Shown: piece after piece, positions 1 to 64,000 of the stretch | Position numbering within the stretch: position 1 is the first letter of the stretch | Layout of the letters: the number at the start of each line of letters is the position of its first letter | Source of the DNA: a virus | Taxonomy: Duplodnaviria; Caudoviricetes | Length of the DNA stretch: 64,000 bases | Reading direction: 5' to 3' (one strand) | Virus record (IMG/VR): IMGVR_UViG_3300028171_000090 | Span: 96,001 to 160,000 of that record | Program-made: the position numbers and the translations under genes | The notes under the pieces: model-generated | What the model was told of the DNA's origin: nothing | The model's database searches: none | The model's input: only the letters and a program-made list of their open reading frames with translations

Positions 1-2
1 AG

Positions 3-884
3 ATGAATTTACATTACGGAGATACAGTTACAGTATCTTATAACGGTGATGTAATGCCTTATGTGCAACCAACCGTACGACATAACGGGATGGGTCCAGT
101 CATTGGATATCCTGACCAATGTCCAAGCTGTGGAGGGTCTATAGTACAGAAAGGAAAGAACTATTTCTGTGCAAATGGTAATTGTACAACGAAACATTTG
201 AATCGTATTACATTCTTTATCAAAGCATTAGGTCTGAAAGACTTTGCTGATAAGACAGTAACACGATTATATGATGAAGGTCTCCTTACGGATATCCCAT
301 CATTATTTAATCTAGATTATTCAGCTATCTTACAATTAGATGGATTCGGAGAATCAAAAGTAAATAATATAAAGTCTGAGATTGAGAGAATTAGAACCGA
401 ACCGATACATGATTATAACTTATGTAATGCGTTAGGTATCTCTGGTCCAAAGACGAGTGAGCAGATTTTAAATTGGTATACATTACAAGAAGTAATGAAG
501 AACTCTTATTCTATCGGGACAGTTAATATTCCGAATGTAAGAGATGCTAAGAAAGAAAACTTTATTAATGGATTAGATGAAGTCATGCCGACTTTACAAT
601 ATCTATTACAAGAAGTATTTACAAATAACATTATACATTCTAAGTTCGAAGCACATCAGGATACTGGTAAGAAGAAAGTTATGTTTACTGGATTCCGAGA
701 TAAGGACTTAAAGAAAGAGTGTGAAGCAAAAGGATATAAAGTAGTAGACAGTGGATTCAAAGGGTTGACATATTTAGTGGCAACTGATCCACATGATACG
801 AGTAAGAAGAAAGTAGCGAAGGCTTTAGACAAAGGTATTGAAGTAATTTCGCGTAAAGAGTTTGAAAAGAAGGTAAGAGGTTAA
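3..884 (+). CDS. ligA: NAD-dependent DNA ligase, C-terminal part (5' end outside window)
   Basis: OB-fold end GDTVTVSYNGDVMP, Zn finger CPSC..CANGNC, HhH motifs (LDGFGESK), C-terminal BRCT (VMFTGF...LTYLV...KALDKGIEVIS). Confidence 0.93.
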   Translation: MNLHYGDTVTVSYNGDVMPYVQPTVRHNGMGPVIGYPDQCPSCGGSIVQKGKNYFCANGNCTTKHLNRITFFIKALGLKDFADKTVTRLYDEGLLTDIPSLFNLDYSAILQLDGFGESKVNNIKSEIERIRTEPIHDYNLCNALGISGPKTSEQILNWYTLQEVMKNSYSIGTVNIPNVRDAKKENFINGLDEVMPTLQYLLQEVFTNNIIHSKFEAHQDTGKKKVMFTGFRDKDLKKECEAKGYKVVDSGFKGLTYLVATDPHDTSKKKVAKALDKGIEVISRKEFEKKVRG

Positions 885-902
885 TTCCTCTTACCTGTCT
901 TT
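871..902 (+). terminator. Intrinsic terminator after ligA
   Basis: AGGTAAGAGG-TTAATT-CCTCTTACCT 10-bp stem, weak T tail. Confidence 0.6.
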
Positions 903-924
903 CATAAAGCAAAGGAGAATGAAA

Positions 925-1332
925 ATGACTAAGACTGTAAAATTAGAAGATGTAGAACCGGGTTCATTATTTAGATATAATGATACAATCGGGTTTAAGA
1001 CAGAATACCGTGATAATGATGGAACTGTTAAAGCATACATCATTGGTTCAGGGGAAACTTTCTGTGGAGGAAGATATACTGATATAAATGAATTAGATGT
1101 TATCCCAATTGATGTAGAGGAAGTTGGAAAAGGTTTGGGTATGCTAAAAGAGATTCTTGCTAGTAGTAGCAGAGATTGGAGCGAATCCTCGGAATTAGCT
1201 TTAATTTGGGGAATTGTATTTGGCTGGGGTAAGAAGGCTATGATAGAAATGCAAGATAAACATGGCTGGTCAAATAAGGATGCTAAGAAATTAAAAAAAG
1301 CTGGAAAGAATGTTTCACGTTTAGCTAAATAA
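925..1332 (+). CDS. Hypothetical protein
   Basis: ORF with AAGGAG RBS; ATG 925 has better spacing than 919. Confidence 0.75.
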   Translation: MTKTVKLEDVEPGSLFRYNDTIGFKTEYRDNDGTVKAYIIGSGETFCGGRYTDINELDVIPIDVEEVGKGLGMLKEILASSSRDWSESSELALIWGIVFGWGKKAMIEMQDKHGWSNKDAKKLKKAGKNVSRLAK

Positions 1333-1365
1333 TAAAAATAATATAAACTAAGGGAGCTAATTAAA

Positions 1366-1887
1366 ATGACAAACGTAAATAAAATAGACGCACTAAACAC
1401 GACAGTAGATATTATCACAGGACCATCATTCACAGTATTTCAAGAAACAGATATTCCTGTAGCAACACCATTTAACTATCTTGAAAAAGGATACAAGAGA
1501 GCATATACATTACCTGATTCAAAACCACATCTTACAAAGGAATATTATTTACCAGAAAATATTGAAGTTCAACTATCATGGATTGGTCATTATATTAACT
1601 TTGATATGCATACTTTTACTGTCAATAATGATGGTAACTTTATGCTACTTAGATTATTTGATAAAAATTTAACACCAATGATATTCAATGCATACGGTGA
1701 TAATGAGCATATTGATATTGCATTAAATAAACATTTTGGGTTACTTGCATCATGGCACGAAACTTCTCTTGTACCATCTAAAGAAAATGAAAATATGGGC
1801 AATCTAGTTTATTATGTCATTATAAAACTAGAAGCCATCGAAAAAATGAAACAAGCGGAAGAAATTAAAGAAAATAATAAACGATAA
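1366..1887 (+). CDS. Hypothetical protein
   Basis: 173-aa ORF, AAGGGAG RBS. Confidence 0.75.
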   Translation: MTNVNKIDALNTTVDIITGPSFTVFQETDIPVATPFNYLEKGYKRAYTLPDSKPHLTKEYYLPENIEVQLSWIGHYINFDMHTFTVNNDGNFMLLRLFDKNLTPMIFNAYGDNEHIDIALNKHFGLLASWHETSLVPSKENENMGNLVYYVIIKLEAIEKMKQAEEIKENNKR

Positions 1888-1896
1888 GGAAGAAGA

Positions 1897-2196
1897 ATGG
1901 TGAATAAACGATTAGTAGAATACTTGCCTGAGATTACGCAGATTAGAGATTACTTACATAAAGAGTGCGGAGCACCCTTTATGGAAACAAACGTATTAGA
2001 AACATTATTACTTGCAACACATCGATTTACGGTGGTAGAGCAAAGTAAGATACTAATCAGAAAGAAAATGCGTTTCACAAACTTTGTCCTCGATAATTAC
2101 GGGGACAAGTTACCACCAATACGTAAAGCATTAATATTCCATATCGGCTCTAGCATGATTCATTATGCTAGAGTGAAGGAGGAAGAACAGTGTTAA
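1897..2196 (+). CDS. Hypothetical protein, probable paralogue of 2190..2468
   Basis: AAGGAAG RBS; LVEYLPEITQIRDYL vs LSEYIQELRIIHEFV. Confidence 0.7.
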   Translation: MVNKRLVEYLPEITQIRDYLHKECGAPFMETNVLETLLLATHRFTVVEQSKILIRKKMRFTNFVLDNYGDKLPPIRKALIFHIGSSMIHYARVKEEEQC

Positions 2197-2468
2197 GTGA
2201 ATATATTCAAGAATTAAGAATCATTCATGAATTTGTAGAAAGAGCAAATGATGGTATGAAGTTTGAAAGACGTGATGTACAACTAGTACTATCAGCGTTT
2301 ATGAAATACTATCAATCAGGACCTTGGTGGCGTAGATGGTCACCAAGGAGAAATCCGAAACGAGTTGCAAAATATATTGTAAAGAAATATCCAAGTAAAG
2401 ATAAAGATACAATAGAACGAATTACAGTAGCTTTACAAGCCTATTTAATAGTAATGGATTCTATGTAA
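2190..2468 (+). CDS. Hypothetical protein
   Basis: GTG start, AAGGAGG RBS, overlaps previous stop. Confidence 0.75.
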   Translation: MLSEYIQELRIIHEFVERANDGMKFERRDVQLVLSAFMKYYQSGPWWRRWSPRRNPKRVAKYIVKKYPSKDKDTIERITVALQAYLIVMDSM

Positions 2469-2503
2469 TTAAAATAAATTAGACTATGCGGGGGAATATA
2501 ACC

Positions 2504-3448
2504 ATGACACAATTAACAATTAATAGAAACTATACTGATAGAGACTGTCTTACGCATGTTGCAGATGATATTCAAATGTATGCGGAACTACTAAGAGGTA
2601 TAGGATATACAAGAGAAGATTTAGAAGCTAACTTCACACATACTGAGGTAGAGTTATTTGACGACTTATTAGTACACAATTATTTCAATACAACTATTGA
2701 GTACTCAAAGTTCTCAGGAGATGCAATGTCAAACTGTATGCAGAAACAGCGTCGTTTAGCAAACAGATTACGTCAAGTATTTACATCTAAAATCAGCACA
2801 CAATTTATGCAACGTGCTGGTATTGAAAGTGATATGCGTACGTTCATAGATGTGCGGACAGAAGAAGTAAAAGAATATGTACAAGAGTATGAGATTGACA
2901 AATGTGCTCAATTGAAATTCTATGCTGAAAGTCTTGTAGAATCATTAGTTAAACCTTCTGATTCAATCATTAAACGTAAGAGAACATTTGATGATTCAAG
3001 AATAGATAAGATACAAATGTATTTAGAGATAGCGTTAAATGAACTTAGAATTCCTATGTATAAATTAAACTTCTGTGGGTTAAGAGGTATTGGTTTGGAA
3101 ATGGTTCAGTTAACAATATTTGAAAATAAATACAATAGTGATGAAGAACTTGCAGAGCATTATGGTACATCTAGACCTCTTATTGAGAGAAGATGGCTAC
3201 CGGTTTTACGCGCTGTAAGAGATTGTACAGCTTATATGTTAGCTGAAAGATTTAGAGAGAAAGTAGATTTACCTAAATACGTAAAAGAATATAATATCCA
3301 CTTTGGAATGCATCTAGAAGGTAGTGACTATACATCTCATTACGCAGAGCAATTATGTGGAGATTATTTAAAAATGCATGTTGAAGGCAAAGCTGAAGGC
3401 ATGAGAGATATTGTATCACATTTAAACTTACAATTAGAATCCGAGTAA
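2504..3448 (+). CDS. Hypothetical protein with sigma region-4-like helix-turn-helix
   Basis: SDEELAEHYGTSRPLIERR HTH pattern; GGGGG RBS before ATG 2504. Confidence 0.55.
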   Translation: MTQLTINRNYTDRDCLTHVADDIQMYAELLRGIGYTREDLEANFTHTEVELFDDLLVHNYFNTTIEYSKFSGDAMSNCMQKQRRLANRLRQVFTSKISTQFMQRAGIESDMRTFIDVRTEEVKEYVQEYEIDKCAQLKFYAESLVESLVKPSDSIIKRKRTFDDSRIDKIQMYLEIALNELRIPMYKLNFCGLRGIGLEMVQLTIFENKYNSDEELAEHYGTSRPLIERRWLPVLRAVRDCTAYMLAERFREKVDLPKYVKEYNIHFGMHLEGSDYTSHYAEQLCGDYLKMHVEGKAEGMRDIVSHLNLQLESE

Positions 3449-3486
3449 TATAAAACTAAAATAATTAGACTAAGGGAGAAATTAAA

Positions 3487-4266
3487 ATGACATCTAAATT
3501 CGTAAAATCAATCAAACAATATGAGCATACATTAATCGTAGAAGGTAACCCATCTCAATTAGAGAAATTCAATAAAGTATTTGGTGATTCAGCAGACAGA
3601 GTAAAACAAAGTTTCGGTTATAATAACTTAAAGAAAGTTGACTTCTTCTACCAATACTTTTTAATGAAGTTAGGTGGAAAAGCATTTTCTGAGAAGCAAT
3701 ATAAAGGTCATCATATCGAAGACCTTTTTAAATTTATGTATGCAAACTATAATCACTTAAATTTATCATGGGTTACACTTCAACGAATGGATATTGATCA
3801 GGTTGCGGATGGAGTGTTTGATATTGCATTGAAACGTATGAATGCAACACCTGAAGAAAAAGCAGAAGCTGATGAATTATATGTGAAGTTTCTACGTTCC
3901 CATACGCCTGACTATTGCTTCTTCAATTTAATTGAACCAAGTGAGTTTACAAAGTATAGAAAGGAATCTCCTGCTATACCAAGTCACTTGACATATGATG
4001 AATGGAGCACAAAGGTGTTTGGATTAGGTACATTACAATTATATAATATTCCAATTGAACTTAAACGTGAAAAGAAAAGTCGTCATGAATATTCATTCGA
4101 CGTACGTGCTGAAATGAGTCATGATGCAATTAAAAAAATCTCTAAACAGTTTCCTAAGTTAGAGTTTACAATGAAGATTAAGTATAACGATCAAACCCGA
4201 TTTGCTAATAAAACAATAACTGATAAGAAATTTAAAGATGGAAAAGAAAAATCTAAAAAGAAATAA
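3487..4266 (+). CDS. Hypothetical protein, YubB/DUF1281 ferredoxin-like resemblance
   Basis: TLIVEG, FFNLIEP, YDEWSTKVFG, YSFDV...ISKQFPKLEF resemble degenerate YubB-type motifs. Confidence 0.5.
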   Translation: MTSKFVKSIKQYEHTLIVEGNPSQLEKFNKVFGDSADRVKQSFGYNNLKKVDFFYQYFLMKLGGKAFSEKQYKGHHIEDLFKFMYANYNHLNLSWVTLQRMDIDQVADGVFDIALKRMNATPEEKAEADELYVKFLRSHTPDYCFFNLIEPSEFTKYRKESPAIPSHLTYDEWSTKVFGLGTLQLYNIPIELKREKKSRHEYSFDVRAEMSHDAIKKISKQFPKLEFTMKIKYNDQTRFANKTITDKKFKDGKEKSKKK

Positions 4267-4291
4267 TCCAATCAAAGGGAGAGAAAGAAAA

Positions 4292-5086
4292 ATGACAAAT
4301 CCACTTAAACGAGTAACAATGACAATGGTTAAACCTGATAAAGTAAAGGCTGAACAATTCTTTACAGTAATTAGAACAGGTTTCCAACCTGATATCCAAA
4401 AAGAGATTGTTGCAATTAATGGGCAAATCTTAGAACAGTTAGTCCAAGCATATAAGTTTGGACTACGTTCAGCTTTTCCTGAAAGAGCAAGTGAGAACTT
4501 ATGGAGATTAAAACAGAATTTAGGATTACCACATTTAATCTCAGCTGTACATAATATGGGGAAAAGGGAGTATGTCGATTATATCAATTCACTACATTTT
4601 ACATTGGAAGATATAGATGCAAACCGCGGGTCAGCGACAAATGAAATTTATATCTACCAAGACCGCTACAATAAACATGTGACAGATATAGAAGTGGACG
4701 GTAGACGTACATGTGTAAGCTTAGCAATGGGTGCTTATAAAGCCCGTAAGAATACATGGACATCTAATCTAGAGTATACAATACAAAGTAAGATGGAATT
4801 AGATATTGAAGCTATGTACACTCTATTAGCAGATTTAGAAAAGACGAAGATATGGGATGTTGTCCATAACTTTGATACAATGAATTTTAGTAGTAAAGAT
4901 AATTTCGTATTTGAATTTACTACTACAAGTGAATGTGACATTGAAGAACTATTCCGACTATTGTCTTATGACGTTGTAGGTGAAATGAATATAACGTCGC
5001 ATACAATTATACCAGAACCTAAATCATTCTCAGCAGGTAGTGGTAGAGTAGTACGACAAGGAGATGCTCGGAAGCTAGTAAAATAA
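4292..5086 (+). CDS. Hypothetical protein, possible distant paralogue of 3487..4266
   Basis: AAGGGAG RBS; YKARKNTWTS and FVFEFTT segments. Confidence 0.6.
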   Translation: MTNPLKRVTMTMVKPDKVKAEQFFTVIRTGFQPDIQKEIVAINGQILEQLVQAYKFGLRSAFPERASENLWRLKQNLGLPHLISAVHNMGKREYVDYINSLHFTLEDIDANRGSATNEIYIYQDRYNKHVTDIEVDGRRTCVSLAMGAYKARKNTWTSNLEYTIQSKMELDIEAMYTLLADLEKTKIWDVVHNFDTMNFSSKDNFVFEFTTTSECDIEELFRLLSYDVVGEMNITSHTIIPEPKSFSAGSGRVVRQGDARKLVK

Positions 5087-5106
5087 AAATTAAAAGAAAT
5101 TATAAC

Positions 5107-5125
5107 TATACATTATAGAGGTGAG
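5107..5125 (+). promoter_or_regulatory. Early-type phage promoter TATACATTATA-N3-GTGAG
   Basis: Perfect copy of a motif recurring about 10 times, always intergenic and co-oriented with the downstream gene. Confidence 0.75.
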
Positions 5126-5307
5126 ACCAAATAAAATATAAGGAGGAATCACTTCTATAATCGATGTTATTAAAAATTAATATCGGCTTAACAAGGTATT
5201 GGGAGAGATGAGACTGCTCATCCCAATAACCAAATATTAACAAACTACAATAACCATAACAAATTATTGTAGGAAAAATATACTTAACTTAATTGGAGGA
5301 AATTAAA

Positions 5308-5616
5308 ATGACTAAAACAATCGAAATGAACGAAGAATTCTTCAAAGGACTTTCAGCTTTCCTAGTAGAAAACAATGGAGTTGACTATGATCCTGAAGAT
5401 TTAGATTTATTAGAAATGGTTGTTAAAGGTAACCACCAATATGCTGGTGAAGTACTTGGAGCAAATAAAAATGAAGAAGAACCAGTAGCTTTAGAATTAG
5501 ATGGATTAGTTACATACCAAGCTTCTTATCGTGCAGGTGCAGATGAGTCTGAAGGTAACTTCGGTATTGGTATTACTGCTGGTGAAGAATTAGTTGAATT
5601 AGCAAACGAAGCTTAA
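5308..5616 (+). CDS. Small, very acidic protein with HU/IHF-like pattern
   Basis: GGAGG RBS; 23 D/E vs 5 K/R; two helices, LELDGLVTY strand, ITAGEELVELAN end; paralogue of next gene. Confidence 0.6.
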   Translation: MTKTIEMNEEFFKGLSAFLVENNGVDYDPEDLDLLEMVVKGNHQYAGEVLGANKNEEEPVALELDGLVTYQASYRAGADESEGNFGIGITAGEELVELANEA

Positions 5617-5680
5617 TTATAAATTGTAGTAAACGTATTACTATTAAAATAAACTAACCAATATACTGGAGGAAATTACA

Positions 5681-6010
5681 ATGGCTAAAACAATTAAAAT
5701 GGACAAGAAATTCTTTGAAGGACAAACACAATTCATCGAGGACAACATGCGTGTACGTTTCGAAGACGCATCATTCGTTGAAGATACTGTGAAAGGTTAC
5801 TACCAATACGTTGGTACTGTAATCGGCGAAGAATTAAAAGATGCTGAAAATGGAGCATCAGTAGTAGTTAAACTTGCTGACTACATCGAGTTCAAAGGTG
5901 TTAAACAGGAAGATGAAATCGTTATCGGAATCACAGCTCATGCTGAGATCAAGAAACGTATTAAATCAGATGCTCAACTAGAAGAGTTAGAAGAATCTGA
6001 CGAAGAATAA
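5681..6010 (+). CDS. Small acidic protein with HU/IHF-like pattern
   Basis: GGAGG RBS; MAKTIKMDKKFFEG vs MTKTIEMNEEFFKG; GITAHAEIKKRIK end. Confidence 0.6.
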   Translation: MAKTIKMDKKFFEGQTQFIEDNMRVRFEDASFVEDTVKGYYQYVGTVIGEELKDAENGASVVVKLADYIEFKGVKQEDEIVIGITAHAEIKKRIKSDAQLEELEESDEE

Positions 6011-6026
6011 GCGTGAGCTTACAATA

Positions 6027-6066
6027 TAGCGGTGACCGAGAGGTTACCGCTACTTATTTTTTTATT
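6027..6066 (+). terminator. Intrinsic terminator after the acidic pair
   Basis: TAGCGGTGACC-GAGA-GGTTACCGCTA plus T tract. Confidence 0.75.
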
Positions 6067-6097
6067 GTCACTACAGAAAGCCACGAGGGGGAGTAAC

Positions 6098-7858
6098 ATG
6101 AGTTTTTCAAAATTTATATCACAGTATGAGAATCCCAACAGAAAGAGAATCAATGAAGAGTTAATCTACGGGATGAGAAATGAACCTCTGGTTGATTATA
6201 TCTTAGATGCATTTAAATCACTAGAAGTAATTAATAACATCAAAATGCTAGACTATGACTACATTGAGCATGAGTCTCAGTTCGATACAGATGTTGTTAA
6301 TGAGAAGTATTTAAAGTCTAAGAAAAGCAAAGGAAAGAATATCAAAAAGCACATCAATATTGATGTGACTCGTTACAATATGCTTCGTGTAAACTTTAAG
6401 TTAACGCTAAACAATGAAGTTCAGTATAAGCAAGTAGAACTTCTGTTATTGAAGCAATATAAGAAATACTATCTGATGATGAGTGGGAATAAGTTCTATC
6501 CAATCTATCAGATTGTAGATAGTAGTACCTATAATAATAAGGATTACGTGACATTGAAAACAATGTACATGCCAATTATTATTAAACGGAACACAGGAAA
6601 ACTGAACTCTATAGCAGGAGATTCATTCCAGGTTCCACATTATACATTATGTATCTTCAAGAAGAAATGTAATGCTGTCCTATACTATTTAGCAACAATG
6701 GGATTAGAGAATACATTACGCTTCATGAATGTAGAGGATGCTATCGATGTAGTTGCTGAACCAAACTGGGATGATGAAGAACATCATTATTTCAAGTGTA
6801 ACCATGTATACGTAAAAGTAGTAAAATACTTATTTGACAACGATCACTTCGTTCAGTCAATGGTATATGCGTTACACGAGTTATGTAAGAAGACAGAATT
6901 CCATCAATTAGAAGATGTTGATTATTGGGTCACTTCATTAGGTGCTGAGTTCGCAAAGAATACCAATGGACAGTTAGAGAAAGGAAAGAATGTATTACTT
7001 TCGTTCTATCGTCTATTGGATAACACGACTCGTAAGAGTCTGAAGCTACAACCATTCAACAAAGAAAACATCTATGCATTAATTAGATGGTTACTATGTA
7101 ACTTCTCTGAGTTGAAAGCTAAGGATAATATGGACTTAGCAAACAAACGTATTCGTATGGCTGAGTACATTGCATTCTACTTTATTCGTAAACTATCTAC
7201 GAAAGTAAATATGTTATTAAGCCGTAAACGTAATGCAGTAACAATGGCTGACTTAGTGGGACTCTTAACATTCCCACCAGATGAGTTAATCAAACAGTTA
7301 CACAAAAGTAAATCCAGCTTACTGCGCTATGATAACACTGTGAATGACATGGACTTCTTTACAGCGTTGAAGTATTCAACGAAGGGTCCTGGTTCACTTG
7401 GTGAGCATAGTAGCAATGCTGTAAACATAAAGTATCGCGGAGTACATCCATCACACGTTGGACGACTCGACATTAATACATCAGGTTCATCTGATCCAGG
7501 TATGGGTGGCGTATTTACACCGTTCATGGAGAACTTCGGAATGTACTTTGATGATACGCCTGAACCGGATAATTGGTTAGCAAACTATAAGAAATTATAT
7601 GCGAACCACTTTGAAGGAAAACAATATGAAATTAAAGGTCTTGACTACTTCTATCAACAAGAGAAGAAATCTCGTAAGATGGTAGAACGTCTAGAAGATG
7701 TCCATTACTTCATCCGTAACGATGAGTATAACAAAGGATATAATATATTAGATGTGGATGATAAACTACGAATTGCAAAAGTAGTTCGAGTTGACCCAGC
7801 TAGGGTCAAGACAAAACCAAAAGCAAGAAAAGTGAAAGCAACACGGCTAGAGGATTAA
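6098..7858 (+). CDS. rpoB: Multisubunit RNA polymerase beta subunit, N-terminal half (probably non-virion RNAP)
   Basis: RGVHPSHVGRLDINTSGSSDPGMGG matches beta RDVHPSHYGRICPIETPEG-type motif; ~586 aa fits split phiKZ/AR9 subunits; GAGGGGGAG RBS before ATG 6098. Confidence 0.9.
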   Translation: MSFSKFISQYENPNRKRINEELIYGMRNEPLVDYILDAFKSLEVINNIKMLDYDYIEHESQFDTDVVNEKYLKSKKSKGKNIKKHINIDVTRYNMLRVNFKLTLNNEVQYKQVELLLLKQYKKYYLMMSGNKFYPIYQIVDSSTYNNKDYVTLKTMYMPIIIKRNTGKLNSIAGDSFQVPHYTLCIFKKKCNAVLYYLATMGLENTLRFMNVEDAIDVVAEPNWDDEEHHYFKCNHVYVKVVKYLFDNDHFVQSMVYALHELCKKTEFHQLEDVDYWVTSLGAEFAKNTNGQLEKGKNVLLSFYRLLDNTTRKSLKLQPFNKENIYALIRWLLCNFSELKAKDNMDLANKRIRMAEYIAFYFIRKLSTKVNMLLSRKRNAVTMADLVGLLTFPPDELIKQLHKSKSSLLRYDNTVNDMDFFTALKYSTKGPGSLGEHSSNAVNIKYRGVHPSHVGRLDINTSGSSDPGMGGVFTPFMENFGMYFDDTPEPDNWLANYKKLYANHFEGKQYEIKGLDYFYQQEKKSRKMVERLEDVHYFIRNDEYNKGYNILDVDDKLRIAKVVRVDPARVKTKPKARKVKATRLED

Positions 7859-7873
7859 TCCTCTAGCTGTTTT
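7846..7873 (+). terminator. Terminator overlapping the RNAP beta stop
   Basis: GCTAGAGGATTAATCCTCTAGC palindrome plus TGTTTT. Confidence 0.6.
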
Positions 7874-7911
7874 ATTAACGTAAATTACATATAGAAAAAG
7901 GGGAAATAACA

Positions 7912-8664
7912 ATGACTATGCAAATTACTAAGAAACTACCTAAAACAGGAACTAACAGTGTAAAGCTAATTCAGGGAGAGGTGACGAAAACTTACGCACG
8001 TAAATTCTTTGGAAACTTATTTGAAGAGATTATCGATAAGAGTATCAAAGACAAATTTCTTTACAATAACTTATATATTGAGAAAGATGATCATTATATC
8101 ATTCGAGTATATGTAGCAATGGTTGACCATTATTATGACGTACTGATTGATAAAGATATGCAACCTATCTTGAAGAATTTCTTTGTACGTGTTAATACAA
8201 CTTCTACAGGAAAAGCAATCGATGCAGTTATTACAAAGTCTACAAATAATGTAGCCAGAAAAACTCCGATTGTAAAAGTGTTAACAGATGATAATTGGGA
8301 TGCTCATGCTTCTCGTAGCGCTGATCAAGATTTCCCAGAAGATACATACGGATTTGTCAATGGGAATGTATTAGACTTACGTAGAAAGAATGTTGTAGAG
8401 AAGAAAAGTCGAGATGCGTTCAGAGAATTGTTAATGACTATCGGTGCTTATAAAGGTGAAGAACATTTCAATACATATTATAAATGTATCCAGTTTGATG
8501 AGCATACACAATGTATTACCGCAGTCGTTACCGATTGTACTGGAAAGAAAGAGAAACAACGTTACCGTAAGTTCCCAATCGATTGGCAACCAGCAGAAGC
8601 ATCTATTCGATTGGCGATAGATTATGTGAATCGTGCAACAAAACGCTATAAGGCGTCAGTATAA
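7912..8664 (+). CDS. Degenerate HNH-AP2-like DNA-binding protein
   Basis: YGFVNGNVLDLRRKNV resembles HNH VDHINGNxLDNRxxNL without its His; C-terminal YYKCIQFDEHTQCITAVV...AEASIRLAIDY resembles AP2. Confidence 0.5.
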   Translation: MTMQITKKLPKTGTNSVKLIQGEVTKTYARKFFGNLFEEIIDKSIKDKFLYNNLYIEKDDHYIIRVYVAMVDHYYDVLIDKDMQPILKNFFVRVNTTSTGKAIDAVITKSTNNVARKTPIVKVLTDDNWDAHASRSADQDFPEDTYGFVNGNVLDLRRKNVVEKKSRDAFRELLMTIGAYKGEEHFNTYYKCIQFDEHTQCITAVVTDCTGKKEKQRYRKFPIDWQPAEASIRLAIDYVNRATKRYKASV

Positions 8665-8695
8665 AGAGTAGGATATTCCTACTCTTTTATTTTTT
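8664..8695 (+). terminator. Intrinsic terminator
   Basis: AAGAGTAGGA-TAT-TCCTACTCTT plus T tract. Confidence 0.8.
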
Positions 8696-8741
8696 GATTA
8701 AACTTACGACAATGTATTAATAAGATACAGGGAGAGATTAT

Positions 8742-11414
8742 ATGAAAGTCCTTTATTTAAAACTAAAGAACTATATAGGTATTTATAATGGAATGGGACT
8801 GAAGTCTATTGAGATAGATTTCACCAAGAGTGAGCATAAGTTTTATATTTATGCTGGAGCCAATGGTAGTGGAAAATCTACCATTCAGAATGAGATTCAA
8901 CCATTCGCAAAAGCTGGTGGGTCTCACATGCGATTTATACGTCCAGGGAAGAATGGATATAAAGAAATCCATATCAGTAAGGACGAAAATACTACGTACC
9001 TGATTAAGCATTACTTTGATGCAAAAGGGGATAAACATTCAACGAAGAGTTTCATTGCAAAACAGATTGGATTTGCAGACCCAGTTGAATTAAATGAGAA
9101 TGGTAATGTAACATCTTTTGAAGAATGTGTCTTCATGGAATTAGGAATTAATAGTGATTACTTGAACCTAATTCAGATGGGTGTTAACTTAAAGAATATC
9201 ATTGGAATGTCAGCAACTGAACGTAAGAAATATATTAGTCAATTTATTTCAGAAGCTGATATCTATTTGAAGATGTTTAAAAACATTAATACAAAAGCCC
9301 GAGAGTATAAAGGGGTTATCAAGAACTTAACGGATAAGTTAAATAAGCTAGATGATATATCTATCCTACAAGAAGATATTGAGATAGCTGAACGTAAGTT
9401 AGAGCAGTTACAAATAGAACGAGATAAGTTCCATGCTCAAATGAATAACGCTGTAGGAGCTATAGCAGCATTAGACCCGAATGGGATACTAGAAAGTGAG
9501 TATAATAAGCTCGTAACGGAGTTACGTCTAATCGATAGTTCAATTAAGGACTTAGAAATCATTGAGGGTCAAAGTGTATATCGTGCAGAATCCTTACAGG
9601 ATGCACAGAAGAAACTAACTTCATTGAATAAGTCTATTGCGTTAGATCAAGAATCAATTGAAAGAGAAACGAGTATCTTAAATAGTAAGCTGGAAGAGTT
9701 CCATACAATTCAGAACCAGATTACAGATTATCAATCTCAGTTATTCTCTATGAACGATTATAACTTAGAAGAGACTCGTAGTGTATATAGACAATATAAG
9801 AAAGCATACGATAACTTACAACATCGTATTCGAATCATGATTGATGAACCGACATTATCATCACAAGAGATTAAGTCTATCTATGGAACAGTTGACTCGA
9901 TTCAAGATAGTATTGATGCGATGCGTCAACGTGGTGAGAATGTCATCAATCTAGTTGGTACAAAACCAATGAGTGAATTACAACAAATGTATTTATATTC
10001 TAGCTCAGCATTAGAAAGAGCTGAGAAGGATTTAGCTGATATAGAACGTAAGCTGGCAGAGAATAAAGGTGCCGTTACACTAGCAAATACATTACAGCTT
10101 CGTCCAAAAGAATGTAAGATTGACACCTGTCCGTTTATACAAGAGGCGTTGTCTTCTATGCATTTAATTGAAGCTTATCATGCCAATGAGCGTCGTCAAG
10201 ACGAACTAAATCATGAAATAGAACGACTAGAGCAAGAACTTACATGGGTTGGAGAATGTATTGAGATGGAGCGAACTATTAAACAACTTCATGTACAATT
10301 AGGACGTCAAGCCCATATGATTAATCAAACGCGTAATCCCCATCTATTAGATAAAGATCATCTTATCAAATGCGTAAAGACTGGTAAGCCTTTATATAAT
10401 AAAGAGATGATGATACAAGAGATTGAGGATGCAGACACATTAAAAGAAATGAAAACATATGAAGAGAAAGTACCTATGTTAGAGAAAGAGTTAGAGCTAC
10501 TAGAATCTAATGATAGAATGGTACAATCTCTGAAGATGAATATCAATTTATTAGAGAAACAATCGCAACGTCTACAAGATGAGATTAAAGTATTGAAAGA
10601 TACGACAAATACTTCAGAAAGACGTTTACATCAGAATCAACTTCTCACACAAGGTATTGAAACAATGATGAGTACCTTAGAAGAGAAGGAAGAAATGATA
10701 CAAGAGAAAAGAAAGATTGAATCAAGTATTGTAAAGTATACGGATTCAATTAATAAGATTCATGCTTGTCGTATTGGGATTCAAACCAATCGAGAAGCGA
10801 TAGCTCCAATAGACTTCTCTATCTCTGAATTAAATAAACGTCGGGATAAACTTAAAATCAAAGAGAAGATGGCAAAACGATTTAAGAAAGAGAAAGATGC
10901 TTTAGAGAAAGACTATGTGGAGATTGAATTACTACGTACAGCTTTATCTGGTAATAAAGGTATCCCGATTGTATTCGTAGATATGTATTTACGTAAGACT
11001 CGGGTTATTGCAAATAAGATACTAGAGAAAGCATTTGATGGAAAACTGAAGTTAGATAAGTTTGAGATTAATGAGAAAGAGTTCCGTATTCCTTGCTCAG
11101 GTAAGGGAGAGAAGAACGGAGATATTAGCACGTGTTCTTCAGGTGAGAAAGCGATTATCGGTCTTGCCTTATGTTATGCATTATCGACACAAGCGTCTAG
11201 TAGTTATGATATCATGCTAGTAGATGAGTTAGATGCGACATTAGATAAGTATCATCGTCGATTATTCTTAGAGTTATTAGAGAAGATGGATACAGGTCAA
11301 TGTCATATCATCTCACATAATGATGCATTCTCTACTAAAGATGCCGGGCTTGTACTATTGTATAAGCATCAACTGGACAATTACAAAGAGAAGAACATAG
11401 TATATGAGTATTAG
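8742..11414 (+). CDS. sbcC: SbcC/Rad50 (T4 gp46-like) SMC ATPase
   Basis: Walker A GANGSGKS, long coiled coils, Zn hook CKIDTC, signature CSSGEK, Walker B LVDE, H-loop ISHN. Confidence 0.95.
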   Translation: MKVLYLKLKNYIGIYNGMGLKSIEIDFTKSEHKFYIYAGANGSGKSTIQNEIQPFAKAGGSHMRFIRPGKNGYKEIHISKDENTTYLIKHYFDAKGDKHSTKSFIAKQIGFADPVELNENGNVTSFEECVFMELGINSDYLNLIQMGVNLKNIIGMSATERKKYISQFISEADIYLKMFKNINTKAREYKGVIKNLTDKLNKLDDISILQEDIEIAERKLEQLQIERDKFHAQMNNAVGAIAALDPNGILESEYNKLVTELRLIDSSIKDLEIIEGQSVYRAESLQDAQKKLTSLNKSIALDQESIERETSILNSKLEEFHTIQNQITDYQSQLFSMNDYNLEETRSVYRQYKKAYDNLQHRIRIMIDEPTLSSQEIKSIYGTVDSIQDSIDAMRQRGENVINLVGTKPMSELQQMYLYSSSALERAEKDLADIERKLAENKGAVTLANTLQLRPKECKIDTCPFIQEALSSMHLIEAYHANERRQDELNHEIERLEQELTWVGECIEMERTIKQLHVQLGRQAHMINQTRNPHLLDKDHLIKCVKTGKPLYNKEMMIQEIEDADTLKEMKTYEEKVPMLEKELELLESNDRMVQSLKMNINLLEKQSQRLQDEIKVLKDTTNTSERRLHQNQLLTQGIETMMSTLEEKEEMIQEKRKIESSIVKYTDSINKIHACRIGIQTNREAIAPIDFSISELNKRRDKLKIKEKMAKRFKKEKDALEKDYVEIELLRTALSGNKGIPIVFVDMYLRKTRVIANKILEKAFDGKLKLDKFEINEKEFRIPCSGKGEKNGDISTCSSGEKAIIGLALCYALSTQASSSYDIMLVDELDATLDKYHRRLFLELLEKMDTGQCHIISHNDAFSTKDAGLVLLYKHQLDNYKEKNIVYEY

Positions 11415-11417
11415 AAG

Positions 11418-11449
11418 GTACATCCCACTCGGGATGTACTTATTTTTTT
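11418..11449 (+). terminator. Intrinsic terminator
   Basis: GTACATCCC-ACTC-GGGATGTAC plus T tract. Confidence 0.8.
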
Positions 11450-11458
11450 GTAGGAGGA

Positions 11459-11986
11459 ATGGAAATTATGAGAGCATTTGGAGCTTCAGGAGTGACAATG
11501 CCGTCACCCGACAAACTTACTATTTATTATAAAAGAGAAGCTTTAAGGGATTTAATATCAAAAGACCTTAATGCAAAAGAACGTCATAAGCAAGGAGACA
11601 AATTACTTAAATCTCTTGCTCATGCAACAGGAATGATTGATACTTGGGAACGGTTCAAGTTGAATCCGCTATATGAAGTGGAATATATTTTATATGGAAA
11701 TTGTGGACTATTAGGTTACTCTTATGATGGAGTACCAGTAGTATTTGATATAAATAAAAATGGTGCGTTTATGTTAGTAAAGTTTACAACTTACTTAGAT
11801 TGTGTAGCACCTGAAGAATTACGAGTAAGTGATATTATGGATTTAAACGCTGTATTCTTAGCGGAAGAACTCTTTATGGATTTGGGAATTGAACGTTGTG
11901 GAGAAACTGTATCGAAAGGTTATCCGACAGTATACATGATTTTACCTAGGACGTACCAGATACCAGACCCATATATAAAATCGTAA
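11459..11986 (+). CDS. Hypothetical protein
   Basis: AGGAGG RBS, 175 aa. Confidence 0.7.
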   Translation: MEIMRAFGASGVTMPSPDKLTIYYKREALRDLISKDLNAKERHKQGDKLLKSLAHATGMIDTWERFKLNPLYEVEYILYGNCGLLGYSYDGVPVVFDINKNGAFMLVKFTTYLDCVAPEELRVSDIMDLNAVFLAEELFMDLGIERCGETVSKGYPTVYMILPRTYQIPDPYIKS

Positions 11987-12002
11987 TAACAGTATCCTTG
12001 GC

Positions 12003-12021
12003 TATACATTATATCTGTGAG
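12003..12021 (+). promoter_or_regulatory. Early-type promoter
   Basis: TATACATTATA-TCT-GTGAG. Confidence 0.75.
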
Positions 12022-12057
12022 TATAGTTAGTACTCGTTAAATAAATAAGCTTCCCAG

Positions 12058-12169
12058 GATAGCAGGGACAAAAAGCATATGCTATCATGTGTCTTAAATA
12101 CAATACTGTAAAAAACAGTAGGGTATAGAAAAACTATTAGATAAGCATAGTATGTAAAAAGCATACTAT
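12058..12169 (+). promoter_or_regulatory. Structured 5' leader with four AAAAA-loop hairpins
   Basis: Loops at 12070, 12110, 12129, 12156; e.g. TACTGT-AAAAA-ACAGTA and ATAGTATGT-AAAAA-GCATACTAT abutting the AGGAGG RBS. Confidence 0.65.
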
Positions 12170-12186
12170 CAGGAGGAGAAACCGAA

Positions 12187-12696
12187 ATGACAATCACAAC
12201 AGTAGCTAGACCAGAAATGATGAAGGACATCGCGTTAGAGAATCAGAAGATTAATCTTTTAGAGTTAATCGTTCAGAAAGCTGAAGGGGATATCTCTACT
12301 ACATACCTAAAGAAAATCATTGATACTGTCGATGTAAGTTTAGGTTACATGGTACACGTAACTCGTGACCCAAAGGAATTTGAAAACACACTGACATTGC
12401 GTAACTATAATCGTTCAAATTCAGTATCAGGTTCTGAAGGAACTGAAGAGTTTGGACAATGCGTAATCGGTAATGAATTAGTATTTGGAACTCGTAAGAG
12501 TACAGAACATCACGGAATGTTTATTCCAAGTAAAACAACGTTTGATTTCGTTAAGCCTGAGTTTGATGAAACAAAAGTGAATGTCGTTACAATCCATCGA
12601 CATGTATGGAATAACTTGTCTGGTTCTGGAATTCCTGAATTTGACTCACATTATTTTATCCTAAATATCTATGTTCCCAGAATGGACTTAATGTAA
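12187..12696 (+). CDS. Hypothetical protein (early family ending ...IYVP)
   Basis: AGGAGG RBS; C-terminal FILNIYVP resembles ends of 51595..52086 and 52265..52726. Confidence 0.75.
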   Translation: MTITTVARPEMMKDIALENQKINLLELIVQKAEGDISTTYLKKIIDTVDVSLGYMVHVTRDPKEFENTLTLRNYNRSNSVSGSEGTEEFGQCVIGNELVFGTRKSTEHHGMFIPSKTTFDFVKPEFDETKVNVVTIHRHVWNNLSGSGIPEFDSHYFILNIYVPRMDLM

Positions 12697-12700
12697 ATGT

Positions 12701-12727
12701 ATAGAAGAGGAGATAATCCTCTTCTAT
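12701..12727 (+). terminator. Probable terminator hairpin
   Basis: ATAGAAGAGGA-GATAA-TCCTCTTCTAT; weak T tail. Confidence 0.55.
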
Positions 12728-12754
12728 CTATTATAATTTTTGGAGGGATAGCAC

Positions 12755-13249
12755 ATGAATACAGCACAGTTATTCATAACACAAGATATGGAATTTTCAA
12801 AGGATAAAATTAGACCTATAGATAATAACGAAATAAAGTTAAATAAACCGGTAGGAGGACTTTGGACATCAACTTTCCTGCAAACAGATTACTCATGGTG
12901 GTATCAATATTGTACAGATATCGGTTCACCATATTGGCAGAATACCCAGCACTACGGTCATGTCATTCATCCAAGAGAAGATGCTAGACTCTTATGTGTG
13001 ACAAAGAAAGAAATGGAACGTTTACTTGAACATTACTCCATAAGTGATGTATTATTAGATTATGAAAAATTGGCTAAAGATTATGATGGCATTTATTATT
13101 CGCCACAAATAATCAAGTATGATATGACGTATCAAGAAAGTCTATCATTCATGATTAATGATAACCCATTCTTCTATTGGGAATGTGAATCAATTCTTTG
13201 GTTAAACCCAGCATTTGATGTAAAGCAATCTATCAAGATAGCTAAGTAG
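12755..13249 (+). CDS. Hypothetical protein with ADP-ribosyltransferase-like motif spacing
   Basis: KPVGGLWTS, YDGIYY, WECESILWLNP follow the ART order G-x-aromatic-S/T ... YDGI ... E-hydrophobic-NP. Confidence 0.4.
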   Translation: MNTAQLFITQDMEFSKDKIRPIDNNEIKLNKPVGGLWTSTFLQTDYSWWYQYCTDIGSPYWQNTQHYGHVIHPREDARLLCVTKKEMERLLEHYSISDVLLDYEKLAKDYDGIYYSPQIIKYDMTYQESLSFMINDNPFFYWECESILWLNPAFDVKQSIKIAK

Positions 13250-13275
13250 TATAATAAAATACGGAGGTTTACAAA

Positions 13276-13818
13276 ATGAGTCTCTTATATACGAATGCAA
13301 GAAAGACCGTTATTTATAAAGTAAATAACGTTGATCGGATTTTATTTGATGTGGACTGGTTACAGATGAGGATGGGAGAAAGACATATCACCTTAGACGA
13401 ATGGACAAAAGAAGGAACGATTCGAGCAATAGAATCTTTCCCAGCTGTATTCGGAAAGCAAGTAGATCGAAAGATTGGCTTTGCTTCTATACAAGATTTC
13501 CTGAAAGCTAAATTTGAGTGTGATATGAAAGAACGGAAAATCGTTCCCGTCATACTTCACCCAAAGGATATTCGAACAACAAGTTTCACATACTTTGAGT
13601 TTGAAGGCACTTATAAGAAACCATATGTTTCATCATCAGGTGGAACATTTATCATGACATCCGAGAATCCTACACATCGTATTATTAGAACTCATTTGAA
13701 TCGAAGGTCGTTAGAGAAATTGATATTCGATGATCCAAGATTAGAAGCGGTGTTTTACAATATAAAAGAAGAATATCCAAAGCATACTATCGCTTATGCA
13801 ATCGTTCGGATATATTGA
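13276..13818 (+). CDS. Hypothetical protein
   Basis: GGAGG RBS, 180 aa. Confidence 0.7.
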   Translation: MSLLYTNARKTVIYKVNNVDRILFDVDWLQMRMGERHITLDEWTKEGTIRAIESFPAVFGKQVDRKIGFASIQDFLKAKFECDMKERKIVPVILHPKDIRTTSFTYFEFEGTYKKPYVSSSGGTFIMTSENPTHRIIRTHLNRRSLEKLIFDDPRLEAVFYNIKEEYPKHTIAYAIVRIY

Positions 13819-13831
13819 GGGAGAGAATATA

Positions 13832-14419
13832 ATGGCAGCTATTTATGTAAAATCATTTGATATAACACTTAACGGTGTTGCAAAAACACTTTATGTGGAA
13901 TTAAGTTCGGATAAGATTATCAGTTTAATTAATCATATTAAACGTTTAACACAAAAGATTACAGTTGACTCTTTAACTATTAGCAAGGGTCGATTCTTCA
14001 TTGAAGGTTCTTATGATGGTGAATCATTTGATTTCGATGAAGCTTTTGAATGTGCTTTATACCTAGGTGGTATTGCTCGACGAGCAATCTATGATATGGC
14101 TGAAACATTCGGTAAAGATCAATCTCGTGTAAATGGAGGATACATCATGTTATCAAGTAGTAACCTAATTGATGCGAATGATGAAATCTTATTCTCCATG
14201 ACACCAGGTTCAAATGAGATATATTCATATACAGCATTTGAATACGGTGGTGACCTTGATGATTATGTATACGTATACGACAATACAAATAAAATTGATA
14301 CATTATATACAATCGGTGAGTCTAACGTAGAGCGTTATGATGGTAAGCGCTGTAATCGAATTCATTTCATTAAACGAGTAAAAGCAGGTCATCCAATGGA
14401 TGAAATCACATTAAGCTAA
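13832..14419 (+). CDS. Hypothetical protein
   Basis: GAGGGAG RBS before ATG 13832. Confidence 0.7.
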   Translation: MAAIYVKSFDITLNGVAKTLYVELSSDKIISLINHIKRLTQKITVDSLTISKGRFFIEGSYDGESFDFDEAFECALYLGGIARRAIYDMAETFGKDQSRVNGGYIMLSSSNLIDANDEILFSMTPGSNEIYSYTAFEYGGDLDDYVYVYDNTNKIDTLYTIGESNVERYDGKRCNRIHFIKRVKAGHPMDEITLS

Positions 14420-14443
14420 AAACGTAACAAGAAGTAATATAAA

Positions 14444-14462
14444 GATACATTATATTAATGAG
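14444..14462 (+). promoter_or_regulatory. Early-type promoter
   Basis: GATACATTATA-TTA-ATGAG, followed by hairpin AGCATATA-CAAAA-TATATGCT. Confidence 0.65.
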
Positions 14463-14509
14463 CATATACAAAATATATGCTTCTAAATTATACTGAGGAG
14501 TGTTTAAAA

Positions 14510-15046
14510 ATGACAAACGAAACTAAGAATTTACCAGAAACAATGGACGAGGTTTTAACTGAATACGGAATGCCTACTGTGAAGATTACAGTAAGCACAC
14601 AAGCAATCAACGATGGGTTAGCAGAAATAGATTTACCTGCAATTAAAGAAGTTCGATTAGATGGTACAATCATTTTAGAAAATAAAGATATGCATTTTGG
14701 TCTATTCCAACTATTTAAAGACCTTAGTGAAATTGCAACGAGACATCATCCAGATTCATTAAGCTTTACAAAGCGTACTCGTATCCATCCAGGAAACTTT
14801 ATGGGAGTAAGTGGTCGTTGCACAAGAACTGAAATGGGAGAATTTATATTTGAAGCAACAGATCAAGATATTACACATATGATTATCCAAGTTGTTACTG
14901 GACCATCAGACGAAATTAAAGACTTTGATTACGGTTCTGCGAAACAGTTATACCGACATAATTATCAGTTAGGTGTACTAACAGCGCACTTTGCTATTCT
15001 TGAATTTGATCCTGAGATTATGAATGTAATTAAACCAATCTGGTAA
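14510..15046 (+). CDS. Hypothetical protein
   Basis: GAGGAG RBS before ATG 14510. Confidence 0.7.
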   Translation: MTNETKNLPETMDEVLTEYGMPTVKITVSTQAINDGLAEIDLPAIKEVRLDGTIILENKDMHFGLFQLFKDLSEIATRHHPDSLSFTKRTRIHPGNFMGVSGRCTRTEMGEFIFEATDQDITHMIIQVVTGPSDEIKDFDYGSAKQLYRHNYQLGVLTAHFAILEFDPEIMNVIKPIW

Positions 15047-15057
15047 GGAGATATAAT

Positions 15058-15213
15058 TTGTCAGACCTCAATAAGAAACTATTTGAACTTGAGAACTTAT
15101 TACTAGAATTTAAAATGAAACAATTAGAAGAGAAAAAGAACGAAGATAGAGACTTATCCATTACGGATAAGTCTAAAGAAGAAAGACCTAAACGTCTTTC
15201 TTTTTTTGTATAA
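15058..15213 (+). CDS. Small coiled-coil protein (51 aa), absent from ORF track
   Basis: AAGGAG RBS + TTG; MSDLNKKLFELENLLLEFKMKQLEEKK...; 3' end overlaps two hairpins. Confidence 0.5.
   Translation: MSDLNKKLFELENLLLEFKMKQLEEKKNEDRDLSITDKSKEERPKRLSFFV
15150..15207 (+). terminator. Tandem hairpins / terminator
   Basis: AGACTTATCC-ATTAC-GGATAAGTCT then AAGAAAGAC-CTAAAC-GTCTTTCTT plus T tract. Confidence 0.6.
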
Positions 15214-15256
15214 ATCTAGAAAAGTTTGACCATTATATTATACTATAAAGGGAGAG

Positions 15257-15832
15257 ATGAAAATGTTATATGAAAGAAAATTAGAAGATAAAGGTTTCCC
15301 AGAGATTACATTCGTGTACGAAACATCGGATGTAGAGGAGCTACAGAAGCTACCTGATACATTTAGAATTATTAAAGAAGATACTACAACTGGGAAGTTT
15401 ACAATAGAAGATTTAAAAATGCCTGGACGTGAGATCACATTGGGTGGATATGAGATTATCCAGCAATATGTAGCACCTATGTTAGCACAGGACTCTATGT
15501 TTAATTTCTTTAGTTCAATTAATCAAGTGTCTGCAACAATGGTATCTATCGTATTTGGCGATGCTACACAAAAAGGTGAAAAGATTGAATTTAAAACATC
15601 GACACAGCCATTCCATGTTATGGTAACAGTTCGTTGGGGTGGATTCACTTCTAACGATATTACGGATGTAGAGTGGCTTGGTAAATATGAGTCTGATTCT
15701 ACAGTTATCTATAATAAAACATATAAATCTGGAAGTGCGGTATTTGATAATGAAACAATGTTTATCATTGAACTACCAGAGTTCTATCTTGGTGGAATGG
15801 AATTTCTTGAAGATATTGAGATCGTACGATGA
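15257..15832 (+). CDS. Hypothetical protein
   Basis: AAGGGAG RBS; N-terminus resembles 15952..16572. Confidence 0.7.
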   Translation: MKMLYERKLEDKGFPEITFVYETSDVEELQKLPDTFRIIKEDTTTGKFTIEDLKMPGREITLGGYEIIQQYVAPMLAQDSMFNFFSSINQVSATMVSIVFGDATQKGEKIEFKTSTQPFHVMVTVRWGGFTSNDITDVEWLGKYESDSTVIYNKTYKSGSAVFDNETMFIIELPEFYLGGMEFLEDIEIVR

Positions 15833-15863
15833 GCTAGGGATTAATTTCCCTAGCTTTTTTTTT
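15832..15863 (+). terminator. Intrinsic terminator
   Basis: AGCTAGGGA-TTAATT-TCCCTAGCT plus T8. Confidence 0.8.
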
Positions 15864-15884
15864 CGTAATAAACGCTCTTATACA

Positions 15885-15903
15885 TATACATTATCATATT
15901 AGA
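15885..15903 (+). promoter_or_regulatory. Early-type promoter (variant)
   Basis: TATACATTATC-ATA-TTAGA. Confidence 0.55.
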
Positions 15904-15951
15904 CGTGTATAAAATACAAGTCACTATAAAGCCGAGGGAGAGAGTTATAAA

Positions 15952-16572
15952 ATGACAAAGTTTCACGAAAACGAACTGGCAGTAGAATTAAAGAATTTTG
16001 GGTTTAAAGGAGACTATCGTTTCATTATTGAACGTAAAGATGTCTCTAAAATGAGTGAATGGTCTGGTGCATTTGGTGTTAATAGTACTGCAAATGATGT
16101 TGTAGACATCAACGATGTAGCTACAGGGGAAAGACGCTATTTAGATGCATTTACGTTTATGAGACTATATTGGAGTCGATTAAATGACCATAACCCAGGA
16201 ATCGATTTCTGTTATGATAAAGGATTCGATGTAACAAAGGTAATGAGTATTGGAGTAGATGTACCGGAATATACTCTAGCTGACGTAAACATTGTTGGTT
16301 CTACAATAGTTGAAGTAGATCGAAATGTTATAGTGAGCGAATCAGATAACACACCTGACGTAACCGATATCAGATTGAATTTGGAAGACCCTAAATTCTT
16401 AATGTTTGTATTTGAATGGGGTACTGAACACACATTAGCACTACATTACTTACAGTATATCGTACATGCTAAAACAGTAACATCTGATGATAAGAATCTA
16501 TTATTAATTGTCGTACCAAATCAAGAAGTAACGTACAACAGAATCAGTCGCATCGGAAAGGTGGAACAATAA
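15952..16572 (+). CDS. Hypothetical protein
   Basis: GAGGGAG RBS, 206 aa. Confidence 0.7.
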   Translation: MTKFHENELAVELKNFGFKGDYRFIIERKDVSKMSEWSGAFGVNSTANDVVDINDVATGERRYLDAFTFMRLYWSRLNDHNPGIDFCYDKGFDVTKVMSIGVDVPEYTLADVNIVGSTIVEVDRNVIVSESDNTPDVTDIRLNLEDPKFLMFVFEWGTEHTLALHYLQYIVHAKTVTSDDKNLLLIVVPNQEVTYNRISRIGKVEQ

Positions 16573-16573
16573 C

Positions 16574-16993
16574 ATGGAAAATACAGAAAACATATATAGC
16601 TTTGATATTTCAACAAACTTAACAATAGCAGGTGTTTCAGAGGAGTATTTAGAAGCATTGCCTCAACATCCAGAAGTGTATACAGATACAGCGTTAGAAA
16701 CAATGTGCTTACGAAATGGAATTCCTATATCAAATGTTATTTCACTGGAGGGTGAGGTAACGATTGGTAAGAATAAACACGTTACATTTAGAGCGTTAAC
16801 AAAAGGTGCATATCAACGATTCATCAAAATTAACTGGGGTAGTCAATCTTCAATGTACCATGACTTTACAGTTGATATGGATGAATGCTATCATCTAACT
16901 ACAAGACGTGCAACACAGGAGCATCCTTATAATGAAACTTATATTGTAATCAATAATTATGCTCAAGTATTAAATTCAATTAATATTAGATAA
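16574..16993 (+). CDS. Hypothetical protein
   Basis: AAGGTGG RBS, abuts previous gene. Confidence 0.7.
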   Translation: MENTENIYSFDISTNLTIAGVSEEYLEALPQHPEVYTDTALETMCLRNGIPISNVISLEGEVTIGKNKHVTFRALTKGAYQRFIKINWGSQSSMYHDFTVDMDECYHLTTRRATQEHPYNETYIVINNYAQVLNSINIR

Positions 16994-17052
16994 ATAAAAA
17001 ATATAAACGGGTGTATCCAAAAGGTACACCCTTAAAAAGGGGAAAGGCTCAA

Positions 17053-17709
17053 ATGAGAAACGGATATTTAAAAAGACACTTTGATACACATAAAATTAGC
17101 TTATTGTCGGATAGTGCATCGGAAGATTTTAAAATACACATACCACATAAAGTAATTACAGCTATGCTAAGTGAATATGTGGAAGGTGTAAAAATTATTG
17201 ATAGTGTGAAAGCTCAATCCGTATCTATTACCTATATAGAGAATGGTAAGGTATGGAACAAAGAATATTATACACCACTAGATGTGCTGGAGGATGTCAT
17301 GCGTTTACGGAATGATGCGCTTTCAGAAGATATGTACGAGAACGGGATAAGTACGTACAACTACATTGAAGTAAGTGGGACGTTAGATGAATCTGGTGGA
17401 TGCTTTACTATTCAAGAAGAAGCTATTTGCTCAGACACATTATCTATTTTATACTATGTCAATTGCGGTATCGATAAAGAATATATTGATGCAACGAAAC
17501 CATGGGCTACATATGTGAATGATATGTTACCAACGTTTAGTTATGCAATGTATTTAGCAGGGGATAGAAAATGGGATGTCGGTGAATTAGTCACTGGATT
17601 AGAAGGTAGAGCAACACATCCAGATGAATCTGATGAGGAATATGCTAATTTAAGCACGGGGGAGTTTGACGAATTATTCGGTCCAAGCGGAAGCAAATGG
17701 AAACGATAA
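17053..17709 (+). CDS. Hypothetical protein, paralogue of 17757..18260
   Basis: AAGGGG RBS; IPHKVITAML/SVSITY/PLDVLE vs IAHDEIIAMI/SVTIAY/PLEVLE. Confidence 0.75.
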   Translation: MRNGYLKRHFDTHKISLLSDSASEDFKIHIPHKVITAMLSEYVEGVKIIDSVKAQSVSITYIENGKVWNKEYYTPLDVLEDVMRLRNDALSEDMYENGISTYNYIEVSGTLDESGGCFTIQEEAICSDTLSILYYVNCGIDKEYIDATKPWATYVNDMLPTFSYAMYLAGDRKWDVGELVTGLEGRATHPDESDEEYANLSTGEFDELFGPSGSKWKR

Positions 17710-17756
17710 GATAAAAAGTATATTAAAAAAATATACCTTAGAGGGAGACAAGTACG

Positions 17757-18260
17757 ATGGGAACACAGCCACATTTATTAAAATTGCTTTCTTCAAGTAC
17801 AGACTTAAAGGGGTTAGTATTAACTATTGCTCACGATGAGATAATTGCTATGATCCGTCGTGAGATTGCAGGTCATGTAAGGCTTACAGAATATGATAAT
17901 ACTAAGTCAGTCACAATTGCATATAATGATGGCGAATCAGGGGAGATTACTCATTGCTTTACTGGTCCATTAGAAGTATTAGAGTTTATAAAAGCAATGG
18001 AAACAAAGAACAATGAATTTGTCGATAACTACCGCTTTGATTTAATTGGAGCCAATGGTACATTCCAACCTATGAAAGAAGAGTTTGTCATTCATAGTTT
18101 AGGTACAGATAGCCTGTCTATTGCCTATCGTGCAAAAGATGGGGTAGCTAGTATCAAAGGACTTAAACCAAATCTATTTACTTCTAGACGATTAGGTACA
18201 GGAGGATTTAGAAACTTCCATAACATAATCGTTGATGCGGCAACCGATAAAGATTTGTAA
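17757..18260 (+). CDS. Hypothetical protein, paralogue of 17053..17709
   Basis: GAGGGAG RBS; shared motifs as above. Confidence 0.75.
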   Translation: MGTQPHLLKLLSSSTDLKGLVLTIAHDEIIAMIRREIAGHVRLTEYDNTKSVTIAYNDGESGEITHCFTGPLEVLEFIKAMETKNNEFVDNYRFDLIGANGTFQPMKEEFVIHSLGTDSLSIAYRAKDGVASIKGLKPNLFTSRRLGTGGFRNFHNIIVDAATDKDL

Positions 18261-18267
18261 TAAATGA

Positions 18268-18300
18268 AAAGGAAGCGAATTAACGCTTCCTTTCTTTTTT
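18268..18300 (+). terminator. Intrinsic terminator
   Basis: AAAGGAAGCG-AATTAA-CGCTTCCTTT plus T tract. Confidence 0.8.
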
Positions 18301-18336
18301 TGTCTATTTTACTCTTACATTACCCAACATTATTAT

Positions 18337-18436
18337 AATCGGAAAATATTCCGAATTTCCTCCTCAGGTATATTATTGTACTTAGACTATGGACAAAGAA
18401 AGTGGTATAGGCGCTCAGCCTATACCACTCCTTTTT
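18337..18436 (+). ncRNA. Candidate small RNA with anti-Shine-Dalgarno seed
   Basis: AACA-N6-TA at 18326-18337, 5' hairpin TCGGAA-AATA-TTCCGA, TTCCTCCTCAGG (18357-18368), 12-bp terminator and CCTTTTT; lies between convergent terminators. Confidence 0.4.
18401..18429. terminator. Bidirectional terminator
   Basis: AGTGGTATAGGC-GCTCA-GCCTATACCACT with T-rich tails on both strands. Confidence 0.8.
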
Positions 18437-19529
18437 ATCTCGAATACATAACCTCATAAACCGTACCTAATCTGTCACGTGCAATTCCTTTATCTTTATC
18501 GAATTGAATACGTCCAACAGAGTCTCTATCTGGTAACGGATGATCATCTAACACTTCTCCTAAAGCGTTAACCGCTTCGAACTCCCATCTTTCTGATGGT
18601 AACCATTTACGGATAACAATCTTAATACCAGTATCACCTTCATAATGGAATGCTTGCTCATTGTCTGTTAAGACAATATCTTCAGCCTCAACGAGCTGAT
18701 CGAAGCGTGCATCAATCATATCATCGAAATCCTCTTCACCCAAGTCTTCCAATGCAATTTCATCTTCAGGAATACCGAAGTTATAATTCGGGTCTTCTTC
18801 CAATTTCTTTTTCTTCTTCTTTTTCTTCGTTGTAACGGTAGGTGTATCAGTATCCATTAATTGAGCAAATGCTTGGTTGATTAAGAATTCATCACTAGCA
18901 CCAGCTCCACCCGCAGCGTTACCTTCTTTCGCTTCTCTAGCCGCACGTTTAAGCTCAAGGTCAGAGATACTTTTATTAACAGATGTAATCTCTTTTACGA
19001 TACTTAACTTTGTATTTACTAGTGAAGCTAAGTTAGATGTTTGGTTCGTAATAGCTGTTAAGTAGCCTCTATAATGAGGTGTCTTTTTCAGCATATCTAA
19101 GAATGCTTGACCATCTTCTGTCATATGATTAATATTTTTAAGTAGGTCGCGTAGCATCATAATGGAGCCATCGAAACGTTGTTCGTAGAAGTCTTCTGCA
19201 CTCTTATCTGCTTTTGTTGCAGGTACAGGAGTTCCACCACCACCTTCTCCAAATATATCTTTATTTGTTCCACTCATCTCGTAAAGTGCTGATATAGCAC
19301 TTTGACGTTTCTTACCGCTTTTTTTCTTCTTCGATGGTTTCTCTTTCTTTTTTTTCTCTTTTTCTTTTTTATCTTCGTGCATTTTATCTCGTATACGAGT
19401 ACTAGCCATTAGGCTATTTAAGATTGCTAAGTCCTTATCATTTTCTTCTTTATACACGCTTGGTATAGAAGTAGGTAACTTTTGTGATTTGGGTTCTACA
19501 CGTTTTACCTTTGCTATTCTTAATTTCAT
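18435..19529 (-). CDS. Hypothetical charged protein (Lys tracts, coiled coil, acidic patch), divergent from DNA polymerase N gene
   Basis: GAGGAGG RBS; N-terminal KLRIAKVKRVEP motif shared with RNAP beta tail. Confidence 0.8.
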   Translation of the reverse strand: MKLRIAKVKRVEPKSQKLPTSIPSVYKEENDKDLAILNSLMASTRIRDKMHEDKKEKEKKKKEKPSKKKKSGKKRQSAISALYEMSGTNKDIFGEGGGGTPVPATKADKSAEDFYEQRFDGSIMMLRDLLKNINHMTEDGQAFLDMLKKTPHYRGYLTAITNQTSNLASLVNTKLSIVKEITSVNKSISDLELKRAAREAKEGNAAGGAGASDEFLINQAFAQLMDTDTPTVTTKKKKKKKKLEEDPNYNFGIPEDEIALEDLGEEDFDDMIDARFDQLVEAEDIVLTDNEQAFHYEGDTGIKIVIRKWLPSERWEFEAVNALGEVLDDHPLPDRDSVGRIQFDKDKGIARDRLGTVYEVMYSR

Positions 19530-19541
19530 ATATATTCCTCC

Positions 19542-19605
19542 TCTACGTATATAATATATTGTTTTAAGTTTAACATTCGTCTTAAATATATATTATCTAA
19601 GTGAA
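19542..19605. promoter_or_regulatory. Back-to-back early-type promoters
   Basis: Minus: AATATATTATA-TAC-GTAGA (19542-19560); plus: TATATATTATC-TAA-GTGAA (19587-19605). Confidence 0.6.
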
Positions 19606-19675
19606 AGAGAAAAGACTTGAAATTGAAAAGGAGGGAAACACTTCATTAACCGAGAATAAAGGGAGGAATTTTAAT

Positions 19676-21547
19676 ATGGATATGACCAAACTACTGGGAC
19701 TGCCAGAAGGCGGGGATTACATCTTATTAAATCAGATGTACCACAAGCCTAAACGTGATGGAGATGATATGACTCCAGACGCTATCTCACTAATTATTAA
19801 AAACATAAAGACGGGTGAGAAGCAATTAAAGATTATTGAGAATCCACAGATTGAAGCATATGTGGCAAAGGATGATGTCCAAATAGACTATCCTATGATT
19901 TGTATAGAAGCCGATAAAGTTAATAAGGTTGATTTAAGTTACCGTTATGTCTTGAAAGATATAGCTGGTCTAATTGGTGAGCAAGCCGTCAACCAGTATT
20001 GGCAGATGATTAAAGAACGACGTTCTTCTGAATTAAAGAACTTCCATAAATGGAATCGTATCTTCTCATCTGATGTAGATGTAGAGGATTTCTATAAGTT
20101 TAAATGTCTAGAACACTTTGGAACAAAAGAGAAGTTTAAGTTAACTAAGGGGTTCCTAGATATAGAGGCAGATATCTATGCAGGAAACATTGATATGAAG
20201 AATGTAGAAGGTTCTGCTCCTATTAATGCTGTAACACTTGTGGACAATGATAAGAAACAATCGTTCACTCTATTATTACGTAACTCAGAGAATCCATTGA
20301 TTGCGGAATTCGAGCAAGACATTCCAGGATTCATTGAAGAGATTGAAGCTGAGTTCGAACCAGAATTCGGTAAACTTGAGTACCATATTATCATGTGTGA
20401 TACTGAGATAGAATTAATCAGAAAGTTATTCCAGATTATTAATATTATCCGTGTAGACTTTATGATGGTATGGAACCTCGGGTTCGATTTTCAGTACATT
20501 ATGCACCGTATCGAACGATTAGGAATTGACCCAGAAGACATCATGACGGATGAAGCATTCAAGTATAAAGAGTGTTGGTACTATGCAGATAAACGTAACT
20601 TTAAAATTAACCGTAAAGGTGATTATGCAACACTAACTAGCTTTACAGTATGGGTAGACCAAATGATTAACTATGCAGCGATTCGTAAATCGGGTGCAGA
20701 GTTAGATAGCTATAAGTTAGATTACATAGGTGATAGAGAAGTAGGAGCTAAGAAGTTAGAATATACGGGTACAGCAAACTTCAGAAACTTACCTTATGTA
20801 GATTACAAGATGTTTGTACGATACAATATTCGAGATGTACTTATTCAGATGAAAATCGAAAATAAATTAAATGATATCGAGTTACTGTTTAATAAAGCAT
20901 ATGACTCTAGTACACGATTCAATAAAACATATAAAGAAACTGTGTTCCTGAGAAATAAAGCAGCAATGGAGTTCCAGGAGCAAGGATTAGTTATGGGTAA
21001 TAATCATAATATTACCTATGGTGAAAGTTCAGGAGATAGTGAGAACCAAGAGCGCTTCGAGGGTGCCGTAGTTGGTGATCCGAAGTTAAACTTGCCTACA
21101 GGTATGAATATCTTGAAGAACTATCAATCACGAAATGTATTTAATAACGTAATGGACTTTGACTATAGTTCACTATATCCATCGATTATCATGATATTCA
21201 ACATATTTGCTACGACGCAGCTGGGTCGAGTCATTATGGATAATCGTAACATTACGAAACGAGAAGTTATCACTGATATGGACAAGTATGATAGAGGTGG
21301 TAAGTTCATTGAAGATTTAGAATTAAACGAACCAGTTCAATTCATGCATCGTTGGATGGGTATGCCATCTGCTGAAGATATGCTTGAAGAGTTCGGACAT
21401 GAGCTTGGGGAACGTGCTATACGTAAGGCTCGTGTACAATATGTATCTAAAGTTAAGAAAGATGACAAGAAGAAGAATAAGAAAGGTGTCGAAATACGTA
21501 AAGTAAAAGCGACCAGACTATCGGAGAAGGTGAAGGTTACATGGTAG
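19676..21547 (+). CDS. polB: Family B DNA polymerase, N-terminal half (3'-5' exonuclease + motif A)
   Basis: ExoI FLDIEAD, ExoII WNLGFDFQYI, ExoIII YNIRD, motif A DFDYSSLYPSII; motifs B/C absent; GGGAGG RBS at ATG 19676. Confidence 0.92.
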   Translation: MDMTKLLGLPEGGDYILLNQMYHKPKRDGDDMTPDAISLIIKNIKTGEKQLKIIENPQIEAYVAKDDVQIDYPMICIEADKVNKVDLSYRYVLKDIAGLIGEQAVNQYWQMIKERRSSELKNFHKWNRIFSSDVDVEDFYKFKCLEHFGTKEKFKLTKGFLDIEADIYAGNIDMKNVEGSAPINAVTLVDNDKKQSFTLLLRNSENPLIAEFEQDIPGFIEEIEAEFEPEFGKLEYHIIMCDTEIELIRKLFQIINIIRVDFMMVWNLGFDFQYIMHRIERLGIDPEDIMTDEAFKYKECWYYADKRNFKINRKGDYATLTSFTVWVDQMINYAAIRKSGAELDSYKLDYIGDREVGAKKLEYTGTANFRNLPYVDYKMFVRYNIRDVLIQMKIENKLNDIELLFNKAYDSSTRFNKTYKETVFLRNKAAMEFQEQGLVMGNNHNITYGESSGDSENQERFEGAVVGDPKLNLPTGMNILKNYQSRNVFNNVMDFDYSSLYPSIIMIFNIFATTQLGRVIMDNRNITKREVITDMDKYDRGGKFIEDLELNEPVQFMHRWMGMPSAEDMLEEFGHELGERAIRKARVQYVSKVKKDDKKKNKKGVEIRKVKATRLSEKVKVTW

Positions 21548-22182
21548 AGTTTAACCCGAAAGTATTAAACGCAATGAATCAAGATTGTAAAAACTTGCGT
21601 AAAGACAGTGGATACATTATCAAAGATGGTAAAGTAATGTCTGCGGTAATAGATGTATTTGGAGATGAAACAGTCGGAGTATCAGTCGTTACTCCGATTT
21701 CCTCCGAATATAAAGAATTATTCAGTCTACTAGATGGTATTTGTGTAGATGGAAAAGAACTCTTTGGCTTGTATAAAGTAGTGAAACAGCCAGAGATTCT
21801 AGATGTGACCAGTAAGTACATTAGACTAGGTAATGACGAAGAATCAATTGAATTATCTAGACGAAAGAAAGACTTGAAACCTATCGTACAGAAGGTGAAT
21901 AAATATAATAATATACCTACGGTATCGGATTCAGGTACAGTTATCTCAGGGGATATGTCAGAAGTAGCTTATGAAATTAATGAAACAAAATCAGTACATA
22001 CCGTTCAGATAGGAAGTATGATAGTCCGAGTGAGTAAGAAGATGATTAAGGGATATAAGAAAAATGATAAAGTATACGTGACTTTTCATCAGACAGATGA
22101 ACCTCATCTATTTAAAGCAATAATAGATGTACATAAAAAACACTATATTATATCAAATATGTATCTCATAATTAACTTCTAA
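21541..22182 (+). CDS. Hypothetical protein, candidate DNA sliding-clamp fold
   Basis: Overlaps polymerase stop; two beta-alpha-beta-beta-beta-like units (EFNPKVLNAM, ICVDGKELFGLYK, VRVSKKMI...VYVTF). Confidence 0.35.
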   Translation: MVEFNPKVLNAMNQDCKNLRKDSGYIIKDGKVMSAVIDVFGDETVGVSVVTPISSEYKELFSLLDGICVDGKELFGLYKVVKQPEILDVTSKYIRLGNDEESIELSRRKKDLKPIVQKVNKYNNIPTVSDSGTVISGDMSEVAYEINETKSVHTVQIGSMIVRVSKKMIKGYKKNDKVYVTFHQTDEPHLFKAIIDVHKKHYIISNMYLIINF

Positions 22183-22204
22183 AAACTCAAAGGGGAGGTG
22201 TAGA

Positions 22205-22240
22205 AGACTTATGGGTAAAACCATAAGTCTTTATTTTTTT
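22205..22240 (+). terminator. Terminator-like hairpin overlapping the portal start codon
   Basis: AGACTTATGG-GTAAAA-CCATAAGTCT plus TTATTTTTTT; ATG 22211 lies in the 5' arm. Confidence 0.65.
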
Positions 22241-24529
22241 ATGAAAAAAACGGAAAATCTATCCAATATTAACATAAAACCAGTAGAGCCTTTATTAAAA
22301 GCTCAAGCTGATATTAACCGTGACCTGGAAACACAGGTATATGGTACAGCCAATGATGTACAACGTGATGGAGAACGTACAAGATCACGTGTCAATGATG
22401 TCGTATCGGAATTAATCCAAAGGGAGACAGGTTCTGCCAATGGAGACTTAATAGGTGGACTGGAAAGTTACTACGGTAACTCAGGTGGTAAAGATAAAGA
22501 AACATTTAACCGTATTAAAGATGCTTTATCTAATCCTGATGGAGCTAGTGACATCTATAAAATCTACTCTGAATTAAACTCGACAATTAGTAAGAACGAG
22601 GATTTAAATGTTGTCGTTAACTTAATCCCTCAGCTTGGTGACGCAATCAATGCGATAACAGATTCCATTCTATCACCAGATGATTTCACGAAACAAGTAG
22701 TGTTATCTCTTATGAAAGCTGATGTAGAATTAAAAGAAGATGACGATTTCAGAAAAGAGTCAATGCAAGTATTATCTGAGTATAAGTACAATAAGCATAT
22801 CAAAGAGATTGTAAATAAAACTGCTATCCAAGGTAAGCATTACGTGGCAGCTATCCCTTACAGTCGAGCATTCCAATATCTTTTAAATGATAAAGATATG
22901 CAACTTGCAAAACAGCAAATGATGGGTAGAACGACTTTATCTGAATCTTACAAAGGTAAGACGGAGGAAGTAACAGAACTTCTAACTGAATCGTTTACGA
23001 TGAATCTTTCAGAATGTTATGAATCAAAATCTATTGAAGACCTGAAAGGTAGTATCGTGGAAACGGTAGACTCATTCGTTCTTCAAGAAGGTGCTGTAAA
23101 TCTTGTAGATATGGAGCTACTACAAGAGGCAAAGAAACAAAACATGATTAAGAAGAAAGCTCCGAAGAAGAAAGATAAATCGGAAACACTTGCGAAAGAA
23201 TTAGAAGCAAACGGTAAGATTATAAATGACGGATTTAAATCTACCGATGAGATAAAAGAACTAACTGATGCTGATACAGCTTCTTTAAAAGGGGTCGTTA
23301 TCAAGCAGTTAGATATCCGTAAAGTCATTCCATTAGAAGTAGACGATATCTGTCTAGGGTATTACTACATTGAATCAGATGATACACAACAAGCTCTCCG
23401 TAAGAGCTATAATCCACAACAGTGGGCACAGAACATTAAGAAAAGTGCTTCGAAGCAGACGGTATCTAACTCTGTTGAGAATGCTTACAGTAACTTGTCG
23501 AAACTATTATTGCATCGTCTAGATAAGAAGTTCTTAGAGAAGAATGCTCACATTAAAGATGAGATTTACGGATTATTAAAATACCACCAAGTACTTCATA
23601 ACCGTAATGCTGTTAAAGTAACATACTTACGTCCTGATGAAGTATACAAGTTTGAAATCAATGGTGGGAAATCTGTATTAGACAATGTATTATTCTTTGC
23701 GAAGTTATACTTAGGATTATTAATGTCTAATATCATGATGCGTATTTCTCGTTCTAATGATATTCGTGCATACTACATTAATAGTGGTGTAGCACCAGAT
23801 GTATCAAGCGTAGTAAACCATGCAATCAATGAGATTAAAAAGGACAATCGTTCTTTAATGCATTTAAATAACATTCCTCGTATGATTGCAACTACGACTA
23901 AATTTACAGATTTATTCTTACCTACAGATAAAGATGGTAAACGTCCGATTGACTTTGACATCATTCAAGGTCAAGATGTGCAGGTAAAAGATGAAATGAT
24001 GGAGATGCTAGAAGAGATTATTGTCAGTGGGACCGGAGTTCCAAGCGTGCTATTGAACGCTTCTAATGACGTAGACTTTGCTAAGACCTTAACTATGTTA
24101 AGTACCAAGTACCTACGTCGGGTATTAGGTTGGCAGTTGGATTTAAATGAACCGAATACGGAATTCATTAAAGCAATTCTTCGTAGTGAGTTGGATGATA
24201 GAGAAAGTGAAATCAATAGCTTAACAACTTCATTCCAAGCACCGACGAATCTAGTATTACAGAATGCATTAGATGAAATTAATAATGCAAGAGATTTAGC
24301 GAATGCTATCTCAGGAGCAATGATTGGAGATAACAACCAAGATGAAGATGCACAACGTTTATTAGATATACTAAACTTATCTATTATGAAACAGTATGCA
24401 CCATCTGTCCCTTGGGCATCATTTGCTGAAATGGAGAAACAGGCTCGTGTGCAATTAGAGAAAGAAAAAGCAGAGAAAGCGGCTAAAGCGAAGAACGCTG
24501 GTGGCGGCGATGATACATCAGGTTACTAA
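22211..24529 (+). CDS. Portal protein (T4 gp20/phiKZ-like)
   Basis: MRISRSNDIRAYYINSG and DLFLPTDKDGKRPIDFDIIQGQ...GTGVPSVLL parallel T4 gp20 YRITRAPDRRVWYVDTG and EDYWLQRRDGK..EVDTLPG...LRVPLSRI; start uncertain (22211 or 22241). Confidence 0.8.
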   Translation: MGKTISLYFFMKKTENLSNINIKPVEPLLKAQADINRDLETQVYGTANDVQRDGERTRSRVNDVVSELIQRETGSANGDLIGGLESYYGNSGGKDKETFNRIKDALSNPDGASDIYKIYSELNSTISKNEDLNVVVNLIPQLGDAINAITDSILSPDDFTKQVVLSLMKADVELKEDDDFRKESMQVLSEYKYNKHIKEIVNKTAIQGKHYVAAIPYSRAFQYLLNDKDMQLAKQQMMGRTTLSESYKGKTEEVTELLTESFTMNLSECYESKSIEDLKGSIVETVDSFVLQEGAVNLVDMELLQEAKKQNMIKKKAPKKKDKSETLAKELEANGKIINDGFKSTDEIKELTDADTASLKGVVIKQLDIRKVIPLEVDDICLGYYYIESDDTQQALRKSYNPQQWAQNIKKSASKQTVSNSVENAYSNLSKLLLHRLDKKFLEKNAHIKDEIYGLLKYHQVLHNRNAVKVTYLRPDEVYKFEINGGKSVLDNVLFFAKLYLGLLMSNIMMRISRSNDIRAYYINSGVAPDVSSVVNHAINEIKKDNRSLMHLNNIPRMIATTTKFTDLFLPTDKDGKRPIDFDIIQGQDVQVKDEMMEMLEEIIVSGTGVPSVLLNASNDVDFAKTLTMLSTKYLRRVLGWQLDLNEPNTEFIKAILRSELDDRESEINSLTTSFQAPTNLVLQNALDEINNARDLANAISGAMIGDNNQDEDAQRLLDILNLSIMKQYAPSVPWASFAEMEKQARVQLEKEKAEKAAKAKNAGGGDDTSGY

Positions 24530-24542
24530 AATGACAAAAGAT

Positions 24543-24571
24543 ATAGACTATACCATTACGGTATAGTCTAT
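24543..24571. terminator. Bidirectional terminator between portal and tube genes
   Basis: ATAGACTATACC-ATTAC-GGTATAGTCTAT. Confidence 0.8.
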
Positions 24572-24576
24572 TTTTA

Positions 24577-25338
24577 TCACACTTCTGGTAATACAGGACG
24601 GAATTGATCGTATCTCTCGATCTTACGTCGCGCTTGAACGATTTTGTTAGCGTATTCGTTAATGTAAACGGATTCGTATTTAACACCAGTGAATTCAAGG
24701 TCAATTTGTACAAGACCGTGTTCACCGTGGTTCAAGTTCAAGTGAGATTTTGGAATCTTTGTTGGTACAATATTAGCGATTAATGCAGCGTACTCAATAC
24801 CTTTAGAACCACCAGTAGGGTCAGTTACTACGTATAGTAATTCGCCAGAGTGGTTTTTAGCACAGTATCCACCGTCAATTGTATCAGCTAATCCGTGGTA
24901 AGTAGCGTAACCAGTTTTAGGGTCACGAATACCTGTTGCCCAGTAGTTGATCGCTTCACGAACAGGAGAACCTTGTAATTCATATACTTTCATAGTGAAA
25001 GTATCGAAGTCATCCTTCATATTTGTAACCATTTTGAATTGGTTACCAGCGATACCACCAGTCATATCCTCAGAGTCTACTGCCATATCTTGAATTCCAT
25101 CGAATGAAGTATGACCTTTCTCTGTGTAGTTGCGGAAACGCGTAGTTAATTCTGGGTGACCTTGCGTCATGAACGGAGGTAGTTTAACCCAGTAGAATTG
25201 AGCGTAACCAGTAATCATTGGGTCGAACTGGTTAATGTTAGCATTATCCAATTTCAGTATACCCTTAAATAAATCTACATCATCGTATGCACGAGTTACT
25301 TGACGTAAACCAGTTTGAGATGTGTGTAATGTAGACAT
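24577..25338 (-). CDS. Tail tube protein
   Basis: Directly downstream of sheath; 253 aa, beta-rich, FTMKVYELQGSPVREAINYW, DLEFT; high-expression codon usage. Confidence 0.7.
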   Translation of the reverse strand: MSTLHTSQTGLRQVTRAYDDVDLFKGILKLDNANINQFDPMITGYAQFYWVKLPPFMTQGHPELTTRFRNYTEKGHTSFDGIQDMAVDSEDMTGGIAGNQFKMVTNMKDDFDTFTMKVYELQGSPVREAINYWATGIRDPKTGYATYHGLADTIDGGYCAKNHSGELLYVVTDPTGGSKGIEYAALIANIVPTKIPKSHLNLNHGEHGLVQIDLEFTGVKYESVYINEYANKIVQARRKIERYDQFRPVLPEV

Positions 25339-25374
25339 AGGTTGATCTCTCCTTTCTTATAAAAAGACCGCGAA

Positions 25375-27273
25375 TTACACGCGGTCAATTGAGATTGTAA
25401 TATCATTGATTTCAGTGATAGATTTAAATCCGACACGGATAGCCGTTTGGATACGACGAGGAGTGTCAGGGTTTGAACTCTTCGTAATCACACCTTCAAT
25501 GAACTTACATTTGAAGTCACGATATTTAGCTAGACGCATGTCCAACATACGGTTGAATTCTTTTAAGTCCTCTTCCGTTTCATTTGGTTTGTAACGGAAT
25601 TTAGGGCTAAGCATTTCAACATCGCGTTTGATATCGTATAACGTATGAACGTTGTTCATGTCTAATAACTGAGAGTCTTTAGACTGAGAAGATAACTGAG
25701 TACCGAATGTGATTTCACCGTACTCTTCTTCTAAGTAGTTCAAACGTAATTCGTAAAGATCAGATTTATCTGCATCTTCAGCCACAGCAGGACGTACACT
25801 ATTAGGAATAATGTATTGGTTCAGCTTCACGAAGTCACCTGCTAATGGAATATGATTTCCATAAGAAGCGAAATGTGCTGGCATTGTATTAGCTACAAGG
25901 TAAGTCATTGTTACTGGAATATCCTTACCTGTGTATTCATCATAAGTCATGAAGTTTTGAGCCATGATAGTTACTCCGTAAGAGTTAACTGTTAACTCAG
26001 TTTGTCTCCATGTCTTTAAGTCAAGAATTGTGTGAGACATACCTGCATCTAAGTACAATGGTAGGTCATCACGTAGGTAACGCCAGTTAATCATAGCTTG
26101 CTTAACTTCCAATGGATAGTTTGCATCTAAAGCTACGTTAGCAGGGTTACGTTTACGGTCTAAGATTGTTTTATCAATCTTTCCGTCGAACGCATCAATT
26201 AAACGTTCGTTGATAGCGATTTGACGGTCACGGTTAGAACGTTTGAACGCTCCATCGTCACCAGCTGCTAATGGGTAACCTTCGTATAAACTTAGGTTAA
26301 TGCTATCTTTAGCAGTTGTGATGTGTTTGTAGTTCGTAGTATCACGGTTACGGAAGAATAAGAAGTCGATTTCTTCTGGTTTAATCTCCGCTTCTGGATG
26401 CTCTTGTTGAACTACAGGGCGTAACATTTCAGCCATTTGATAGAATGAATCTTCAATAGCGAAAGTGTTAATTGGGAAGATGTTACGTTTTAGTACATCT
26501 TCAATGTACTCGCTTCGGCTGTAGACACTACGAGCATCTGGGAATGTAGAGATGTTTAATGGTACCTCAACACGTTGTAACCCGTTCTCGTTGTTAAATA
26601 ACTCGAAGCTGTAGTTACGATAAACAGTTTCTTTATCGCGAGATGGAGATGGAGTTAAGCGGATGCGGTAAGCATTACCGAATTCTCCACGACCTTTTGA
26701 TACGAATAAGTAAAGTGGGAAAATAATCCCATCCGCAGCATTAGAGTCATCGTATTTCTCTTTCATAAGAATTTCGATGTCATCGTTCACGTCGCGTAAG
26801 TTGTCATACTTTTCAGCGAAAAGTTTAACTTCAGCTTTCTTTTCTTTAATAGGAACGTTACCTGAAGCAGTAGTAGTCTCTTGACCAGTTACAGCATCAA
26901 TGTAAAGAGGGTTCCCTTTAGAGTCAGTCTTTTGTTTGTCAAAGACTGCCACTTTTGCCATGATAAGTACGTTTGCATATGTAGCATCTTTCGCTGTAAT
27001 ACGCATTCCTCGTACTTGTCCACCATTACGCAACCAAGATAGTACGTTGTAGTACCCTTGACCGTGTACTTTAAAGTTTCCTTTACCGTAATCTCTTTCG
27101 GTGATAGCTAAGTCACGTAAAAGTGTCATTTGACCATCGATACCTTTGTCAGAGATGAATGGAGCAATTAATACTGCACCATTGTTTACGAAGGAATCTG
27201 TTTTAATTTCGGTATTGTCCTGAACACGAAGTGTATCGTGTGGATGTTTGTATAAACCTGGAGCAATAGCCAT
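25375..27273 (-). CDS. Tail sheath protein
   Basis: 631 aa; YG(K)GNF..GQGYYNVLSWL N-terminal motif, C-terminal DMNNVHTLYDIKR...AIRVGF; GGAGG RBS at ATG 27273. Confidence 0.8.
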   Translation of the reverse strand: MAIAPGLYKHPHDTLRVQDNTEIKTDSFVNNGAVLIAPFISDKGIDGQMTLLRDLAITERDYGKGNFKVHGQGYYNVLSWLRNGGQVRGMRITAKDATYANVLIMAKVAVFDKQKTDSKGNPLYIDAVTGQETTTASGNVPIKEKKAEVKLFAEKYDNLRDVNDDIEILMKEKYDDSNAADGIIFPLYLFVSKGRGEFGNAYRIRLTPSPSRDKETVYRNYSFELFNNENGLQRVEVPLNISTFPDARSVYSRSEYIEDVLKRNIFPINTFAIEDSFYQMAEMLRPVVQQEHPEAEIKPEEIDFLFFRNRDTTNYKHITTAKDSINLSLYEGYPLAAGDDGAFKRSNRDRQIAINERLIDAFDGKIDKTILDRKRNPANVALDANYPLEVKQAMINWRYLRDDLPLYLDAGMSHTILDLKTWRQTELTVNSYGVTIMAQNFMTYDEYTGKDIPVTMTYLVANTMPAHFASYGNHIPLAGDFVKLNQYIIPNSVRPAVAEDADKSDLYELRLNYLEEEYGEITFGTQLSSQSKDSQLLDMNNVHTLYDIKRDVEMLSPKFRYKPNETEEDLKEFNRMLDMRLAKYRDFKCKFIEGVITKSSNPDTPRRIQTAIRVGFKSITEINDITISIDRV

Positions 27274-27308
27274 AAATAAAACCTCCAATCTTTTAAGTCA
27301 TAAGATAT

Positions 27309-27320
27309 TAATCTTATGTT
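27309..27320 (-). promoter_or_regulatory. Late-type promoter AACA-N6-TA for sheath/tube
   Basis: AACA-TAAGAT-TA; AR9 nvRNAP late consensus is AACA-N6-T(A/G). Confidence 0.6.
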
Positions 27321-27385
27321 CCATTACAAGATTGCGAGGAGGCAAAAAAAGACCCCATACTACCTGAATGTAGTATGGGTTTTTC

Positions 27386-28135
27386 TTATACTTTAATAAG
27401 TTCTTCTACTGGTGTGTAAGCCTGACTTCGATTGTGTCGAGTACGGTTAATTGATGATGTTACCATAGAATCTAAGTCCTCGAATGTCAATGCTGTGAAC
27501 GTTGAGTTCATTGAACATACCGTACGGTTATTAACACCTATGTAGTCATATACAGATACATTCGGATTCTTACCAATCTCTAAACGGAATGGTTTCGCAA
27601 TATCTTTCTTCGAACGAGATAACTCTGAGATAATACAAGACATTAGTGTGCCTGGAACTTGTAGGTTAACAGAGTTTAATTCTAAGTTACGAATCATGAT
27701 ATTTAATAACTGGTCGTAAGGAATCGTTCTAGGAATCTTTCCATCATTCAGCATCTTAATAAATGCTTCTACATTATCAATCGTTGCGATAACGTTTGTA
27801 GAAGTCATAACGACATCACCGTTAAAGTATTTTAATACATAATACTTCTCTTCTTCATGACCAGGAATTAATGTAAGTGTTTCCTTCTCAATGATATTCG
27901 GCTTCGTAATCATCTTACAAGGAACGTTGAACGTTTTTAATTTAGAGAAATCTCTCTTGTCAGTGGGCTTATTCATCACACAGAAGTTGAATAATCCCAT
28001 CGTTTCCACTTTCTCTCCTATAACCGTGGCAATACCCGATGAGAATAAACTATCAGGAATATAGACTTCTAAGTAGCCACCAGTGAAGATTAACTTCTCA
28101 TCTTTCTCTGCAAAGTAAGATGGTTTTGTCTTCAT
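27386..28135 (-). CDS. Probable small RNAP beta-prime C-terminal subunit (virion RNAP)
   Basis: NLELNSVNLQVPGTLMSCIISELSR and STFTALTFED echo beta-prime C-terminal helices and the SALVSLSFER motif of 49455..51440; late promoter upstream. Confidence 0.5.
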   Translation of the reverse strand: MKTKPSYFAEKDEKLIFTGGYLEVYIPDSLFSSGIATVIGEKVETMGLFNFCVMNKPTDKRDFSKLKTFNVPCKMITKPNIIEKETLTLIPGHEEEKYYVLKYFNGDVVMTSTNVIATIDNVEAFIKMLNDGKIPRTIPYDQLLNIMIRNLELNSVNLQVPGTLMSCIISELSRSKKDIAKPFRLEIGKNPNVSVYDYIGVNNRTVCSMNSTFTALTFEDLDSMVTSSINRTRHNRSQAYTPVEELIKV

Positions 28136-28155
28136 AATATCACTCCTCTATTTTA

Positions 28156-28167
28156 TAATTAGATGTT
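28156..28167 (-). promoter_or_regulatory. Late-type promoter
   Basis: AACA-TCTAAT-TA just upstream of the GAGGAG RBS. Confidence 0.55.
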
Positions 28168-28170
28168 ACG

Positions 28171-28262
28171 AAAATAAAAGTGAGTAGAACCCGAAGGTTC
28201 TACTCGTGCTTAATCTCATGGATACATGATAATACAAACTAGACAGAGGGAAGATTTCCCTT
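28171..28262 (-). ncRNA. Candidate small RNA (or long structured 3' UTR)
   Basis: AACA-TATTTA-TA at 28273-28262, hairpins AGGGAA-ATC-TTCCCT and TCATG-TATC-CATGA, UUCG terminator GAGTAGAACC/GGTTCTACTC. Confidence 0.3.
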
Positions 28263-28280
28263 ATAAATATGTTTAGTATA

Positions 28281-29468
28281 TTATTTCAATAAAGTTGCTA
28301 AGTCGATTAAGCTTTGTTTAAATTCAGCAACGTTTCGGTCTTCGTTTTCATTGTTCTCTACACACTTCGTAACGTTTACTAAGAAGTAGTTAACAAATGA
28401 AGCTGTAGACATAGTGATCTTTTTATTCTTTGTGACTTCACGGTATAATAGGTATAAGATACCTTCGATTTGACCATGGAAGCGGTTCGGAATAATTTTC
28501 TTTAAGTCTGTTAGTAAGTAACGTGGGTCTAAGAACATATTCTTCTTATCGTTCTTTACGTAACGATTAAAGTTCTTTTCTTCTTTCTTGAAGTCCTTCT
28601 TCACACGTTTCATTACAGCAGCTTTACCACCTAGGTTATGGAAACGATCAGTTAAATTGTTTAAGTATAAGCTACCATGTAGGATGTTACGTAATTCAAT
28701 TAATTGACGTTTCTTTTCAGGATCAGTTGTTTCTTCAATCTCTTTTTCCACTTTAAGAATTTCTTCTTGTGAATCAAGGTTCTTAACTAATCCAGCTAAT
28801 TCCTGATGGAATTGTTGCATCATTGTTTCTAATACTTTTTTCTCTTCCTCGATAACTTTATCAAGGTTAGTTTGAGCAACCATATACTTTAAGAAGTCAC
28901 GACGGAATTCTTCAGGTGTATGTTCTCCAACTTCACTTACAAATTTCTCAGAGTTCTGAACCATGACTGGAGGAAGGACTTTACAAATCTCTTCATCAGT
29001 CATTTCATCAATCTTTTCAGGAGTTAATCCATCAAATAATTGATTAAACTGAGCATTTGCTAATTCACCAGCAGATTTATTCTTTAAGTCATCTGGTGAG
29101 ATATATGTAATATTTGTTTGATCAGGTCGTGTAGAAACATCAGTTCCTAGTACCTGCACATTCATGTCTTGTAATTCTCTTAACATTTTTGGATCAATTC
29201 TATGGCTACCTGCTCCTGCAATTACTACAGCGTTAGATTTCTTTTCTTCTTGTGTAGCTACAATATCAGAACCAGTAATAGTAATACCGTCAGTAGAATT
29301 GATATTAGCAAGTTCAGCAGCTTCTTGTTCTGCTAATCCTTGTAGTGCTCCATCGAATTTTTCAATAGTATTAGTTAGAGCTTCTTTAAATCCAGGTTGT
29401 ACTTGGTCTTCTTTACCTTCTAATACCTGTCCTACTACTGTTTCGATTTCTTCACGTTTGTTTTGCAT
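28281..29468 (-). CDS. Hypothetical helical/coiled-coil protein
   Basis: GAGGAGG RBS, 395 aa. Confidence 0.8.
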   Translation of the reverse strand: MQNKREEIETVVGQVLEGKEDQVQPGFKEALTNTIEKFDGALQGLAEQEAAELANINSTDGITITGSDIVATQEEKKSNAVVIAGAGSHRIDPKMLRELQDMNVQVLGTDVSTRPDQTNITYISPDDLKNKSAGELANAQFNQLFDGLTPEKIDEMTDEEICKVLPPVMVQNSEKFVSEVGEHTPEEFRRDFLKYMVAQTNLDKVIEEEKKVLETMMQQFHQELAGLVKNLDSQEEILKVEKEIEETTDPEKKRQLIELRNILHGSLYLNNLTDRFHNLGGKAAVMKRVKKDFKKEEKNFNRYVKNDKKNMFLDPRYLLTDLKKIIPNRFHGQIEGILYLLYREVTKNKKITMSTASFVNYFLVNVTKCVENNENEDRNVAEFKQSLIDLATLLK

Positions 29469-29525
29469 TTTAATTTCCTCCTCGGTTTCTCTTAATTTAT
29501 GGTTTATATTTTCTTTTTCTAATAT

Positions 29526-29780
29526 TTATGTAGCGGGTGTTAACGCTGTACAAATAAGATTATACGCTACACTTCTATACTCTTCATCAATAAAGTTCTT
29601 TGAGCATTGATGGGCAAGTTCTTTTACCATAGATGAACTATTGAGCATCAACTCTAAATCAAGTTTAGTCTTACAACATTCATCTATTTCTTTCTCTACT
29701 TTAGTTCGAAGAGAAGCTGGTAATTGTTTACCAGCTATCCTCTGACGAAATGATGCTATAGCTTCAGTGATATTTTCCAT
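29526..29780 (-). CDS. Hypothetical protein
   Basis: AGGTGA RBS before ATG 29780. Confidence 0.6.
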   Translation of the reverse strand: MENITEAIASFRQRIAGKQLPASLRTKVEKEIDECCKTKLDLELMLNSSSMVKELAHQCSKNFIDEEYRSVAYNLICTALTPAT

Positions 29781-29789
29781 AGCTATCAC

Positions 29790-30038
29790 CTAGGCACGCA
29801 TAGAAGTAGATTTGAAGTGATTGTAATCCTCTTCAGATAATACAGCTACCATACCATCATCTGTAATTACAGCATGGTCATGTAAGTCTTCCGCAGTAAT
29901 TTCTACAGCTGTAGCCATATCAATTTCATAACGAGCTAGGTAAGGAAGGTCTTCCCCATTTACCATAACCGTTGGTTCATCGTCCTCATTATAAGGTGTA
30001 ATAATATATTTGTCACAATCTTTTAATACTACTGTCAT
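29790..30038 (-). CDS. Hypothetical protein, single copy of a module shared with two neighbours
   Basis: GAGGAGG RBS; DKYIITPY..PTVMVNG...TDDGMVAVLSEED. Confidence 0.7.
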   Translation of the reverse strand: MTVVLKDCDKYIITPYNEDDEPTVMVNGEDLPYLARYEIDMATAVEITAEDLHDHAVITDDGMVAVLSEEDYNHFKSTSMRA

Positions 30039-30063
30039 TGTTAGTTCCTCCTCAGGAATAGTT

Positions 30064-30882
30064 TTATTTTTTATTTGGTACTTCTGATGGGTCTACTACT
30101 CCCGCAGCATCAGTTACTGTTGGACGAATACCCATAATACTTTCACTAGCAAGAATGAAACATTTACCGTGTGAAGTTTCAAGTCTAGGCGCTCCATCAG
30201 CATCAGGTACAAGGTGACCATCATAGAATCCACCATATCTACCTTCTACTGCATAGCGACCATTATACATTAAATGATAATGTCTGATATGTTTATCTAG
30301 CATCATTACAGTACATTCATCATTCCAAACCTTACCAACGATTAATTGGTTAGCCATATGTGTTCTGTTGAGATTAATACGATCTTGATCGATAAATACC
30401 ATGGCATCATGTGATACCATAACAGCATCCCCATAATCAGTTCTTACAATACGGCTCATTTCACTATCACCTAAGGTATCCAATTCTTCGTCAGTGATAT
30501 AACGAATAATTTCATGCTGTAAACCATCTATCAATACTTTAGGTTGAGATTTATTCCATTCATATGGCACCATTATGATATTATCATTATCTTTATGCAT
30601 CTCTTTAAGAGATACTATACACGCTTCATTGTCAGAAGCTAATACAGCTCGTATTAACGTGTAGTCGCCATGTAGCATCATAGGGATTTCCATATATACT
30701 GTGGATGTTCTCCAGTCAGTATGACGTTTCTTTAATTGCCCTTGAAGAATTTCTCCTTCTGGACTAATAACAAAATACATTCGATCTGCTCGAATTGCAG
30801 CAATATTAAAATTAGTATTAAATAATACCATATATTGTCCTGCAAAGTTTTTATACATAGTTCCTAATACTTCATGTGCCAT
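30064..30882 (-). CDS. Hypothetical protein containing the shared module
   Basis: GAGGAGG RBS before ATG 30882; DNIIMVPY..PKVLIDG...TDYGDAVMVS. Confidence 0.75.
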   Translation of the reverse strand: MAHEVLGTMYKNFAGQYMVLFNTNFNIAAIRADRMYFVISPEGEILQGQLKKRHTDWRTSTVYMEIPMMLHGDYTLIRAVLASDNEACIVSLKEMHKDNDNIIMVPYEWNKSQPKVLIDGLQHEIIRYITDEELDTLGDSEMSRIVRTDYGDAVMVSHDAMVFIDQDRINLNRTHMANQLIVGKVWNDECTVMMLDKHIRHYHLMYNGRYAVEGRYGGFYDGHLVPDADGAPRLETSHGKCFILASESIMGIRPTVTDAAGVVDPSEVPNKK

Positions 30883-30883
30883 T

Positions 30884-31648
30884 TTATTTTTCCTCCTCAG
30901 CTTGCTCAATTGCAATTTCTTTATTAGCTAGAACTGGAATACCGTTAATTGTACAGTGACCTTCAAGTTCTCTTGTAAGTTCACCAGTAACCGTTCTAAC
31001 AGATGTTTTATATGCATACGTATGACCTAATAATAGCTCATGACGTTTAACATCTGGGTTTAATTTAATAGAATCTTTATAAATTTCACCTATCATATCA
31101 ATAGGTTTCATATCAATACAGCTATTACAATATTCTGTATACTTAGCCATATCTTCGTCATTTAATAATACGTAATACCCATCATCTGAAAGAATAGCTT
31201 TATCTCCAAACATACGCTTGATATCAAGCTTTGGATTTGCACGTTCTACAGATGGATAATGGATACCTTTAATTAAGATTTGGTCAGATGGTACTGTAAA
31301 TGCACGATTACTAATCGCGATTGTACCAAGACCTTTTTCTTTAATCTTTTTAAATATATCTAAGTTACCTACAATTCTTACATATCGAATTGCATGGTCA
31401 AGTTCTAGTTTAAGATAAAGGTTTGCATCAGGATGGTCAGACTCTTTTACGAGTTTAGCTTCCGTATAGAAGTTATCTCCTGCACCTTTTTCTTTATTAA
31501 AATGAAAACTCATAATTGGGTATCTCTTACCTACTTCTAGGTCATCGATACTGATGAATTCGGCACCTTCTTTTAATGTGCATAGGTATCCTAATACCCC
31601 ATTCCATCCTGTGATTCCCAATGTTTTAATCGTTCCTACTGTTTCCAT
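30884..31648 (-). CDS. Hypothetical protein containing the shared module
   Basis: GAGGAGG RBS; DQILI...NPKLDI...SDDGYYVLLNDED. Confidence 0.75.
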   Translation of the reverse strand: METVGTIKTLGITGWNGVLGYLCTLKEGAEFISIDDLEVGKRYPIMSFHFNKEKGAGDNFYTEAKLVKESDHPDANLYLKLELDHAIRYVRIVGNLDIFKKIKEKGLGTIAISNRAFTVPSDQILIKGIHYPSVERANPKLDIKRMFGDKAILSDDGYYVLLNDEDMAKYTEYCNSCIDMKPIDMIGEIYKDSIKLNPDVKRHELLLGHTYAYKTSVRTVTGELTRELEGHCTINGIPVLANKEIAIEQAEEEK

Positions 31649-31671
31649 TCCGATTCCTCCTCAGTATGTAA

Positions 31672-32460
31672 TTAGTCTACAATACTAAAATCTTTTACAT
31701 TCTTTGCATATAATTCATATAGCTCTGTTACGACAGTGGATTTGATTTCTGTATAGCCGTCCTCTTTACGTAAGACTGGAGCTAAGAATTCTTCCAATAA
31801 ATTCTCCTCGCAACTAATAGTTTGTTTCTCTACGAATAATTTCTTAATAGCTACGTTCACACTTGTGTCATCGTAGTCTACAATATATTTTAAGAATTCT
31901 GTATCATCATCGATATCAAACGCATTTGGAATAATATCAAAGATGATTTTATTTGCTTGTGTAATAATCAGCGCTTCTTGCTGATTCACAATTAGTTCTT
32001 TGGTAGATACATAAGAAGTATCACGTGTACGGCTTGTATTACTATTTTTAATTTCATTGATAACAAATTTTCGGTTACTTACAATGAAGTTAATAATTAA
32101 TGCCGTCACGTTTTCATCATATTTTAGTACGAAGAATTCATATAAATCCTTTGCACGCTTTGGATTGATGTCTACATATTCCAGGTTAAATTTCTTAGCA
32201 ATTAATTCGATAATTTTCTCATACGTTTGGTTACGAACTTGTTTTAGCTGCTCAAGGAATTCCTCATTATCAGCATACTCCTCTTTAAAGTATTTATATC
32301 GGTCACGATATATTTCTAAGAAGTTCATTTTACTCTTTGTAAACGTATTATCGATTTGCTCCTGTATTTCCTCAGCGATTAATTCAAAGTGCATTTGACT
32401 AATAATATCTTCTGTTTCATTTGCTTCCGTACTAAAGTTTTCGTTCATCATGTTTAACAT
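31672..32460 (-). CDS. Hypothetical acidic helical protein
   Basis: AAGGAGGAG RBS, 262 aa. Confidence 0.75.
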   Translation of the reverse strand: MLNMMNENFSTEANETEDIISQMHFELIAEEIQEQIDNTFTKSKMNFLEIYRDRYKYFKEEYADNEEFLEQLKQVRNQTYEKIIELIAKKFNLEYVDINPKRAKDLYEFFVLKYDENVTALIINFIVSNRKFVINEIKNSNTSRTRDTSYVSTKELIVNQQEALIITQANKIIFDIIPNAFDIDDDTEFLKYIVDYDDTSVNVAIKKLFVEKQTISCEENLLEEFLAPVLRKEDGYTEIKSTVVTELYELYAKNVKDFSIVD

Positions 32461-32524
32461 GGTTTCTCCTCCTTGTAAATATCTATTATATCTAATATAT
32501 AGTTTGAGAAAATGTAAAAAACTA

Positions 32525-32548
32525 CAAGAGATGGTTTCCCATCTCTTG
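32525..32548 (-). terminator. Intrinsic terminator
   Basis: CAAGAGATGG-GAAA-CCATCTCTTG plus T tract on minus strand. Confidence 0.75.
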
Positions 32549-32551
32549 CAA

Positions 32552-33229
32552 TTAGTCTAGTATATGAACTTTAAATTTATCAGATATAGCTTTTATTAAA
32601 TCCATCTGACCTATAACTTCCGATATATCACTACCTTTATCGAAAGACTGTTTGCTAGGATTATTTCCAGATTCAACTAGTTCTACACTAGATTTTGCAG
32701 TACTATACATAGCTGAATTTATTTCTAATAATACCGAATTAACCCCTACAGGATACTTACTATAAAACTGTATTTCATTTAAAATATGATACCCTGTAGT
32801 AAATCTAAATACTAAATGTTTGGTTATGAATGCCGGGGTTTTTGTCGATACATCAACCAGTTGATATTCTTTAGTTCCTGGTATCAACCATGCACCCAAT
32901 CGTTGCATGGTACCATCATCCAATAATGCAAATATTTCGACACCTTTAGTTAGATATGAAGTATTTGAACCATGTTTCACTCGAATAAGACTGATATCTC
33001 TAATAGGGTAGTTTAACATTACATGAAAATATGCACCATACCCTGTACTACTTTCAGTAGTTTCGAAGAAACGGGAATCATAGTCTGGTGATTCGTCATC
33101 GAATATTTTCCAAGGATCAAACTTTTCTAAAAATTTACCTTCAAAATAAAGTTTACCAAATTTATTCTCCATGCTTGTAAATTTTGGTACAATAGGATAC
33201 AGACCGTTATACTTTTCTTTAAATGACAT
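32552..33229 (-). CDS. Discoidin/F5-8C-like paralogue 1
   Basis: PIVPKFTS N-motif, PWKIFD, NEIQFY, LLEINS..Y, FKVHIL C-motif. Confidence 0.65.
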   Translation of the reverse strand: MSFKEKYNGLYPIVPKFTSMENKFGKLYFEGKFLEKFDPWKIFDDESPDYDSRFFETTESSTGYGAYFHVMLNYPIRDISLIRVKHGSNTSYLTKGVEIFALLDDGTMQRLGAWLIPGTKEYQLVDVSTKTPAFITKHLVFRFTTGYHILNEIQFYSKYPVGVNSVLLEINSAMYSTAKSSVELVESGNNPSKQSFDKGSDISEVIGQMDLIKAISDKFKVHILD

Positions 33230-33240
33230 ACTTGCACCTC

Positions 33241-35496
33241 CTAATAATCAACTAATGAATCACGTACAAAATCTTCATAATCATCATTGTTAGAAGATTG
33301 CTGTCCATAACTTGGCTGTGCATACATATTTGGTATATAAGCTGCACCGTTACTATTGTAACCGGGTTGCTTGAATACATCGAACTGTTGCAAGTTATTA
33401 CCGTTACCGATTAAATGAGATTCACGCTCTTTATCGATATCGTCATAATAGTCTTTCAATGTTCTAAACTCTTGCGCTTCAGCCATTCTAGCTGAACGAG
33501 GGTCGTCGATAGTATCAAGGTCTGCAATTAATGTACGGTATAAATCAGCATCTACACCATTTTTATTTACTTCAGACTCTTTAATTTGTTCTAGCATTGC
33601 TTCATCGATTTCATCATCGTTTTCAAAGTCAGGGAATCGAATGATACCAAAGCGAGATAAATCATGTTCATAGTATACATACATACCTAATAAGTATGCC
33701 ATAACAACGTCATCATGTTGCCCAGGAGCATGATCGATACGTCCTGTTTTTGTATACTGTAAACCTTTGATTTCTTCTACAAGAAGATCAATATTAATAC
33801 GGTTCTTGTATTTGCGAACGAAGTTACCAAGGATATCATGCATACGTTCACGAACATTTGCACTGTTCCATAAACCGTATACTCGGCTTTCTGTGCCGAA
33901 ATCATTTGCCATTACTCCACGTTTCATTTTCTCCTTCGTATCGTCGCCTGAAATCTCATAGAACAACTTATGCTTAATATCAGTGTGTACTAAGTTACCT
34001 ACAACACCTTCCCCTTGACCGTTTCGCTCTACAACGATTAAACTGTTAGGGAATGGTCCATGGTCATTTGCGATTGCATATACCACGTTTGATAATGTAG
34101 GGATATCAATTGTGTTATTCTTTAATGCTGCTACAGGACGTTTTGTTTTCGTAGATATGACAGTAATAGCGGAGCTATCCTTACTCATACCTGCGGCAAC
34201 GTCCACTGATATAATGAATGGATATTCATAATCAGCCTGCTCATAGATTTCCAATTTAAAGTACTTGTTAATCATGATAGGTTTAGAGATTGGATAACGT
34301 TTGATGTCATCTAATTCATTCAAGTCATCTGGGTCATATGGTGAGTTAACGGCTTTGTTATTCCATTCTAACAGAACCTCACGTTTAATCTTATCCCAGT
34401 CCTTCGCTAGAGAACGTACTTGTTCTTTGAAGTATGCTTGACTTCGACCTAATTGTTTGTAGCTATATTTTACATAGAAGAATCCGTTATCAGAGTTATT
34501 GTCAACGTATTCTTTTAATTCAGGGATAGACCAATCATAGAAGTCATCGGTAAAGACTGCTGACATCTTGATGAATGCAAAGGCATCCTGTCCATGTCGT
34601 GTCTTCATATCCCCTGGTGTTGATGTAAATATCTGAGCATGTGGCTTACCATTTGCTTCAGCCTCACGAGATGCCTGAGATGCGGCTGGTGAAGCCGATT
34701 TAAAGATAATATCATTGTAACCTAAGAAGGCATACTCATCGAACCATTGTACTGGTTGTGTACAACCACGTCCTAGTTTATCGGCTTTTTCCTCAGACAT
34801 TGCTGCTGGTTTCGTCTCTAAACGATTACGTGTTTTGTCGTTGTATGCAGTCTCAACGTTTTCTTCTGCTTTTAAACGTTTACCATCTTCATTAAACTTG
34901 AATTTAAATTGAAGGTATTCAGGTAGAACATCTCGAATATTCTTAATACGAGTTAAGTTGTCCTTCGCATCTTTGTGCTCTTTATTTACTAACATCATGG
35001 TCGAGTTGGTCGTACCGAAGTTAAAGAGCCAGACAAAGTATACTGCGGTACCTATGGTTTTACCTGTTTGTCGTGGTAGTTCTGTGTACGAGTTAATATT
35101 ACAGTACGTAAGATAAAGCATAGCCAAATTACCACGATGTAATTCAAATCGTTTACCTTCACCGATACCTGCACCGGCTACTGGTATACGTGCAACTTCT
35201 CTGGCAAAGTACCAGAAGTTCCTCATACATTCCTTAATGACACGCATCTTAATTGCTAATGGTAAAGATGGGTCATATGGGTCAACACCAATTAGATTGG
35301 TATCATATAATGCTAAGAAGAACTTATTATTCTTAATACCTAATTTGGTACGTAATAGTTTTGATAATTTTAAGAAAGAGTGATTGGTGGTCTCCACGTG
35401 GACATAATATCCCGTGGAGTGACCAGCCTTCTTCCCTTTCTTCTTTACCTTTTCTTCTTTGACAAAGATATCTGGAAGATCATTTTTAATTGCCAT
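33241..35496 (-). CDS. terL: Terminase large subunit
   Basis: Walker A PRQTGKT, Walker B QWFDE, STP coupling motif, RNase H-like ISVDVAAG..KDSS and HDDVVMA. Confidence 0.95.
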   Translation of the reverse strand: MAIKNDLPDIFVKEEKVKKKGKKAGHSTGYYVHVETTNHSFLKLSKLLRTKLGIKNNKFFLALYDTNLIGVDPYDPSLPLAIKMRVIKECMRNFWYFAREVARIPVAGAGIGEGKRFELHRGNLAMLYLTYCNINSYTELPRQTGKTIGTAVYFVWLFNFGTTNSTMMLVNKEHKDAKDNLTRIKNIRDVLPEYLQFKFKFNEDGKRLKAEENVETAYNDKTRNRLETKPAAMSEEKADKLGRGCTQPVQWFDEYAFLGYNDIIFKSASPAASQASREAEANGKPHAQIFTSTPGDMKTRHGQDAFAFIKMSAVFTDDFYDWSIPELKEYVDNNSDNGFFYVKYSYKQLGRSQAYFKEQVRSLAKDWDKIKREVLLEWNNKAVNSPYDPDDLNELDDIKRYPISKPIMINKYFKLEIYEQADYEYPFIISVDVAAGMSKDSSAITVISTKTKRPVAALKNNTIDIPTLSNVVYAIANDHGPFPNSLIVVERNGQGEGVVGNLVHTDIKHKLFYEISGDDTKEKMKRGVMANDFGTESRVYGLWNSANVRERMHDILGNFVRKYKNRINIDLLVEEIKGLQYTKTGRIDHAPGQHDDVVMAYLLGMYVYYEHDLSRFGIIRFPDFENDDEIDEAMLEQIKESEVNKNGVDADLYRTLIADLDTIDDPRSARMAEAQEFRTLKDYYDDIDKERESHLIGNGNNLQQFDVFKQPGYNSNGAAYIPNMYAQPSYGQQSSNNDDYEDFVRDSLVDY

Positions 35497-35502
35497 AGAT
35501 TA

Positions 35503-36723
35503 TCACCCCTGATATCCGTCAGGATATTGGACGAAGATTCCATAACTCTTTTCTTTAATCTTTACATCTTTTGTCTTCTTCAGCATTTCTAATAAACGGT
35601 TACGATTCGAATTGATTTCTGTCATCTTATGACGGTCGTCTTTATAAGCGATAGCAGAATCATCCAATTGAGAGATACGTTTATGGATTTTGTATACGAC
35701 TGACATCTTATCATCAACCGTTTCAATCATCTCCATTTCTACTCCAAGGATGTCAATATCTTTCTTCGTCACCTTTATCGGGCTAATGATTTCTCGAAGG
35801 AATCCTTCTTGAATACCCGTGCTGTAAAGCTTAATACGGTCTTCCATACCGAATCCATTTTTAAATAGGAAGCGGTGGAACTCATCAATCATAGACTTAA
35901 CATACGTACGACGTTCTTTACGAGCTTCGGTTTTCAGATTCTCCATAATGTAACGTTTACGTGTACGAGTCGCCATTAACATCTTCACATAAGCTTGTGC
36001 ATTAGCCATTGCTGACATACTAGATGCTAAGCGGATACGATAATGTTTTTGAATCTTATGGATGGCAGAATGTAATTCTTGCCCGTAACCCCAATCGATT
36101 ACAAACTTGTCTGCACGTTTTTCCATTTGAATACTTTCATCAGTATTAAAGAATTGAGCATGTTTTAAGTAATCAATAATGTAAAGACGAGTAATCATAT
36201 TCGCTGATTTCTTTACTTTATCATTACTTGCTTCTGTAATAATATCGAACTCATCATTATTGATACGTTCTGTAGAAATAGCATCTGAATATAACAACTT
36301 CATTTCCGAGTGCTTTGCTTTGTAGTCCATAATATGACCTACTTCATGTAGCATAACAGCTGTTAATTCTTTTGCAGTAAATTTAGCAACCATGTCTGTT
36401 AGAACACGTTCGTCAATCTCAATGATATAACGGATGTTCTCAATAACACGTTTTGCACTTGGTTCCCATTTACCTTTATCGGCAGTCTCACCATAGATTA
36501 AATCGTTTGCTAATACGTTTAATTGGTTACGAATTGGATATACACTCATTACGAATGGTTCTCCATCGTTTGGTGATATGATAATGCTTTCACAATTCAT
36601 ACCTCGATTAAATTTACGATTCAATACGCGAGCCATGTCTTCTAGTTTCTTTTCTCTAGTTGTGACATTCAGCTGTAAGTCTGTAAAACAGTCTTCTAAA
36701 TATTGTAGGTTTCCATCTTTCAT
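35503..36723 (-). CDS. Head-cluster protein with M48-like zinc metallopeptidase motif
   Basis: ELTAVMLHEVGH (HExxH) and MEKRADKFVIDWGYG (ExxAD third ligand); between MCP and TerL. Confidence 0.6.
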   Translation of the reverse strand: MKDGNLQYLEDCFTDLQLNVTTREKKLEDMARVLNRKFNRGMNCESIIISPNDGEPFVMSVYPIRNQLNVLANDLIYGETADKGKWEPSAKRVIENIRYIIEIDERVLTDMVAKFTAKELTAVMLHEVGHIMDYKAKHSEMKLLYSDAISTERINNDEFDIITEASNDKVKKSANMITRLYIIDYLKHAQFFNTDESIQMEKRADKFVIDWGYGQELHSAIHKIQKHYRIRLASSMSAMANAQAYVKMLMATRTRKRYIMENLKTEARKERRTYVKSMIDEFHRFLFKNGFGMEDRIKLYSTGIQEGFLREIISPIKVTKKDIDILGVEMEMIETVDDKMSVVYKIHKRISQLDDSAIAYKDDRHKMTEINSNRNRLLEMLKKTKDVKIKEKSYGIFVQYPDGYQG

Positions 36724-36770
36724 GGGTAAAAGCCCCTTTCTTTTTATGGTTATTTACATGTCGAAAAAAT

Positions 36771-36803
36771 AAATCCCCATAACCAAAAGGTTATGGGGTA
36801 TTT
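36771..36803. terminator. Terminator after the capsid gene
   Basis: CCCCATAACC-AAAA-GGTTATGGGG. Confidence 0.75.
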
Positions 36804-36821
36804 TATTATCAGGCAGCTATA

Positions 36822-38495
36822 TTAAACGTCGTAACGACCGTAGATTTCAGAAGAACCTAATACGTCGTTGTTGATAAGTTTAACTTCACCTTGAATTGGA
36901 ATAACTTCATCAGTTAAGCTACGTTCGAATAACATTACTGAAGGAATACGTACGTTTTCAGCCATACGGTATCCGTTAGAGATTACGAATTGGTATTCGA
37001 AATGTTTGTAAGTAATGTGTTCAGCAGTAGTTGGGATTAAGACTACTTGTAATGATCCTTGAGTAGCACGCTCAGATGATACAACGAAGAATCGTTTTTG
37101 GTTATTGTATAAACCAATGTTGTAGTCAAGTTTAATTCCACCAACTTCAGCATCTTGTCCGTAAATCCAGTTTACTTGGTCAAGTAATTTAACATCCATA
37201 GGGTTGCCCATTACTGCGAAGTATACGTTTTGGTTACGTAAGATGTAGCTTAAAGAGATTGCTAGACGGTCTAGAGTCTCTTTTAACTCGATTTGTCTCC
37301 ATTCAGTTGGAGTTTTAGTGTAGCTGCTTGGTGGTTTGCAGTCAAAGATAGCACGTTGGTAATGTTTTGTACCAACTAAACGAGATTTAGAATCATCTAA
37401 GTAACGTTTGATTTTGATATCTTTTAATTGTGTAACTGTGTCTGTCATTGTTTGAATTGCTTTCGCAGTTGTATCAATGTTATAGATGATTTTTTCATCT
37501 TTGATACGTTCTTCAGTCAGACCAGTTGCTAAATGATCGCCATCAGGAATAACGAATTGTTTCGTTTCTTTATCCCAACCGCTTGAAGCAGTACGTAAGT
37601 GGTTTTCACTAGATAGAGAACCGCTAACAGTAAATGCTTTAATTTTTTGCTGTACGCTACCAATGTTGATAAGACCTGTTTCGAAGTCAACTGAACCTTG
37701 AACGATATCAGTAACTGAAGCAGCAGGTTTAGTAACATTGCCTGTACCTTCTTCTTTTACTTCTTCTGTTTTAGCTGTGATTGTTTTATTGAATAAACCA
37801 GAACCAGCTTCAACAGGAATACGTGTTTTAACAACAACGTCAGTACCTTTAACATCTACAGTTACAGAACTAATGAAGAAGTCACGAGAAAGTGTATCTT
37901 GTTGTAATGTAGAACCGCCAGATGCTTCGATTAAGTTATATTCGAAATTTGGTACTGCGATTGGTTTATCAGTTAAGCGTTGACGTACTGCACCCATGAT
38001 TTCATCAACGTTTTCGTCGAATGCTTCTGGTAAGTAGAATTTCTTACCTTTAGAATCTTGTAGGTACAGACGTTCGATACCGATGTTAACAACTGGAGCA
38101 GTTGCAACTTCAGTAGGAATGAAGTCTTTATATACACAGTTTACCCAGTAACGTTTAAGTAATGGGAATGTAAGACCAACAATTGGATTTAAGTTTGAAG
38201 AGTAAGACTCAGAAAGAATTTCTTTACGAGCATTCTCAAACATTTGGTCTAATTTTAAAGCGTTACGTTGGTGCATTCCAGCATCGTTGTTAATTGGAGC
38301 AGTTACGTAATCCTCTAAAAGGATTTCTTTGTACTGTTCTAATAAGTTTTCATACTGGATGATATTGCCGATATCCTTTGCATAGTCCAGATTATGTTCT
38401 GAAGCAAAAGATTCAGATAAGCGTGATAACGTTTGCACGAAACCTTGCGCTCCGTTTTCAATAAATGAGCCAACCGTAGGTGTGTTTTCGATCAT
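36822..38495 (-). CDS. Major capsid protein
   Basis: 557 aa, strongest high-expression codon bias, late promoter, own terminator, protease sites LSE/S, head-cluster position. Confidence 0.8.
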   Translation of the reverse strand: MIENTPTVGSFIENGAQGFVQTLSRLSESFASEHNLDYAKDIGNIIQYENLLEQYKEILLEDYVTAPINNDAGMHQRNALKLDQMFENARKEILSESYSSNLNPIVGLTFPLLKRYWVNCVYKDFIPTEVATAPVVNIGIERLYLQDSKGKKFYLPEAFDENVDEIMGAVRQRLTDKPIAVPNFEYNLIEASGGSTLQQDTLSRDFFISSVTVDVKGTDVVVKTRIPVEAGSGLFNKTITAKTEEVKEEGTGNVTKPAASVTDIVQGSVDFETGLINIGSVQQKIKAFTVSGSLSSENHLRTASSGWDKETKQFVIPDGDHLATGLTEERIKDEKIIYNIDTTAKAIQTMTDTVTQLKDIKIKRYLDDSKSRLVGTKHYQRAIFDCKPPSSYTKTPTEWRQIELKETLDRLAISLSYILRNQNVYFAVMGNPMDVKLLDQVNWIYGQDAEVGGIKLDYNIGLYNNQKRFFVVSSERATQGSLQVVLIPTTAEHITYKHFEYQFVISNGYRMAENVRIPSVMLFERSLTDEVIPIQGEVKLINNDVLGSSEIYGRYDV

Positions 38496-38547
38496 TCTAA
38501 TCTCTCCTTTTTATCCAAAGTAACAATAGGATTCTTTTCAATTCAGT

Positions 38548-38559
38548 TATATAATTGTT
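38548..38559 (-). promoter_or_regulatory. Late-type promoter for MCP
   Basis: AACA-ATTATA-TA. Confidence 0.6.
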
Positions 38560-39200
38560 TATTTTTCATTTCTCATATCATTAACTTTTGCAATTATTTG
38601 AGTACATATTTTCAAAGATGTTTCAAATTTGTAATAAAGTACCAAATTTTGCTCGTAACTATCCTGAGAAAATTTATAAATCATATAATCATATACTGTT
38701 TGTTTCAGTCTCCCAATCTCATCTTGTGCATATCGAATAAGAGCTGTCTCCTTTTGTCCAATGGTATCTACTTTTGTCAATTGATTTGATGTTGTACTAA
38801 TCAGGGTATATAGCTCAGACATTTCCTCTAATAATTGTTTCTTTTTGAGGACTGAGTTGTCTGTCTCTTCTTCTCCCTCTGTTCCATCACCAGATTCGTC
38901 ACCATCAGTGCCGTCTTCAGTAGCACCATCACCACTATCTGGTTCGCCATCAGTATCAGTGCCGTCCCCAGAAGTATCATCTCCCATGTCATCTCCACCG
39001 GTACCATCTGGGTTATCTTCTGCCGTAGTGTCGTCGCCAGTAGTATCATCTGGGGAATCACCTCCGTCATCATCAGCTGCACTTAATTCATCTGACATAT
39101 CTAGGTCAGCAGACCCTGGTGCATCTTCTAGTGTAGCAGGCTTGTCTTTCTTGTCATCGTCTCCAGCTTCACTTAATAGACGAAATAATAATGGATTCAT
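38559..39200 (-). CDS. Acidic low-complexity protein, probable scaffold/core protein
   Basis: LLSE/A site, ~100-aa D/G/T/E tract, C-terminal helices; immediately upstream of MCP. Confidence 0.6.
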   Translation of the reverse strand: MNPLLFRLLSEAGDDDKKDKPATLEDAPGSADLDMSDELSAADDDGGDSPDDTTGDDTTAEDNPDGTGGDDMGDDTSGDGTDTDGEPDSGDGATEDGTDGDESGDGTEGEEETDNSVLKKKQLLEEMSELYTLISTTSNQLTKVDTIGQKETALIRYAQDEIGRLKQTVYDYMIYKFSQDSYEQNLVLYYKFETSLKICTQIIAKVNDMRNEK

Positions 39201-39218
39201 AATCGTACCTCCTTGTTG

Positions 39219-39863
39219 TTATTTAATTGTATGAATCTTAAATGACTCACCTGTATTTTTAATAGCTTCCATATGATTAGGAATCATAGCTATTGGCAAA
39301 CTGTACTTGTCGAATACCTCTGTAGTATAATCAATCGAATCATTTACTCGTAGCATATTACCATTAGAGATAGTATACATTCGGTTACCGATTTCCAATA
39401 ATGATTTTTCATCTTTTTTAATTCCTAGTAATTGGATTTCAGCAATATAGTTACCATCTCTATTTGCCATAAATCCTAATTTAATAGTTTTTCCTGTCGG
39501 TGGCAATGAGAGCGTGTGTTCTTCATCCATAATCCCACCATTATTTGTCCACCAAGCTAATTTGGATGCAAAAGTAGTAATAAGTGCATCATCAGTATAC
39601 ACTGATATGGATTTAATATCAGTAAATCCATTACCATTGGTTTTAAGTCTTATTGCATGTAGTGTCACAGGTACATCAAAGGCTACACTAATCGATGCTG
39701 ATGTTAAATTTGCACCCCAACCCCAAGTCTCTGCTGATTGGATGCTTGAATCAAACGCTTTCCATGCAGGGTATTGAGAATCACGTTCACTCGATGCCGA
39801 TATCGTTACTCCTGGTCCTGTATATCCAGTCAATGTCGGTACTAAACTTTCTAAAGTTGCCAT
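39219..39863 (-). CDS. Discoidin/F5-8C-like paralogue 2
   Basis: SLVPTLTG, ASSERDSQYPAWKAFD, AEIQLLG, FKIHTIK. Confidence 0.75.
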   Translation of the reverse strand: MATLESLVPTLTGYTGPGVTISASSERDSQYPAWKAFDSSIQSAETWGWGANLTSASISVAFDVPVTLHAIRLKTNGNGFTDIKSISVYTDDALITTFASKLAWWTNNGGIMDEEHTLSLPPTGKTIKLGFMANRDGNYIAEIQLLGIKKDEKSLLEIGNRMYTISNGNMLRVNDSIDYTTEVFDKYSLPIAMIPNHMEAIKNTGESFKIHTIK

Positions 39864-39865
39864 AT
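39841..39865. repeat. 25-bp exact direct repeat, second copy at 40476..40500
   Basis: ACTAAACTTTCTAAAGTTGCCATTA covers the starts (MATLESLV) of paralogues 2 and 3. Confidence 0.9.
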
Positions 39866-39877
39866 TATCACCTCCTA

Positions 39878-40498
39878 TTATGTAATTACCGTTTGTATTT
39901 TAAATTTATCAGACATGATCTTTATACTATCCATACCTTTAGTAATATCTGATAAAGAAGTACTTTGATCTACAAGGTCTAATGTAAAATCATGAGTTTC
40001 AGATACAAGCGTTAGCTTGTCACCTATAAATGAAAATAACTTTCCATCTATTTCTACAAGAGACTTCATTTTATATCCCCATAGAACTATCTCTTGTATG
40101 AATGAACTAGAATTACCTACATAAAATTGTAGTGCAACTGTCTTCCCTGTTTTTGGTTGTGCTAATTTAAATTCATTGGTCACAAGCCTATTTTCATAAA
40201 CTATTTTAACTGAAAATGATTCATCTTGACCTCCATCCACTATGATAGATTCTTTTGTAATACTAGTAAGACCTGTATAACTTGTTTTTACATCAAATTG
40301 CGTGATTATAATGGGACTATCAAACTCTATCGTAATAGTGCGCCAACCAGTCCCGGCTAAGGACCATGCATACTGCTCTCCATTAATCTCAGTTCGTCCA
40401 TCAAAAGCTTTCCATGCAGTTTCACCACCAGATGTTATCTTTATACCTGGTCCTTGTGCACTTGTTAACTTAGGAACTAAACTTTCTAAAGTTGCCAT
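39878..40498 (-). CDS. Discoidin/F5-8C-like paralogue 3
   Basis: SLVPKLTS, AWKAFDG, QEIVLWG, FKIQTV. Confidence 0.75.
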   Translation of the reverse strand: MATLESLVPKLTSAQGPGIKITSGGETAWKAFDGRTEINGEQYAWSLAGTGWRTITIEFDSPIIITQFDVKTSYTGLTSITKESIIVDGGQDESFSVKIVYENRLVTNEFKLAQPKTGKTVALQFYVGNSSSFIQEIVLWGYKMKSLVEIDGKLFSFIGDKLTLVSETHDFTLDLVDQSTSLSDITKGMDSIKIMSDKFKIQTVIT

Positions 40499-40511
40499 TA
40501 GTAATACCTCC

Positions 40512-41159
40512 TTATAACGTTTCTACATAATGTAGTTTATACTTCGGATAATTCTCTTGCAGATACTGTAATAGTGGAATTTCTTTTCCATTAAATAGTA
40601 TCTTCTCGTTATGAAGTTCTTTTATAAATAATGATGGGGCTGATAGATATAACTCCTTTGTCATATCCGTAGCATTCCCTATCACATTTATCGCTTTATT
40701 AACGATAGTACATACTTTCCCATCAATTTCTAAAAATACAGGAGGGCTATCCGTATATACTTGTACGTCATAGATATCTGCAATCCAAGCATTAGCTGAA
40801 TCTTTTCCTCGGGCATCTATATAAAACACAATTTCTTCGTATACCGCCGCTGTAATATTAATTGTAACATTTCGTATATTACCTGACGTGTACGATGTGA
40901 TATTAGCCAATGGACCACCTGGCTTTTTACCCTGTATTGTCACACTTCCGTAGTTATATAGGTCAAACATTACCGATGTAACTTTGACAGGTTTATTAAA
41001 TTTAACACTTACAGCCGGATATGATGCTTGAATACGTACTGATGTAGCAGAATTTCTATCCACCATTTGGGGATAGAAAGTATTTCTATTTGTTTCTACC
41101 ACAGATACACCGTTAGTTGGACTAACGGTCATCTTAGGTATTAATGGTATATTTGCCAT
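40512..41159 (-). CDS. Discoidin-like paralogue 4
   Basis: PLIPKMT, YDVQVY, FLEIDGK, YKLHY. Confidence 0.7.
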   Translation of the reverse strand: MANIPLIPKMTVSPTNGVSVVETNRNTFYPQMVDRNSATSVRIQASYPAVSVKFNKPVKVTSVMFDLYNYGSVTIQGKKPGGPLANITSYTSGNIRNVTINITAAVYEEIVFYIDARGKDSANAWIADIYDVQVYTDSPPVFLEIDGKVCTIVNKAINVIGNATDMTKELYLSAPSLFIKELHNEKILFNGKEIPLLQYLQENYPKYKLHYVETL

Positions 41160-41162
41160 AAC

Positions 41163-41828
41163 TTAACCTCCTAATTTTCCATACAGCTTAAAATCTTCTA
41201 ATGTATTGATAAACGGTATTTGATTACCGTCCACCGTAACGGGTTCATATAATACTGATAATGCAAACCCTTCAGTAAATGAAGCGATATCAGGTTCATT
41301 TAAGTTACTTACAAGTTTTAAAGCTTTATTTTGTATAGTATACAATTTACCTTTCATCGCTAGAAGATACACTTGTGGTACCTTTGTACCAAATATCTGC
41401 ATTTCAGGTATTATTGTATAGGTAGAATCTGCGGTAAATCTCATTTTAATACACTTACCCATAATAGGTGATGTGAAGTTGACACGTTTAAGTGTATCAT
41501 TTATAGTAAAGCCTACAGGTTTACTATCTTTTAAAATTAGACTTTGATCAGTATTACCAGCATACATTTCAACAGTCTGTATTGTACCTGCCCCTTTAGT
41601 GTTACCTACAGCTCTGTAGAACTCTAGATATGCTACACTAACAACATAAGGAAAATAAATTATTAAATGATGTGGTACTACCGCACTATTATTCCAATAC
41701 CAACCAAAATCATCAGTTTTTTTATCAAATGACATCCATGCAGGACCGTTAGATGTAAAATCACTTTGAGTGATACTAATATTACTAGTAGTTTGCCCTG
41801 TCATTTTAGGAACTAAAGCTTCAGTCAT
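41163..41828 (-). CDS. Discoidin-like paralogue 5
   Basis: ALVPKMTG, AWMSFD, PEMQIFG, GKLYTI. Confidence 0.7.
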   Translation of the reverse strand: MTEALVPKMTGQTTSNISITQSDFTSNGPAWMSFDKKTDDFGWYWNNSAVVPHHLIIYFPYVVSVAYLEFYRAVGNTKGAGTIQTVEMYAGNTDQSLILKDSKPVGFTINDTLKRVNFTSPIMGKCIKMRFTADSTYTIIPEMQIFGTKVPQVYLLAMKGKLYTIQNKALKLVSNLNEPDIASFTEGFALSVLYEPVTVDGNQIPFINTLEDFKLYGKLGG

Positions 41829-41839
41829 ATTAAAACCTC

Positions 41840-42472
41840 CTATTGCTGTAACGTGTGTAATTTAAATTTACCATAATTAGTCTGTAAATAATCTAATAAT
41901 GGGACGTCTTTCCCGTTATATGAAATCATAGTGCTAACTAAAGTATTCACTGTTAAATCCTTATCTTTATACTGCTCAATGGTGATAGACGATACATCGC
42001 CGATAGGTGCTAGGACCTTATTTTTTACAGTATATAACGTATTATTTATTTCAATAAATGCTGAATTCTGTGGTCCATATAATTGTACTTCATTAATGTA
42101 TCCATACCAATTACCTGATGATCCTCCAATCGAGCTAAGTGCGATTTCTACAACTTGACACATGGGTTCATTGGTTATATAGTACGTATTCACGTCACCA
42201 GCAGATTCTGTAGTGTATGCGAGAGTAACTAAATTACTAGCCGTCATCCCACCTTTTATACTAGAGAATCCCATACTAGCACCCTTATATTTCATAGCGG
42301 TAATCTTCTTAGCTACCGGGAATGTTATAGTAAAAGTAGGATATGAAATATTGGTTCGAACAGAAACATCCCAATTCCCATCAAATGCCTCAGGTATGAA
42401 ACCTTTAATTGAAATACCATCCTGGTTTGAAGATTTCATTATAGGTATTAGTGGATTTGATAATTTTGCCAT
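41840..42472 (-). CDS. Discoidin-like paralogue 6
   Basis: PLIPIMKS, EAFDG, NEVQLYG, FKLHTL. Confidence 0.7.
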   Translation of the reverse strand: MAKLSNPLIPIMKSSNQDGISIKGFIPEAFDGNWDVSVRTNISYPTFTITFPVAKKITAMKYKGASMGFSSIKGGMTASNLVTLAYTTESAGDVNTYYITNEPMCQVVEIALSSIGGSSGNWYGYINEVQLYGPQNSAFIEINNTLYTVKNKVLAPIGDVSSITIEQYKDKDLTVNTLVSTMISYNGKDVPLLDYLQTNYGKFKLHTLQQ

Positions 42473-42485
42473 CGTCTTCCCTCCT

Positions 42486-43568
42486 TTAGATGTAACGTTT
42501 TAATCGATCAATGTCTAAATTAATCTTATTCTGTAAACGCATAAGCTCATACTTCTTCGTACGATCACCTTGTGCGTCAGCGTCTTTAATCTTTTCTTCT
42601 ACCATTCTCTTCTCGTTATTGAGTTCGAGTAATAACTTCTCTTTCTCAACATGAGTCATTCTAGAACGAATCGCAAATCCTACCACAATACCAATAGCAG
42701 CCATAGCTGGGTTAATAGCAGCGGCTGTACCTAGTAAAGCAGCTTTACGAATCATACGAGATAGTGATGGAGCGCCTGTCTCATTCTTAATAATATCTTC
42801 ACGTTTATTACCCATGAATTTAGTCTTGATTGCTTGTAAAGAGTTCTCAAACCATTTATCCATCTTACGTTCAGTACGGTTTACAGTGGATTTTGCAATG
42901 GTTGCTTTCTCTTTCATGCTTTCATTTAAGTAATCTTTACCAGGATATAATGCTTCACATTTCGCATATTGCTCAGAGAAGACTTGATACCCTTGCATAA
43001 GAGCCATATCTACAATATCGTTCTCTTGGAAATGTTTTAGAGTAGAACTACCGTCCTCATATTCATGAGCCGTTAAGTCCATCTTAGCATCTTCTAATTT
43101 ATCGATACCTTTCTCTAAATCTTTCTTAATCTTTTCCAACTCTTGACGTTTATTATGGTCGTCAGTCTTGTCGAGTTGTTTTTCTACATTGTGTAATTGC
43201 ATACGATATAGACCAATGTATTTACCAATAAACTTTTGATCTACATTCTTCTGAATAACTCTGTCTGCTAGTAGCGTGAATGCTCCGTATAATGGGTTAA
43301 TTGCCATCGGAATCCCTACAACGACAGAGAGTCTAAGTACCTCACCTACTGAAGGAAGTGTGTCAATAACATCTTCTGGTGGGCGTTGATACAGCTTTGT
43401 AGCAGCATCTTTTAATGGTTTTGGGATAACACCCTTGTTTTCTTTCGTATACTTTTTCATCTCTTTCTTGATAACATCAAAGTCGATGAAATTGATATGG
43501 GAAGAAACGTGCTTTTTAAATAAGCTAGATTCACTTAATAAGTAATCTTCATTGAAATGTAAATTCAT
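42486..43568 (-). CDS. Probable internal head protein with a duplicated hydrophobic-hairpin/coiled-coil unit
   Basis: AAGGGG RBS at ATG 43568; two AINP-centred hydrophobic segments each followed by a coiled coil; LSE/S and LNE/S sites. Confidence 0.6.
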   Translation of the reverse strand: MNLHFNEDYLLSESSLFKKHVSSHINFIDFDVIKKEMKKYTKENKGVIPKPLKDAATKLYQRPPEDVIDTLPSVGEVLRLSVVVGIPMAINPLYGAFTLLADRVIQKNVDQKFIGKYIGLYRMQLHNVEKQLDKTDDHNKRQELEKIKKDLEKGIDKLEDAKMDLTAHEYEDGSSTLKHFQENDIVDMALMQGYQVFSEQYAKCEALYPGKDYLNESMKEKATIAKSTVNRTERKMDKWFENSLQAIKTKFMGNKREDIIKNETGAPSLSRMIRKAALLGTAAAINPAMAAIGIVVGFAIRSRMTHVEKEKLLLELNNEKRMVEEKIKDADAQGDRTKKYELMRLQNKINLDIDRLKRYI

Positions 43569-43595
43569 TATAATTTCCCCTTTCTTTCTCGTAGT

Positions 43596-43642
43596 TAACT
43601 TAATGTTTGGCGATAGGGTTCCTATCCGCAAACAATGTATTA
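43596..43642. promoter_or_regulatory. Divergent late-type promoters
   Basis: Minus AACA-TTAAGT-TA (43607-43596); plus AACA-ATGTAT-TA (43631-43642). Confidence 0.65.
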
Positions 43643-43666
43643 AATATTGCAAAGAGGTGATTTATA

Positions 43667-44482
43667 ATGAGAAGAGACAAGACTGTAGCATACCTAATTA
43701 GTGAAGCTGCTACTGAATCAAAACCAGAAATCTTAAAACCTGTCAACTCTTTAGTTGACAGTGTTCGTATTAACGCGATTCTTCAAGACTTAGATGTATG
43801 GAATCGTAACCAACGAAATTACCCAAAAAAAGTAATGGAACCAGGGTTAAACGATCCTCGTATCGTCGAGCTAGTTAAAAACAAATCATGGGTAGGAGAA
43901 GCGGGTCACCCTATTAACCCTACACCAGTTCGACAAATGTCAATCGACAATACTAATATTAGTCACCGTATAAACAACTGGTGCTTTGATAGAAACATTG
44001 TCAAAGGTGAAGTGGAAACACTTATGACACCGCAAGGTATTTCAATGCGTGATTTAATTCGTCAAGAATTAAATGTAGCATTCAGTTTACGTGCTATGGG
44101 CAAAGTCCAACAGACTTCTCGTGGTGCATTAGTAGTAGGACCAGTTCGCGTTCTATGTTATGACTGGGTATTCATTCCTAGTCATAAAGATGCATATCAA
44201 CAATCTATCATTTCAGAAAGCGTGCAACCAAATATGCTAACTGAAGGATACTGCATTCCATTAATGGAAAGTGCTGCTTTAGATTACATTCAATCTGAGA
44301 GTGAGAACTTCCGTATTATGTCTGAATTCTTCGAATTCGCTCCAGACGGAATTCAACTATTAGAAGGTAACCGTAGTATTATGGTTGAAGATAAATCTAA
44401 AAATGGAGATAAACTAATCATTGGTGTAGAAGATTATATTAGCCAAGAGATTAACGGATTCTTCCGCAGCTTTAAGAATTAA
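43667..44482 (+). CDS. Prohead (capsid maturation) protease, T4 gp21-like
   Basis: WVGEAGHP (catalytic His), FSLRAMG (catalytic Ser), YDWVFIPSH (Asp). Confidence 0.9.
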   Translation: MRRDKTVAYLISEAATESKPEILKPVNSLVDSVRINAILQDLDVWNRNQRNYPKKVMEPGLNDPRIVELVKNKSWVGEAGHPINPTPVRQMSIDNTNISHRINNWCFDRNIVKGEVETLMTPQGISMRDLIRQELNVAFSLRAMGKVQQTSRGALVVGPVRVLCYDWVFIPSHKDAYQQSIISESVQPNMLTEGYCIPLMESAALDYIQSESENFRIMSEFFEFAPDGIQLLEGNRSIMVEDKSKNGDKLIIGVEDYISQEINGFFRSFKN

Positions 44483-44494
44483 GGAGGGGTTCAT

Positions 44495-45112
44495 ATGGCA
44501 AGAAGTGTAGCATTTCCAAAATTCAATGGGTCTTACCCTACTAATAATTTTACAGATAACGGTGTGCAAGTTATATGTACAGCATACAGTTCCGATAGAG
44601 GAGTAGGGTTTGCATTTGACGGTAATACTGGTACCACTTGGTATTGTAATTCGTCCGGCACCCATAGTATTACTATAACATGCCCTAAGCCTGCTTATCT
44701 AATTGGGTTTGATATACTTATGGGTCAATATTACGGTAACGGTTACAAGGTTTATTTTGACGGTGTCCAAGCATATTCTCGAACTATTGGAAACAATGGA
44801 AAAGACAATATGTCATTTGCACCTAAACTTGTAACACAAATAAAATTAGAGATTAACCCAACTGGTTTTATAAACGTTGCTGAATTTAAACTATTTAAAC
44901 TAGTTGATACATTAGCCGTTGTTAGAATCAATGATAGTATTTATTCATTTGATGATAGTGGTAAGATGAAATTAGTAACTTCATCGGCAGAAAGTATTTT
45001 ACCTTCACATTTCTTAAATGATGGGTTTAATATCAAAGATATGACACCTGACATGGAAAAACAAATTAAAGACATTGGTGGAAAGTATTCGATTCTAACG
45101 ATGTCTAATTAA
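44495..45112 (+). CDS. Discoidin-like paralogue 7
   Basis: AFPKFNG, FAFDGNTGTTW (classic F5/8C), AEFKLF, KYSILT. Confidence 0.75.
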   Translation: MARSVAFPKFNGSYPTNNFTDNGVQVICTAYSSDRGVGFAFDGNTGTTWYCNSSGTHSITITCPKPAYLIGFDILMGQYYGNGYKVYFDGVQAYSRTIGNNGKDNMSFAPKLVTQIKLEINPTGFINVAEFKLFKLVDTLAVVRINDSIYSFDDSGKMKLVTSSAESILPSHFLNDGFNIKDMTPDMEKQIKDIGGKYSILTMSN

Positions 45113-45124
45113 GGAGGTTAGATT

Positions 45125-45757
45125 ATGGCTTTAGGGAAACCTCTAATACCAAAGATGACAGCAGAAACTACAGGTGTCTGTAGGATTACTGCCGATTCGA
45201 TATACAATTCTAGATACCCGTGGCATGTCGGAGATCAAGTTGCAACTGAATACTGGGATTCATATCCATCCAAAGCTCCGACTTTAAAAGTTTATTTTAA
45301 TACAGGATGGTATAACGTTCGTACTATAATTATCACAAGACGGTTTTCAGAAATGAATGATGTGTTACGTTTAACCATTCGTCACCGTACCGATGGTTCA
45401 ACTACAAATGTGGTGTACACGTATAATCTACCTGTCGGGCAAGATATTACTACAATAGAATTACCTAGAACATTAGTTGCCGATACATTTGATTTTAGTT
45501 TTACGACAACTAGAAATGATGTTCAGATTACGTCTATTCAGTTATACGAACCTCTTATGGAGGCTTCTGTTTTAAAAATTAACAATCAGTATTATAAAAT
45601 ACAAGGTACTGAGTTAGTTACAATCAATGACTTCGATGAATCTGTAAATGCATTTCAAACACATGGATTCGAAGTAAAAGCTATTACACCTACAATCATG
45701 ACAGCTGCTAGTAAAATAGGAGATTTTAAAATATTAACTATGAGAGGGGTTGAATAA
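45125..45757 (+). CDS. Discoidin-like paralogue 8
   Basis: PLIPKMTA, ADSIYNSRYPW..GD, SIQLY, FKILT. Confidence 0.7.
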   Translation: MALGKPLIPKMTAETTGVCRITADSIYNSRYPWHVGDQVATEYWDSYPSKAPTLKVYFNTGWYNVRTIIITRRFSEMNDVLRLTIRHRTDGSTTNVVYTYNLPVGQDITTIELPRTLVADTFDFSFTTTRNDVQITSIQLYEPLMEASVLKINNQYYKIQGTELVTINDFDESVNAFQTHGFEVKAITPTIMTAASKIGDFKILTMRGVE

Positions 45758-45758
45758 T

Positions 45759-46463
45759 ATGCAAGGAATGAATCTAACATCTATGCTAAAGTCTATTAAG
45801 CGTAGACTTGGTGTCACAATGTTTAAGCTAGATGATAAAGACTTGATTGATATCTTAAAAGAAGAAACGCTTTATACATTTAGCACATACTTCCCACACT
45901 ATATTACCGTTAAACATGATTTATCGACAATGAAAGTACAAGGGAAACCAAACTATTATTACATTAATAAAGCTGCGGTAGGTAATTTCCAAATCTTATC
46001 TATCGAAGATATGAAAGTTAGTGATGTAATGAGTGCGTACTTACCATATACGACTACATATTCAGCAATTGATATCTTTACAGATATTCAAATGGCTGCT
46101 ACCTATGAGGATATGATTAGTACACCAATTACATTTTACTATGTTCCGCCAGACCAATTTATGATAGATGCTGGTCCTAGTATGTTAACGAACTTGAATG
46201 TACAGTTCACTGTCGTACATCCTGATAATCTATCTACAGTAAATCCAAGCTTTAAAGAGCAACTATTAAAGTTAGCTACTTTGGATATCCAGATATATCT
46301 TTATAATACACTTCGCCATATGGATAAGATTGATACCTCTTTTGGACAAGTTGATTTAAAGATTGATAGATGGGAAGATGCTGAGGATAAACGTTCTGCT
46401 TTATTAGAAGAGTGGGATGCAAACTATCTTGCTTCTCGTAGACGTAAAATCTTCAGAGCATAA
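45759..46463 (+). CDS. Probable neck/head-completion protein (T4 gp13-like)
   Basis: LKSIKRRLG N-terminus; C-terminal LKLATLDIQ...TSFGQVDL...AEDKRSALLEEW parallels gp13-type adaptors. Confidence 0.5.
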   Translation: MQGMNLTSMLKSIKRRLGVTMFKLDDKDLIDILKEETLYTFSTYFPHYITVKHDLSTMKVQGKPNYYYINKAAVGNFQILSIEDMKVSDVMSAYLPYTTTYSAIDIFTDIQMAATYEDMISTPITFYYVPPDQFMIDAGPSMLTNLNVQFTVVHPDNLSTVNPSFKEQLLKLATLDIQIYLYNTLRHMDKIDTSFGQVDLKIDRWEDAEDKRSALLEEWDANYLASRRRKIFRA

Positions 46464-46480
46464 AAAAGACAAAAAAAATA

Positions 46481-46506
46481 AGAGATACCCAATTAAGGGT
46501 ATCTCT
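46481..46506. terminator. Bidirectional terminator
   Basis: AGAGATACCC-AATTAA-GGGTATCTCT with A/T flanks. Confidence 0.8.
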
Positions 46507-46509
46507 CTT

Positions 46510-47166
46510 TTATTTTCTGCTTGAAATTGTTCCTTCGTAGTTCATTGGGTTTGCACATCCCTTTTTATCTCGGAACGTGATATCCCATTCTACGTCGAAT
46601 ATTTCACAAGCATTATTAAATTTCTCCATACTCATCTTACTATGAGCTAATAGAGAACGTTTAAAGTTATTCATATCAGTATCAGAACGGAAGCGGTTTG
46701 AATAGTTCTTAATATCAACTTTCTTATGCTGTAATACCGTTTTAATGATACGTAATAATTCATTATCTGAATCACTGATTGGTGGAACGAATGCTTCACC
46801 CATTTCAGCTGTTAAAGCAGAATCATACACATCCTTCAATCCTTCTTCCTCAATAATTTGAGAAATATAATCTGGATCAATTTCATACACTTTATCAGGT
46901 CTGTATTGACGTTTCATCTTCTTCCCTACTGGACGGACATAAATGATTTCAGAATCTTCACGTACGTCATCGAAGAAGCTTGTGTAAATGCCTGGTACAA
47001 TTTGATCACGTGAGAGTTCCTCAATATCTCCCATGTATGGTAATACCAGATTCATTTCTTTTACGTGATATGCACAGCCTTCCTCAAGGTCTGTGTATTC
47101 GCCTTTCCATTTTTTCACCTTAAATACATCTTCTCCTAGTGAAATATACTTGGGTTTCTTAGCCAT
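46510..47166 (-). CDS. Hypothetical protein, possible C-terminal HTH
   Basis: GGAGG RBS; C-terminal helical pattern ending MSMEKFNNACEIFDV. Confidence 0.65.
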   Translation of the reverse strand: MAKKPKYISLGEDVFKVKKWKGEYTDLEEGCAYHVKEMNLVLPYMGDIEELSRDQIVPGIYTSFFDDVREDSEIIYVRPVGKKMKRQYRPDKVYEIDPDYISQIIEEEGLKDVYDSALTAEMGEAFVPPISDSDNELLRIIKTVLQHKKVDIKNYSNRFRSDTDMNNFKRSLLAHSKMSMEKFNNACEIFDVEWDITFRDKKGCANPMNYEGTISSRK

Positions 47167-47182
47167 AATAAAAGTCCTCCAA

Positions 47183-47947
47183 TTAAATTGATTTAAAGAA
47201 GCCCTTCAGATTTCCAGCAGGTTCTTCTTTACCTATATTGTTTAGGTTTCCTTTACTTTCTATAAATGAGCTTCTCATACTATTACCGCTCATTCGTTGG
47301 TCTATTTCCATATCTGTATTATATTTGCCTTCTTCAGGAATACCCATATAATTTACAATAGCTAGACCTGCTAGATGTAAATCAAAGTTACTTATAATGT
47401 GATACATGGCTTCCAAAGAATCAATTGTCATATGACCGAATGATTCGGATTTACCTACACACATCATCACCCCCTCATAGCAATCTACATCATGATAGAT
47501 TACCGCCGGTGTAAATCGTATAATCGTTTGACCGATTCGTATTGCTTCTTGCAAGTCTTTGAAGTCTAGACTTACAACCAACTCTTGTTTGGTTTCATCT
47601 GAGTAAGCAAATAGCTTATCAAACTCTGGTTCGTAGAACCATTCTAAAACTCTCTTCAGAGTCTTTGTTAGATAACGGATATGACGATAATCAATTCTCA
47701 CGAATTCTTTATCAGTCCAATCTTTACCCGTTTCTTCTAATGATAGGTATGAATTAAAATTCAACCGTATCGATTTCAGAATTCTAGCGTCCATATATTT
47801 ACTGGAAGCATATGTGAACTCTTGATGATAATGCTGTCTCTCCCCTGATTTGTTCTTATGTGCTAACTGCACATTATGCCGTAAAACAAAATTCATGCAG
47901 GGTCGAAATACATCGCTCGAAACTTTCTCTACTGTTTCATAAGCCAA
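47183..47947 (-). CDS. Hypothetical protein
   Basis: TTG start 9 nt after GAGGAG, downstream of an early promoter; the longer track ORF overlaps the helicase. Confidence 0.65.
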   Translation of the reverse strand: MAYETVEKVSSDVFRPCMNFVLRHNVQLAHKNKSGERQHYHQEFTYASSKYMDARILKSIRLNFNSYLSLEETGKDWTDKEFVRIDYRHIRYLTKTLKRVLEWFYEPEFDKLFAYSDETKQELVVSLDFKDLQEAIRIGQTIIRFTPAVIYHDVDCYEGVMMCVGKSESFGHMTIDSLEAMYHIISNFDLHLAGLAIVNYMGIPEEGKYNTDMEIDQRMSGNSMRSSFIESKGNLNNIGKEEPAGNLKGFFKSI

Positions 47948-47971
47948 CCCTCTCAACTCCTCATTGTACCG

Positions 47972-47990
47972 CTCACTAATATAATGTATA
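47972..47990 (-). promoter_or_regulatory. Early-type promoter
   Basis: TATACATTATA-TTA-GTGAG. Confidence 0.75.
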
Positions 47991-47991
47991 T

Positions 47992-49455
47992 CTATTTTAC
48001 GTTTACGATTGTGAACTGTTTGGCACGTTTGAGAAGGAACTTCTTCCGAGCCTTGAATTGGTCTCTGCACGATGAGAATCCCATATCAATAATTTCAAGA
48101 TAAGTTACATCCCCAATATTACGTAAACGTCCTGATACCTGTTTTGCGGTAATCTCAGAACGATACGGTTCACACATTACAAGATAGTGTAAACCTGGTA
48201 TATCATCACCTGTACCTAATGATTTAGTCGTAGATAAGATGATTTGTTTTTGTAGCTGAGCTTCCTTCTTTTCCTTCGTTTTCATATCGGACGTATACAT
48301 CCCTATATTCCCTGCGAAGTGAGGATATCGCTGAAGAATACCTTCCTTAACGATACGTGTAGCCGTCAGCTTCTTCAATAAGAATACAATTCTCATGTCA
48401 GGGTTCTCTGCTAACTTCTGTTCTATACTATCTAATACTAAGAAGATAGACTTGAAGAATAGATCAGAACCCTTTTGTTCTACACAGTAGTCCATATACT
48501 TATTTGTATCCAAGCCATGCATGTTTCGATATGTAGCTTGCAACACACCTGATGGAGCACTGTCATACTGTAGAATTAACATATTCATGTAATTATCTTC
48601 TTTCTCTTTATGGACAAAGAAGTTTGGAATATTTGCAAAGACACGATTATAAATATAGTCCTCGTTATGATTCGAGCGACCTGCGGTTGCTGTTAGATAT
48701 AACGTGTACTTTGTATTTGAGTATAAATCCATCTTCAGCATATTGTGCATATGTAAATGAGCTTCGTCATATATCTTTACACCAATTCGCATTTTCTTAA
48801 ATAATGCTGTTACAGCTTCCCATCCATTACGGTCACCATAACTACGAATTGTACTATGCGAGATTAAGAAAATTTTATACTTAATATCTTTATCTTTCAT
48901 CTTCATTAACTTCTCAATAGACTTACTTCCTGAAATACGATAGATATCCCATTCAGTGATATTCGTATACTGGAATAAGCGTTCTTCCCATTGAGACATT
49001 AAGCCATTCTTTGGTACAACAATAGCCGCTCTCATTTGCATGAATCCTAATGCTGTAACCGAGCAATATGTTTTACCCTCTCCTGTATCTAGGGTTAACA
49101 TATGCCTACTATACTTTCTATTACCTTGATATTTTCCTTCACCAAGTATGTATGCAATCGCTTCTTTCTGATTATCATTTCTTGGTTTGATATTAACTTT
49201 AAACTTTGTATGTTGTACATCATCATGTTTTGAATCCATGAATGCTGTTGTATTAAACTCTTTTTCTAAGAAACTAATACCGATACCACGAGGTATCAGC
49301 AACTTTTGTTCTTCTTCAATATACTCAAGACCTACGTTCACGGTCTTGAAGTTTACTTTATCCCATACTGTTAATTGTTTCTCCAAGCTAGGAGACTGCC
49401 CTAACACGTAGGGCTGAATCTCTATGCTTGTATGTTTCACTGTAACTTTAGTCAT
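47992..49455 (-). CDS. uvsW: SF2 DNA helicase, UvsW-like
   Basis: TGEGKT, IYDEAH, LTAT, STTKSLGTGDDIP, QVSGRLR. Confidence 0.9.
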   Translation of the reverse strand: MTKVTVKHTSIEIQPYVLGQSPSLEKQLTVWDKVNFKTVNVGLEYIEEEQKLLIPRGIGISFLEKEFNTTAFMDSKHDDVQHTKFKVNIKPRNDNQKEAIAYILGEGKYQGNRKYSRHMLTLDTGEGKTYCSVTALGFMQMRAAIVVPKNGLMSQWEERLFQYTNITEWDIYRISGSKSIEKLMKMKDKDIKYKIFLISHSTIRSYGDRNGWEAVTALFKKMRIGVKIYDEAHLHMHNMLKMDLYSNTKYTLYLTATAGRSNHNEDYIYNRVFANIPNFFVHKEKEDNYMNMLILQYDSAPSGVLQATYRNMHGLDTNKYMDYCVEQKGSDLFFKSIFLVLDSIEQKLAENPDMRIVFLLKKLTATRIVKEGILQRYPHFAGNIGMYTSDMKTKEKKEAQLQKQIILSTTKSLGTGDDIPGLHYLVMCEPYRSEITAKQVSGRLRNIGDVTYLEIIDMGFSSCRDQFKARKKFLLKRAKQFTIVNVK

Positions 49456-51440
49456 TATCTATCATCTCCATATACGTCAAGTACTTGGTTATAGTCTTGC
49501 ATAAACAGCGGGTCAAACATCGACGGTGCTGTTTTCTTATATGTCATCGGACGACGAAGTTGTTCTTCAATACGTTCGAATGATAACGATACCAGTGCAG
49601 ATGGATGGAACTTCAATGCTTTCTTAACAGACATCATTTCATATTCAATCTCATCTTTCGTATAATCTGGTAGGTGTAACTTATTATTCTCATCACGCAT
49701 AATATTACGCAGGATGAGTTCAGCATGAACTAGCATTGTGCTAATCCCTGTGCTTACAAGTAGTTCACAGAATTTCTGAACCATTTCAGAAACTGTTTCA
49801 CAACCTAAGTGAGCTTTGTTATCTACAAGTGCCATGATATCTTTTAATGGTTTTGTAAGCTCATTATTGATGATTGTGATTGCAAATAGTGAACGCCCTT
49901 CTTCATCATCTTTAATCTTATTCATCGGAATCACGAACTGGTTATCAACTGGATCGTAATGCTTATCCATTAAGTCATCCAGATACTCTGAAATGAATAA
50001 CGTTGGTTCGGATTCCCCAATCTCTCGAATCGTACAGATAGGTTTCTTTGTTTTCTTTACACGAATACGGAAGTATGAAATCTTCTTATTGAATTCCATT
50101 ACTTCATCGAACTCAGATTCTGTCTGTACATCTTTCGCATCAATTACCATTTCTAATCCCTTCACATCTGCATCTGGTTGTAATACGATATCACCGCCAT
50201 CGATTGTGAAGTAGCTATCAAATCCTTCTGTCATTTTAATTTGCTTAGATTTCGTCTTCAGTAAATGTTTTGCTGACAGAATGTTCTGTGTTAGTTTCGC
50301 CGATACATCCTTAACGGCAAATAGTCCAATATGGAATCCATTGTTATTCACATAAGCTAAGTCGCCATAACATGCATAACAGATTCCTTTCTTGCTTGCA
50401 CAAGTAGACGGACTACGTAAATAGATTGTCTGACCGATTAAATGAGTATCTTCAGCAAATACTGTACGAGATACTTTTGCTTTCGGACTCTTCTTATATT
50501 TACGACCTTCAATCTTTTCTAAGTGTGTTGGTGTTAATACCGTGAACTCCACAAAGTGTTTTGTGTTACATACATATCGTGGGTCATCATGTAATTTAAT
50601 ATCCATACATAGTAAGTCTAGACGGCGTGCAAAGTAACCTGATTTACCAGTGAACTCTTTGTTCATGATTAGGGCTTTACGACCGCCGAATGCATCTAAT
50701 GTATAATAAGAAGGTTTATCGAATCCACGCGTTAATAAGTTTGTATTAATTGGCATTGGATATGTATTACCTTCTAAGTCTGATTTCATACCACCCGATA
50801 GTTGGAACTCATTCAATTGGTCAACCTTAACACCCTGACCTGAGTTCAAGAATGGTTTCAAGTTATTCGGAATTACTTTTAAGATGTCTACCATCTCAGC
50901 ACCACGACTACGGATATAGTTCTCAATCTCACTTGGTTGTAATCCATGAGGTACAACTGTATTGATTAACTCTTTGTACCGTGGGCTTATTTTTGATAAT
51001 TGGATTGTATCATATAGATTCATACCCATTGCCATGATAAGACCGAAGTCTTCATCAATCTTTGCAAGACCCTCAATGATTTTCGCACATTCCATGCTTA
51101 GGTCTTCTACTGCAACCTTACGTTTCAATGGTTCAATAATTTTGTCATCAATATACCCTTTAATCACTCGTTGGGTAATGTTAGAACAGTCCATAATTAG
51201 GTCTGGTCCTAGTTCTACTTTGTATTTAACAAAGGGTCTCCACATGATCATATTTGTAATGAAATCAGTGATATGGAGTACAAAGACGTTATCGTCGGCT
51301 TTGTTAAACTTAAATCTAATTTGTTTTTCGAAGCAATGCTTCTTCCCGATATTACGTTTCATGTAATCGTAGCGTTTATCGAATTCTGCTCTCCACGCTT
51401 TTTTACCTGATAAGACTTCTTTAATAATAACAACTGACAT
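49455..51440 (-). CDS. rpoC: RNA polymerase beta-prime subunit, C-terminal half (probably non-virion RNAP)
   Basis: Bridge helix KSGYFARRL, Zn site LRSPSTC...ICYACYG, trigger loop LTQNILSAKH, SLSFE; GGAGGGAG RBS. Confidence 0.92.
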   Translation of the reverse strand: MSVVIIKEVLSGKKAWRAEFDKRYDYMKRNIGKKHCFEKQIRFKFNKADDNVFVLHITDFITNMIMWRPFVKYKVELGPDLIMDCSNITQRVIKGYIDDKIIEPLKRKVAVEDLSMECAKIIEGLAKIDEDFGLIMAMGMNLYDTIQLSKISPRYKELINTVVPHGLQPSEIENYIRSRGAEMVDILKVIPNNLKPFLNSGQGVKVDQLNEFQLSGGMKSDLEGNTYPMPINTNLLTRGFDKPSYYTLDAFGGRKALIMNKEFTGKSGYFARRLDLLCMDIKLHDDPRYVCNTKHFVEFTVLTPTHLEKIEGRKYKKSPKAKVSRTVFAEDTHLIGQTIYLRSPSTCASKKGICYACYGDLAYVNNNGFHIGLFAVKDVSAKLTQNILSAKHLLKTKSKQIKMTEGFDSYFTIDGGDIVLQPDADVKGLEMVIDAKDVQTESEFDEVMEFNKKISYFRIRVKKTKKPICTIREIGESEPTLFISEYLDDLMDKHYDPVDNQFVIPMNKIKDDEEGRSLFAITIINNELTKPLKDIMALVDNKAHLGCETVSEMVQKFCELLVSTGISTMLVHAELILRNIMRDENNKLHLPDYTKDEIEYEMMSVKKALKFHPSALVSLSFERIEEQLRRPMTYKKTAPSMFDPLFMQDYNQVLDVYGDDR

Positions 51441-51475
51441 GTTATTAACTCCCTCCAAATATTTAATTTCTATAT

Positions 51476-51494
51476 CTCACGTAGATAATGTTTA
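51476..51494 (-). promoter_or_regulatory. Early-type promoter of the beta-prime/helicase operon
   Basis: TAAACATTATC-TAC-GTGAG. Confidence 0.65.
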
Positions 51495-51594
51495 CTTATA
51501 ATCTACATTAAATATTAACATGTTACTCCTATATTAGATGGCGATTTTTTACTATGAACCCAAAAAAATAAGGGAACCGAAGTTCCCTTTAATC

Positions 51595-52086
51595 TTAATA
51601 TTTACTACGAGCATTTGTGTAATCTTCGTTAATACGATCAGTTGGAATATAAACGTATACTGTATTTGATTCTGTAATCTTTGCACCTTCCCAATGTGGT
51701 GAATAATCTTTACGTTTAATATTAACTTTTGTTGTAGTAAATACATCTTTCATAGATGCATTCTCTCTAGTTATAATCTTACCATTCTCTGTACGATAAT
51801 TACCTACAACATAATCTCCATGGAATGGTGTTACTGAGCGAACCGTTATAGTAGAACCAGTATCACGTTTTTCATAAGTCATCACATTACGTAATGCACG
51901 ATTTTTAAAATTAGTTCTACCTTGCTTTCCTACATGAATGTGAATACTTGTATTATCATCAATCATACGTTCAAGGAAATCAGCTTCATCTTGATTTAAT
52001 AACCCGTGGGATACAATCTCTTTCATCTTTTCAGTACCTGTTTTATAAATACTAGTATTTCCGAATAATGCTAATAAGTTCGTCAT
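51595..52086 (-). CDS. Hypothetical protein, paralogue of 52265..52726
   Basis: AAGGAG RBS; GLLNQDEADFL vs NLLTKQEWEKL; ends VYVYIP. Confidence 0.75.
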   Translation of the reverse strand: MTNLLALFGNTSIYKTGTEKMKEIVSHGLLNQDEADFLERMIDDNTSIHIHVGKQGRTNFKNRALRNVMTYEKRDTGSTITVRSVTPFHGDYVVGNYRTENGKIITRENASMKDVFTTTKVNIKRKDYSPHWEGAKITESNTVYVYIPTDRINEDYTNARSKY

Positions 52087-52104
52087 GATAATATCTCCTT
52101 TAAT

Positions 52105-52188
52105 CTATACATGTTTTTCATGTATAGTGAATATTGTTATGGACAACATTCAAACCTTTATTTGTCTACCTCACTATTATAATATATA
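52105..52188 (-). promoter_or_regulatory. Early promoter plus conserved two-hairpin leader (copy 1)
   Basis: Promoter 52188-52170; 28-nt motif 52131-52158; CTATACATG-AAAAA-CATGTATAG. Confidence 0.7.
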
Positions 52189-52264
52189 TCTTAATATATG
52201 TTAATTACGATTTTATCTATGTTCCTAAAAAAATAAGAGAACCGAAGTTCTCTTATTGTTTCTC

Positions 52265-52726
52265 CTATAATCTATAGGAAGGAATGTAGATTGACATTCT
52301 CGATGAGAATGCGGATGGCTTAATAGTATTCTCTCTACTTTCCGCTGCATTTGTAGTCACCAGCATAACGGCGAAAACATCATCCATCTCAGGTACTTTC
52401 TTTTGTGTTTCCATGCCCACTTTATGGACAAGGGTGCCAAATTCAAACTCCCCAAATAATGGTATAATATCTCTAGTAGTAATAATCATGGTGTCATCCA
52501 CTTGGATAGCCGTGTCTATTATGGTAATCTCATTGTACTTGAATGGCTCCAAGAACTCTTTTCCATAATACACACTAAGTTCAGTTGTGTGGTTGATTTC
52601 GATTAATTTCTCCCACTCCTGTTTTGTGAGCAAGTTCTCATTCAATAGCGTATCTAATAACGCTCTTTGATGAATTCCTCTTGCACGTGTAACTTCTTCT
52701 CGGTTAACTAGTAAATGCTTTTCCAT
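52265..52726 (-). CDS. Hypothetical protein, paralogue of 51595..52086
   Basis: AAGGAG RBS; ends MSIYIP. Confidence 0.75.
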   Translation of the reverse strand: MEKHLLVNREEVTRARGIHQRALLDTLLNENLLTKQEWEKLIEINHTTELSVYYGKEFLEPFKYNEITIIDTAIQVDDTMIITTRDIIPLFGEFEFGTLVHKVGMETQKKVPEMDDVFAVMLVTTNAAESRENTIKPSAFSSRMSIYIPSYRL

Positions 52727-52743
52727 TTCTCTACTCCTTTATA

Positions 52744-52830
52744 TATGACACCTCTTTTAGGACGTCATAGCATATTGTTTCGGACAACATGCAAACCTTG
52801 TTATGCTGTGCTACACTAGTATAATGTATA
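52744..52830 (-). promoter_or_regulatory. Early promoter plus conserved two-hairpin leader (copy 2)
   Basis: Promoter 52830-52812; 28-nt motif 52772-52799 (25/28 identical to copy 1); TATGAC..CCT-AAAAG-AGG..GTCATA. Confidence 0.7.
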
Positions 52831-52903
52831 TTTGGAAAAGAGTCTATTCCGTTTTTCTATGATCCGGCAAAAAAGACGGTAGAGCCTAAGCTCTACCATC
52901 TAA

Positions 52904-53353
52904 TTATTTCTTAACTTTCTTAGCAACCTTTTTAGGTCCATTTAAGATACGTTGTTTGTTTTGACGAACACGAGAAGCTGCTTGTCCACGATACTTCTTC
53001 GTTAATTTGTCAAGAAGGTGTTTACGCACTTTCCAGATTGTAATAAGTTTCTTGAAGTCGCGGTCACCTTTCTCACGAGCAATTGCAAGAATTGCTTGAG
53101 ATTCAGCACGAGATAATTTTGCAGTTTTATCGAAACGTACAATTGTTTTCTCACTAAGCATACCTAAAGCTACTGCTTCATCATACTCAGGGCTTTGTAA
53201 GAACTCTGATAATTCTTCTTCAGTAAGCTCATCTTGTAAAATAGCTTCTGAGATTAATACATCGTTTTCTGGGTCTGCTTCAGTTAACTGAGCAGTAAGA
53301 CCCTCAATACCACTTTCATTTAAGATAGAAGTAATTTGAGTTAAATCAATCAT
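52904..53353 (-). CDS. Probable internal head protein (acidic N-terminal propeptide, basic C-terminus)
   Basis: AGGAGG RBS at 53353, late promoter AACA-TGATTA-TA (53417-53406), LNE/S, LTE/A, ISE/A sites. Confidence 0.6.
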   Translation of the reverse strand: MIDLTQITSILNESGIEGLTAQLTEADPENDVLISEAILQDELTEEELSEFLQSPEYDEAVALGMLSEKTIVRFDKTAKLSRAESQAILAIAREKGDRDFKKLITIWKVRKHLLDKLTKKYRGQAASRVRQNKQRILNGPKKVAKKVKK

Positions 53354-53486
53354 TTGAATACCTCCTAAGTAGTTACTCAATCCCAAAGAGATTAAGATTA
53401 TATATTATAATCATGTTAATACGTAATTTTTACAAATTGACTATTAATAAAACAATCCATTGAGAAAGAAAAGGAGGTAGAAAATT

Positions 53487-55427
53487 ATGGGAGCATTACA
53501 ATTAGATGACTATACCATGATACGCAAGTGGAAAAAGGAAATGAGACGATTACTAGGTATTCGTTATCCACAAGCGACAAGAAAGGAAATGGATAAATAT
53601 CTAGGAAGAAAACTAGATGAGCATTTGAAAGTGGAGGATGTAGAGTTTTATAATAACTACACAGGTACAAGGTACGCTTCATCCACTTTGGATATCACTG
53701 AATATTATTATAAAGTGAAACCAATTACGACAGAGCATGGTGTTCTATTTGACCCACATGCCGACAATCCAGCATCGAAGATGTTAATGAAATGGAAGTA
53801 CAGTCGTACAAACTATAAGAACTTAATGAAAGATTCACCAAAGGATTCATTCGAGTATTCCCTGTATGACTTGTATCAGTTACTAGAAAAGATTAAGTCA
53901 AACTCATACTACGGGGTATCAGGTGCAAGAACTTCTATATTCTATAATTTACATTCTGCTTTATCTGTAACAGGTAAAGGGCAAACATTAATATCTACTG
54001 CAATGATGTGCTTTGAAGCATTCATGGCAAATAACATCACGTTCCGTAATACAGATGAATGTCTTGTATTCATTAAGAACGTAGCAGGAGAAGCAAGAGA
54101 TAAGAAATTCAACGATAGAGTTGTATTAGATCGAAACATTGACATCGAACGAGTATATCGTAAACTAGCGGATACATTCGATGATGGTGTAGTAGTACGT
54201 CGAGACATTATCTTCCCAGTATTAGTTGGGTTAAACAAGTCTCAATTAAATTTACTATACTATAAGAATAACTTAATTGAGTTCTGTCGTAATGAAGGAA
54301 TCATGGAATTAATGAGAGACTTCATGTTACGTACAGAGGTATTCAATAACCCAGGTAAAGTCCCTGAGGATATTGTAGATGATGTAACATACCTATGGGA
54401 TATGGTTCATGAGTACGTATTCTATAACTATCCAACAATGGATAGAATTCATAGATTAAAAACGCAGAAACGTAAAGCAGTATTAATCATTGATACAGAC
54501 TCAAACTTTATCAATTTAGACCCATGGTATCAATTCGTAAAAGATGAAGTATTCGCAGGAATCGATGTGTCGCATAAAGACCCAACTGACTTCCGTTATA
54601 CGATTCTGTATACATGTGCATACTTCTTAGAGAAAGTTATTGAGAAGACATTATATCAATTCATGGTACATTGTAACGTACCGAAAGAACGTCGAGATAT
54701 GTTAACAATGAAGAATGAGTTCTTATTCGTACGTATCTTAATCACAGATAACAAAAAGAACTATGCTTCAGTCATAGAGTTCCGAGAAGGTAGTGCTATG
54801 GATAAACTCGATGTTAAAGGTCTAGCATTGACCAAATCAACAACGAACCGAAATGCTTCTAAGATATTCAAAGATATTCTAGAGAATGACATCTTACGTT
54901 CTGGTGAGATTGACTTACCACATATCTTACGAAGACTACATCAGTTCGAGCAAGAAATTCGAAACTCACTGAAAGCGGGTGAGACAACTTACTTGCAACC
55001 ATCGTCTGTAAAAGACTTTAATGCATATGACGATCCGTTGAAAATGCAGCAGGTTGTAGCAACTATCATGTGGAATACTGCGTTCCCAGAGAATGAGATT
55101 GTACCACCAGATAGTTTCTTTATTGTAAAAACAAATTTAACAAAGCTAAAAGATTTAGACCGAATCAAAGATATTGAACCTGTTATTTATGAGAGATTGA
55201 AGACAGAAATCTTTGAAGGTAACGAACGATTAGCGAAGAAAGGCGTCTACGTAATGGCTATACCGCGTGACGAGAAAGTACCTAGCTGGTTAACTCCATT
55301 CATCGATGTAGAAGAGATGACTACCACTACGATGAAGAGTATCATGCCAGTCTTGAAAGCTTTAGAGTTAGAATCAATTCATAACTCTGCAAGTGATGAT
55401 AATTACAGTAATGTCATATCCTTCTAA
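53487..55427 (+). CDS. polB: Family B DNA polymerase, C-terminal half (motifs B and C)
   Basis: KIKSNSYYG (motif B), IDTDS (motif C), KKNYA, DVKG; AAGGAGG RBS; AACA-ATCCAT-TG upstream. Confidence 0.92.
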   Translation: MGALQLDDYTMIRKWKKEMRRLLGIRYPQATRKEMDKYLGRKLDEHLKVEDVEFYNNYTGTRYASSTLDITEYYYKVKPITTEHGVLFDPHADNPASKMLMKWKYSRTNYKNLMKDSPKDSFEYSLYDLYQLLEKIKSNSYYGVSGARTSIFYNLHSALSVTGKGQTLISTAMMCFEAFMANNITFRNTDECLVFIKNVAGEARDKKFNDRVVLDRNIDIERVYRKLADTFDDGVVVRRDIIFPVLVGLNKSQLNLLYYKNNLIEFCRNEGIMELMRDFMLRTEVFNNPGKVPEDIVDDVTYLWDMVHEYVFYNYPTMDRIHRLKTQKRKAVLIIDTDSNFINLDPWYQFVKDEVFAGIDVSHKDPTDFRYTILYTCAYFLEKVIEKTLYQFMVHCNVPKERRDMLTMKNEFLFVRILITDNKKNYASVIEFREGSAMDKLDVKGLALTKSTTNRNASKIFKDILENDILRSGEIDLPHILRRLHQFEQEIRNSLKAGETTYLQPSSVKDFNAYDDPLKMQQVVATIMWNTAFPENEIVPPDSFFIVKTNLTKLKDLDRIKDIEPVIYERLKTEIFEGNERLAKKGVYVMAIPRDEKVPSWLTPFIDVEEMTTTTMKSIMPVLKALELESIHNSASDDNYSNVISF

Positions 55428-55492
55428 CGAAGGATATGGTTTTACATTTAAACTAACACTATACTAATTGAAATCTAAGGAGGAATACCACT

Positions 55493-56317
55493 ATGGCATT
55501 CGGAAATAATGGAAGACAAAACAATAATAATCAAGAGCAATCTACTAATACAAGAGGACCTCAAATGTACAATCGCGACAAAGAGCGTGGCTCAACATTA
55601 ATCTGTGGATTCTGGAATACAATGCAAACGATTAAAATTTGTCCAATCTTACCACAGGATAAACGCAGCGAATCTAAAATGTACAATTATGAAACATTCT
55701 TGACTTCAGCTCTTGTACCTGAAAAAGCTTATGCTTTAATGACAGGTATTAAGAAACATGTTTTACCAGCATTAGAGTCTGGTGAATTAGAATCAATTCG
55801 TAACGTTGGTGTACCAGTAGGAGAAGGATTCATTCAAATCTCTAACGGTCACTCATTAGGATATCCATTAGGTTTATACATAACTATCTTCAGTAAAATT
55901 GATGCTGAGAATGGTAGAGCAGAACAATGGTTATCATTTGAATTTACGCAATCTCCATACTTCTTAAACTACAATCATGAAGATGGAGACATTTCAAAAG
56001 AAGCAGAATACATGGACTTCGGTATCTTCATGAACTACTTAGCTGAAGGTATTAAAGCAAGTTCGCGTGCAGTAGCACATAGTGTACGTGACCAATACAA
56101 ATACGTTGATAATGGTCGTCGTAACGAAATCAAACAAATCATGGATAAGCTTGGTATTGAATCTAATAATGGATACAATAACAACAGAGGCAATAGCGGT
56201 GGTCAATCCAACGGATTCTTCGGCGGAGGTAAAATCAATAAGAACGAAGGCTCTGGCTTAGAAGAGAAAGAGATTGAATACAAAGACGCAAAAGACATGC
56301 CTCGCTTACCACTTTAA
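55493..56317 (+). CDS. Hypothetical protein, possible single-stranded DNA-binding protein
   Basis: Follows polymerase, own AACA-N6-TA promoter (55455-55466), high-expression codons, beta-rich core, N/G-rich linker, charged tail. Confidence 0.4.
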   Translation: MAFGNNGRQNNNNQEQSTNTRGPQMYNRDKERGSTLICGFWNTMQTIKICPILPQDKRSESKMYNYETFLTSALVPEKAYALMTGIKKHVLPALESGELESIRNVGVPVGEGFIQISNGHSLGYPLGLYITIFSKIDAENGRAEQWLSFEFTQSPYFLNYNHEDGDISKEAEYMDFGIFMNYLAEGIKASSRAVAHSVRDQYKYVDNGRRNEIKQIMDKLGIESNNGYNNNRGNSGGQSNGFFGGGKINKNEGSGLEEKEIEYKDAKDMPRLPL

Positions 56318-56376
56318 TAACCTGACGGATATACTTTCATAGTATATCCGTTATATTTTTTTATATAGGAGGAATT

Positions 56377-56817
56377 ATGATGGAAGACTACTGGTCAGCA
56401 TCACTAAGACTTGCTCGAAAGGAAAATAAAATATTAAGAGAGCAGGCAAAAGAAAAAGATTATGAGATTAAACGTCTAAGAGATAAATATGAATCAGACA
56501 TATCACCAATTAGACGAGAGATTGAAAAATGTACGTATATTGTATTACATAGTGGTATAAATGAAGAGATTGAAAAATACGGGGATAAATGTATAGTGCT
56601 ACATAATATCACATTCATGTTAATGGATCATCCTGAACTAGAAAAGCAATTCACAGATGTAGAGCAGTCTACTGAATGGTTGAGGAAAGGCTTTTATGAA
56701 TTCGCACTTAGTAAAAGAACCGAATACCCAGTATTGGAAACATTTGTACAATCGTATGGGAAGGCGGTAGAAAAAGATGAAAATGTACTTCGGAAAACTA
56801 GTCCAAGTTTCAGATAA
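56377..56817 (+). CDS. Hypothetical protein, paralogue of 57007..57411
   Basis: AGGAGG RBS; EIKRLRDKYES vs EIKRLKDKYES. Confidence 0.75.
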   Translation: MMEDYWSASLRLARKENKILREQAKEKDYEIKRLRDKYESDISPIRREIEKCTYIVLHSGINEEIEKYGDKCIVLHNITFMLMDHPELEKQFTDVEQSTEWLRKGFYEFALSKRTEYPVLETFVQSYGKAVEKDENVLRKTSPSFR

Positions 56818-57007
56818 AGAGTCTGAAAAACTGAATGAGTTACAGATGAAACAGGTATTACAGAATAGAGTTGTTTCTATGTCTATGCGTAGCGCTAAAC
56901 CAAAATGTGATGCAAAACCGTATAAGAAAACTCGAATAACACATAATCCAATACGAGACGCATACCGTAAAGCATTAATAGAAGAATGGATAAAGGGGAG
57001 AAAGTAA
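56777..57007 (+). CDS. Small basic hypothetical protein
   Basis: 76 aa, sits between the paralogues. Confidence 0.5.
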   Translation: MKMYFGKLVQVSDKESEKLNELQMKQVLQNRVVSMSMRSAKPKCDAKPYKKTRITHNPIRDAYRKALIEEWIKGRK

Positions 57008-57411
57008 TGTACTATAATTCAACATTTGAACTATATTACCATCATAGAGACGAAAAGGAAGTATTAAGAGAAAAAGTTAAAGAGCAGGAAGCTGAGATTA
57101 AACGTCTGAAAGATAAGTATGAATCAACACCAATAAGTAGATTAAAACATGTATACTATAATATTATAACATCGACAAGTGATCTTCGTGAGCATGTAGA
57201 ATACCTTAGTAGGTATACAATATTAGATCATATAGAATATATTTTTATAGAATATCCTGACTTAAAAAAACAGTTTGTAGATTTAACAGGAACGAGTAAA
57301 GAGCTTAAACAGAGATTCGATGATTTTATTCTTAATAATATAAAAGAGTACCCCGTTTTAGAAGAATACAGACATATTAGAGAATTGGGTGAGTATCTTG
57401 GATTTGAATAA
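57007..57411 (+). CDS. Hypothetical protein, paralogue of 56377..56817
   Basis: AAGGGGAG RBS at ATG 57007. Confidence 0.75.
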   Translation: MYYNSTFELYYHHRDEKEVLREKVKEQEAEIKRLKDKYESTPISRLKHVYYNIITSTSDLREHVEYLSRYTILDHIEYIFIEYPDLKKQFVDLTGTSKELKQRFDDFILNNIKEYPVLEEYRHIRELGEYLGFE

Positions 57412-57619
57412 TACTTTAAAAGCAATATCTTCATTATCTAAATTAGAAATGATGGATATCATCATTAAGTTAAACGCTAAGAATAAGAAGCTTGAGAATA
57501 AGAATAGAGAGTTAAAACAGTCTATAAAGGACGAGAAGGAATATACTGAGTTATTACAAAACCAAGTATATGACCTTTGTTTTATTCCAGTAATGCGTCC
57601 TATAAAGGAGGAGAAATAA
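57389..57619 (+). CDS. Small coiled-coil hypothetical protein
   Basis: 76 aa filling the gap, start uncertain. Confidence 0.5.
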   Translation: MSILDLNNTLKAISSLSKLEMMDIIIKLNAKNKKLENKNRELKQSIKDEKEYTELLQNQVYDLCFIPVMRPIKEEK

Positions 57620-58386
57620 TGAGTAACGAAAACATTAAAGAGTTTGAAACGTACTCAGATTACATGGCAACGCGTGATGAAGTGTTTATTATGGGTTGGG
57701 ATAATATCTTCCAAGTCCCTGATATCTTCATCTTTAATAAAATTATCATGCAGAATAAAGAAGCGTATAATAAATACCTAAAGCTGGATTTATTACGTGA
57801 GTTTGACGAGTTTGCCGTTCAGCCTAAGTTATTAGAACGTAGTCATCGTAATCTCGTTGAATGGATAAAACGAGATGATATTTCAGATGAAGAGGCTGTT
57901 GAAGTATATTACACGTTACGTAATATGAGAGAAGAAATGTATAGAGAATCACCATTAACAGAATTTGCTACAGGCTTTGATGCTTTAGCAATGCATTCCT
58001 ATACAAAGAAAATTGTTATCATGATTCCAAGTAAAGACCAACGAATCATTGATAGAATCACATCTATTTTAGATGTGGATATTAACTCAAAAGTATTCTT
58101 TAGAGCACTGGAACCTAGTGAAGATATGTACAATGTTATCACTACAGAGTACCCAGAGTTTACTACCATGATTATGGACGATGTTAATCTGGTCGAGAAA
58201 CTTATGAACGAGACAGATGTCGAGCATAAGTCATTTGTACTACCTCAGACTGGATGGAACTTCGATTTAGAAGATGGTGTGATGAATGCAAAGAATAAAT
58301 TAGAGTTCCTAGCTGTAGAAAAGAATTGTAATTTAGGTTTCATGAAATTGATGGAATTTGAAGAGATTCATTACGGGGTAGGTTAA
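57619..58386 (+). CDS. Hypothetical protein, degenerate HAD/5'-nucleotidase-like
   Basis: AAGGAGG RBS; FIMGWDNI (motif I-like, first Asp lost), MIMDD (motif IV-like). Confidence 0.4.
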   Translation: MSNENIKEFETYSDYMATRDEVFIMGWDNIFQVPDIFIFNKIIMQNKEAYNKYLKLDLLREFDEFAVQPKLLERSHRNLVEWIKRDDISDEEAVEVYYTLRNMREEMYRESPLTEFATGFDALAMHSYTKKIVIMIPSKDQRIIDRITSILDVDINSKVFFRALEPSEDMYNVITTEYPEFTTMIMDDVNLVEKLMNETDVEHKSFVLPQTGWNFDLEDGVMNAKNKLEFLAVEKNCNLGFMKLMEFEEIHYGVG

Positions 58387-58411
58387 TCTATTAATAATTT
58401 ATCAATACCAT

Positions 58412-58423
58412 AACAAAGTATTA
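58412..58423 (+). promoter_or_regulatory. Late-type promoter of the chaperonin gene
   Basis: AACA-AAGTAT-TA. Confidence 0.55.
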
Positions 58424-58469
58424 GTGATATATACACTAAACACTATATATTCCTGAGGAGGAACTGGAA

Positions 58470-60209
58470 ATGTTTAACAAAGAACACTTACGAGTTAACG
58501 TCGTGAACGACGTAGATACAAAACAATATGTACATGCAGTATTAGACTCTTTACATAGTACACTAGTATCGTCATTAGGACCTTACGGGTCTACTGCAAT
58601 CGTTCATGATCCGCAGGTTGGTCACTATATGACGAAGGATGGATTCTCTATCCTAAACAAAGTACGATATAATGACCCAATTCTAAATACATTATTATCC
58701 ATTATTCGTGAATCATCTCAACGCTTAGTTATGCGTGTGGGTGATGGTAGTACAACAAGTATTATCGCATCGAATTATATACATGGACAAATCGTTAAAC
58801 TGATTAACGATAACAAGTTAAACATTCGTCCAAAAGATTTAATCGACTTACTTCAAGAAGCGGTAGAACGTATCATTGAAGTAATCACAACAAAATATAC
58901 AAAACATGTTTCTGAAGATTTAAAAGAAATCGACCACATTGCTGCTGTATCATTAAACAATGATAAGAAGCTAGGTAAACTGGTTGGTGACATTTATCGT
59001 CAAGTTGGTTTCGACGGATTCGTTCGTGTGAAACTAAGTAAAACAAAAGAAACGACATTTGAAACATCACCTGGATTTGAAATTGATGCTGGTTACTTAG
59101 ATAAAGAGCTAGTTAATACAGATACAGATGAATGTCGTATCAATAACGTTCGTGTACTTATGTTTGATGGAGCTTTACAACCTGAAGATAAAGGCGTTGT
59201 AAATGCAGCTATTAACAATGTTAATGAAATGGCAAATAGTACAGGACATGCAGCAAGCTTAGTAATTATTGCACCAGGTTTAAGTTCTGAAATGTCTTCA
59301 TATCTTCGTCAAGTTGTTACATACAATTATACGAAAAAAGACATCCGTAACAATATCAATGTGATTAAGTTTGCTCTAGGTACAGAACATGACCAAGAGA
59401 GTTATCAGGACTTAGCTACAAAAACAGGTGCTACTATCGTTAAAAACAGTATGGGTGACCGTACAGTTGATATACTTGATGTATTCGGATTCGTAGGAGA
59501 AGTAACTTCTTCTTACCGTAATACAGTATTTACCGATTTCGTTAATGATACAGACATTGTTGAACGTGTGGCTATGCGTATCGGTACAATCCGTGCTGAA
59601 CGTCAACGCATGAAAGACGAAAATATCATTGATACTCGTAAAGAGTATGAGTTACAAAAACGTCTTGCAGTATTAGAAGGTAAATTAGTTACGCTTTATG
59701 TTGGTGGTAACAGTGACCATGAAAAAGCAACTACAAAATACCTTATCGATGATGCAGTATCAGCATGTAAGAGTGCAATGCGTCACGGTTATGTAATCGG
59801 TTGTAACTTAACAATTCCATTAGCTATTAAAGAACTTTTAAGCTCTGACTTAGAAGATAATATGGAAATTGCTTTACAATCAATCTACAAAGCATTCTTC
59901 TTTGTATTCACTGATGTGTACTTCAATAAACATACACGTCCAGTATTAGGTGAAGAAAAAGTTACACAAGAAGAATACGATCATTATGTAGCTACACTAA
60001 AAGAATTAGATGGACGAGTTGAATCTATCTTTACTGCTTGCTTAGAGCGTGAAGAAGCTTACAACATCATCACTGAAGAATTTACAGCTACAGATATTAT
60101 CAACTCTGCTGAAACAGAGATTGAAATCTTACGTAACGTTATCTCTATTATTTCGCTAGTTACTACAAGTAACCAATTTATTACAGCGAATGCAGAAACG
60201 TCACTATAA
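58470..60209 (+). CDS. groEL: Phage chaperonin (GroEL-like)
   Basis: SLGPYG, TKDGFSI, GDGSTT ATP-binding motifs, DDAVSACKSA; AR9-type phages encode such chaperonins. Confidence 0.93.
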   Translation: MFNKEHLRVNVVNDVDTKQYVHAVLDSLHSTLVSSLGPYGSTAIVHDPQVGHYMTKDGFSILNKVRYNDPILNTLLSIIRESSQRLVMRVGDGSTTSIIASNYIHGQIVKLINDNKLNIRPKDLIDLLQEAVERIIEVITTKYTKHVSEDLKEIDHIAAVSLNNDKKLGKLVGDIYRQVGFDGFVRVKLSKTKETTFETSPGFEIDAGYLDKELVNTDTDECRINNVRVLMFDGALQPEDKGVVNAAINNVNEMANSTGHAASLVIIAPGLSSEMSSYLRQVVTYNYTKKDIRNNINVIKFALGTEHDQESYQDLATKTGATIVKNSMGDRTVDILDVFGFVGEVTSSYRNTVFTDFVNDTDIVERVAMRIGTIRAERQRMKDENIIDTRKEYELQKRLAVLEGKLVTLYVGGNSDHEKATTKYLIDDAVSACKSAMRHGYVIGCNLTIPLAIKELLSSDLEDNMEIALQSIYKAFFFVFTDVYFNKHTRPVLGEEKVTQEEYDHYVATLKELDGRVESIFTACLEREEAYNIITEEFTATDIINSAETEIEILRNVISIISLVTTSNQFITANAETSL

Positions 60210-60212
60210 ATC

Positions 60213-60257
60213 ATATACAGGAGTAGTGTGGGAAACCATGCTACTCTACCTGTATAT
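60213..60257 (+). other. Long bulged hairpin without U-tract (possible RNase III site or stabiliser)
   Basis: ATATACAGG-AGTAG-TGTGG-GAAA-CCATG-CTACT-[CTA]-CCTGTATAT. Confidence 0.5.
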
Positions 60258-60286
60258 TGTCACATTAGAGGGGAGAAAAGGTTTCT

Positions 60287-61144
60287 ATGGTAGAAAAGAA
60301 AGATGATAACCAATCACAGTCCTTAAATGAAGCAATCGATTATAACATCAACGAGCATCGAGAGATGACCATCTTAGACTACTATACGAATCCATACGGT
60401 AAAGGTTCAACCTTCGTCAATGTAAAGAAGATGAAGGAAGATTTGGAATTACGTTATGATAAAATGCTGGCAACAGAACACGCTAAGCTAGTCAGTAAAG
60501 TATACCGTAAGGGGAGAAAAGATAAAGCTGAATTCTTTATCTTAGTACGGATTCCATCGGAATCTATCAGAGATTTATACTATGAAGTGGTAGTGCAATT
60601 ACTACCTTCAAGAGAAACAGAACATGCTAAGACTATCAATAACTATCGTGTCAAGTTCTTCTCGAACACACCTAGCTTCGTCTTTACATTCGCCTATACA
60701 TACAACGTACATAACTTAATTGTGGAAGATTGTAAGAAGAAGTTTAGTAAAGATAGTCTACGTAATAGTCCGATTATCCGTAACCAACATAACATGGTTG
60801 GTTTAGAGAAATCGATTTACTATGCGTGTCATTATATCATGAATAACTTATCTGATTTAGACACATTAGATAGAGTGGCTCATGATTATAATCCTAAGAA
60901 ATTCTTAGAACTCATCATGGATACAGATGAGAAGTTACAAGAGTACCGCGTGATGCAAAGAATAGCAAAAGAGAAAGAAGCCAAAGAAAAATCTTCATCT
61001 CAAGGCGTTATTCGTAGAAGCAAAAACGAAATTGAGAAACAACCAAAAGCGAGAACACCTCGTACCGAAAAGGCTACTGGAAAGTCTCCTATTACAGGGA
61101 AGGCTAAAAAGGCTAAGGTAAAAGGTAAAAAGAAATTAAAGTAA
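60287..61144 (+). CDS. Hypothetical protein with Lys-rich tail
   Basis: GAGGGGAG RBS, 285 aa; between chaperonin and sigma-like gene. Confidence 0.75.
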   Translation: MVEKKDDNQSQSLNEAIDYNINEHREMTILDYYTNPYGKGSTFVNVKKMKEDLELRYDKMLATEHAKLVSKVYRKGRKDKAEFFILVRIPSESIRDLYYEVVVQLLPSRETEHAKTINNYRVKFFSNTPSFVFTFAYTYNVHNLIVEDCKKKFSKDSLRNSPIIRNQHNMVGLEKSIYYACHYIMNNLSDLDTLDRVAHDYNPKKFLELIMDTDEKLQEYRVMQRIAKEKEAKEKSSSQGVIRRSKNEIEKQPKARTPRTEKATGKSPITGKAKKAKVKGKKKLK

Positions 61145-61160
61145 ATATTATAACTATGGA
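61142..61160 (+). promoter_or_regulatory. Early-type promoter (variant)
   Basis: TAAATATTATA-ACT-ATGGA upstream of the promoter-specificity subunit. Confidence 0.5.
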
Positions 61161-61193
61161 TACGATACAAAATAGACTTGGGAGGAACAAACC

Positions 61194-62681
61194 TTGGTAA
61201 AACTAATAACAGAATTTAAGAACAAAAAAGCAGAGCGCGTATTCAACGTATCGGGGAAAACAATTATTATTGAATTCGATAAGATTTTCAATAACCCTAA
61301 ACTAGCTGACCTGAACACATTCGTACTGAAGAAAAAAAGAGCGTACGCAGATCAGGGAGAACTTACAATTGAGCATTTGAATTACTTCGTAAAGTATTAT
61401 GATGAAGATAATGAACTAATCATGGCTTATCTGAATCTAAAGTTCATGATCGACCGTAAATCTAACTATGGAAAGAAAACATTCATCCGGGACTTATACG
61501 ATTACTTACTATCCGATTCCATGGTAGAGAAGATCAAGAAACTTACTGATGACAACTACATGATTGACTTAGAAGCAAAACTAGGAACGAGTGAGAAACG
61601 TCGTATCGAATCCCTACAGTTCACCAATGAACACGGGAAGGTACTTATGAATGTAAGTACAACGATGAAACTTATGATTCCGATTATTACACATTACATG
61701 TATGTCAATGCGATTGGTAATGTAGATAAATTTATCTTACGTTGCTTTGACTTAATTGCGAGTCACTTCGAATCGGATGATATTGACATTCATAACAAAC
61801 TATACGAAACCGTTACGAGTCGTATCAACCAAACACGTCACTCTGATAGAGGACACTGGCGTCGAGTTGAGATTGAGGGTAAAGACCCATTAGATCAAAT
61901 CGATTCAATCATGGAACGTATCTATGTAAATATTATTAATAAGTATGTGTATGATAAGAACGTTGTATTCTTTAACCATGCTTCATTAAATAATATTATC
62001 ATTCATATTCGTAAAACAAAATCAAAGTACAACTACATGCCGATTACTAATAAGAAGGATGCAGATGGTCTGAGCGATTTCGATAAGATTGAAATCAATA
62101 ACTCTAAGTTTGATGAGTCTTCTGTTATTATCGGTAACATCAATATCCATCAAAGTATTGAGAAACTTCGTAAGAAGTATAAGATTGAATTTGATGATGA
62201 AGAAGTGCAATGGTATGCAGATAAAGTATTTGTACGACCATTCCAACGCGACTTAACATTCCAGTTATTCGCAAGACACTTCGGGTCTGTTCGTGATATG
62301 TACAGTATCAAACGAGTAGAGTATGCGAAACTGATTGTTATCATGAAGCATATGTTATACAAGAAAGGATTCCGTTATATGCAACATATCCTATCAGGCG
62401 ATGTTGTAGAAACAGTGAATCGCAGACCATTGAATAAGAAACAAGTAACAAAGTTACGTGCTAGTTCTCGATACCATAGTGTATTCGATGAGAAGTATAG
62501 TGATAGTATGGAAATATTAGATGCAGGTAACATCATGCATAACTATTTAAATATCATGCTAAACTCTCGTATTCGAATTATGGATTATCAGTTACAAGAG
62601 CATGAGGGGAAAGAGCTAAACATTTCCAAACATCCTGATATCATTATGGACGAGTATTTACGTCTAGTTGAATTAATCTAG
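61194..62681 (+). CDS. Non-virion RNAP promoter-specificity (sigma-like) subunit, AR9 gp226/phiKZ gp68-like
   Basis: IIIEFDKIF..LNTFVLKKKRAY, SLQFTN...MKLMIPII, KLYETVTSRINQTRHSD..W resemble AR9 gp226 as recalled; same synteny (two genes from the chaperonin); TTG start with GGAGG. Confidence 0.8.
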   Translation: MVKLITEFKNKKAERVFNVSGKTIIIEFDKIFNNPKLADLNTFVLKKKRAYADQGELTIEHLNYFVKYYDEDNELIMAYLNLKFMIDRKSNYGKKTFIRDLYDYLLSDSMVEKIKKLTDDNYMIDLEAKLGTSEKRRIESLQFTNEHGKVLMNVSTTMKLMIPIITHYMYVNAIGNVDKFILRCFDLIASHFESDDIDIHNKLYETVTSRINQTRHSDRGHWRRVEIEGKDPLDQIDSIMERIYVNIINKYVYDKNVVFFNHASLNNIIIHIRKTKSKYNYMPITNKKDADGLSDFDKIEINNSKFDESSVIIGNINIHQSIEKLRKKYKIEFDDEEVQWYADKVFVRPFQRDLTFQLFARHFGSVRDMYSIKRVEYAKLIVIMKHMLYKKGFRYMQHILSGDVVETVNRRPLNKKQVTKLRASSRYHSVFDEKYSDSMEILDAGNIMHNYLNIMLNSRIRIMDYQLQEHEGKELNISKHPDIIMDEYLRLVELI

Positions 62682-62691
62682 GAGTGGTAGT

Positions 62692-63750
62692 ATGAAAGCT
62701 TATACAAGTAATAAAGATTTGGAAAGATATAGACAAGAGCTTGCAAGACAGCTCTTGTCTATTCCTCTTGCCCATTGGTCATCTGGAGATAAAGAGATTA
62801 CATTCCGTTGCCCATTCTGTGGGGATTCTAAGAAGGATAAGACGAAGACTCGATTCAATGTCTTTATGGCATTTACAGAAGATAAACCTCCAGTGTACCA
62901 ATGCTTTAATAATAACTGTGGGGCAAAGGGTGTACTAACAGTTGACTTACTGAAAGACTTGCAGATTAATAACTTCAGCTTAATGAATATGCATAATATA
63001 CATATGTCAGGTATGAAGAAGTCTGTACGTAAACGAGTATTCATGGAAGGTATGAAGTTGGATTTAAATATTCCGATGCCTGTCATGAATGACATTACCA
63101 TGCATAAGTTATCGTACTTTAATAACCGCATGGGATTAGAACTAACAGGGAAAGACTTACTGAAGTATAAGATAGTCGTGAATCTATATGACTTCTTAAA
63201 CCGTAACTATATTAAGGAGCGGACTCGTAAGAAGTATATCACAGATGCATTAGACAAAGGATACTTCGGATTTCTATCAGCAGACAATAACTATCTTATT
63301 ATGCGTAATACAACGAATAAGATAGATAACATATTGAAACGTTATATTAACTACAATGTCATGGGGAATGAAGAGAACGTTCGTAAGTTCTATATCATGC
63401 CAAATACAGTAGACATTATGCAGGATATAGACATTCGTATTACCGAAGGTATCATGGATATCATTGGTGTATATAATCATGTCATGAATCGAAATGATGA
63501 GAATAATCTATATGTCGCTGCATGTGGTAGTGGAATGGAAAGTGTTATCCGTTATCTATTACGCTTAGGTTTTATTCACTGTAACATTCATATCTACTCT
63601 GATGATGATGTGAAGATAGAGGAATACAAAAAATTAAAGAAACGTCTAAAGGGTAAATTCAGCGGTACACTAACTGTTTACTATAACAAGATAAAGAAAG
63701 ATTATGGTGTACGAAAAGATGAAATTGATACGTACAAGATAATAATCTAA
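62692..63750 (+). CDS. DNA primase (T4 gp61-like)
   Basis: Zn-binding RCPFCGDS...CFNNNC, TOPRIM ITEGIMD and YSDDD, KDYG. Confidence 0.85.
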   Translation: MKAYTSNKDLERYRQELARQLLSIPLAHWSSGDKEITFRCPFCGDSKKDKTKTRFNVFMAFTEDKPPVYQCFNNNCGAKGVLTVDLLKDLQINNFSLMNMHNIHMSGMKKSVRKRVFMEGMKLDLNIPMPVMNDITMHKLSYFNNRMGLELTGKDLLKYKIVVNLYDFLNRNYIKERTRKKYITDALDKGYFGFLSADNNYLIMRNTTNKIDNILKRYINYNVMGNEENVRKFYIMPNTVDIMQDIDIRITEGIMDIIGVYNHVMNRNDENNLYVAACGSGMESVIRYLLRLGFIHCNIHIYSDDDVKIEEYKKLKKRLKGKFSGTLTVYYNKIKKDYGVRKDEIDTYKIII

Positions 63751-63769
63751 AGAAAAAGAGGTGTCTGAT

Positions 63770-64000
63770 ATGGGGAAACTGAATGAACAGGTTGGCTTCA
63801 TTAAAGACGCGATAAAGCATAGACAGGAGCTAGACTTTACTAGCTATAGCCGATTCCTAGAATCGGCTCCTATCTTTATCACGTACTACAAACAGAATAC
63901 AGAAGAATCTACGATGGATTATGGTACACATAATACACAAGTATTTATTGGACAAGATTCTTCCATTCGTTATAACAGAATCAAAGAGGTTCCGTTATAT
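63770..64000 (+). CDS. Partial ORF, possible neck protein (T4 gp14-like), truncated by window end
   Basis: GAGGTG RBS; MGKLNEQVG...TYYKQNTEESTMDYG...IGQDSSIRYNRIKEVPLY open to the end. Confidence 0.45.
   Translation, partial: MGKLNEQVGFIKDAIKHRQELDFTSYSRFLESAPIFITYYKQNTEESTMDYGTHNTQVFIGQDSSIRYNRIKEVPLY

Follow-up and report, generated by a model that had tools for sequence, protein, structure and literature searches.

The leader considered here lies in a linear 223,016-bp virus record of IMG/VR that is approximately 90% complete, and our analysis covered bases 96,001-160,000 of it (the window, 64,000 nucleotides; positions below are those of the window, and features are on the (+) strand unless marked (-)). 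The genome has a G+C content of 33-36% and encodes an SbcC-like ATPase with 27% identity to its counterpart in Bacillus phage AR9/PBS1, a neighbour that would place the phage near AR9/PBS1 and suggests an uncultured, AR9-like giant phage. The leader, with its A-rich hairpin loops, is flanked by ORF 11459-11986 (+) and ORF 12187-12696 (+). The second of these encodes a 169-aa early protein, and the region before it is most readily read as a 5′ untranslated leader of 168 nt belonging to a monocistronic early gene, 12187, with a predicted transcription start at position 12019; this length agrees with the leader of ∼165 nt put forward in the original prediction. Comparisons draw on five homologue clusters of the 169-aa product (96-52% identity) on syntenic contigs from other samples, designated by L numbers where they must be told apart.

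Upstream of the leader is an early promoter of the type read by the virion RNA polymerase (RNAP), at 12003-12019: TATACATTAT occupies 12003-12012 and is followed by a 6-nt spacer, ATCTGT, and the predicted start G12019. The early promoters of AR9, which are read by its virion RNAP, have the form AAATATATATTAT-N6-G(+1) (PMC5312081), and the 12003-12019 element matches this consensus, including the class feature of ...TATATTAT with a G start after a further 6 nt. By sequence it is a promoter of the AR9 early class, bearing out the early promoter that had been proposed at this place, and it is kept in the relatives, where the leader alignment reads ATATATTAT-N6-G. Approximately 20 intergenic copies of a 19-nt consensus, TATACATTATATAGGTGAG, recur in the genome, all sense to the next gene and 30-180 nt ahead of start codons; examples in the window are 5104-5130, 12003-12019 and 14441-14467, together with 47960-47986(-), 52800-52826(-) and 52166-52192(-). 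The 8-mer ACATTATA is found 19 times in leaders against 1.3 expected. The AR9 late motif, AACA-N6-T[A/G], is likewise enriched in leaders (61 against 10.5 expected, or about six-fold), and the enrichment depends on the 6-nt spacing; its occurrences peak 23-50 nt ahead of start codons. Taken together, the early and late motifs would permit a full early/late map of this uncultured phage. One weak late (non-virion RNAP) promoter match, AACA-N6-TA at 12114-12125, overlaps hairpin 2 of the 12187 leader; with 62 nt between it and the AUG and an atypical, G-rich spacer, it is not kept in L002 and is probably a chance match. In L002-L008 a second early promoter (P2) is situated between hairpins 1 and 4, ∼74-76 nt before the orthologous start codon, and its predicted transcript would open with a GAUAUA-AUAAAAA-UAUAUC hairpin. 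The window and L001 have no P2 and carry hairpins 2 and 3 in its place. The idea that hairpin 3 might be what is left of the second-promoter hairpin of the relatives was rejected, as the alignment does not place the two together.

The original prediction described four stem-loops in this leader, each with a loop of five A residues. Three such hairpins are present, with stems of 6, 4 and 9 bp, the 4-bp stem being marginal; the first of the four is of another kind. Hairpin 1 (12058-12064/12080-12086, 7 bp, its stem denoted S2) has a loop of 15 nt that merely contains AAAAA and is therefore not a 5-A loop, and the A5 run within it is not conserved (CAAAAAG versus UUCAAAG). Its stem carries two compensatory pairs across lineages (AU to UA and CG to UA), with 100% of cells paired. 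Hairpin 2 (12104-12109/12115-12120, 6 bp, loop AAAAA) is specific to the lineage: it occurs in the window and L001 and is weak or absent in L003-L008, and at its place L002 carries a hairpin whose A5 loop is the same but whose 11-bp stem differs. Hairpin 3 (12125-12128/12134-12137, 4 bp, loop AAAAA) is absent from the minimum free energy (MFE) and centroid folds and has no paired counterpart in L002-L008. Hairpin 4 (12147-12155/12161-12169, loop AAAAA) has 9 bp, including one closing U·G, and ends one base before the Shine-Dalgarno (SD) sequence AGGAGGAG at 12171-12178, which is 8 nt before the AUG; a last hairpin of 9 bp abutting the SD had been proposed. The SD block, CAGGAGGAGAAAC, is invariant in all relatives. 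The loop of hairpin 4 is A5 in the window and L001-L003 and A6C in L005-L008, and its stems vary (UAGUAUG/CAUACUA, GACAUGU/ACAUGUC and GGUAUG/CAUACC), with two to three compensatory pairs. A further hairpin, P0 (12019-12035, 6 bp, loop AGUUA), sits at the predicted 5′ end of the transcript and is found in every relative; its stem shows one compensatory pair (UA to CG) and one UG-to-UA change.

Hairpins 1, 2 and 4 are part of the MFE fold of the leader, whose folding is better than that of its shuffles (z = -3.4). None of 20,000 dinucleotide shuffles yielded three A5-loop hairpins within 168 nt; when the A-runs were held fixed, 14 of 20,000 did. It is highly improbable that the stem-loops are functionless palindromes arising by chance in A-rich non-coding DNA: a genome of 34% G+C with A-rich leaders would favour such an origin, as does a hairpin 3 of only 4 bp, and against it stand the shuffle tests, the covariation and, as described below, the genome-wide excess and positional bias. 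Taken singly, chance is disfavoured for hairpins 1 and 4 and plausible for hairpin 3. A long-range pairing of CUUCC (12050-12054) with the SD, present in the MFE and centroid folds, was set aside, since it is not conserved in L003-L008. Against Rfam 15 the leader RNA gave best scores of 12.7-19.1 bits, compared with gathering thresholds of 40-115, and E values of at least 1.4. The leader also contains two tiny upstream reading frames, 12079-12111 (10 codons) and 12087-12128 (13 codons); the position of the second AUG, in AUGUGUC, is kept across relatives, no properly spaced SD precedes it and the frame lengths differ.

Across the five lineages, the structured elements kept with compensatory changes are P0, hairpin 1 and hairpin 4. 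Hairpins 2 and 3 are lineage-specific, and a conserved four-valent array is therefore unsupported: of the multivalent array originally envisaged only hairpins 1 and 4 are kept, the former having no A5 loop. What does hold is that the oligo-A loop outlasts stem turnover in orthologues. These data also bear on the suggestion of a sponge or decoy RNA, in which the leader or a processed fragment would titrate a protein through four equivalent A loops. The three A5 loops of the window lineage do fall within 60 nt, and relatives likewise show two to three A-rich-loop hairpins in the corresponding gap. However, the array is not kept in number, position or identity, no terminator was found between the leader and gene 12187 that would give the RNA an end of its own, and such hairpins are single before most other genes, leaving a sponge extremely improbable.

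Where they can be aligned, the leaders are at least as conserved as the coding sequence. Between the window and L002, identity is 90% of aligned columns in the leader, 83% in the coding sequence and 72% at third codon positions; between L006 and L008 it is 99.6% in the leader and 90% in the coding sequence, and the former value cannot be read as selection alone because the sister genomes are mosaic. Blocks of 98-100% and of 60-85% identity alternate with sharp borders in both the L006/L008 and the window/L014 comparisons, which indicates frequent recombination, and the mosaicism calls for caution in reading perfectly conserved non-coding runs.

The 5′ part of the leader contains a candidate H-type pseudoknot (12052-12086), in which UCCC (12052-12055) would pair with GGGA (12065-12068), crossing hairpin 1. 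Both tetranucleotides are invariant across lineages, and GGGA opens the hairpin 1 loop. The UCCC/GGGA pairing (S1) and the hairpin 1 stem (S2) have no nucleotides in common and a crossing topology, so that the two could form together; the first loop would then measure 2 nt and the third, which is A-rich, 9-11 nt. Taken by itself, each stem is stable, with -4.3 and -8.1 kcal/mol in the window and -6.3 and -5.7 kcal/mol in the L005 type, and S1 extends to 6 bp in the L003/L005 clade. S1 is without covariation, and the pseudoknot is therefore a candidate only. Searches of IMG/VR with the 12187 protein, with the protein alignment and with the pseudoknot motif returned no relatives, and two matches to the motif were dismissed as GC-rich chance matches. 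A metagenome scan yielded no additional lineages of the locus, and among cultured phages there were no near-identical or protein-level matches to the locus or the 12187 protein.

Judged from sequence, the leader hairpins are real and partly conserved, and the hairpin on the RBS side is a member of a phage-wide oligo-A-loop class. In 17.7 kb of sense-strand leaders, 10 of the 81 occurrences of AAAAA are pentaloops on a stem of at least 5 bp, against 1.0 expected from the overall rate; a leader base composition of A = 37.5% cannot by itself explain this approximately tenfold excess. Among leader stems of at least 7 bp, 11 have all-A loops and 3 have all-U loops. The class has a stem of 6-11 bp, a loop of A3-A5 or N-AAAA, and an end 0-12 nt before the SD; its loops range from 3 to 7 nt (AAA, AAAAA, GAAAA, CAAAA and A6C), with GAAAA in two paralog leaders. 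An end 10-30 nt before the start codon is found for 11 of 19 oligo-A-loop hairpins and for 30 of 178 other leader hairpins (Fisher p = 2e-4). Oligo-A loops held constant on variable stems, as originally proposed, are thus real, above chance, sense-strand-specific, placed beside RBSs and, as shown below, tied to one family.

Several other members illustrate the class. A 9-bp hairpin with the loop CAAAA (17009-17031) lies 24 nt before the start in the 17035 region, and its orthologues have an AAAAA loop in L014 and CAAAA on a changed, 8-bp stem in L015. A 7-bp hairpin with the loop AAAAA (17718-17736), 20 nt before the start of 17757-18260, is identical in L014. In these two further orthologous sets (L014/L015) the (C/A)AAAA loop thus outlasts stem changes. 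Separately, an 11-bp hairpin 3′ of gene 12187 (12701-12727), 27 nt before the next start codon, has the loop GAUAA in the window, AAUAA in L014 and AAAAA in L015. On the opposite strand, the leader of 51595-52086(-) has a 9-bp AAAAA hairpin at 52105-52127(-), 18 nt before the start and preceded by a UGUUGU-CCAUA-ACAAUA hairpin and an early promoter, and the last element in the leader of 52265-52726(-) is a 9-bp hairpin with the loop CUAAAAGA; the prediction had rightly assigned terminal A-loop hairpins to both leaders. Oligo-A-loop hairpins abound in the relatives' leaders. The class is absent from AR9 (150 kb) and from a 50-kb sample of Listeria phage LPJP1, an absence that makes it look like a lineage-specific system.

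Such palindromes could in principle act at the DNA level, as parts of late-type promoters or as extruded hairpins for the phage polymerases. The enrichment of the late motif in leaders is in keeping with this, as are matches to it at hairpin 2 and at the 52265 leader hairpin; moreover, the loop runs give template-strand U/T tracts, and the AR9 non-virion RNAP is reported to read the template strand. Nevertheless, the match at hairpin 2 is the poorly spaced, unconserved one described above, and by inspection a correctly spaced AACA is missing from most A-loop hairpins. Nor are hairpins enriched at predicted starts, and their fixed distance from the start codon points to RNA and translation. We consider a DNA-level signal very unlikely. 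The idea that every transcript starts with a hairpin was also discarded: a hairpin is present at 4 of the 33 early starts predicted and at 9 of the 59 late ones, compared with 14.5% of control positions.

The 12187 protein belongs to a diverged superfamily of paralogs, early proteins of 150-215 aa, most of which end in the C-terminal motif IY(I/V)P (the IYxP family). An exhaustive profile search with this protein recovered 54 representative clusters in public data at E < 1e-3; the family is absent from cultured phages, and neither the protein nor the family has a match in Pfam or PHROG. BLASTP finds no paralogs in the phage's own genome. Profile matches there are g90159 (4e-33), g18973 and g18425, to which an iterated profile adds g83279, g87291, g81418, g80820 and g147595, and many family members lie in a tandem array upstream of the window. 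The product of 12187 had been said to resemble those of 51595 and 52265. This resemblance is invisible to BLASTP (E of 0.28 and 0.97) and is seen solely at the level of distant superfamily membership: the iterated HMM reaches g147595, the product of window 51595-52086, at E = 3e-5, g147595 shares the IYxP motif, and g148265, which is 52265-52726, is a BLASTP paralog of g147595. The hhalign probabilities for 51595 and 52265 are only 28% and 9%, so the kinship is remote. A homologue search with the 51595 protein matched only itself.

An AlphaFold2 model of the 12187 protein, built from 44 aligned sequences (pLDDT 91), predicts a beta sandwich against which a long helical hairpin from the N terminus packs. 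Foldseek against the PDB, VIA-align against 48,000 chains and a BFVD search gave nothing above background, the best fold match (Z = 5.1) covering the helical hairpin only, and no OB-fold or other match to a product that binds single-stranded nucleic acid emerged from these searches. With a confident fold that matches nothing and a mildly acidic character, nothing suggests that the 12187 protein binds RNA.

The hairpin class and the protein family are nonetheless linked, with an oligo-A-loop hairpin beside the RBS in 8 of 15 family members and in 5 of 224 other genes (p = 3e-8). One explanation is autoregulation, in which IYxP proteins would bind RNA and each repress its own or family leaders through the A-loop hairpin. 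In addition to the co-occurrence, 12187 and its remote relatives 51595 and 52265 all have leaders that end in such hairpins, and the 5′ pseudoknot-plus-leader layout recalls T4 gene 32 (PMC3014915). Set against this, co-inheritance of leader and gene explains the link without any binding, the predicted helical hairpin and beta sandwich match no RNA-binding fold, and members have pI values mostly of 5-7. Moreover, several members lack the hairpin and some non-members carry it. We regard autoregulation as unlikely.

We favour instead, with a probability of about 0.4, a cis-acting hairpin beside the RBS that acts on message stability or translation. The leader would then be modular, with a hairpin at the 5′ end, a hairpin able to close into a small pseudoknot, a variable middle and an all-A-loop hairpin at the SD. 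The RBS-side hairpin would represent one copy of a cassette feature that stands before about half of an old, diverged early-protein family and has persisted while its stems and the proteins diverged until they were hardly recognisable. As a stable helix on the 5′ edge of the RBS, it would keep 5′-to-3′ decay or processing from reaching the RBS and would set the structural surroundings of the strong SD. An all-A loop would be the sole loop composition unable to pair with a purine-rich SD, and it would offer no U or G to single-strand endonucleases; under the favoured reading the loop may have been selected because A cannot pair with the SD and gives endonucleases little to act on. P0, at the 5′ end, would shield the primary transcript likewise. 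A loop length that ranges from 3 to 7 nt fits such a compositional constraint better than one rigid protein pocket.

Several observations qualify this proposal. Predicted accessibility of the SD, compared with shuffled leaders, is not consistently higher and is inconsistent across lineages, and thus neither supports nor contradicts an insulating role. Between the predicted 5′ end and hairpin 4 there are 128 nt, and because the hairpin is internal, a barrier role would need upstream processing or an internal start. Furthermore, a purely generic stabiliser should not concentrate so strongly on one gene family. This concentration can be explained by descent of the whole cassette, and equally by family-specific regulation.

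The main rival to a stabilising or translational element in cis is a shared operator, in which a trans-acting factor (an RNA-binding protein of phage or host) or the 30S subunit, through a standby or platform contact, would read the oligo-A loop beside the SD and turn translation of the whole early paralog family up or down together, much as T4 RegA or RegB act on many early messages. The loop is constant while the stems are free to vary, in orthologues and across deep paralogs alike, and this pattern would be expected of an operator, as would the tight RBS placement, the concentration in one family, the excess beyond composition and the absence of the class from AR9 and LPJP1. Arguing in the other direction, loop size varies, the leader matches no Rfam family, and no candidate factor has come to light, with Hfq, RegA, CSD and CsrA profiles finding no homologues in the genome. 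We judge a shared operator possible, if doubtful. An RNA partner was also considered: a candidate anti-SD small RNA at 18326-18436 does not prefer the 12187 leader, which ranks 80 of 239 by duplex. This candidate late small RNA (18337-18436) has an AACA-N6-TA promoter and the seed AUUUCCUCCUC, and the best target predictions for it fall in the initiation regions of genes 127648(-), 154470 and 34142(-) of the genome. A more elaborate version, which we offer only tentatively, would make the A-loop hairpins a private translational operator code of this jumbo-phage clade, with a factor (possibly an IYxP member or the ribosome platform) co-regulating at least 10 rapidly diversifying early genes and a gene-32-like 5′ pseudoknot adding a second, gene-specific layer in the 12187 leader.

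By comparison with known systems, the leader appears to resemble T4 genes 32 and 43 in layout, Gram-positive stabilisers in logic and boxB in loop chemistry, and to fail the defining features of each. Stem-loops that stabilise messages from the 5′ end have reportedly been described in Gram-positive systems, namely the aprE leader, ermC and early RNA of phage SP82. The 12187 leader has a comparable stable hairpin at its predicted 5′ end (P0) and a hairpin near a strong SD, but hairpin 4 is internal to the predicted transcript, and an all-A loop and restriction to one family are foreign to such stabilisers. The boxB elements of lambda and P22 present purine-rich pentaloops (GAAAA, GAAGA or GACAA) in N antitermination; they need a G at loop position 1 (GNRA-like), act on the host RNAP and sit in nut sites. 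Short stems of variable sequence with an A-rich pentaloop, and the GAAAA of two paralog leaders, are reminiscent of boxB, whereas the phage loops are AAAAA or CAAAA on 6-11-bp stems at RBSs and the phage has its own polymerases. A lambda-type boxB identity was rejected, since, apart from the two GAAAA leaders, the hairpins lack the pentaloop with G at position 1 and A at position 5, and they lack the 5-bp stem and the nut-site setting.

The autoregulatory leader of T4 gene 32 opens with a 5′ pseudoknot, from which A/U-rich sequence extends as far as the RBS, and T4 gene 43 has an operator hairpin (PMC3014915). Like the former, the 12187 leader places a candidate small pseudoknot in its 5′ part, ahead of A-rich sequence; like the latter, it has a conserved-loop hairpin situated a few tens of nt ahead of the AUG. 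Unlike either, its product is not an ssDNA-binding protein or a polymerase, and in contrast to gene 32, stem 1 of the knot shows no covariation and the region from knot to RBS is structured rather than single-stranded. T4 RegA sites include a 5′ oligo-A tract and are unstructured, and RegB cuts GGAG in early SDs (PMC3014915). Many early genes with a common signal at the translation initiation region are a feature shared with RegA and RegB; the RegA sites differ in being unstructured, and a RegA homologue was not found in the phage genome. In AR9 itself, 5′ UTRs span 26-491 nt and contain unexplained motifs (PMC5312081). Its early units are alike in promoter grammar, in the late motif AACA-N6-TA/G and in having long early leaders. 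They differ in that the early leaders in 150 kb of AR9 are mostly short and show no RBS-side oligo-A-loop hairpins, and in that cultured phages do not carry the IYxP family.

In jumbo phages of the AR9/phiKZ type, transcription of the genome relies on phage-encoded polymerases, and to our knowledge almost nothing has been reported on post-transcriptional control of their messages. Here, a simple feature, consisting of a stem, an all-A loop and an SD, marks the leaders of a fast-evolving early family and outlasts the change around it. If the hairpin sets stability or translation, it would give a handle on the joint expression of paralog arrays and could serve as a small module for expression engineering in Gram-positive hosts; should a factor read the loop, a new phage RNA-protein system would be at hand. 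The original picture is thereby corrected, the conserved units being single hairpins and a possible pseudoknot rather than a four-valent array.

The RBS-side hairpin also recurs next to a second repeated hairpin, (U)GUUGU-CCAUA-ACAAC(A). Five paralog leaders share a module of a UGUUGU-CCAUA-ACAACA hairpin, then an A-loop hairpin, then the SD; copies of the repeated hairpin are located at 52131-52155(-) and in the 52780-52800(-) region of the window, and in the leaders of genome genes 83279, 83882 and 87956. CCATA forms a pentaloop in 4 of its 21 leader occurrences, and one copy of the repeated hairpin carries CCGAA.

Follow-up and report, generated by a model that had tools for sequence, protein, structure and literature searches.

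A 174-bp gap between two convergent genes of an uncultured jumbo phage contains a predicted small RNA of about 100 nt. We read it, with somewhat more confidence than doubt, as a late plus-strand RNA that would act in trans as an antisense molecule, occluding phage ribosome-binding sites (RBSs) of the CUGAGGAGGAAAUU type. The RNA is probably a translation brake that the phage makes for itself. It also carries a short box, a feature missed in the original prediction of a single small RNA at this place, which by its sequence and position marks it as one member of a dispersed family rather than a lone small RNA.

Genomic setting and relatives

The window, that is the whole stretch of DNA analyzed (64,000 nt), comprises bases 96001-160000 of a 223,016-bp IMG/VR virus record (G000; 35% G+C), and positions given below are those of the window unless marked as genome or contig positions. 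The DNA polymerase and GroEL of G000 are 32-33% identical to those of the Bacillus phages AR9 and PBS1 and the Staphylococcus S6 group. Since these identities are just 32-33%, G000 is placed among the distant relatives of the uracil-DNA jumbo phages, and its source is an uncultured giant (jumbo), AR9-like soil phage. Uracil-DNA jumbo phages of the AR9/PBS1/S6 type are transcribed by their own multisubunit RNA polymerases.

The gap is bounded on the left by a gene for a 167-aa protein (17757-18260, plus) and on the right by a convergent gene for a 364-aa protein (18435-19529, minus). No Pfam family was found for either protein, and the 364-aa protein gave one weak match, to a PHROG of unknown function. 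Megablast and tblastn against a phage collection, with the locus and both flanking proteins as queries, returned no match, and a search of viral contigs for related loci through the two neighbors and the DNA polymerase found none. The relatives used here are syntenic contigs found through homologs of the 364-aa protein, which is 88% identical in L005/L006, 58% in L008-L010, 55% in L007, 35% in L011, and 32% in L012. The AR9 genome is without an orthologous slot; its gene order differs, and no homolog of the 364-aa protein lies beside the AR9 polymerase.

Anatomy of the predicted RNA

Reading of the plus strand confirms the originally proposed order of promoter, 5' hairpin, anti-Shine-Dalgarno (anti-SD) stretch, linker, and terminator, and bears out, as predicted anatomy, a plus-strand unit, about 100 nt long, that runs from a late promoter to a terminator. 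The features of the locus are as follows.

18268-18300, plus: intrinsic terminator that ends the upstream 167-aa gene and bounds the unit on its left
18326-18337, plus: late (nvRNAP-type) promoter AACATTATTATA, an exact AACA-N6-TA, with the A at 18337 as predicted start
18337-18436, plus: predicted small RNA of about 100 nt (promoter-to-terminator span)
about 18339-18354, plus: 5' hairpin CGGAA-AATA-TTCCG (UCGGAA/UUCCGA), from folding
18357-18368, plus: anti-RBS segment (seed) TTCCTCCTCAGG, as RNA UUCCUCCUCAGG, complement of RBS type CCUGAGGAGGAA
18363-18379, plus: second pairing segment CUCAGGUAUAUUAUUGU, a 17-nt perfect complement of the 190-aa gene leader
18382-18391, plus: family box TTAGACTATG, common to the array units
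18392-18400, plus: purine-rich spacer of 9 nt between box and hairpin
18401-18436, plus: terminator with a 12-bp stem (18401-18429), 5-nt loop, and U-run CCTTTTTAT
18435-18437, minus: stop codon of the 364-aa gene, from the sequence

The predicted RNA has a minimum free energy of -36.4 kcal/mol (z = -6.8 against shuffles). It contains no open reading frame (ORF) with a start at SD spacing, and none whose frame is conserved in the relatives. Rfam searched at a permissive E-value with the locus gave sub-threshold noise only (sraA at 27 bits, below its gathering score of 56), nothing meaningful came from Rfam on either of the two arrays described below, and ARAGORN found no tRNA. The terminator, with stem core GGTATAGGC / GCCTATACC, also serves the convergent 364-aa gene.

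The seed had been described as exposed, which holds in part. An alternative conserved stem, GGAA at 18341-18344 with UUCC at 18357-18360, may cover the first four seed bases, and the CCUCC core has a predicted unpaired probability of only about 0.5; in the predicted ensembles the seed is at least partly accessible.

Late promoters of AR9 have the form AACA-N6-TA/G, the last base being the start site; they are read by the non-virion RNA polymerase, and some drive non-coding antisense transcripts (PMC5312081). Of the 164 copies of AACA-N6-TA in G000, 79 are intergenic, where intergenic DNA makes up 10% of the genome, and most of these intergenic copies lie 21-47 nt ahead of a same-strand start codon. 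Position and enrichment together mark AACA-N6-TA as a genuine promoter class in G000. Two array units, at genome 221916 and 222330, have the same promoter 13-mer as the locus, and a real gene at genome 179963 (minus) is driven by the near-identical AACATCATTATAATC. The late promoter at the locus is kept in L005, L007, L008, L011, and L012.

Two other promoter readings were rejected. An early promoter in GGTATATTAT (plus) or on the minus strand finds no counterpart in the rigid early motif TATACATTATATAGGTGA, which is absent from both strands of the locus, and the best sigma-70 candidate (18308-18336) is a 9-of-12 match that is no better than shuffles. Elsewhere in the genome, the rigid motif TATACATTATA[TA]AGGTGA occurs in eight copies (G000:C1 positions 1380, 16443, 18387, 50098, 66755, 69807, and 94663, plus; 210958, minus), each 30-60 nt before a gene and often 3' of a late promoter. 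It is probably the early (virion RNA polymerase) promoter of this phage, and differs from the AR9 early consensus.

The stretch is present in 21 soil metatranscriptome runs. Assembled contigs (Logan) from four soil RNA libraries, some longer than 100 kb, bridge the gap; they are unstranded and come without strand, ends, or level. Three of the four libraries have contigs that break at 19526-19650, the divergent promoter region of the 364-aa and DNA polymerase genes. Such breaks, with the gap itself bridged, are at most a weak hint that the libraries hold phage RNA and not DNA.

A family of boxed small RNAs

G000 contains about 19 ORF-free units built on one plan, namely a late promoter, a variable body, a box, and a hairpin terminator. 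Two ORF-free clusters of late promoters lie at genome 26.9-28.2 kb (minus; array A) and 221.3-223.0 kb (plus; array B). Bodies of the array units are 45-150 nt long and end in (T)AGACTATG, with variants AGATTATG and AGACTACG, and the hairpin and T-run start 2-10 nt after this 9-10-nt box. The locus matches the plan (promoter, 44-nt body, TTAGACTATG, 9 nt, hairpin), and the combination of AGACTATG, hairpin, and T-run is found at both arrays, at this locus, and at 28216 (minus). By comparison, 24 copies of TTACTACA in G000 were inspected in their local context, and none (0/24) has a hairpin and T-run directly after it.

Units in the sister arrays L018 and L019, which lie beside the orthologous polyphosphate kinase gene, end in TTACTACAG/T. 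Orthologs of the locus carry their box in the same position, as TTAGACTATG in L005, ATTACTACAG in L007 and L090, and GTTACTACAT in L008. Judged by these sequences, the box switches between lineages in step at the arrays and at the solitary locus, and because it switches together with the arrays, the locus is a true member of the family, with the plus strand as its predicted strand.

As in the arrays of its own phage, the unit at the locus has a late promoter, an ORF-free body, and a lineage-specific box just before a hairpin terminator. It differs from them in being solitary between convergent protein genes, 87-107 kb from the arrays, and in having a lineage-invariant hairpin, orthologous conservation, and identifiable antisense content. 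The array-type hairpin GAGTATAACC / GGTTATACTC (and variants) is absent from the locus, which has GTGGTATAGGC / GCCTATACCAC; since hairpins vary within the arrays, the array-type hairpin is probably not a defining feature of the family.

A second solitary boxed unit lies at 28170-28273 (minus), between two co-directional genes. It consists of a late promoter AACATATTTATA (28273-28262), a 5' hairpin AGGGAA/TTCCCT, the box AGATTAAG (28216-28209), and a hairpin GAGTAGAACC/GGTTCTACTC with T-run, and directly after it comes the late promoter of a virion structural gene (27386-28135). The family box is also found directly 5' of the SD in a few protein genes (2478-2488 and 3464-3474 in the window; G000:C1:2529-2539; L007:5788-5799, minus), where it reads AAATTAGACTATG/AAG in G000 and AATTACTACAG in the sister phage. 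The small RNAs and some mRNAs may thus share the box as a site of processing, as a second type of promoter, or as a site where a protein binds.

Array A is directly adjoined by a gene for polyphosphate kinase 1 (G000:C1:24585-26783, plus; L016:186-2384). The protein is full-length and has each of the five PPK Pfam domains; it is 79-92% identical to the copies of the sister phages and 44-57% identical to other database homologs, of which those with a name are bacterial PPKs. Array B is preceded by a purine- and G+C-rich stretch (G000:C1:221200-221300) with an orphan GAGGAGG at 221271.

Conservation of the locus

The unit, including its anti-SD stretch, is kept as a whole in relatives at 55-88% flanking-protein identity, and in L005/L006, L007, and L008-L010 the gap has the same size as in G000. 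Four lineages keep the promoter AACAT[TA]ATTATAAT (one promoter base differs), TGGAA, TTCCTCCTCAG, GGTATATT, the purine spacer, and the hairpin. Within the seed, TTCCTCCTCAG is invariant in all four, and so are 10 of the 12 pairs of the terminator stem, with a loop that varies. The purine spacer reads GACAAAGAAA, GAAAAGAAAA, AAAAGA, or AAAAGAA, depending on the lineage. The closing C-G pair of the 5' hairpin is U-A in L005, and RNAalifold retains the GGAA:UUCC stem and the terminator. The terminator stem of the upstream 167-aa gene has an entirely different sequence in the sister phages.

In this slot, the two most distant relatives, L011 and L012 (35% and 32%), have a late promoter, a ATTCCTCC-R-GAATTT block, a closing stem, and a terminator, and the far-side neighbor gene differs. 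The CUCC of ATTCCTCC lies in the hairpin loop with an unpaired probability of 0.8. Alignment of these two RNAs to each other or to the window is unreliable, and the support that they give consists of the shared ATTCCTCC-R-GAATTT in a hairpin. Among metagenome contigs, the exact pattern of seed plus GTATATT occurs in 110 stretches; of those screened, only MTEU01002083.1 has the full unit, and the others are ordinary promoter-plus-SD gene starts on the opposite strand.

An intact minus-strand ORF in relatives, named in the original prediction as the counter-evidence to look for, was searched for, and no such ORF is conserved. The only conserved minus-strand ATG opens reading frames of 8, 16, 6, and 2 codons in the four lineages, and longer minus-strand ORFs across the seed are in different frames between lineages or absent. 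No minus-strand start codon stands at SD spacing (4-12 nt), which leaves the GAGGAGG at the locus an orphan.

Complementarity to phage ribosome-binding sites

The RBS complements cited in the original prediction are real. Perfect 12-mers occur at 30045-30056 and 58452-58463, 11 of 12 positions match at both 30890 and 31654, and the match at 29472-29483, whose register is shifted, is 12 nt long. The candidate targets within the window, all of them in silico, are listed here.

58452-58463, plus: RBS of groEL, 12-nt perfect complement
30045-30056, minus: RBS of the 82-aa gene 29790-30038, 12-nt perfect complement
30889-30900, minus: RBS of the 272-aa gene 30064-30882, 12 nt
31644-31664, minus: RBS and start codon of the 254-aa gene 30884-31648, RNAduplex -38.3, rank 2
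29472-29483, minus: RBS of the 395-aa gene 28281-29468, 12 nt

Twelve of the 242 translation-initiation regions of the phage carry a perfect complement of at least 11 nt to the seed region, where 0.83 are expected when the flanks of a fixed CCTCC are shuffled (0/1000 shuffles reach 12); the same enrichment is expected if the minus strand merely copies the consensus strong RBS of the phage, so this count cannot separate an anti-RBS RNA from an RBS copy. GAGGAGG has 31 copies in the genome, of which 27 are real RBSs before ORFs.

The best RNAduplex energy is that of groEL (-42.3), which ranks first among the 242 leaders and among 11,146 genome windows (background mean -22.3, sd 5.0), and the 190-aa gene leader discussed below reaches -37.7 in the same scan of G000; RNAduplex with long loops overstates energies, and these scores are in-silico leads. 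At gene 30884-31648, CUGAGGAGGAA and UCGGAAU are predicted to pair with the seed and the 5' hairpin arm. A 16-nt RBS module, TTCCTGAGGAGGAACT, is common to groEL (58450-58465, plus), the 82-aa gene (30043-30058, minus), and a 347-aa gene just before the window (G000:C1:92952-92967, plus), and on its own can fold a 5-bp hairpin, UUCCU-GAGG-AGGAA, that half-buries the SD.

The proposal that one operon and the chaperonin are the targets stands as far as the matches go; comparative support was found only for the 190-aa gene, which lies outside the window. Judged by complementarity, groEL and the operon of gene 30038 are in-silico candidate targets.

Co-variation with the leader of a late gene

A whole-genome search with the RNA gave a 17-nt perfect antisense match just 5' of a late gene for a 190-aa protein (genome 204318-204890, minus). 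This gene lies 90 kb from the locus and precedes the gene of a virion protein of about 3600 aa (peptidase/glucosaminidase). Its leader has a second match of 13 nt at the SD, making two sites of 17 + 13 nt, and the antisense of the RNA equals this leader minus 14 internal bases. The predicted pairing bases fall in two blocks of the RNA, CCUCC and GGUAUAUU.

Both sites recur in relatives. On the L005 contig, the leader L034 carries the 17-mer and a 15-nt SD match. In the sister lineage (contig MTEU01002083.1), the block common to the RNA L090, whose sequence is that of L007, and to the leader L152 is another 15-mer, AGTAATCAATATACC, to which the SD is added; here the RNA segment GGUAUAUUGAUUACU is complementary to the leader segment AGUAAUCAAUAUACC of the same contig, and in the mRNA 31 nt separate the two pairing blocks. 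Duplexes of cognate partners have energies of -36 (G000) and -42 (L005/L034) in one lineage and of -33 (first 60 nt of the L007 small RNA with leader L027) and -29 (L090/L152 of the same contig, with a shorter small RNA segment, the first 50 nt) in the sister lineage, and non-cognate pairs between the two lineages range from -24 to -29. The cognate margin is clear in the G000 lineage and marginal in the sister lineage; the case for co-variation rests mainly on the lineage-specific perfect matches. The seed being invariant among relatives, co-variation comes from the second site only. Drawn from two lineages, this co-variation of small RNA and leader is the strongest argument that the two pair as RNA.

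In the mechanism that we propose, the non-virion RNA polymerase would transcribe an RNA of about 100 nt from AACA-N6-TA, ending at the strong hairpin terminator. The UUCCUCCUCAGG segment would pair with the SD and spacer of phage mRNAs that have the CUGAGGAGGAAAUU type of RBS, and the adjoining GGUAUAUUAUUGU with the second, further-upstream site in the leader of the 190-aa gene. Pairing would hide the RBS from the ribosome and so lower the translation of a subset of late genes, for which the best candidates are the 190-aa gene, probably groEL, and the 29790-31648 operon. Stabilization or processing of the mRNA are other possible outcomes of pairing.

Alternative readings

Some properties of the locus sit less easily with an antisense RNA. 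On its minus strand, TACA-N6-TA is followed by a textbook copy of a phage RBS; the unpaired share of the seed core is predicted at only about 50%; and the terminator hairpin is unlike the array hairpins in sequence. Three other readings draw on these and further observations. They are less probable, and fit the conservation, orientation, and co-variation less well than the antisense reading does.

One alternative accepts a real plus-strand boxed RNA but gives it another job, the anti-RBS stretch being a relic of an inverted duplication of a gene start. Such an RNA would, like other members of the family, act through its box and hairpin as a substrate or cofactor of a box reader, or its transcription would matter as read-through antisense to the 3' end of the 364-aa gene. 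We regard this as unlikely. In its favor, complementarity to initiation regions is not enriched in most array units, lineages differ in the box as a set, which points to a common reader, and the conservation of the hairpin stem far exceeds what a terminator needs. The read-through form is in keeping with AR9, whose late promoters are known to drive antisense transcripts (PMC5312081), but read-through past so strong a terminator (12 bp and a U-run) should be minor. A relic would also not be expected to stay invariant at 55% flanking identity while the stem of the neighboring terminator is replaced, nor to follow the changes of the 190-aa gene leader.

The minus strand might itself be the functional one, either as a decayed or orphan gene start or as the source of an RNA with a strong SD (a ribosome decoy or the leader of a tiny peptide). 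This is quite improbable. In its favor are the use of GAGGAGG as an RBS in 27 of its 31 copies, the identity of the minus strand with the 190-aa promoter and leader save for a 14-nt internal deletion, and the resemblance to the initiation region of gene 30884-31648, with ATG changed to ATA. The upstream terminator is also terminator-like on the minus strand, but the tail CATTTATTAC is a weak T-run. Against this stand the missing start codon at SD spacing and the lack of a conserved ORF or frame, an orientation of the box that fits the family on the plus strand only, and a degree of conservation that is too high for a dead remnant. The TACA-N6-TA of the minus strand is barely enriched in intergenic DNA (15%), and neither L007 nor L008 retains AACA-N6-TA on the minus strand, whereas all six relatives retain the promoter of the plus strand.

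Least probable of the three is an element acting at the level of DNA, in which the locus and the 190-aa gene hold two direct copies of the site of a phage transcription or regulatory protein that evolve in concert as its specificity drifts: in G000 and MTEU01002083.1 alike, the copies lie on one DNA strand as direct repeats, and in G000 the similarity takes in promoter-like bases that are perhaps untranscribed in the target, but the small RNA copy is without the 14-31 nt between the leader blocks in both lineages, which suits two-site RNA pairing better, the copy at the locus is embedded in a complete promoter-box-terminator RNA unit, and the block shared in the sister lineage is not recognizable as a promoter. 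The G000 similarity does run into the apparent AACA-N6-TA promoter of the 190-aa gene, an extension that is expected from DNA duplication and unneeded for RNA pairing.

A possible RNA-guided system

It is tempting to extend the antisense reading from this locus to the family. In such a dedicated system of RNA-guided translation control, the roughly 19 late small RNAs would carry antisense bodies against the initiation regions of phage (perhaps host) mRNAs, and their lineage-specific box would be read by a phage protein, a matchmaker chaperone or a nuclease. We offer this as a speculation that is more likely wrong than right by some distance. The anti-SD guide at this locus and an anti-start-codon guide in array B may be parts of such a system.

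The array-B unit that starts at genome 221927 has UUUUGUCAUUUUAUAAGU at L004:1064-1097 (G000:C1:221963-221996, plus), which is the antisense of a consensus start region, UAUAAAAUGACAAAAUU (also given as TATAAAATGACAAAATT). Perfect matches of 12-16 nt join this unit to the initiation regions of 10 genes in a targeted scan, with 11 hits in a 12-mer scan; examples are the genes starting at genome 170440, 111952, and 79541. Most other array units show no enriched complementarity to initiation regions.

Comparison with known systems

The c4 RNA is processed from the same transcript as its target, serves immunity, and uses two short paired stretches in the ant mRNA. In phages P1 and P7, c4 is an antisense RNA that binds complementary regions around the RBS, likely in RNA loops (PMC12197685). 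Both c4 and the RNA predicted here are phage-encoded small RNAs that block the translation of phage genes by short complementarity to the RBS region, an effect that in our case is predicted, and the two-block complementarity is reminiscent of the two stretches of c4. The two differ in that c4 belongs to temperate phages of enterobacteria and the RNA at the locus to a virulent-type jumbo phage, where a late promoter and a terminator of its own frame it, its best target is 90 kb away, it matches many RBSs, and it carries the family box, which c4 lacks.

RoxS/RsaE and the hairpins of RNAIII in Bacillota are host-encoded, use UCCC/CCCC motifs to pair with SDs, and control defined metabolic regulons. 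Likewise, the RNA at the locus would be a trans-acting molecule of about 100 nt with a C-rich motif in a loop or single strand directed against a GGAGG-type SD, and with an intrinsic terminator. Its seed differs in being a 12-15 nt complement of an extended, phage-specific RBS, and would form only about 6 bp with the canonical AAAGGAGGUGA (by inspection); no sequence or Rfam relation to these C-rich RNAs was found.

With AR9 the phage shares the promoter grammar AACA-N6-TA/G, read by the non-virion RNA polymerase, and in AR9 some late promoters drive non-coding antisense transcription (PMC5312081); it differs in about 32% DNA polymerase identity and another gene order at this place. By sequence, the RNA belongs to no described family, and full-text literature searches yielded no described small RNA family of AR9-like phages. 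For temperate phages and prophages, regulatory small RNAs are well documented; for lytic jumbo phages that infect Gram-positive bacteria, hardly any are known to us.

Implications

If the antisense reading is correct, an RNA that resembles the anti-SD of the ribosome, yet is tailored to a phage-specific RBS, would let the phage tune how its own late genes are translated, and the affected genes would include the chaperonin and the gene ahead of the giant virion protein. The locus would be the first in the boxed family for which a guide can be read and a co-varying target named, giving a handle on the family and on the reader of its box. It would also offer a natural, compact design for translational knock-down in phage-host systems of the Bacillota.

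Follow-up and report, generated by a model that had tools for sequence, protein, structure and literature searches.

Among the closest described counterparts of the RNA element reported here are two pseudoknots located at the 5′ ends of their transcripts. The 5′ pseudoknot of phage T4 gene 32 nucleates a repressor (PMC535899), and the 5′ pseudoknot of the tisB +42 transcript is a standby element that binds S1 and 30S and loads the 30S subunit (PMC7708055). By analogy, tisB shows that such knots may work without a dedicated regulator. A further comparison is offered by the operators of the MS2 and PP7 coat proteins and of T4 gp43, in which a variable stem carries a fixed loop and fixed closing bases ahead of a phage gene. 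With regard to transcription, the relevant model is Bacillus phage AR9, whose early genes are served by a virion RNA polymerase at promoters with the consensus AAATATATATTAT-(6N)-G+1. Part of the AR9 transcriptome report also describes long early 5′ UTRs and an unexplained motif that is predicted to occur within them (PMC5312081).

The element examined here was found in a window of 64,000 nucleotides, which corresponds to bases 96001-160000 of a 223-kb IMG/VR virus record with a G+C content of 35%. Genes in this window include pieces of a split multisubunit RNA polymerase and a divergent family-B DNA polymerase. The β′ piece (49455-51458) is about 30% identical to its counterparts in Bacillus phages AR9 and PBS1 and about 27% identical to those of Staphylococcus jumbo phages, and on the basis of these identities the source phage is a distant uncultured relative of AR9.

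Two paralogous genes in the window carry the element in their leaders, and all of the features described for them are on the minus strand. Gene A (51595-52086) codes for a protein of 163 aa that belongs to a family of ~160-aa paralogs with a C-terminal hYIPxxRh motif and an unrecognised fold, and its paralog, gene B (52265-52726), codes for a protein of 153 aa. Each leader is preceded by ATAYATTAT-N6-G, which agrees with the AR9 early consensus and with the organization of AR9-type early units. The promoter of leader A (ATATATTAT-N6-G, 52172-52187) has its predicted +1 G at 52172 and overlaps a sequence match to a sigma-70-like promoter (TTAACA-17-TATAAT), and that of leader B (ATACATTAT-N6-G, 52814-52829) has its predicted +1 G at 52814. 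The leaders predicted from these starts measure 86 and 88 nt. Gene A ends in an intrinsic terminator (51562-51589) of the form AAGGGAAC-UUCG-GUUCCCUU followed by a U tract. The terminator of gene B (52232-52257) has the same UUCG tetraloop and differs from terminator A by a compensatory change from G-C to A-U. The best explanation is that each gene forms an early monocistronic unit, in which an AR9-type promoter and a leader of 86-88 nt that bears a structured RNA of modular build precede the gene and a terminator follows it. These units resemble the early units of AR9 in their promoter type and in their long 5′ UTRs. Small hairpins also open other early leaders of the source phage.

There are about 28 AR9-type early promoters in the genome, and the first hairpin of the element (H1) follows only four of them, all of which precede members of the same paralog family. 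We considered and rejected the possibility that the element is part of a promoter for a phage polymerase, given that five to six copies stand against about 28 early promoters and that no promoter precedes two of the copies. Nor does the element fit the late consensus of AR9 (AACA-N6-TA/G), except by chance in leader B.

The two leaders share a 28-nt block, AAGGTTTG[A/C]ATGTTGTCC[AT/GA]AACAATAT, that has exactly two matches in the window (52131-52158 and 52772-52799), where the chance expectation is 0.00 matches even with three mismatches allowed. The first-pass annotation had reported that the blocks are identical at 25 of 28 positions and that two of the three differences fall in a pentaloop, and both statements hold (the loops are CCAUA and CCGAA). 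It was also correct that the coding regions are far more diverged, as the proteins are 23% identical (E = 4e-07) compared with 89% for the block. The third difference, A versus C, is compensated just outside the block by U versus G, and because of this the stem of H1 has 9 bp in both leaders rather than the 7 bp originally proposed for the hairpin. In leader A, H1 occupies 52129-52151, with nucleotides 52143-52151 paired to 52129-52137 around the loop CCAUA (52138-52142). In leader B, it occupies 52770-52792, with nucleotides 52784-52792 paired to 52770-52778 around CCGAA (52779-52783). A G-U pair in H1 is valid on the transcribed (minus) strand only, as had been noted. Immediately upstream is the flank AAGG (52155-52158 in leader A and 52796-52799 in leader B), followed by UUU (52152-52154 and 52793-52795), and this AAGG is a candidate for the first strand of a pseudoknot.

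The second stem of each leader (H2) was described at the outset as unrelated in sequence and capped by an A-rich pentaloop ahead of AAAGGAG, which agrees with our results. H2 of leader A (52105-52127) is CUAUACAUG-AAAAA-CAUGUAUAG, has 9 bp and begins 1 nt after H1. H2 of leader B (52744-52769) is UAUGACGUCC-UAAAA-GAGGUGUCAUA, has 10 pairs and one bulge, and follows H1 with no intervening nucleotide. Relative to shuffled sequences, the z scores of these hairpins alone are -4.9 and -3.7, respectively. RNAfold predicts H1 and the abutting H2 in both leaders (whole-leader z scores of -2.6 and -2.3) and leaves AAAGGAG unpaired in both. Each H2 ends 3 nt ahead of this Shine-Dalgarno (SD) sequence, which is located at 52095-52101 in leader A, 8 nt from the ATG at 52084-52086 (together 52084-52101), and at 52734-52740 in leader B, 7 nt from the ATG at 52724-52726 (together 52724-52740). 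Neither H1 nor H2 is followed by a U tract in the window leaders, and so neither has the form of an intrinsic terminator. The span originally given for the feature, 52105-52799, takes in the intervening gene as well as the two leaders, and the elements proper lie at 52095-52187 and 52734-52829.

The likeness to the MS2, PP7 and gp43 operators is limited by position. Those operators overlap the SD or the start codon, as is characteristic of levivirus coat operators, whereas H1 lies 45 nt upstream, with its 3′ end 42-43 nt before the ATG in the window leaders, and it is H2 rather than H1 that abuts the SD. The loops are also unrelated. Likenesses to anticodon loops, T-loops, boxA, RAT and CRISPR repeats were set aside since the variable loop positions do not fit. 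The AAGGUU sequence may be complementary to 16S rRNA.

The two leaders had been viewed as a duplication, but they are not a lone pair. A word search followed by a search with covariance model R1 revealed five strong copies (44-51 bits) and one weak copy in the source genome. The strong copies are the two in the window (50.7 bits for leader A and 43.8 bits for leader B) and three on the plus strand at genome positions 83206, 83809 and 87885, and the weak variant is at 82028. Every copy in the genome precedes a gene of the ~160-aa family with the C-terminal hYIPxxRh motif. At least 15 members of this family are arrayed at 79-91 kb of the genome, with the window copies as outliers. At 83206 and 83809, the copies begin about 10 nt beyond the stop of the preceding gene, and the interval contains no promoter. 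Therefore, the element is not part of a promoter.

More distant representatives are found in a sister giant phage (a 230-kb contig; loci L244 and L283), which has the same gene array and at least seven leaders of this type. Its proteins are 27-44% identical to their orthologs in the source phage, and one of its copies sits downstream of a terminator. H1 is retained in four of five orthologous gene pairs and has been lost from one ortholog in the source genome (84541). At the other extreme is a near-identical strain (L162). Its versions of the two window genes carry 36 substitutions over 954 coding nt, whereas the 355 nt that separate the genes carry a single substitution and both leaders are unchanged, a pattern that is evidence for purifying selection on the leaders.

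Searches with covariance models matched neither a described RNA family nor a cultured relative. Model R1 gave no significant match in Bacillus phage AR9, vB_BpuM-BpSp, Internexus or Staphylococcus phage S6, despite the promoter type shared with AR9. The covariance models of Rfam 15 (E up to 1-10) gave no relevant match for window positions 51400-53000, for locus L004 or for the more remote loci described below. Searching the leader region against phage records with blastn gave no match, and a literature search for the core sequence returned unrelated primers only.

Comparison of 13 copies from the two diverged giant phages establishes an RNA structure. Stem cells are paired in 97.4% of cases, compared with 80% in shuffled sequences and 38-64% in controls with slid partners, and double (compensatory) changes are present in six of the nine H1 pairs. 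The set includes seven G-U cells that would be A·C on the opposite strand. Unchanged throughout are the GG of the flank, one U that follows it, the top pairs U-A, G-C and U-A, and the CC and last A of the loop. Each element has about 13 invariant bases, in an arrangement where the outer six pairs of H1 vary and the UGU/CCWUA/ACA tip is fixed. H2 is present in all 13 leaders, where it lies 0-2 nt from H1 and has 7-10 pairs, unrelated sequences and a loop that is mostly A-rich. The distance from flank to AUG is 68-80 nt in 12 of the 13 leaders, and the exception (S_3848, 61 nt) probably has a miscalled start. All copies share the orientation of the gene.

The first-pass annotation had proposed a conserved cis-regulatory RNA or, alternatively, an operator, and had held that sequence conservation without pairing in relatives would speak for DNA. 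Relatives conserve the pairing. The covariation, the strand-specific G-U pairs and the promoterless copies therefore point to a cis-acting RNA structure and not a DNA operator, and the word 'regulatory' expresses what we infer about its role. From these comparisons, the element is a selected RNA structure with a sequence-specific tip and flank. A DNA-level element, such as a repressor operator, a part of a promoter or a hairpin signal in single-stranded DNA, could explain why four of six copies begin 14-16 bp downstream of a promoter start and why the sequence is an inverted repeat. However, the outer arms covary rather than keep their sequence, the G-U pairs would be A·C mismatches on the other strand, two copies lack a promoter, and all copies are oriented with the gene at a fixed distance from its start codon, which makes this explanation very improbable. 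We find it even harder to credit that the similarity is a neutral relic of leader co-duplication or gene conversion. The window genes are adjacent paralogs and tandem arrays favor gene conversion, but compensatory changes separate phages whose orthologs are 27-44% identical, H2 and the remainder of the leader have not been homogenised, and the same core is found in unrelated phages.

In autogenous operators of the gene 32 type, the repressor that binds ssDNA and RNA is encoded by the downstream gene. Neither the 163-aa nor the 153-aa protein has a match in Pfam or PHROGs, no close relatives of either were found in IMG/VR, and a protein database search returned only the cluster of the protein itself. 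In an AlphaFold (AF2) model of the 163-aa protein based on 17 paralogs (pLDDT 79, pTM 0.72), three helices at the N terminus are combined with a beta sheet and a helix at the C terminus. This model matches nothing in the PDB (Foldseek E > 0.007 and TM ~0.2; best VIA-align Z of 3.9), and a likeness to levivirus coat proteins was discarded as its Z of ~3 is at noise level. No recognisable RNA-binding fold was found for the downstream proteins in Pfam, in PHROGs or by comparison of the model with the PDB. The protein data thus neither support nor exclude autoregulation by the gene products.

The core of the element, which can be written GG-UU-stem-UGU-CCWUA-ACA-stem, is also present in podovirus-like contigs and in bacteria. 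Pattern scans on the constant bases returned mostly chance matches together with a large excess of matches whose outer stems are fully complementary. About 3% of matches are expected to form at least five of the six outer pairs by chance, and 10-17 per scan were observed. About 15-17 bases were specified in advance by the patterns, and so their constancy in the phage and bacterial groups is partly due to ascertainment, but the families, stems and positions are not.

Representatives in the podovirus-like group have the form AAGGUUY-N-stem-UGU-CCUUA-ACA-stem and lie 53-62 nt upstream of either a conserved ~265-aa gene or a 134-aa gene inserted before it. The ~265-aa gene, whose protein is found at a minimum of 482 loci in IMG/VR, heads a block of packaging operon genes comprising a 102-aa gene, the large terminase, the portal and the major head protein. 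The tract between the element and the SD is A/U-rich and unstructured. BLASTP found no protein in common between these loci, which are fragments, and the giant phage. Because the downstream proteins differ between the phage groups, simple autoregulation is not a general explanation.

This group also provides the main evidence that H1 probably takes part in an H-type pseudoknot as one of its two halves, the loop being paired to the conserved AAGG flank. Leaders for examining flank and loop were drawn by similarity of the downstream protein, which removes the ascertainment of the pattern scans. The two strands change together, giving AAGG:CCUU, ACGG:CCGU, AACGC:GCGUU, CGC:GCG, GGC:GCC and UAGGG:CCCUA, and remoter versions with the same topology combine AGAG with CUCU and an A-rich third loop, or ACAC with GUGU. 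In an alignment of 34 sequences, the four flank-loop pairs are formed in 83% of cells compared with 73% for shuffles. Double changes occur in nine cells where 1.8 are expected, none of 500 shuffles reaches nine, and all slid registers score lower, although the independent covariation events are few. This covariation supports an H-type pseudoknot.

In the giant-phage copies, the flank-loop pairing amounts to GG:CC and A:U around a constant mismatch, and the covariation comes mainly from the podovirus-like group. The putative pseudoknot stem of the giant phages is weak, combining two G-C pairs and one or two A-U pairs with a mismatch at the third pair that is always A·A or C·A. Leader B, with the loop CCGAA, keeps only the two G-C pairs, and in one copy the fourth pair is U:A in place of A:U. 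When all nine H1 pairs are formed, the loop that crosses the pseudoknot stem has only 0-1 nt, and for this reason the top UGU/ACA pairs would have to open when the knot forms. Such opening would explain the lack of covariation at these pairs.

The putative pseudoknot invites comparison with the gene 32 operators of T4 and RB69. Both are compact (~28-33 nt), are located at the 5′ edge of the leader, with the SD a few tens of nt further downstream, and conserve structure while sequence drifts, and the unstructured A/U-rich tract of the gene 32 leader has a parallel in the podovirus-like group. In the giant phages, however, there is no A/U-rich UUAAA/UAAA tract leading into the ribosome-binding site, as H2 fills this space in 13 of 13 leaders. 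Neither an OB-fold nor an SSB signature is seen in the downstream proteins, the RNA sequences are not similar, and the element precedes several genes whereas the gene 32 operator controls one autoregulated gene. The tisB knot is similarly 5′-proximal, upstream of the ribosome-binding site, and has been proposed to be read by the ribosome. It differs in that the tisB ribosome-binding site is sequestered about 100 nt away and is reached by standby loading, whereas the SD here is open and about 45 nt away. A dependence on S1 is also doubtful for a host of the Firmicute type.

The topology and size also resemble those of preQ1-I riboswitches. The aptamer of B. subtilis queC has a 5′ strand A-R-A-G-G followed by UUY, as does the element described here. 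The RNA might be a small riboswitch-like aptamer, in which a small molecule or ion would be held by the H-type pseudoknot and its conserved junction bases (UU, UGU, ACA and the constant mismatch), with an effect on termination or on the access of ribosomes. In size and information content it is like the smallest pseudoknot aptamers, some podovirus-like variants have an A-rich third loop on the topology of the preQ1-I type, and the core occurs without a common protein in phages and several bacterial phyla. Our enthusiasm for this proposal is dampened by several observations. No Rfam riboswitch model, including PreQ1, matches, the second stem has 9 bp rather than the 3-4 bp of preQ1-I, and the giant-phage copies have neither a long A tract nor a queuosine gene context. 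Moreover, the contexts are mixed and non-metabolic (paralogs of unassigned function, a packaging operon, miscellaneous genes and tracrRNA), and there is no evident alternative pairing that could serve as an expression platform, with the SD open in the predicted folds. A ligand-binding function therefore seems decidedly improbable.

Bacterial representatives were found in CPR lineages (Saccharibacteria, Doudnabacteria and Paceibacteria), Bacteroidia and Gammaproteobacteria. The core is located after a stop codon and before a U tract, where its sequence suggests an intrinsic terminator. With one or two copies per genome, it is not a REP-like repeat. No neighboring genes are common to the bacterial copies. 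At two Bacteroidia loci, the core is the 3′ hairpin of a tracrRNA, with an anti-repeat and a AAGGAUUAUUCCGU nexus upstream and a divergent cas9 gene (RuvC_III, HNH) adjoining.

These bacterial terminators bear on whether the element might instead be a transcription-level RNA signal, acting as a pause site or by processive antitermination through the terminators after each gene, as with HK022 put or lambda nut. The presence of two stem-loops just past a promoter, the strong terminator that ends every unit, the GAAAA pentaloop of H2 in two of the 13 copies (as in boxB) and the position of the podovirus-like element at the head of a long late operon are all in keeping with such a signal. However, several copies are intercistronic or downstream of a terminator, there is no boxA consensus (CGCUCUUA), and the H2 loops are otherwise variable. 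The polymerases also differ, with a phage virion RNA polymerase acting here and presumably the host enzyme in the podovirus-like group, and the same hairpin appears to terminate transcription in bacteria. We consider a transcription signal improbable.

We favor, with moderate confidence, a post-transcriptional cis-acting element that provides docking or controls ribosome access, and so acts on translation and/or mRNA lifetime. Its first module starts about 14-16 nt past the predicted 5′ end and comprises the single-stranded GG-UU flank and the 9-bp hairpin, which most likely form a compact H-type pseudoknot through pairing of flank and loop (GG with CC and A with U). The second module is a hairpin whose sequence is arbitrary and whose loop is usually A-rich. 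It is stacked on the first and ends 2-8 nt before an unpaired SD. The pseudoknot could then serve as a docking platform for a putative factor, either a phage or host protein or the 30S subunit, that would read the invariant bases. H2 might serve as a rigid spacer, holding the bound factor beside the ribosome site and fixing its geometry relative to that site. In this way, the factor would set the translation and/or mRNA lifetime of the early genes of the paralog family. The comparisons establish the RNA structure, its conservation and its position. We infer that the pseudoknot forms in the source phage, that a partner exists and that expression is affected.

The same core apparently forms an intrinsic terminator in bacteria, which counts against a translation operator and fits a generic stability or structure module at least equally well.

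The strongest rival to a docking element is such a self-contained module for mRNA stability or processing, in which no factor reads the loop. As a roadblock, the knot might stop exonucleases (RNase J1 approaching from the 5′ side, and 3′ exonucleases at transcript ends), or the GG-UUU flank might be marked for an endonuclease cut that leaves a protected 5′ end. This would accommodate a core that is found close to 5′ ends and between cistrons, and that also forms terminators at 3′ ends, among them that of a tracrRNA. It would also suit the lack of a protein common to the podovirus-like loci and the source genome, and the small 5′ hairpins that start other early leaders of this phage. Yet a pure roadblock would not require about 13 bases of the loop, flank and top pairs to stay unchanged in front of genes whose proteins are only ~40% identical, and the 14-16 unpaired nt ahead of the knot would still admit nucleases that depend on the 5′ end unless the RNA is processed. 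In addition, the element is found only in leaders of the paralog family. We regard this alternative as unlikely, but it merits serious consideration.

A broader and quite unlikely proposal is that the core represents a new class of self-sufficient H-type pseudoknots that is read by the ribosome, by RNA polymerase or by a small ligand. Such a class would have spread or arisen repeatedly in unrelated phages (giant AR9-like phages and a large podovirus-like group) and in bacteria of several phyla (CPR, Bacteroidia and Gammaproteobacteria), and the downstream context would decide whether a copy works as a leader switch or a conditional terminator. The recurrence of the core at 5′ ends, between cistrons and at 3′ ends speaks for this proposal as well. 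If a universal reader does exist, the element would be of general interest for RNA biology and could provide a compact engineering part.

The element is a covariation-supported RNA that is absent from Rfam, and the recurrence of its core across lineages was unexpected. To our knowledge, post-transcriptional control in giant phages that carry their own RNA polymerases is almost unexplored. The presence of the core in unrelated phages and in bacterial terminators, with a tracrRNA 3′ hairpin among the latter, suggests an RNA module that is small and portable, and its reader may be universal. In the source phage, it marks one early gene family of unassigned function, and might thus provide a handle for finding the factor that controls these genes.

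The core of the phage leader element is also found in bacterial tracrRNAs. At two Bacteroidia type II-C CRISPR loci, a tracrRNA (L262:7150-7260, plus strand; L186, around 2560-2700, reverse strand) carries an anti-repeat ending in GAAGCAAAUCACAAU and a nexus, AAGGAUUAUUCCGU. Its terminal hairpin, which is also its terminator, has the core GG-UU-stem-UGU-CCUUA-ACA, matching the phage leader. A divergent cas9 gene (RuvC_III, HNH) adjoins the tracrRNA. In other bacterial loci, a 45-nt hairpin ending in AAGGUUUGCCAGUUGUCCUUAACAACUGG and followed by a U tract (UUUU) is nearly identical across CPR phyla and Gammaproteobacteria, where it lies 3′ of unrelated genes at one or two copies per genome (L213, L184, L206, L194, L180, L183, L254, L265 and L274).

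The podovirus-like contigs carry a second conserved hairpin, AAGUAUU…AAUACUU (for example L013:5170-5212 and L077:4815-4856), immediately upstream of the pseudoknot. This hairpin has a loop of AAC/AAU repeats, and a TATAAT resembling a −10 box accompanies it; candidate roles are promoter, terminator and Hfq-type site.

In leader A of the giant phage, a near-consensus (11/12) sigma-70-type promoter, TTAACA-17-TATAAT (52176-52204, minus strand), overlaps the AR9-type early promoter; judged by sequence, either polymerase may fire there. A predicted AR9 late-promoter-like element, AACATGTTAATA (51480-51510, minus strand), fits the consensus AACA-N6-TA and precedes the gene for RNAP beta′ (49455-51458), which on that reading would be expressed late or continuously in this phage. 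Many other early transcripts genome-wide have a small hairpin with an A-rich loop at or near +1, such as GAGCAUAUACAAAAUAUAUGCUC, with examples at window positions 14460 and 15901. These hairpins are a second, simpler structural class of early leader.

The intrinsic terminators of the adjacent paralogs, both on the minus strand, are similar as well: AAGGGAAC-UUCG-GUUCCCUU for gene A (51562-51589) and AAGAGAAC-UUCG-GUUCUCUU for gene B (52232-52257), with a compensatory change from G-C to A-U between them. The duplication unit seems to be the entire cassette of promoter, leader, gene and terminator. The leader with both H1 and the second hairpin, H2, is present at an ortholog in the sister phage (L244, reverse strand, 6406), but the corresponding gene in the phage studied here (genome position 84541; L004:3541) has only a short, plain leader preceded by the same promoter type. 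Thus, somewhere in the paralog array the element was either gained or lost.
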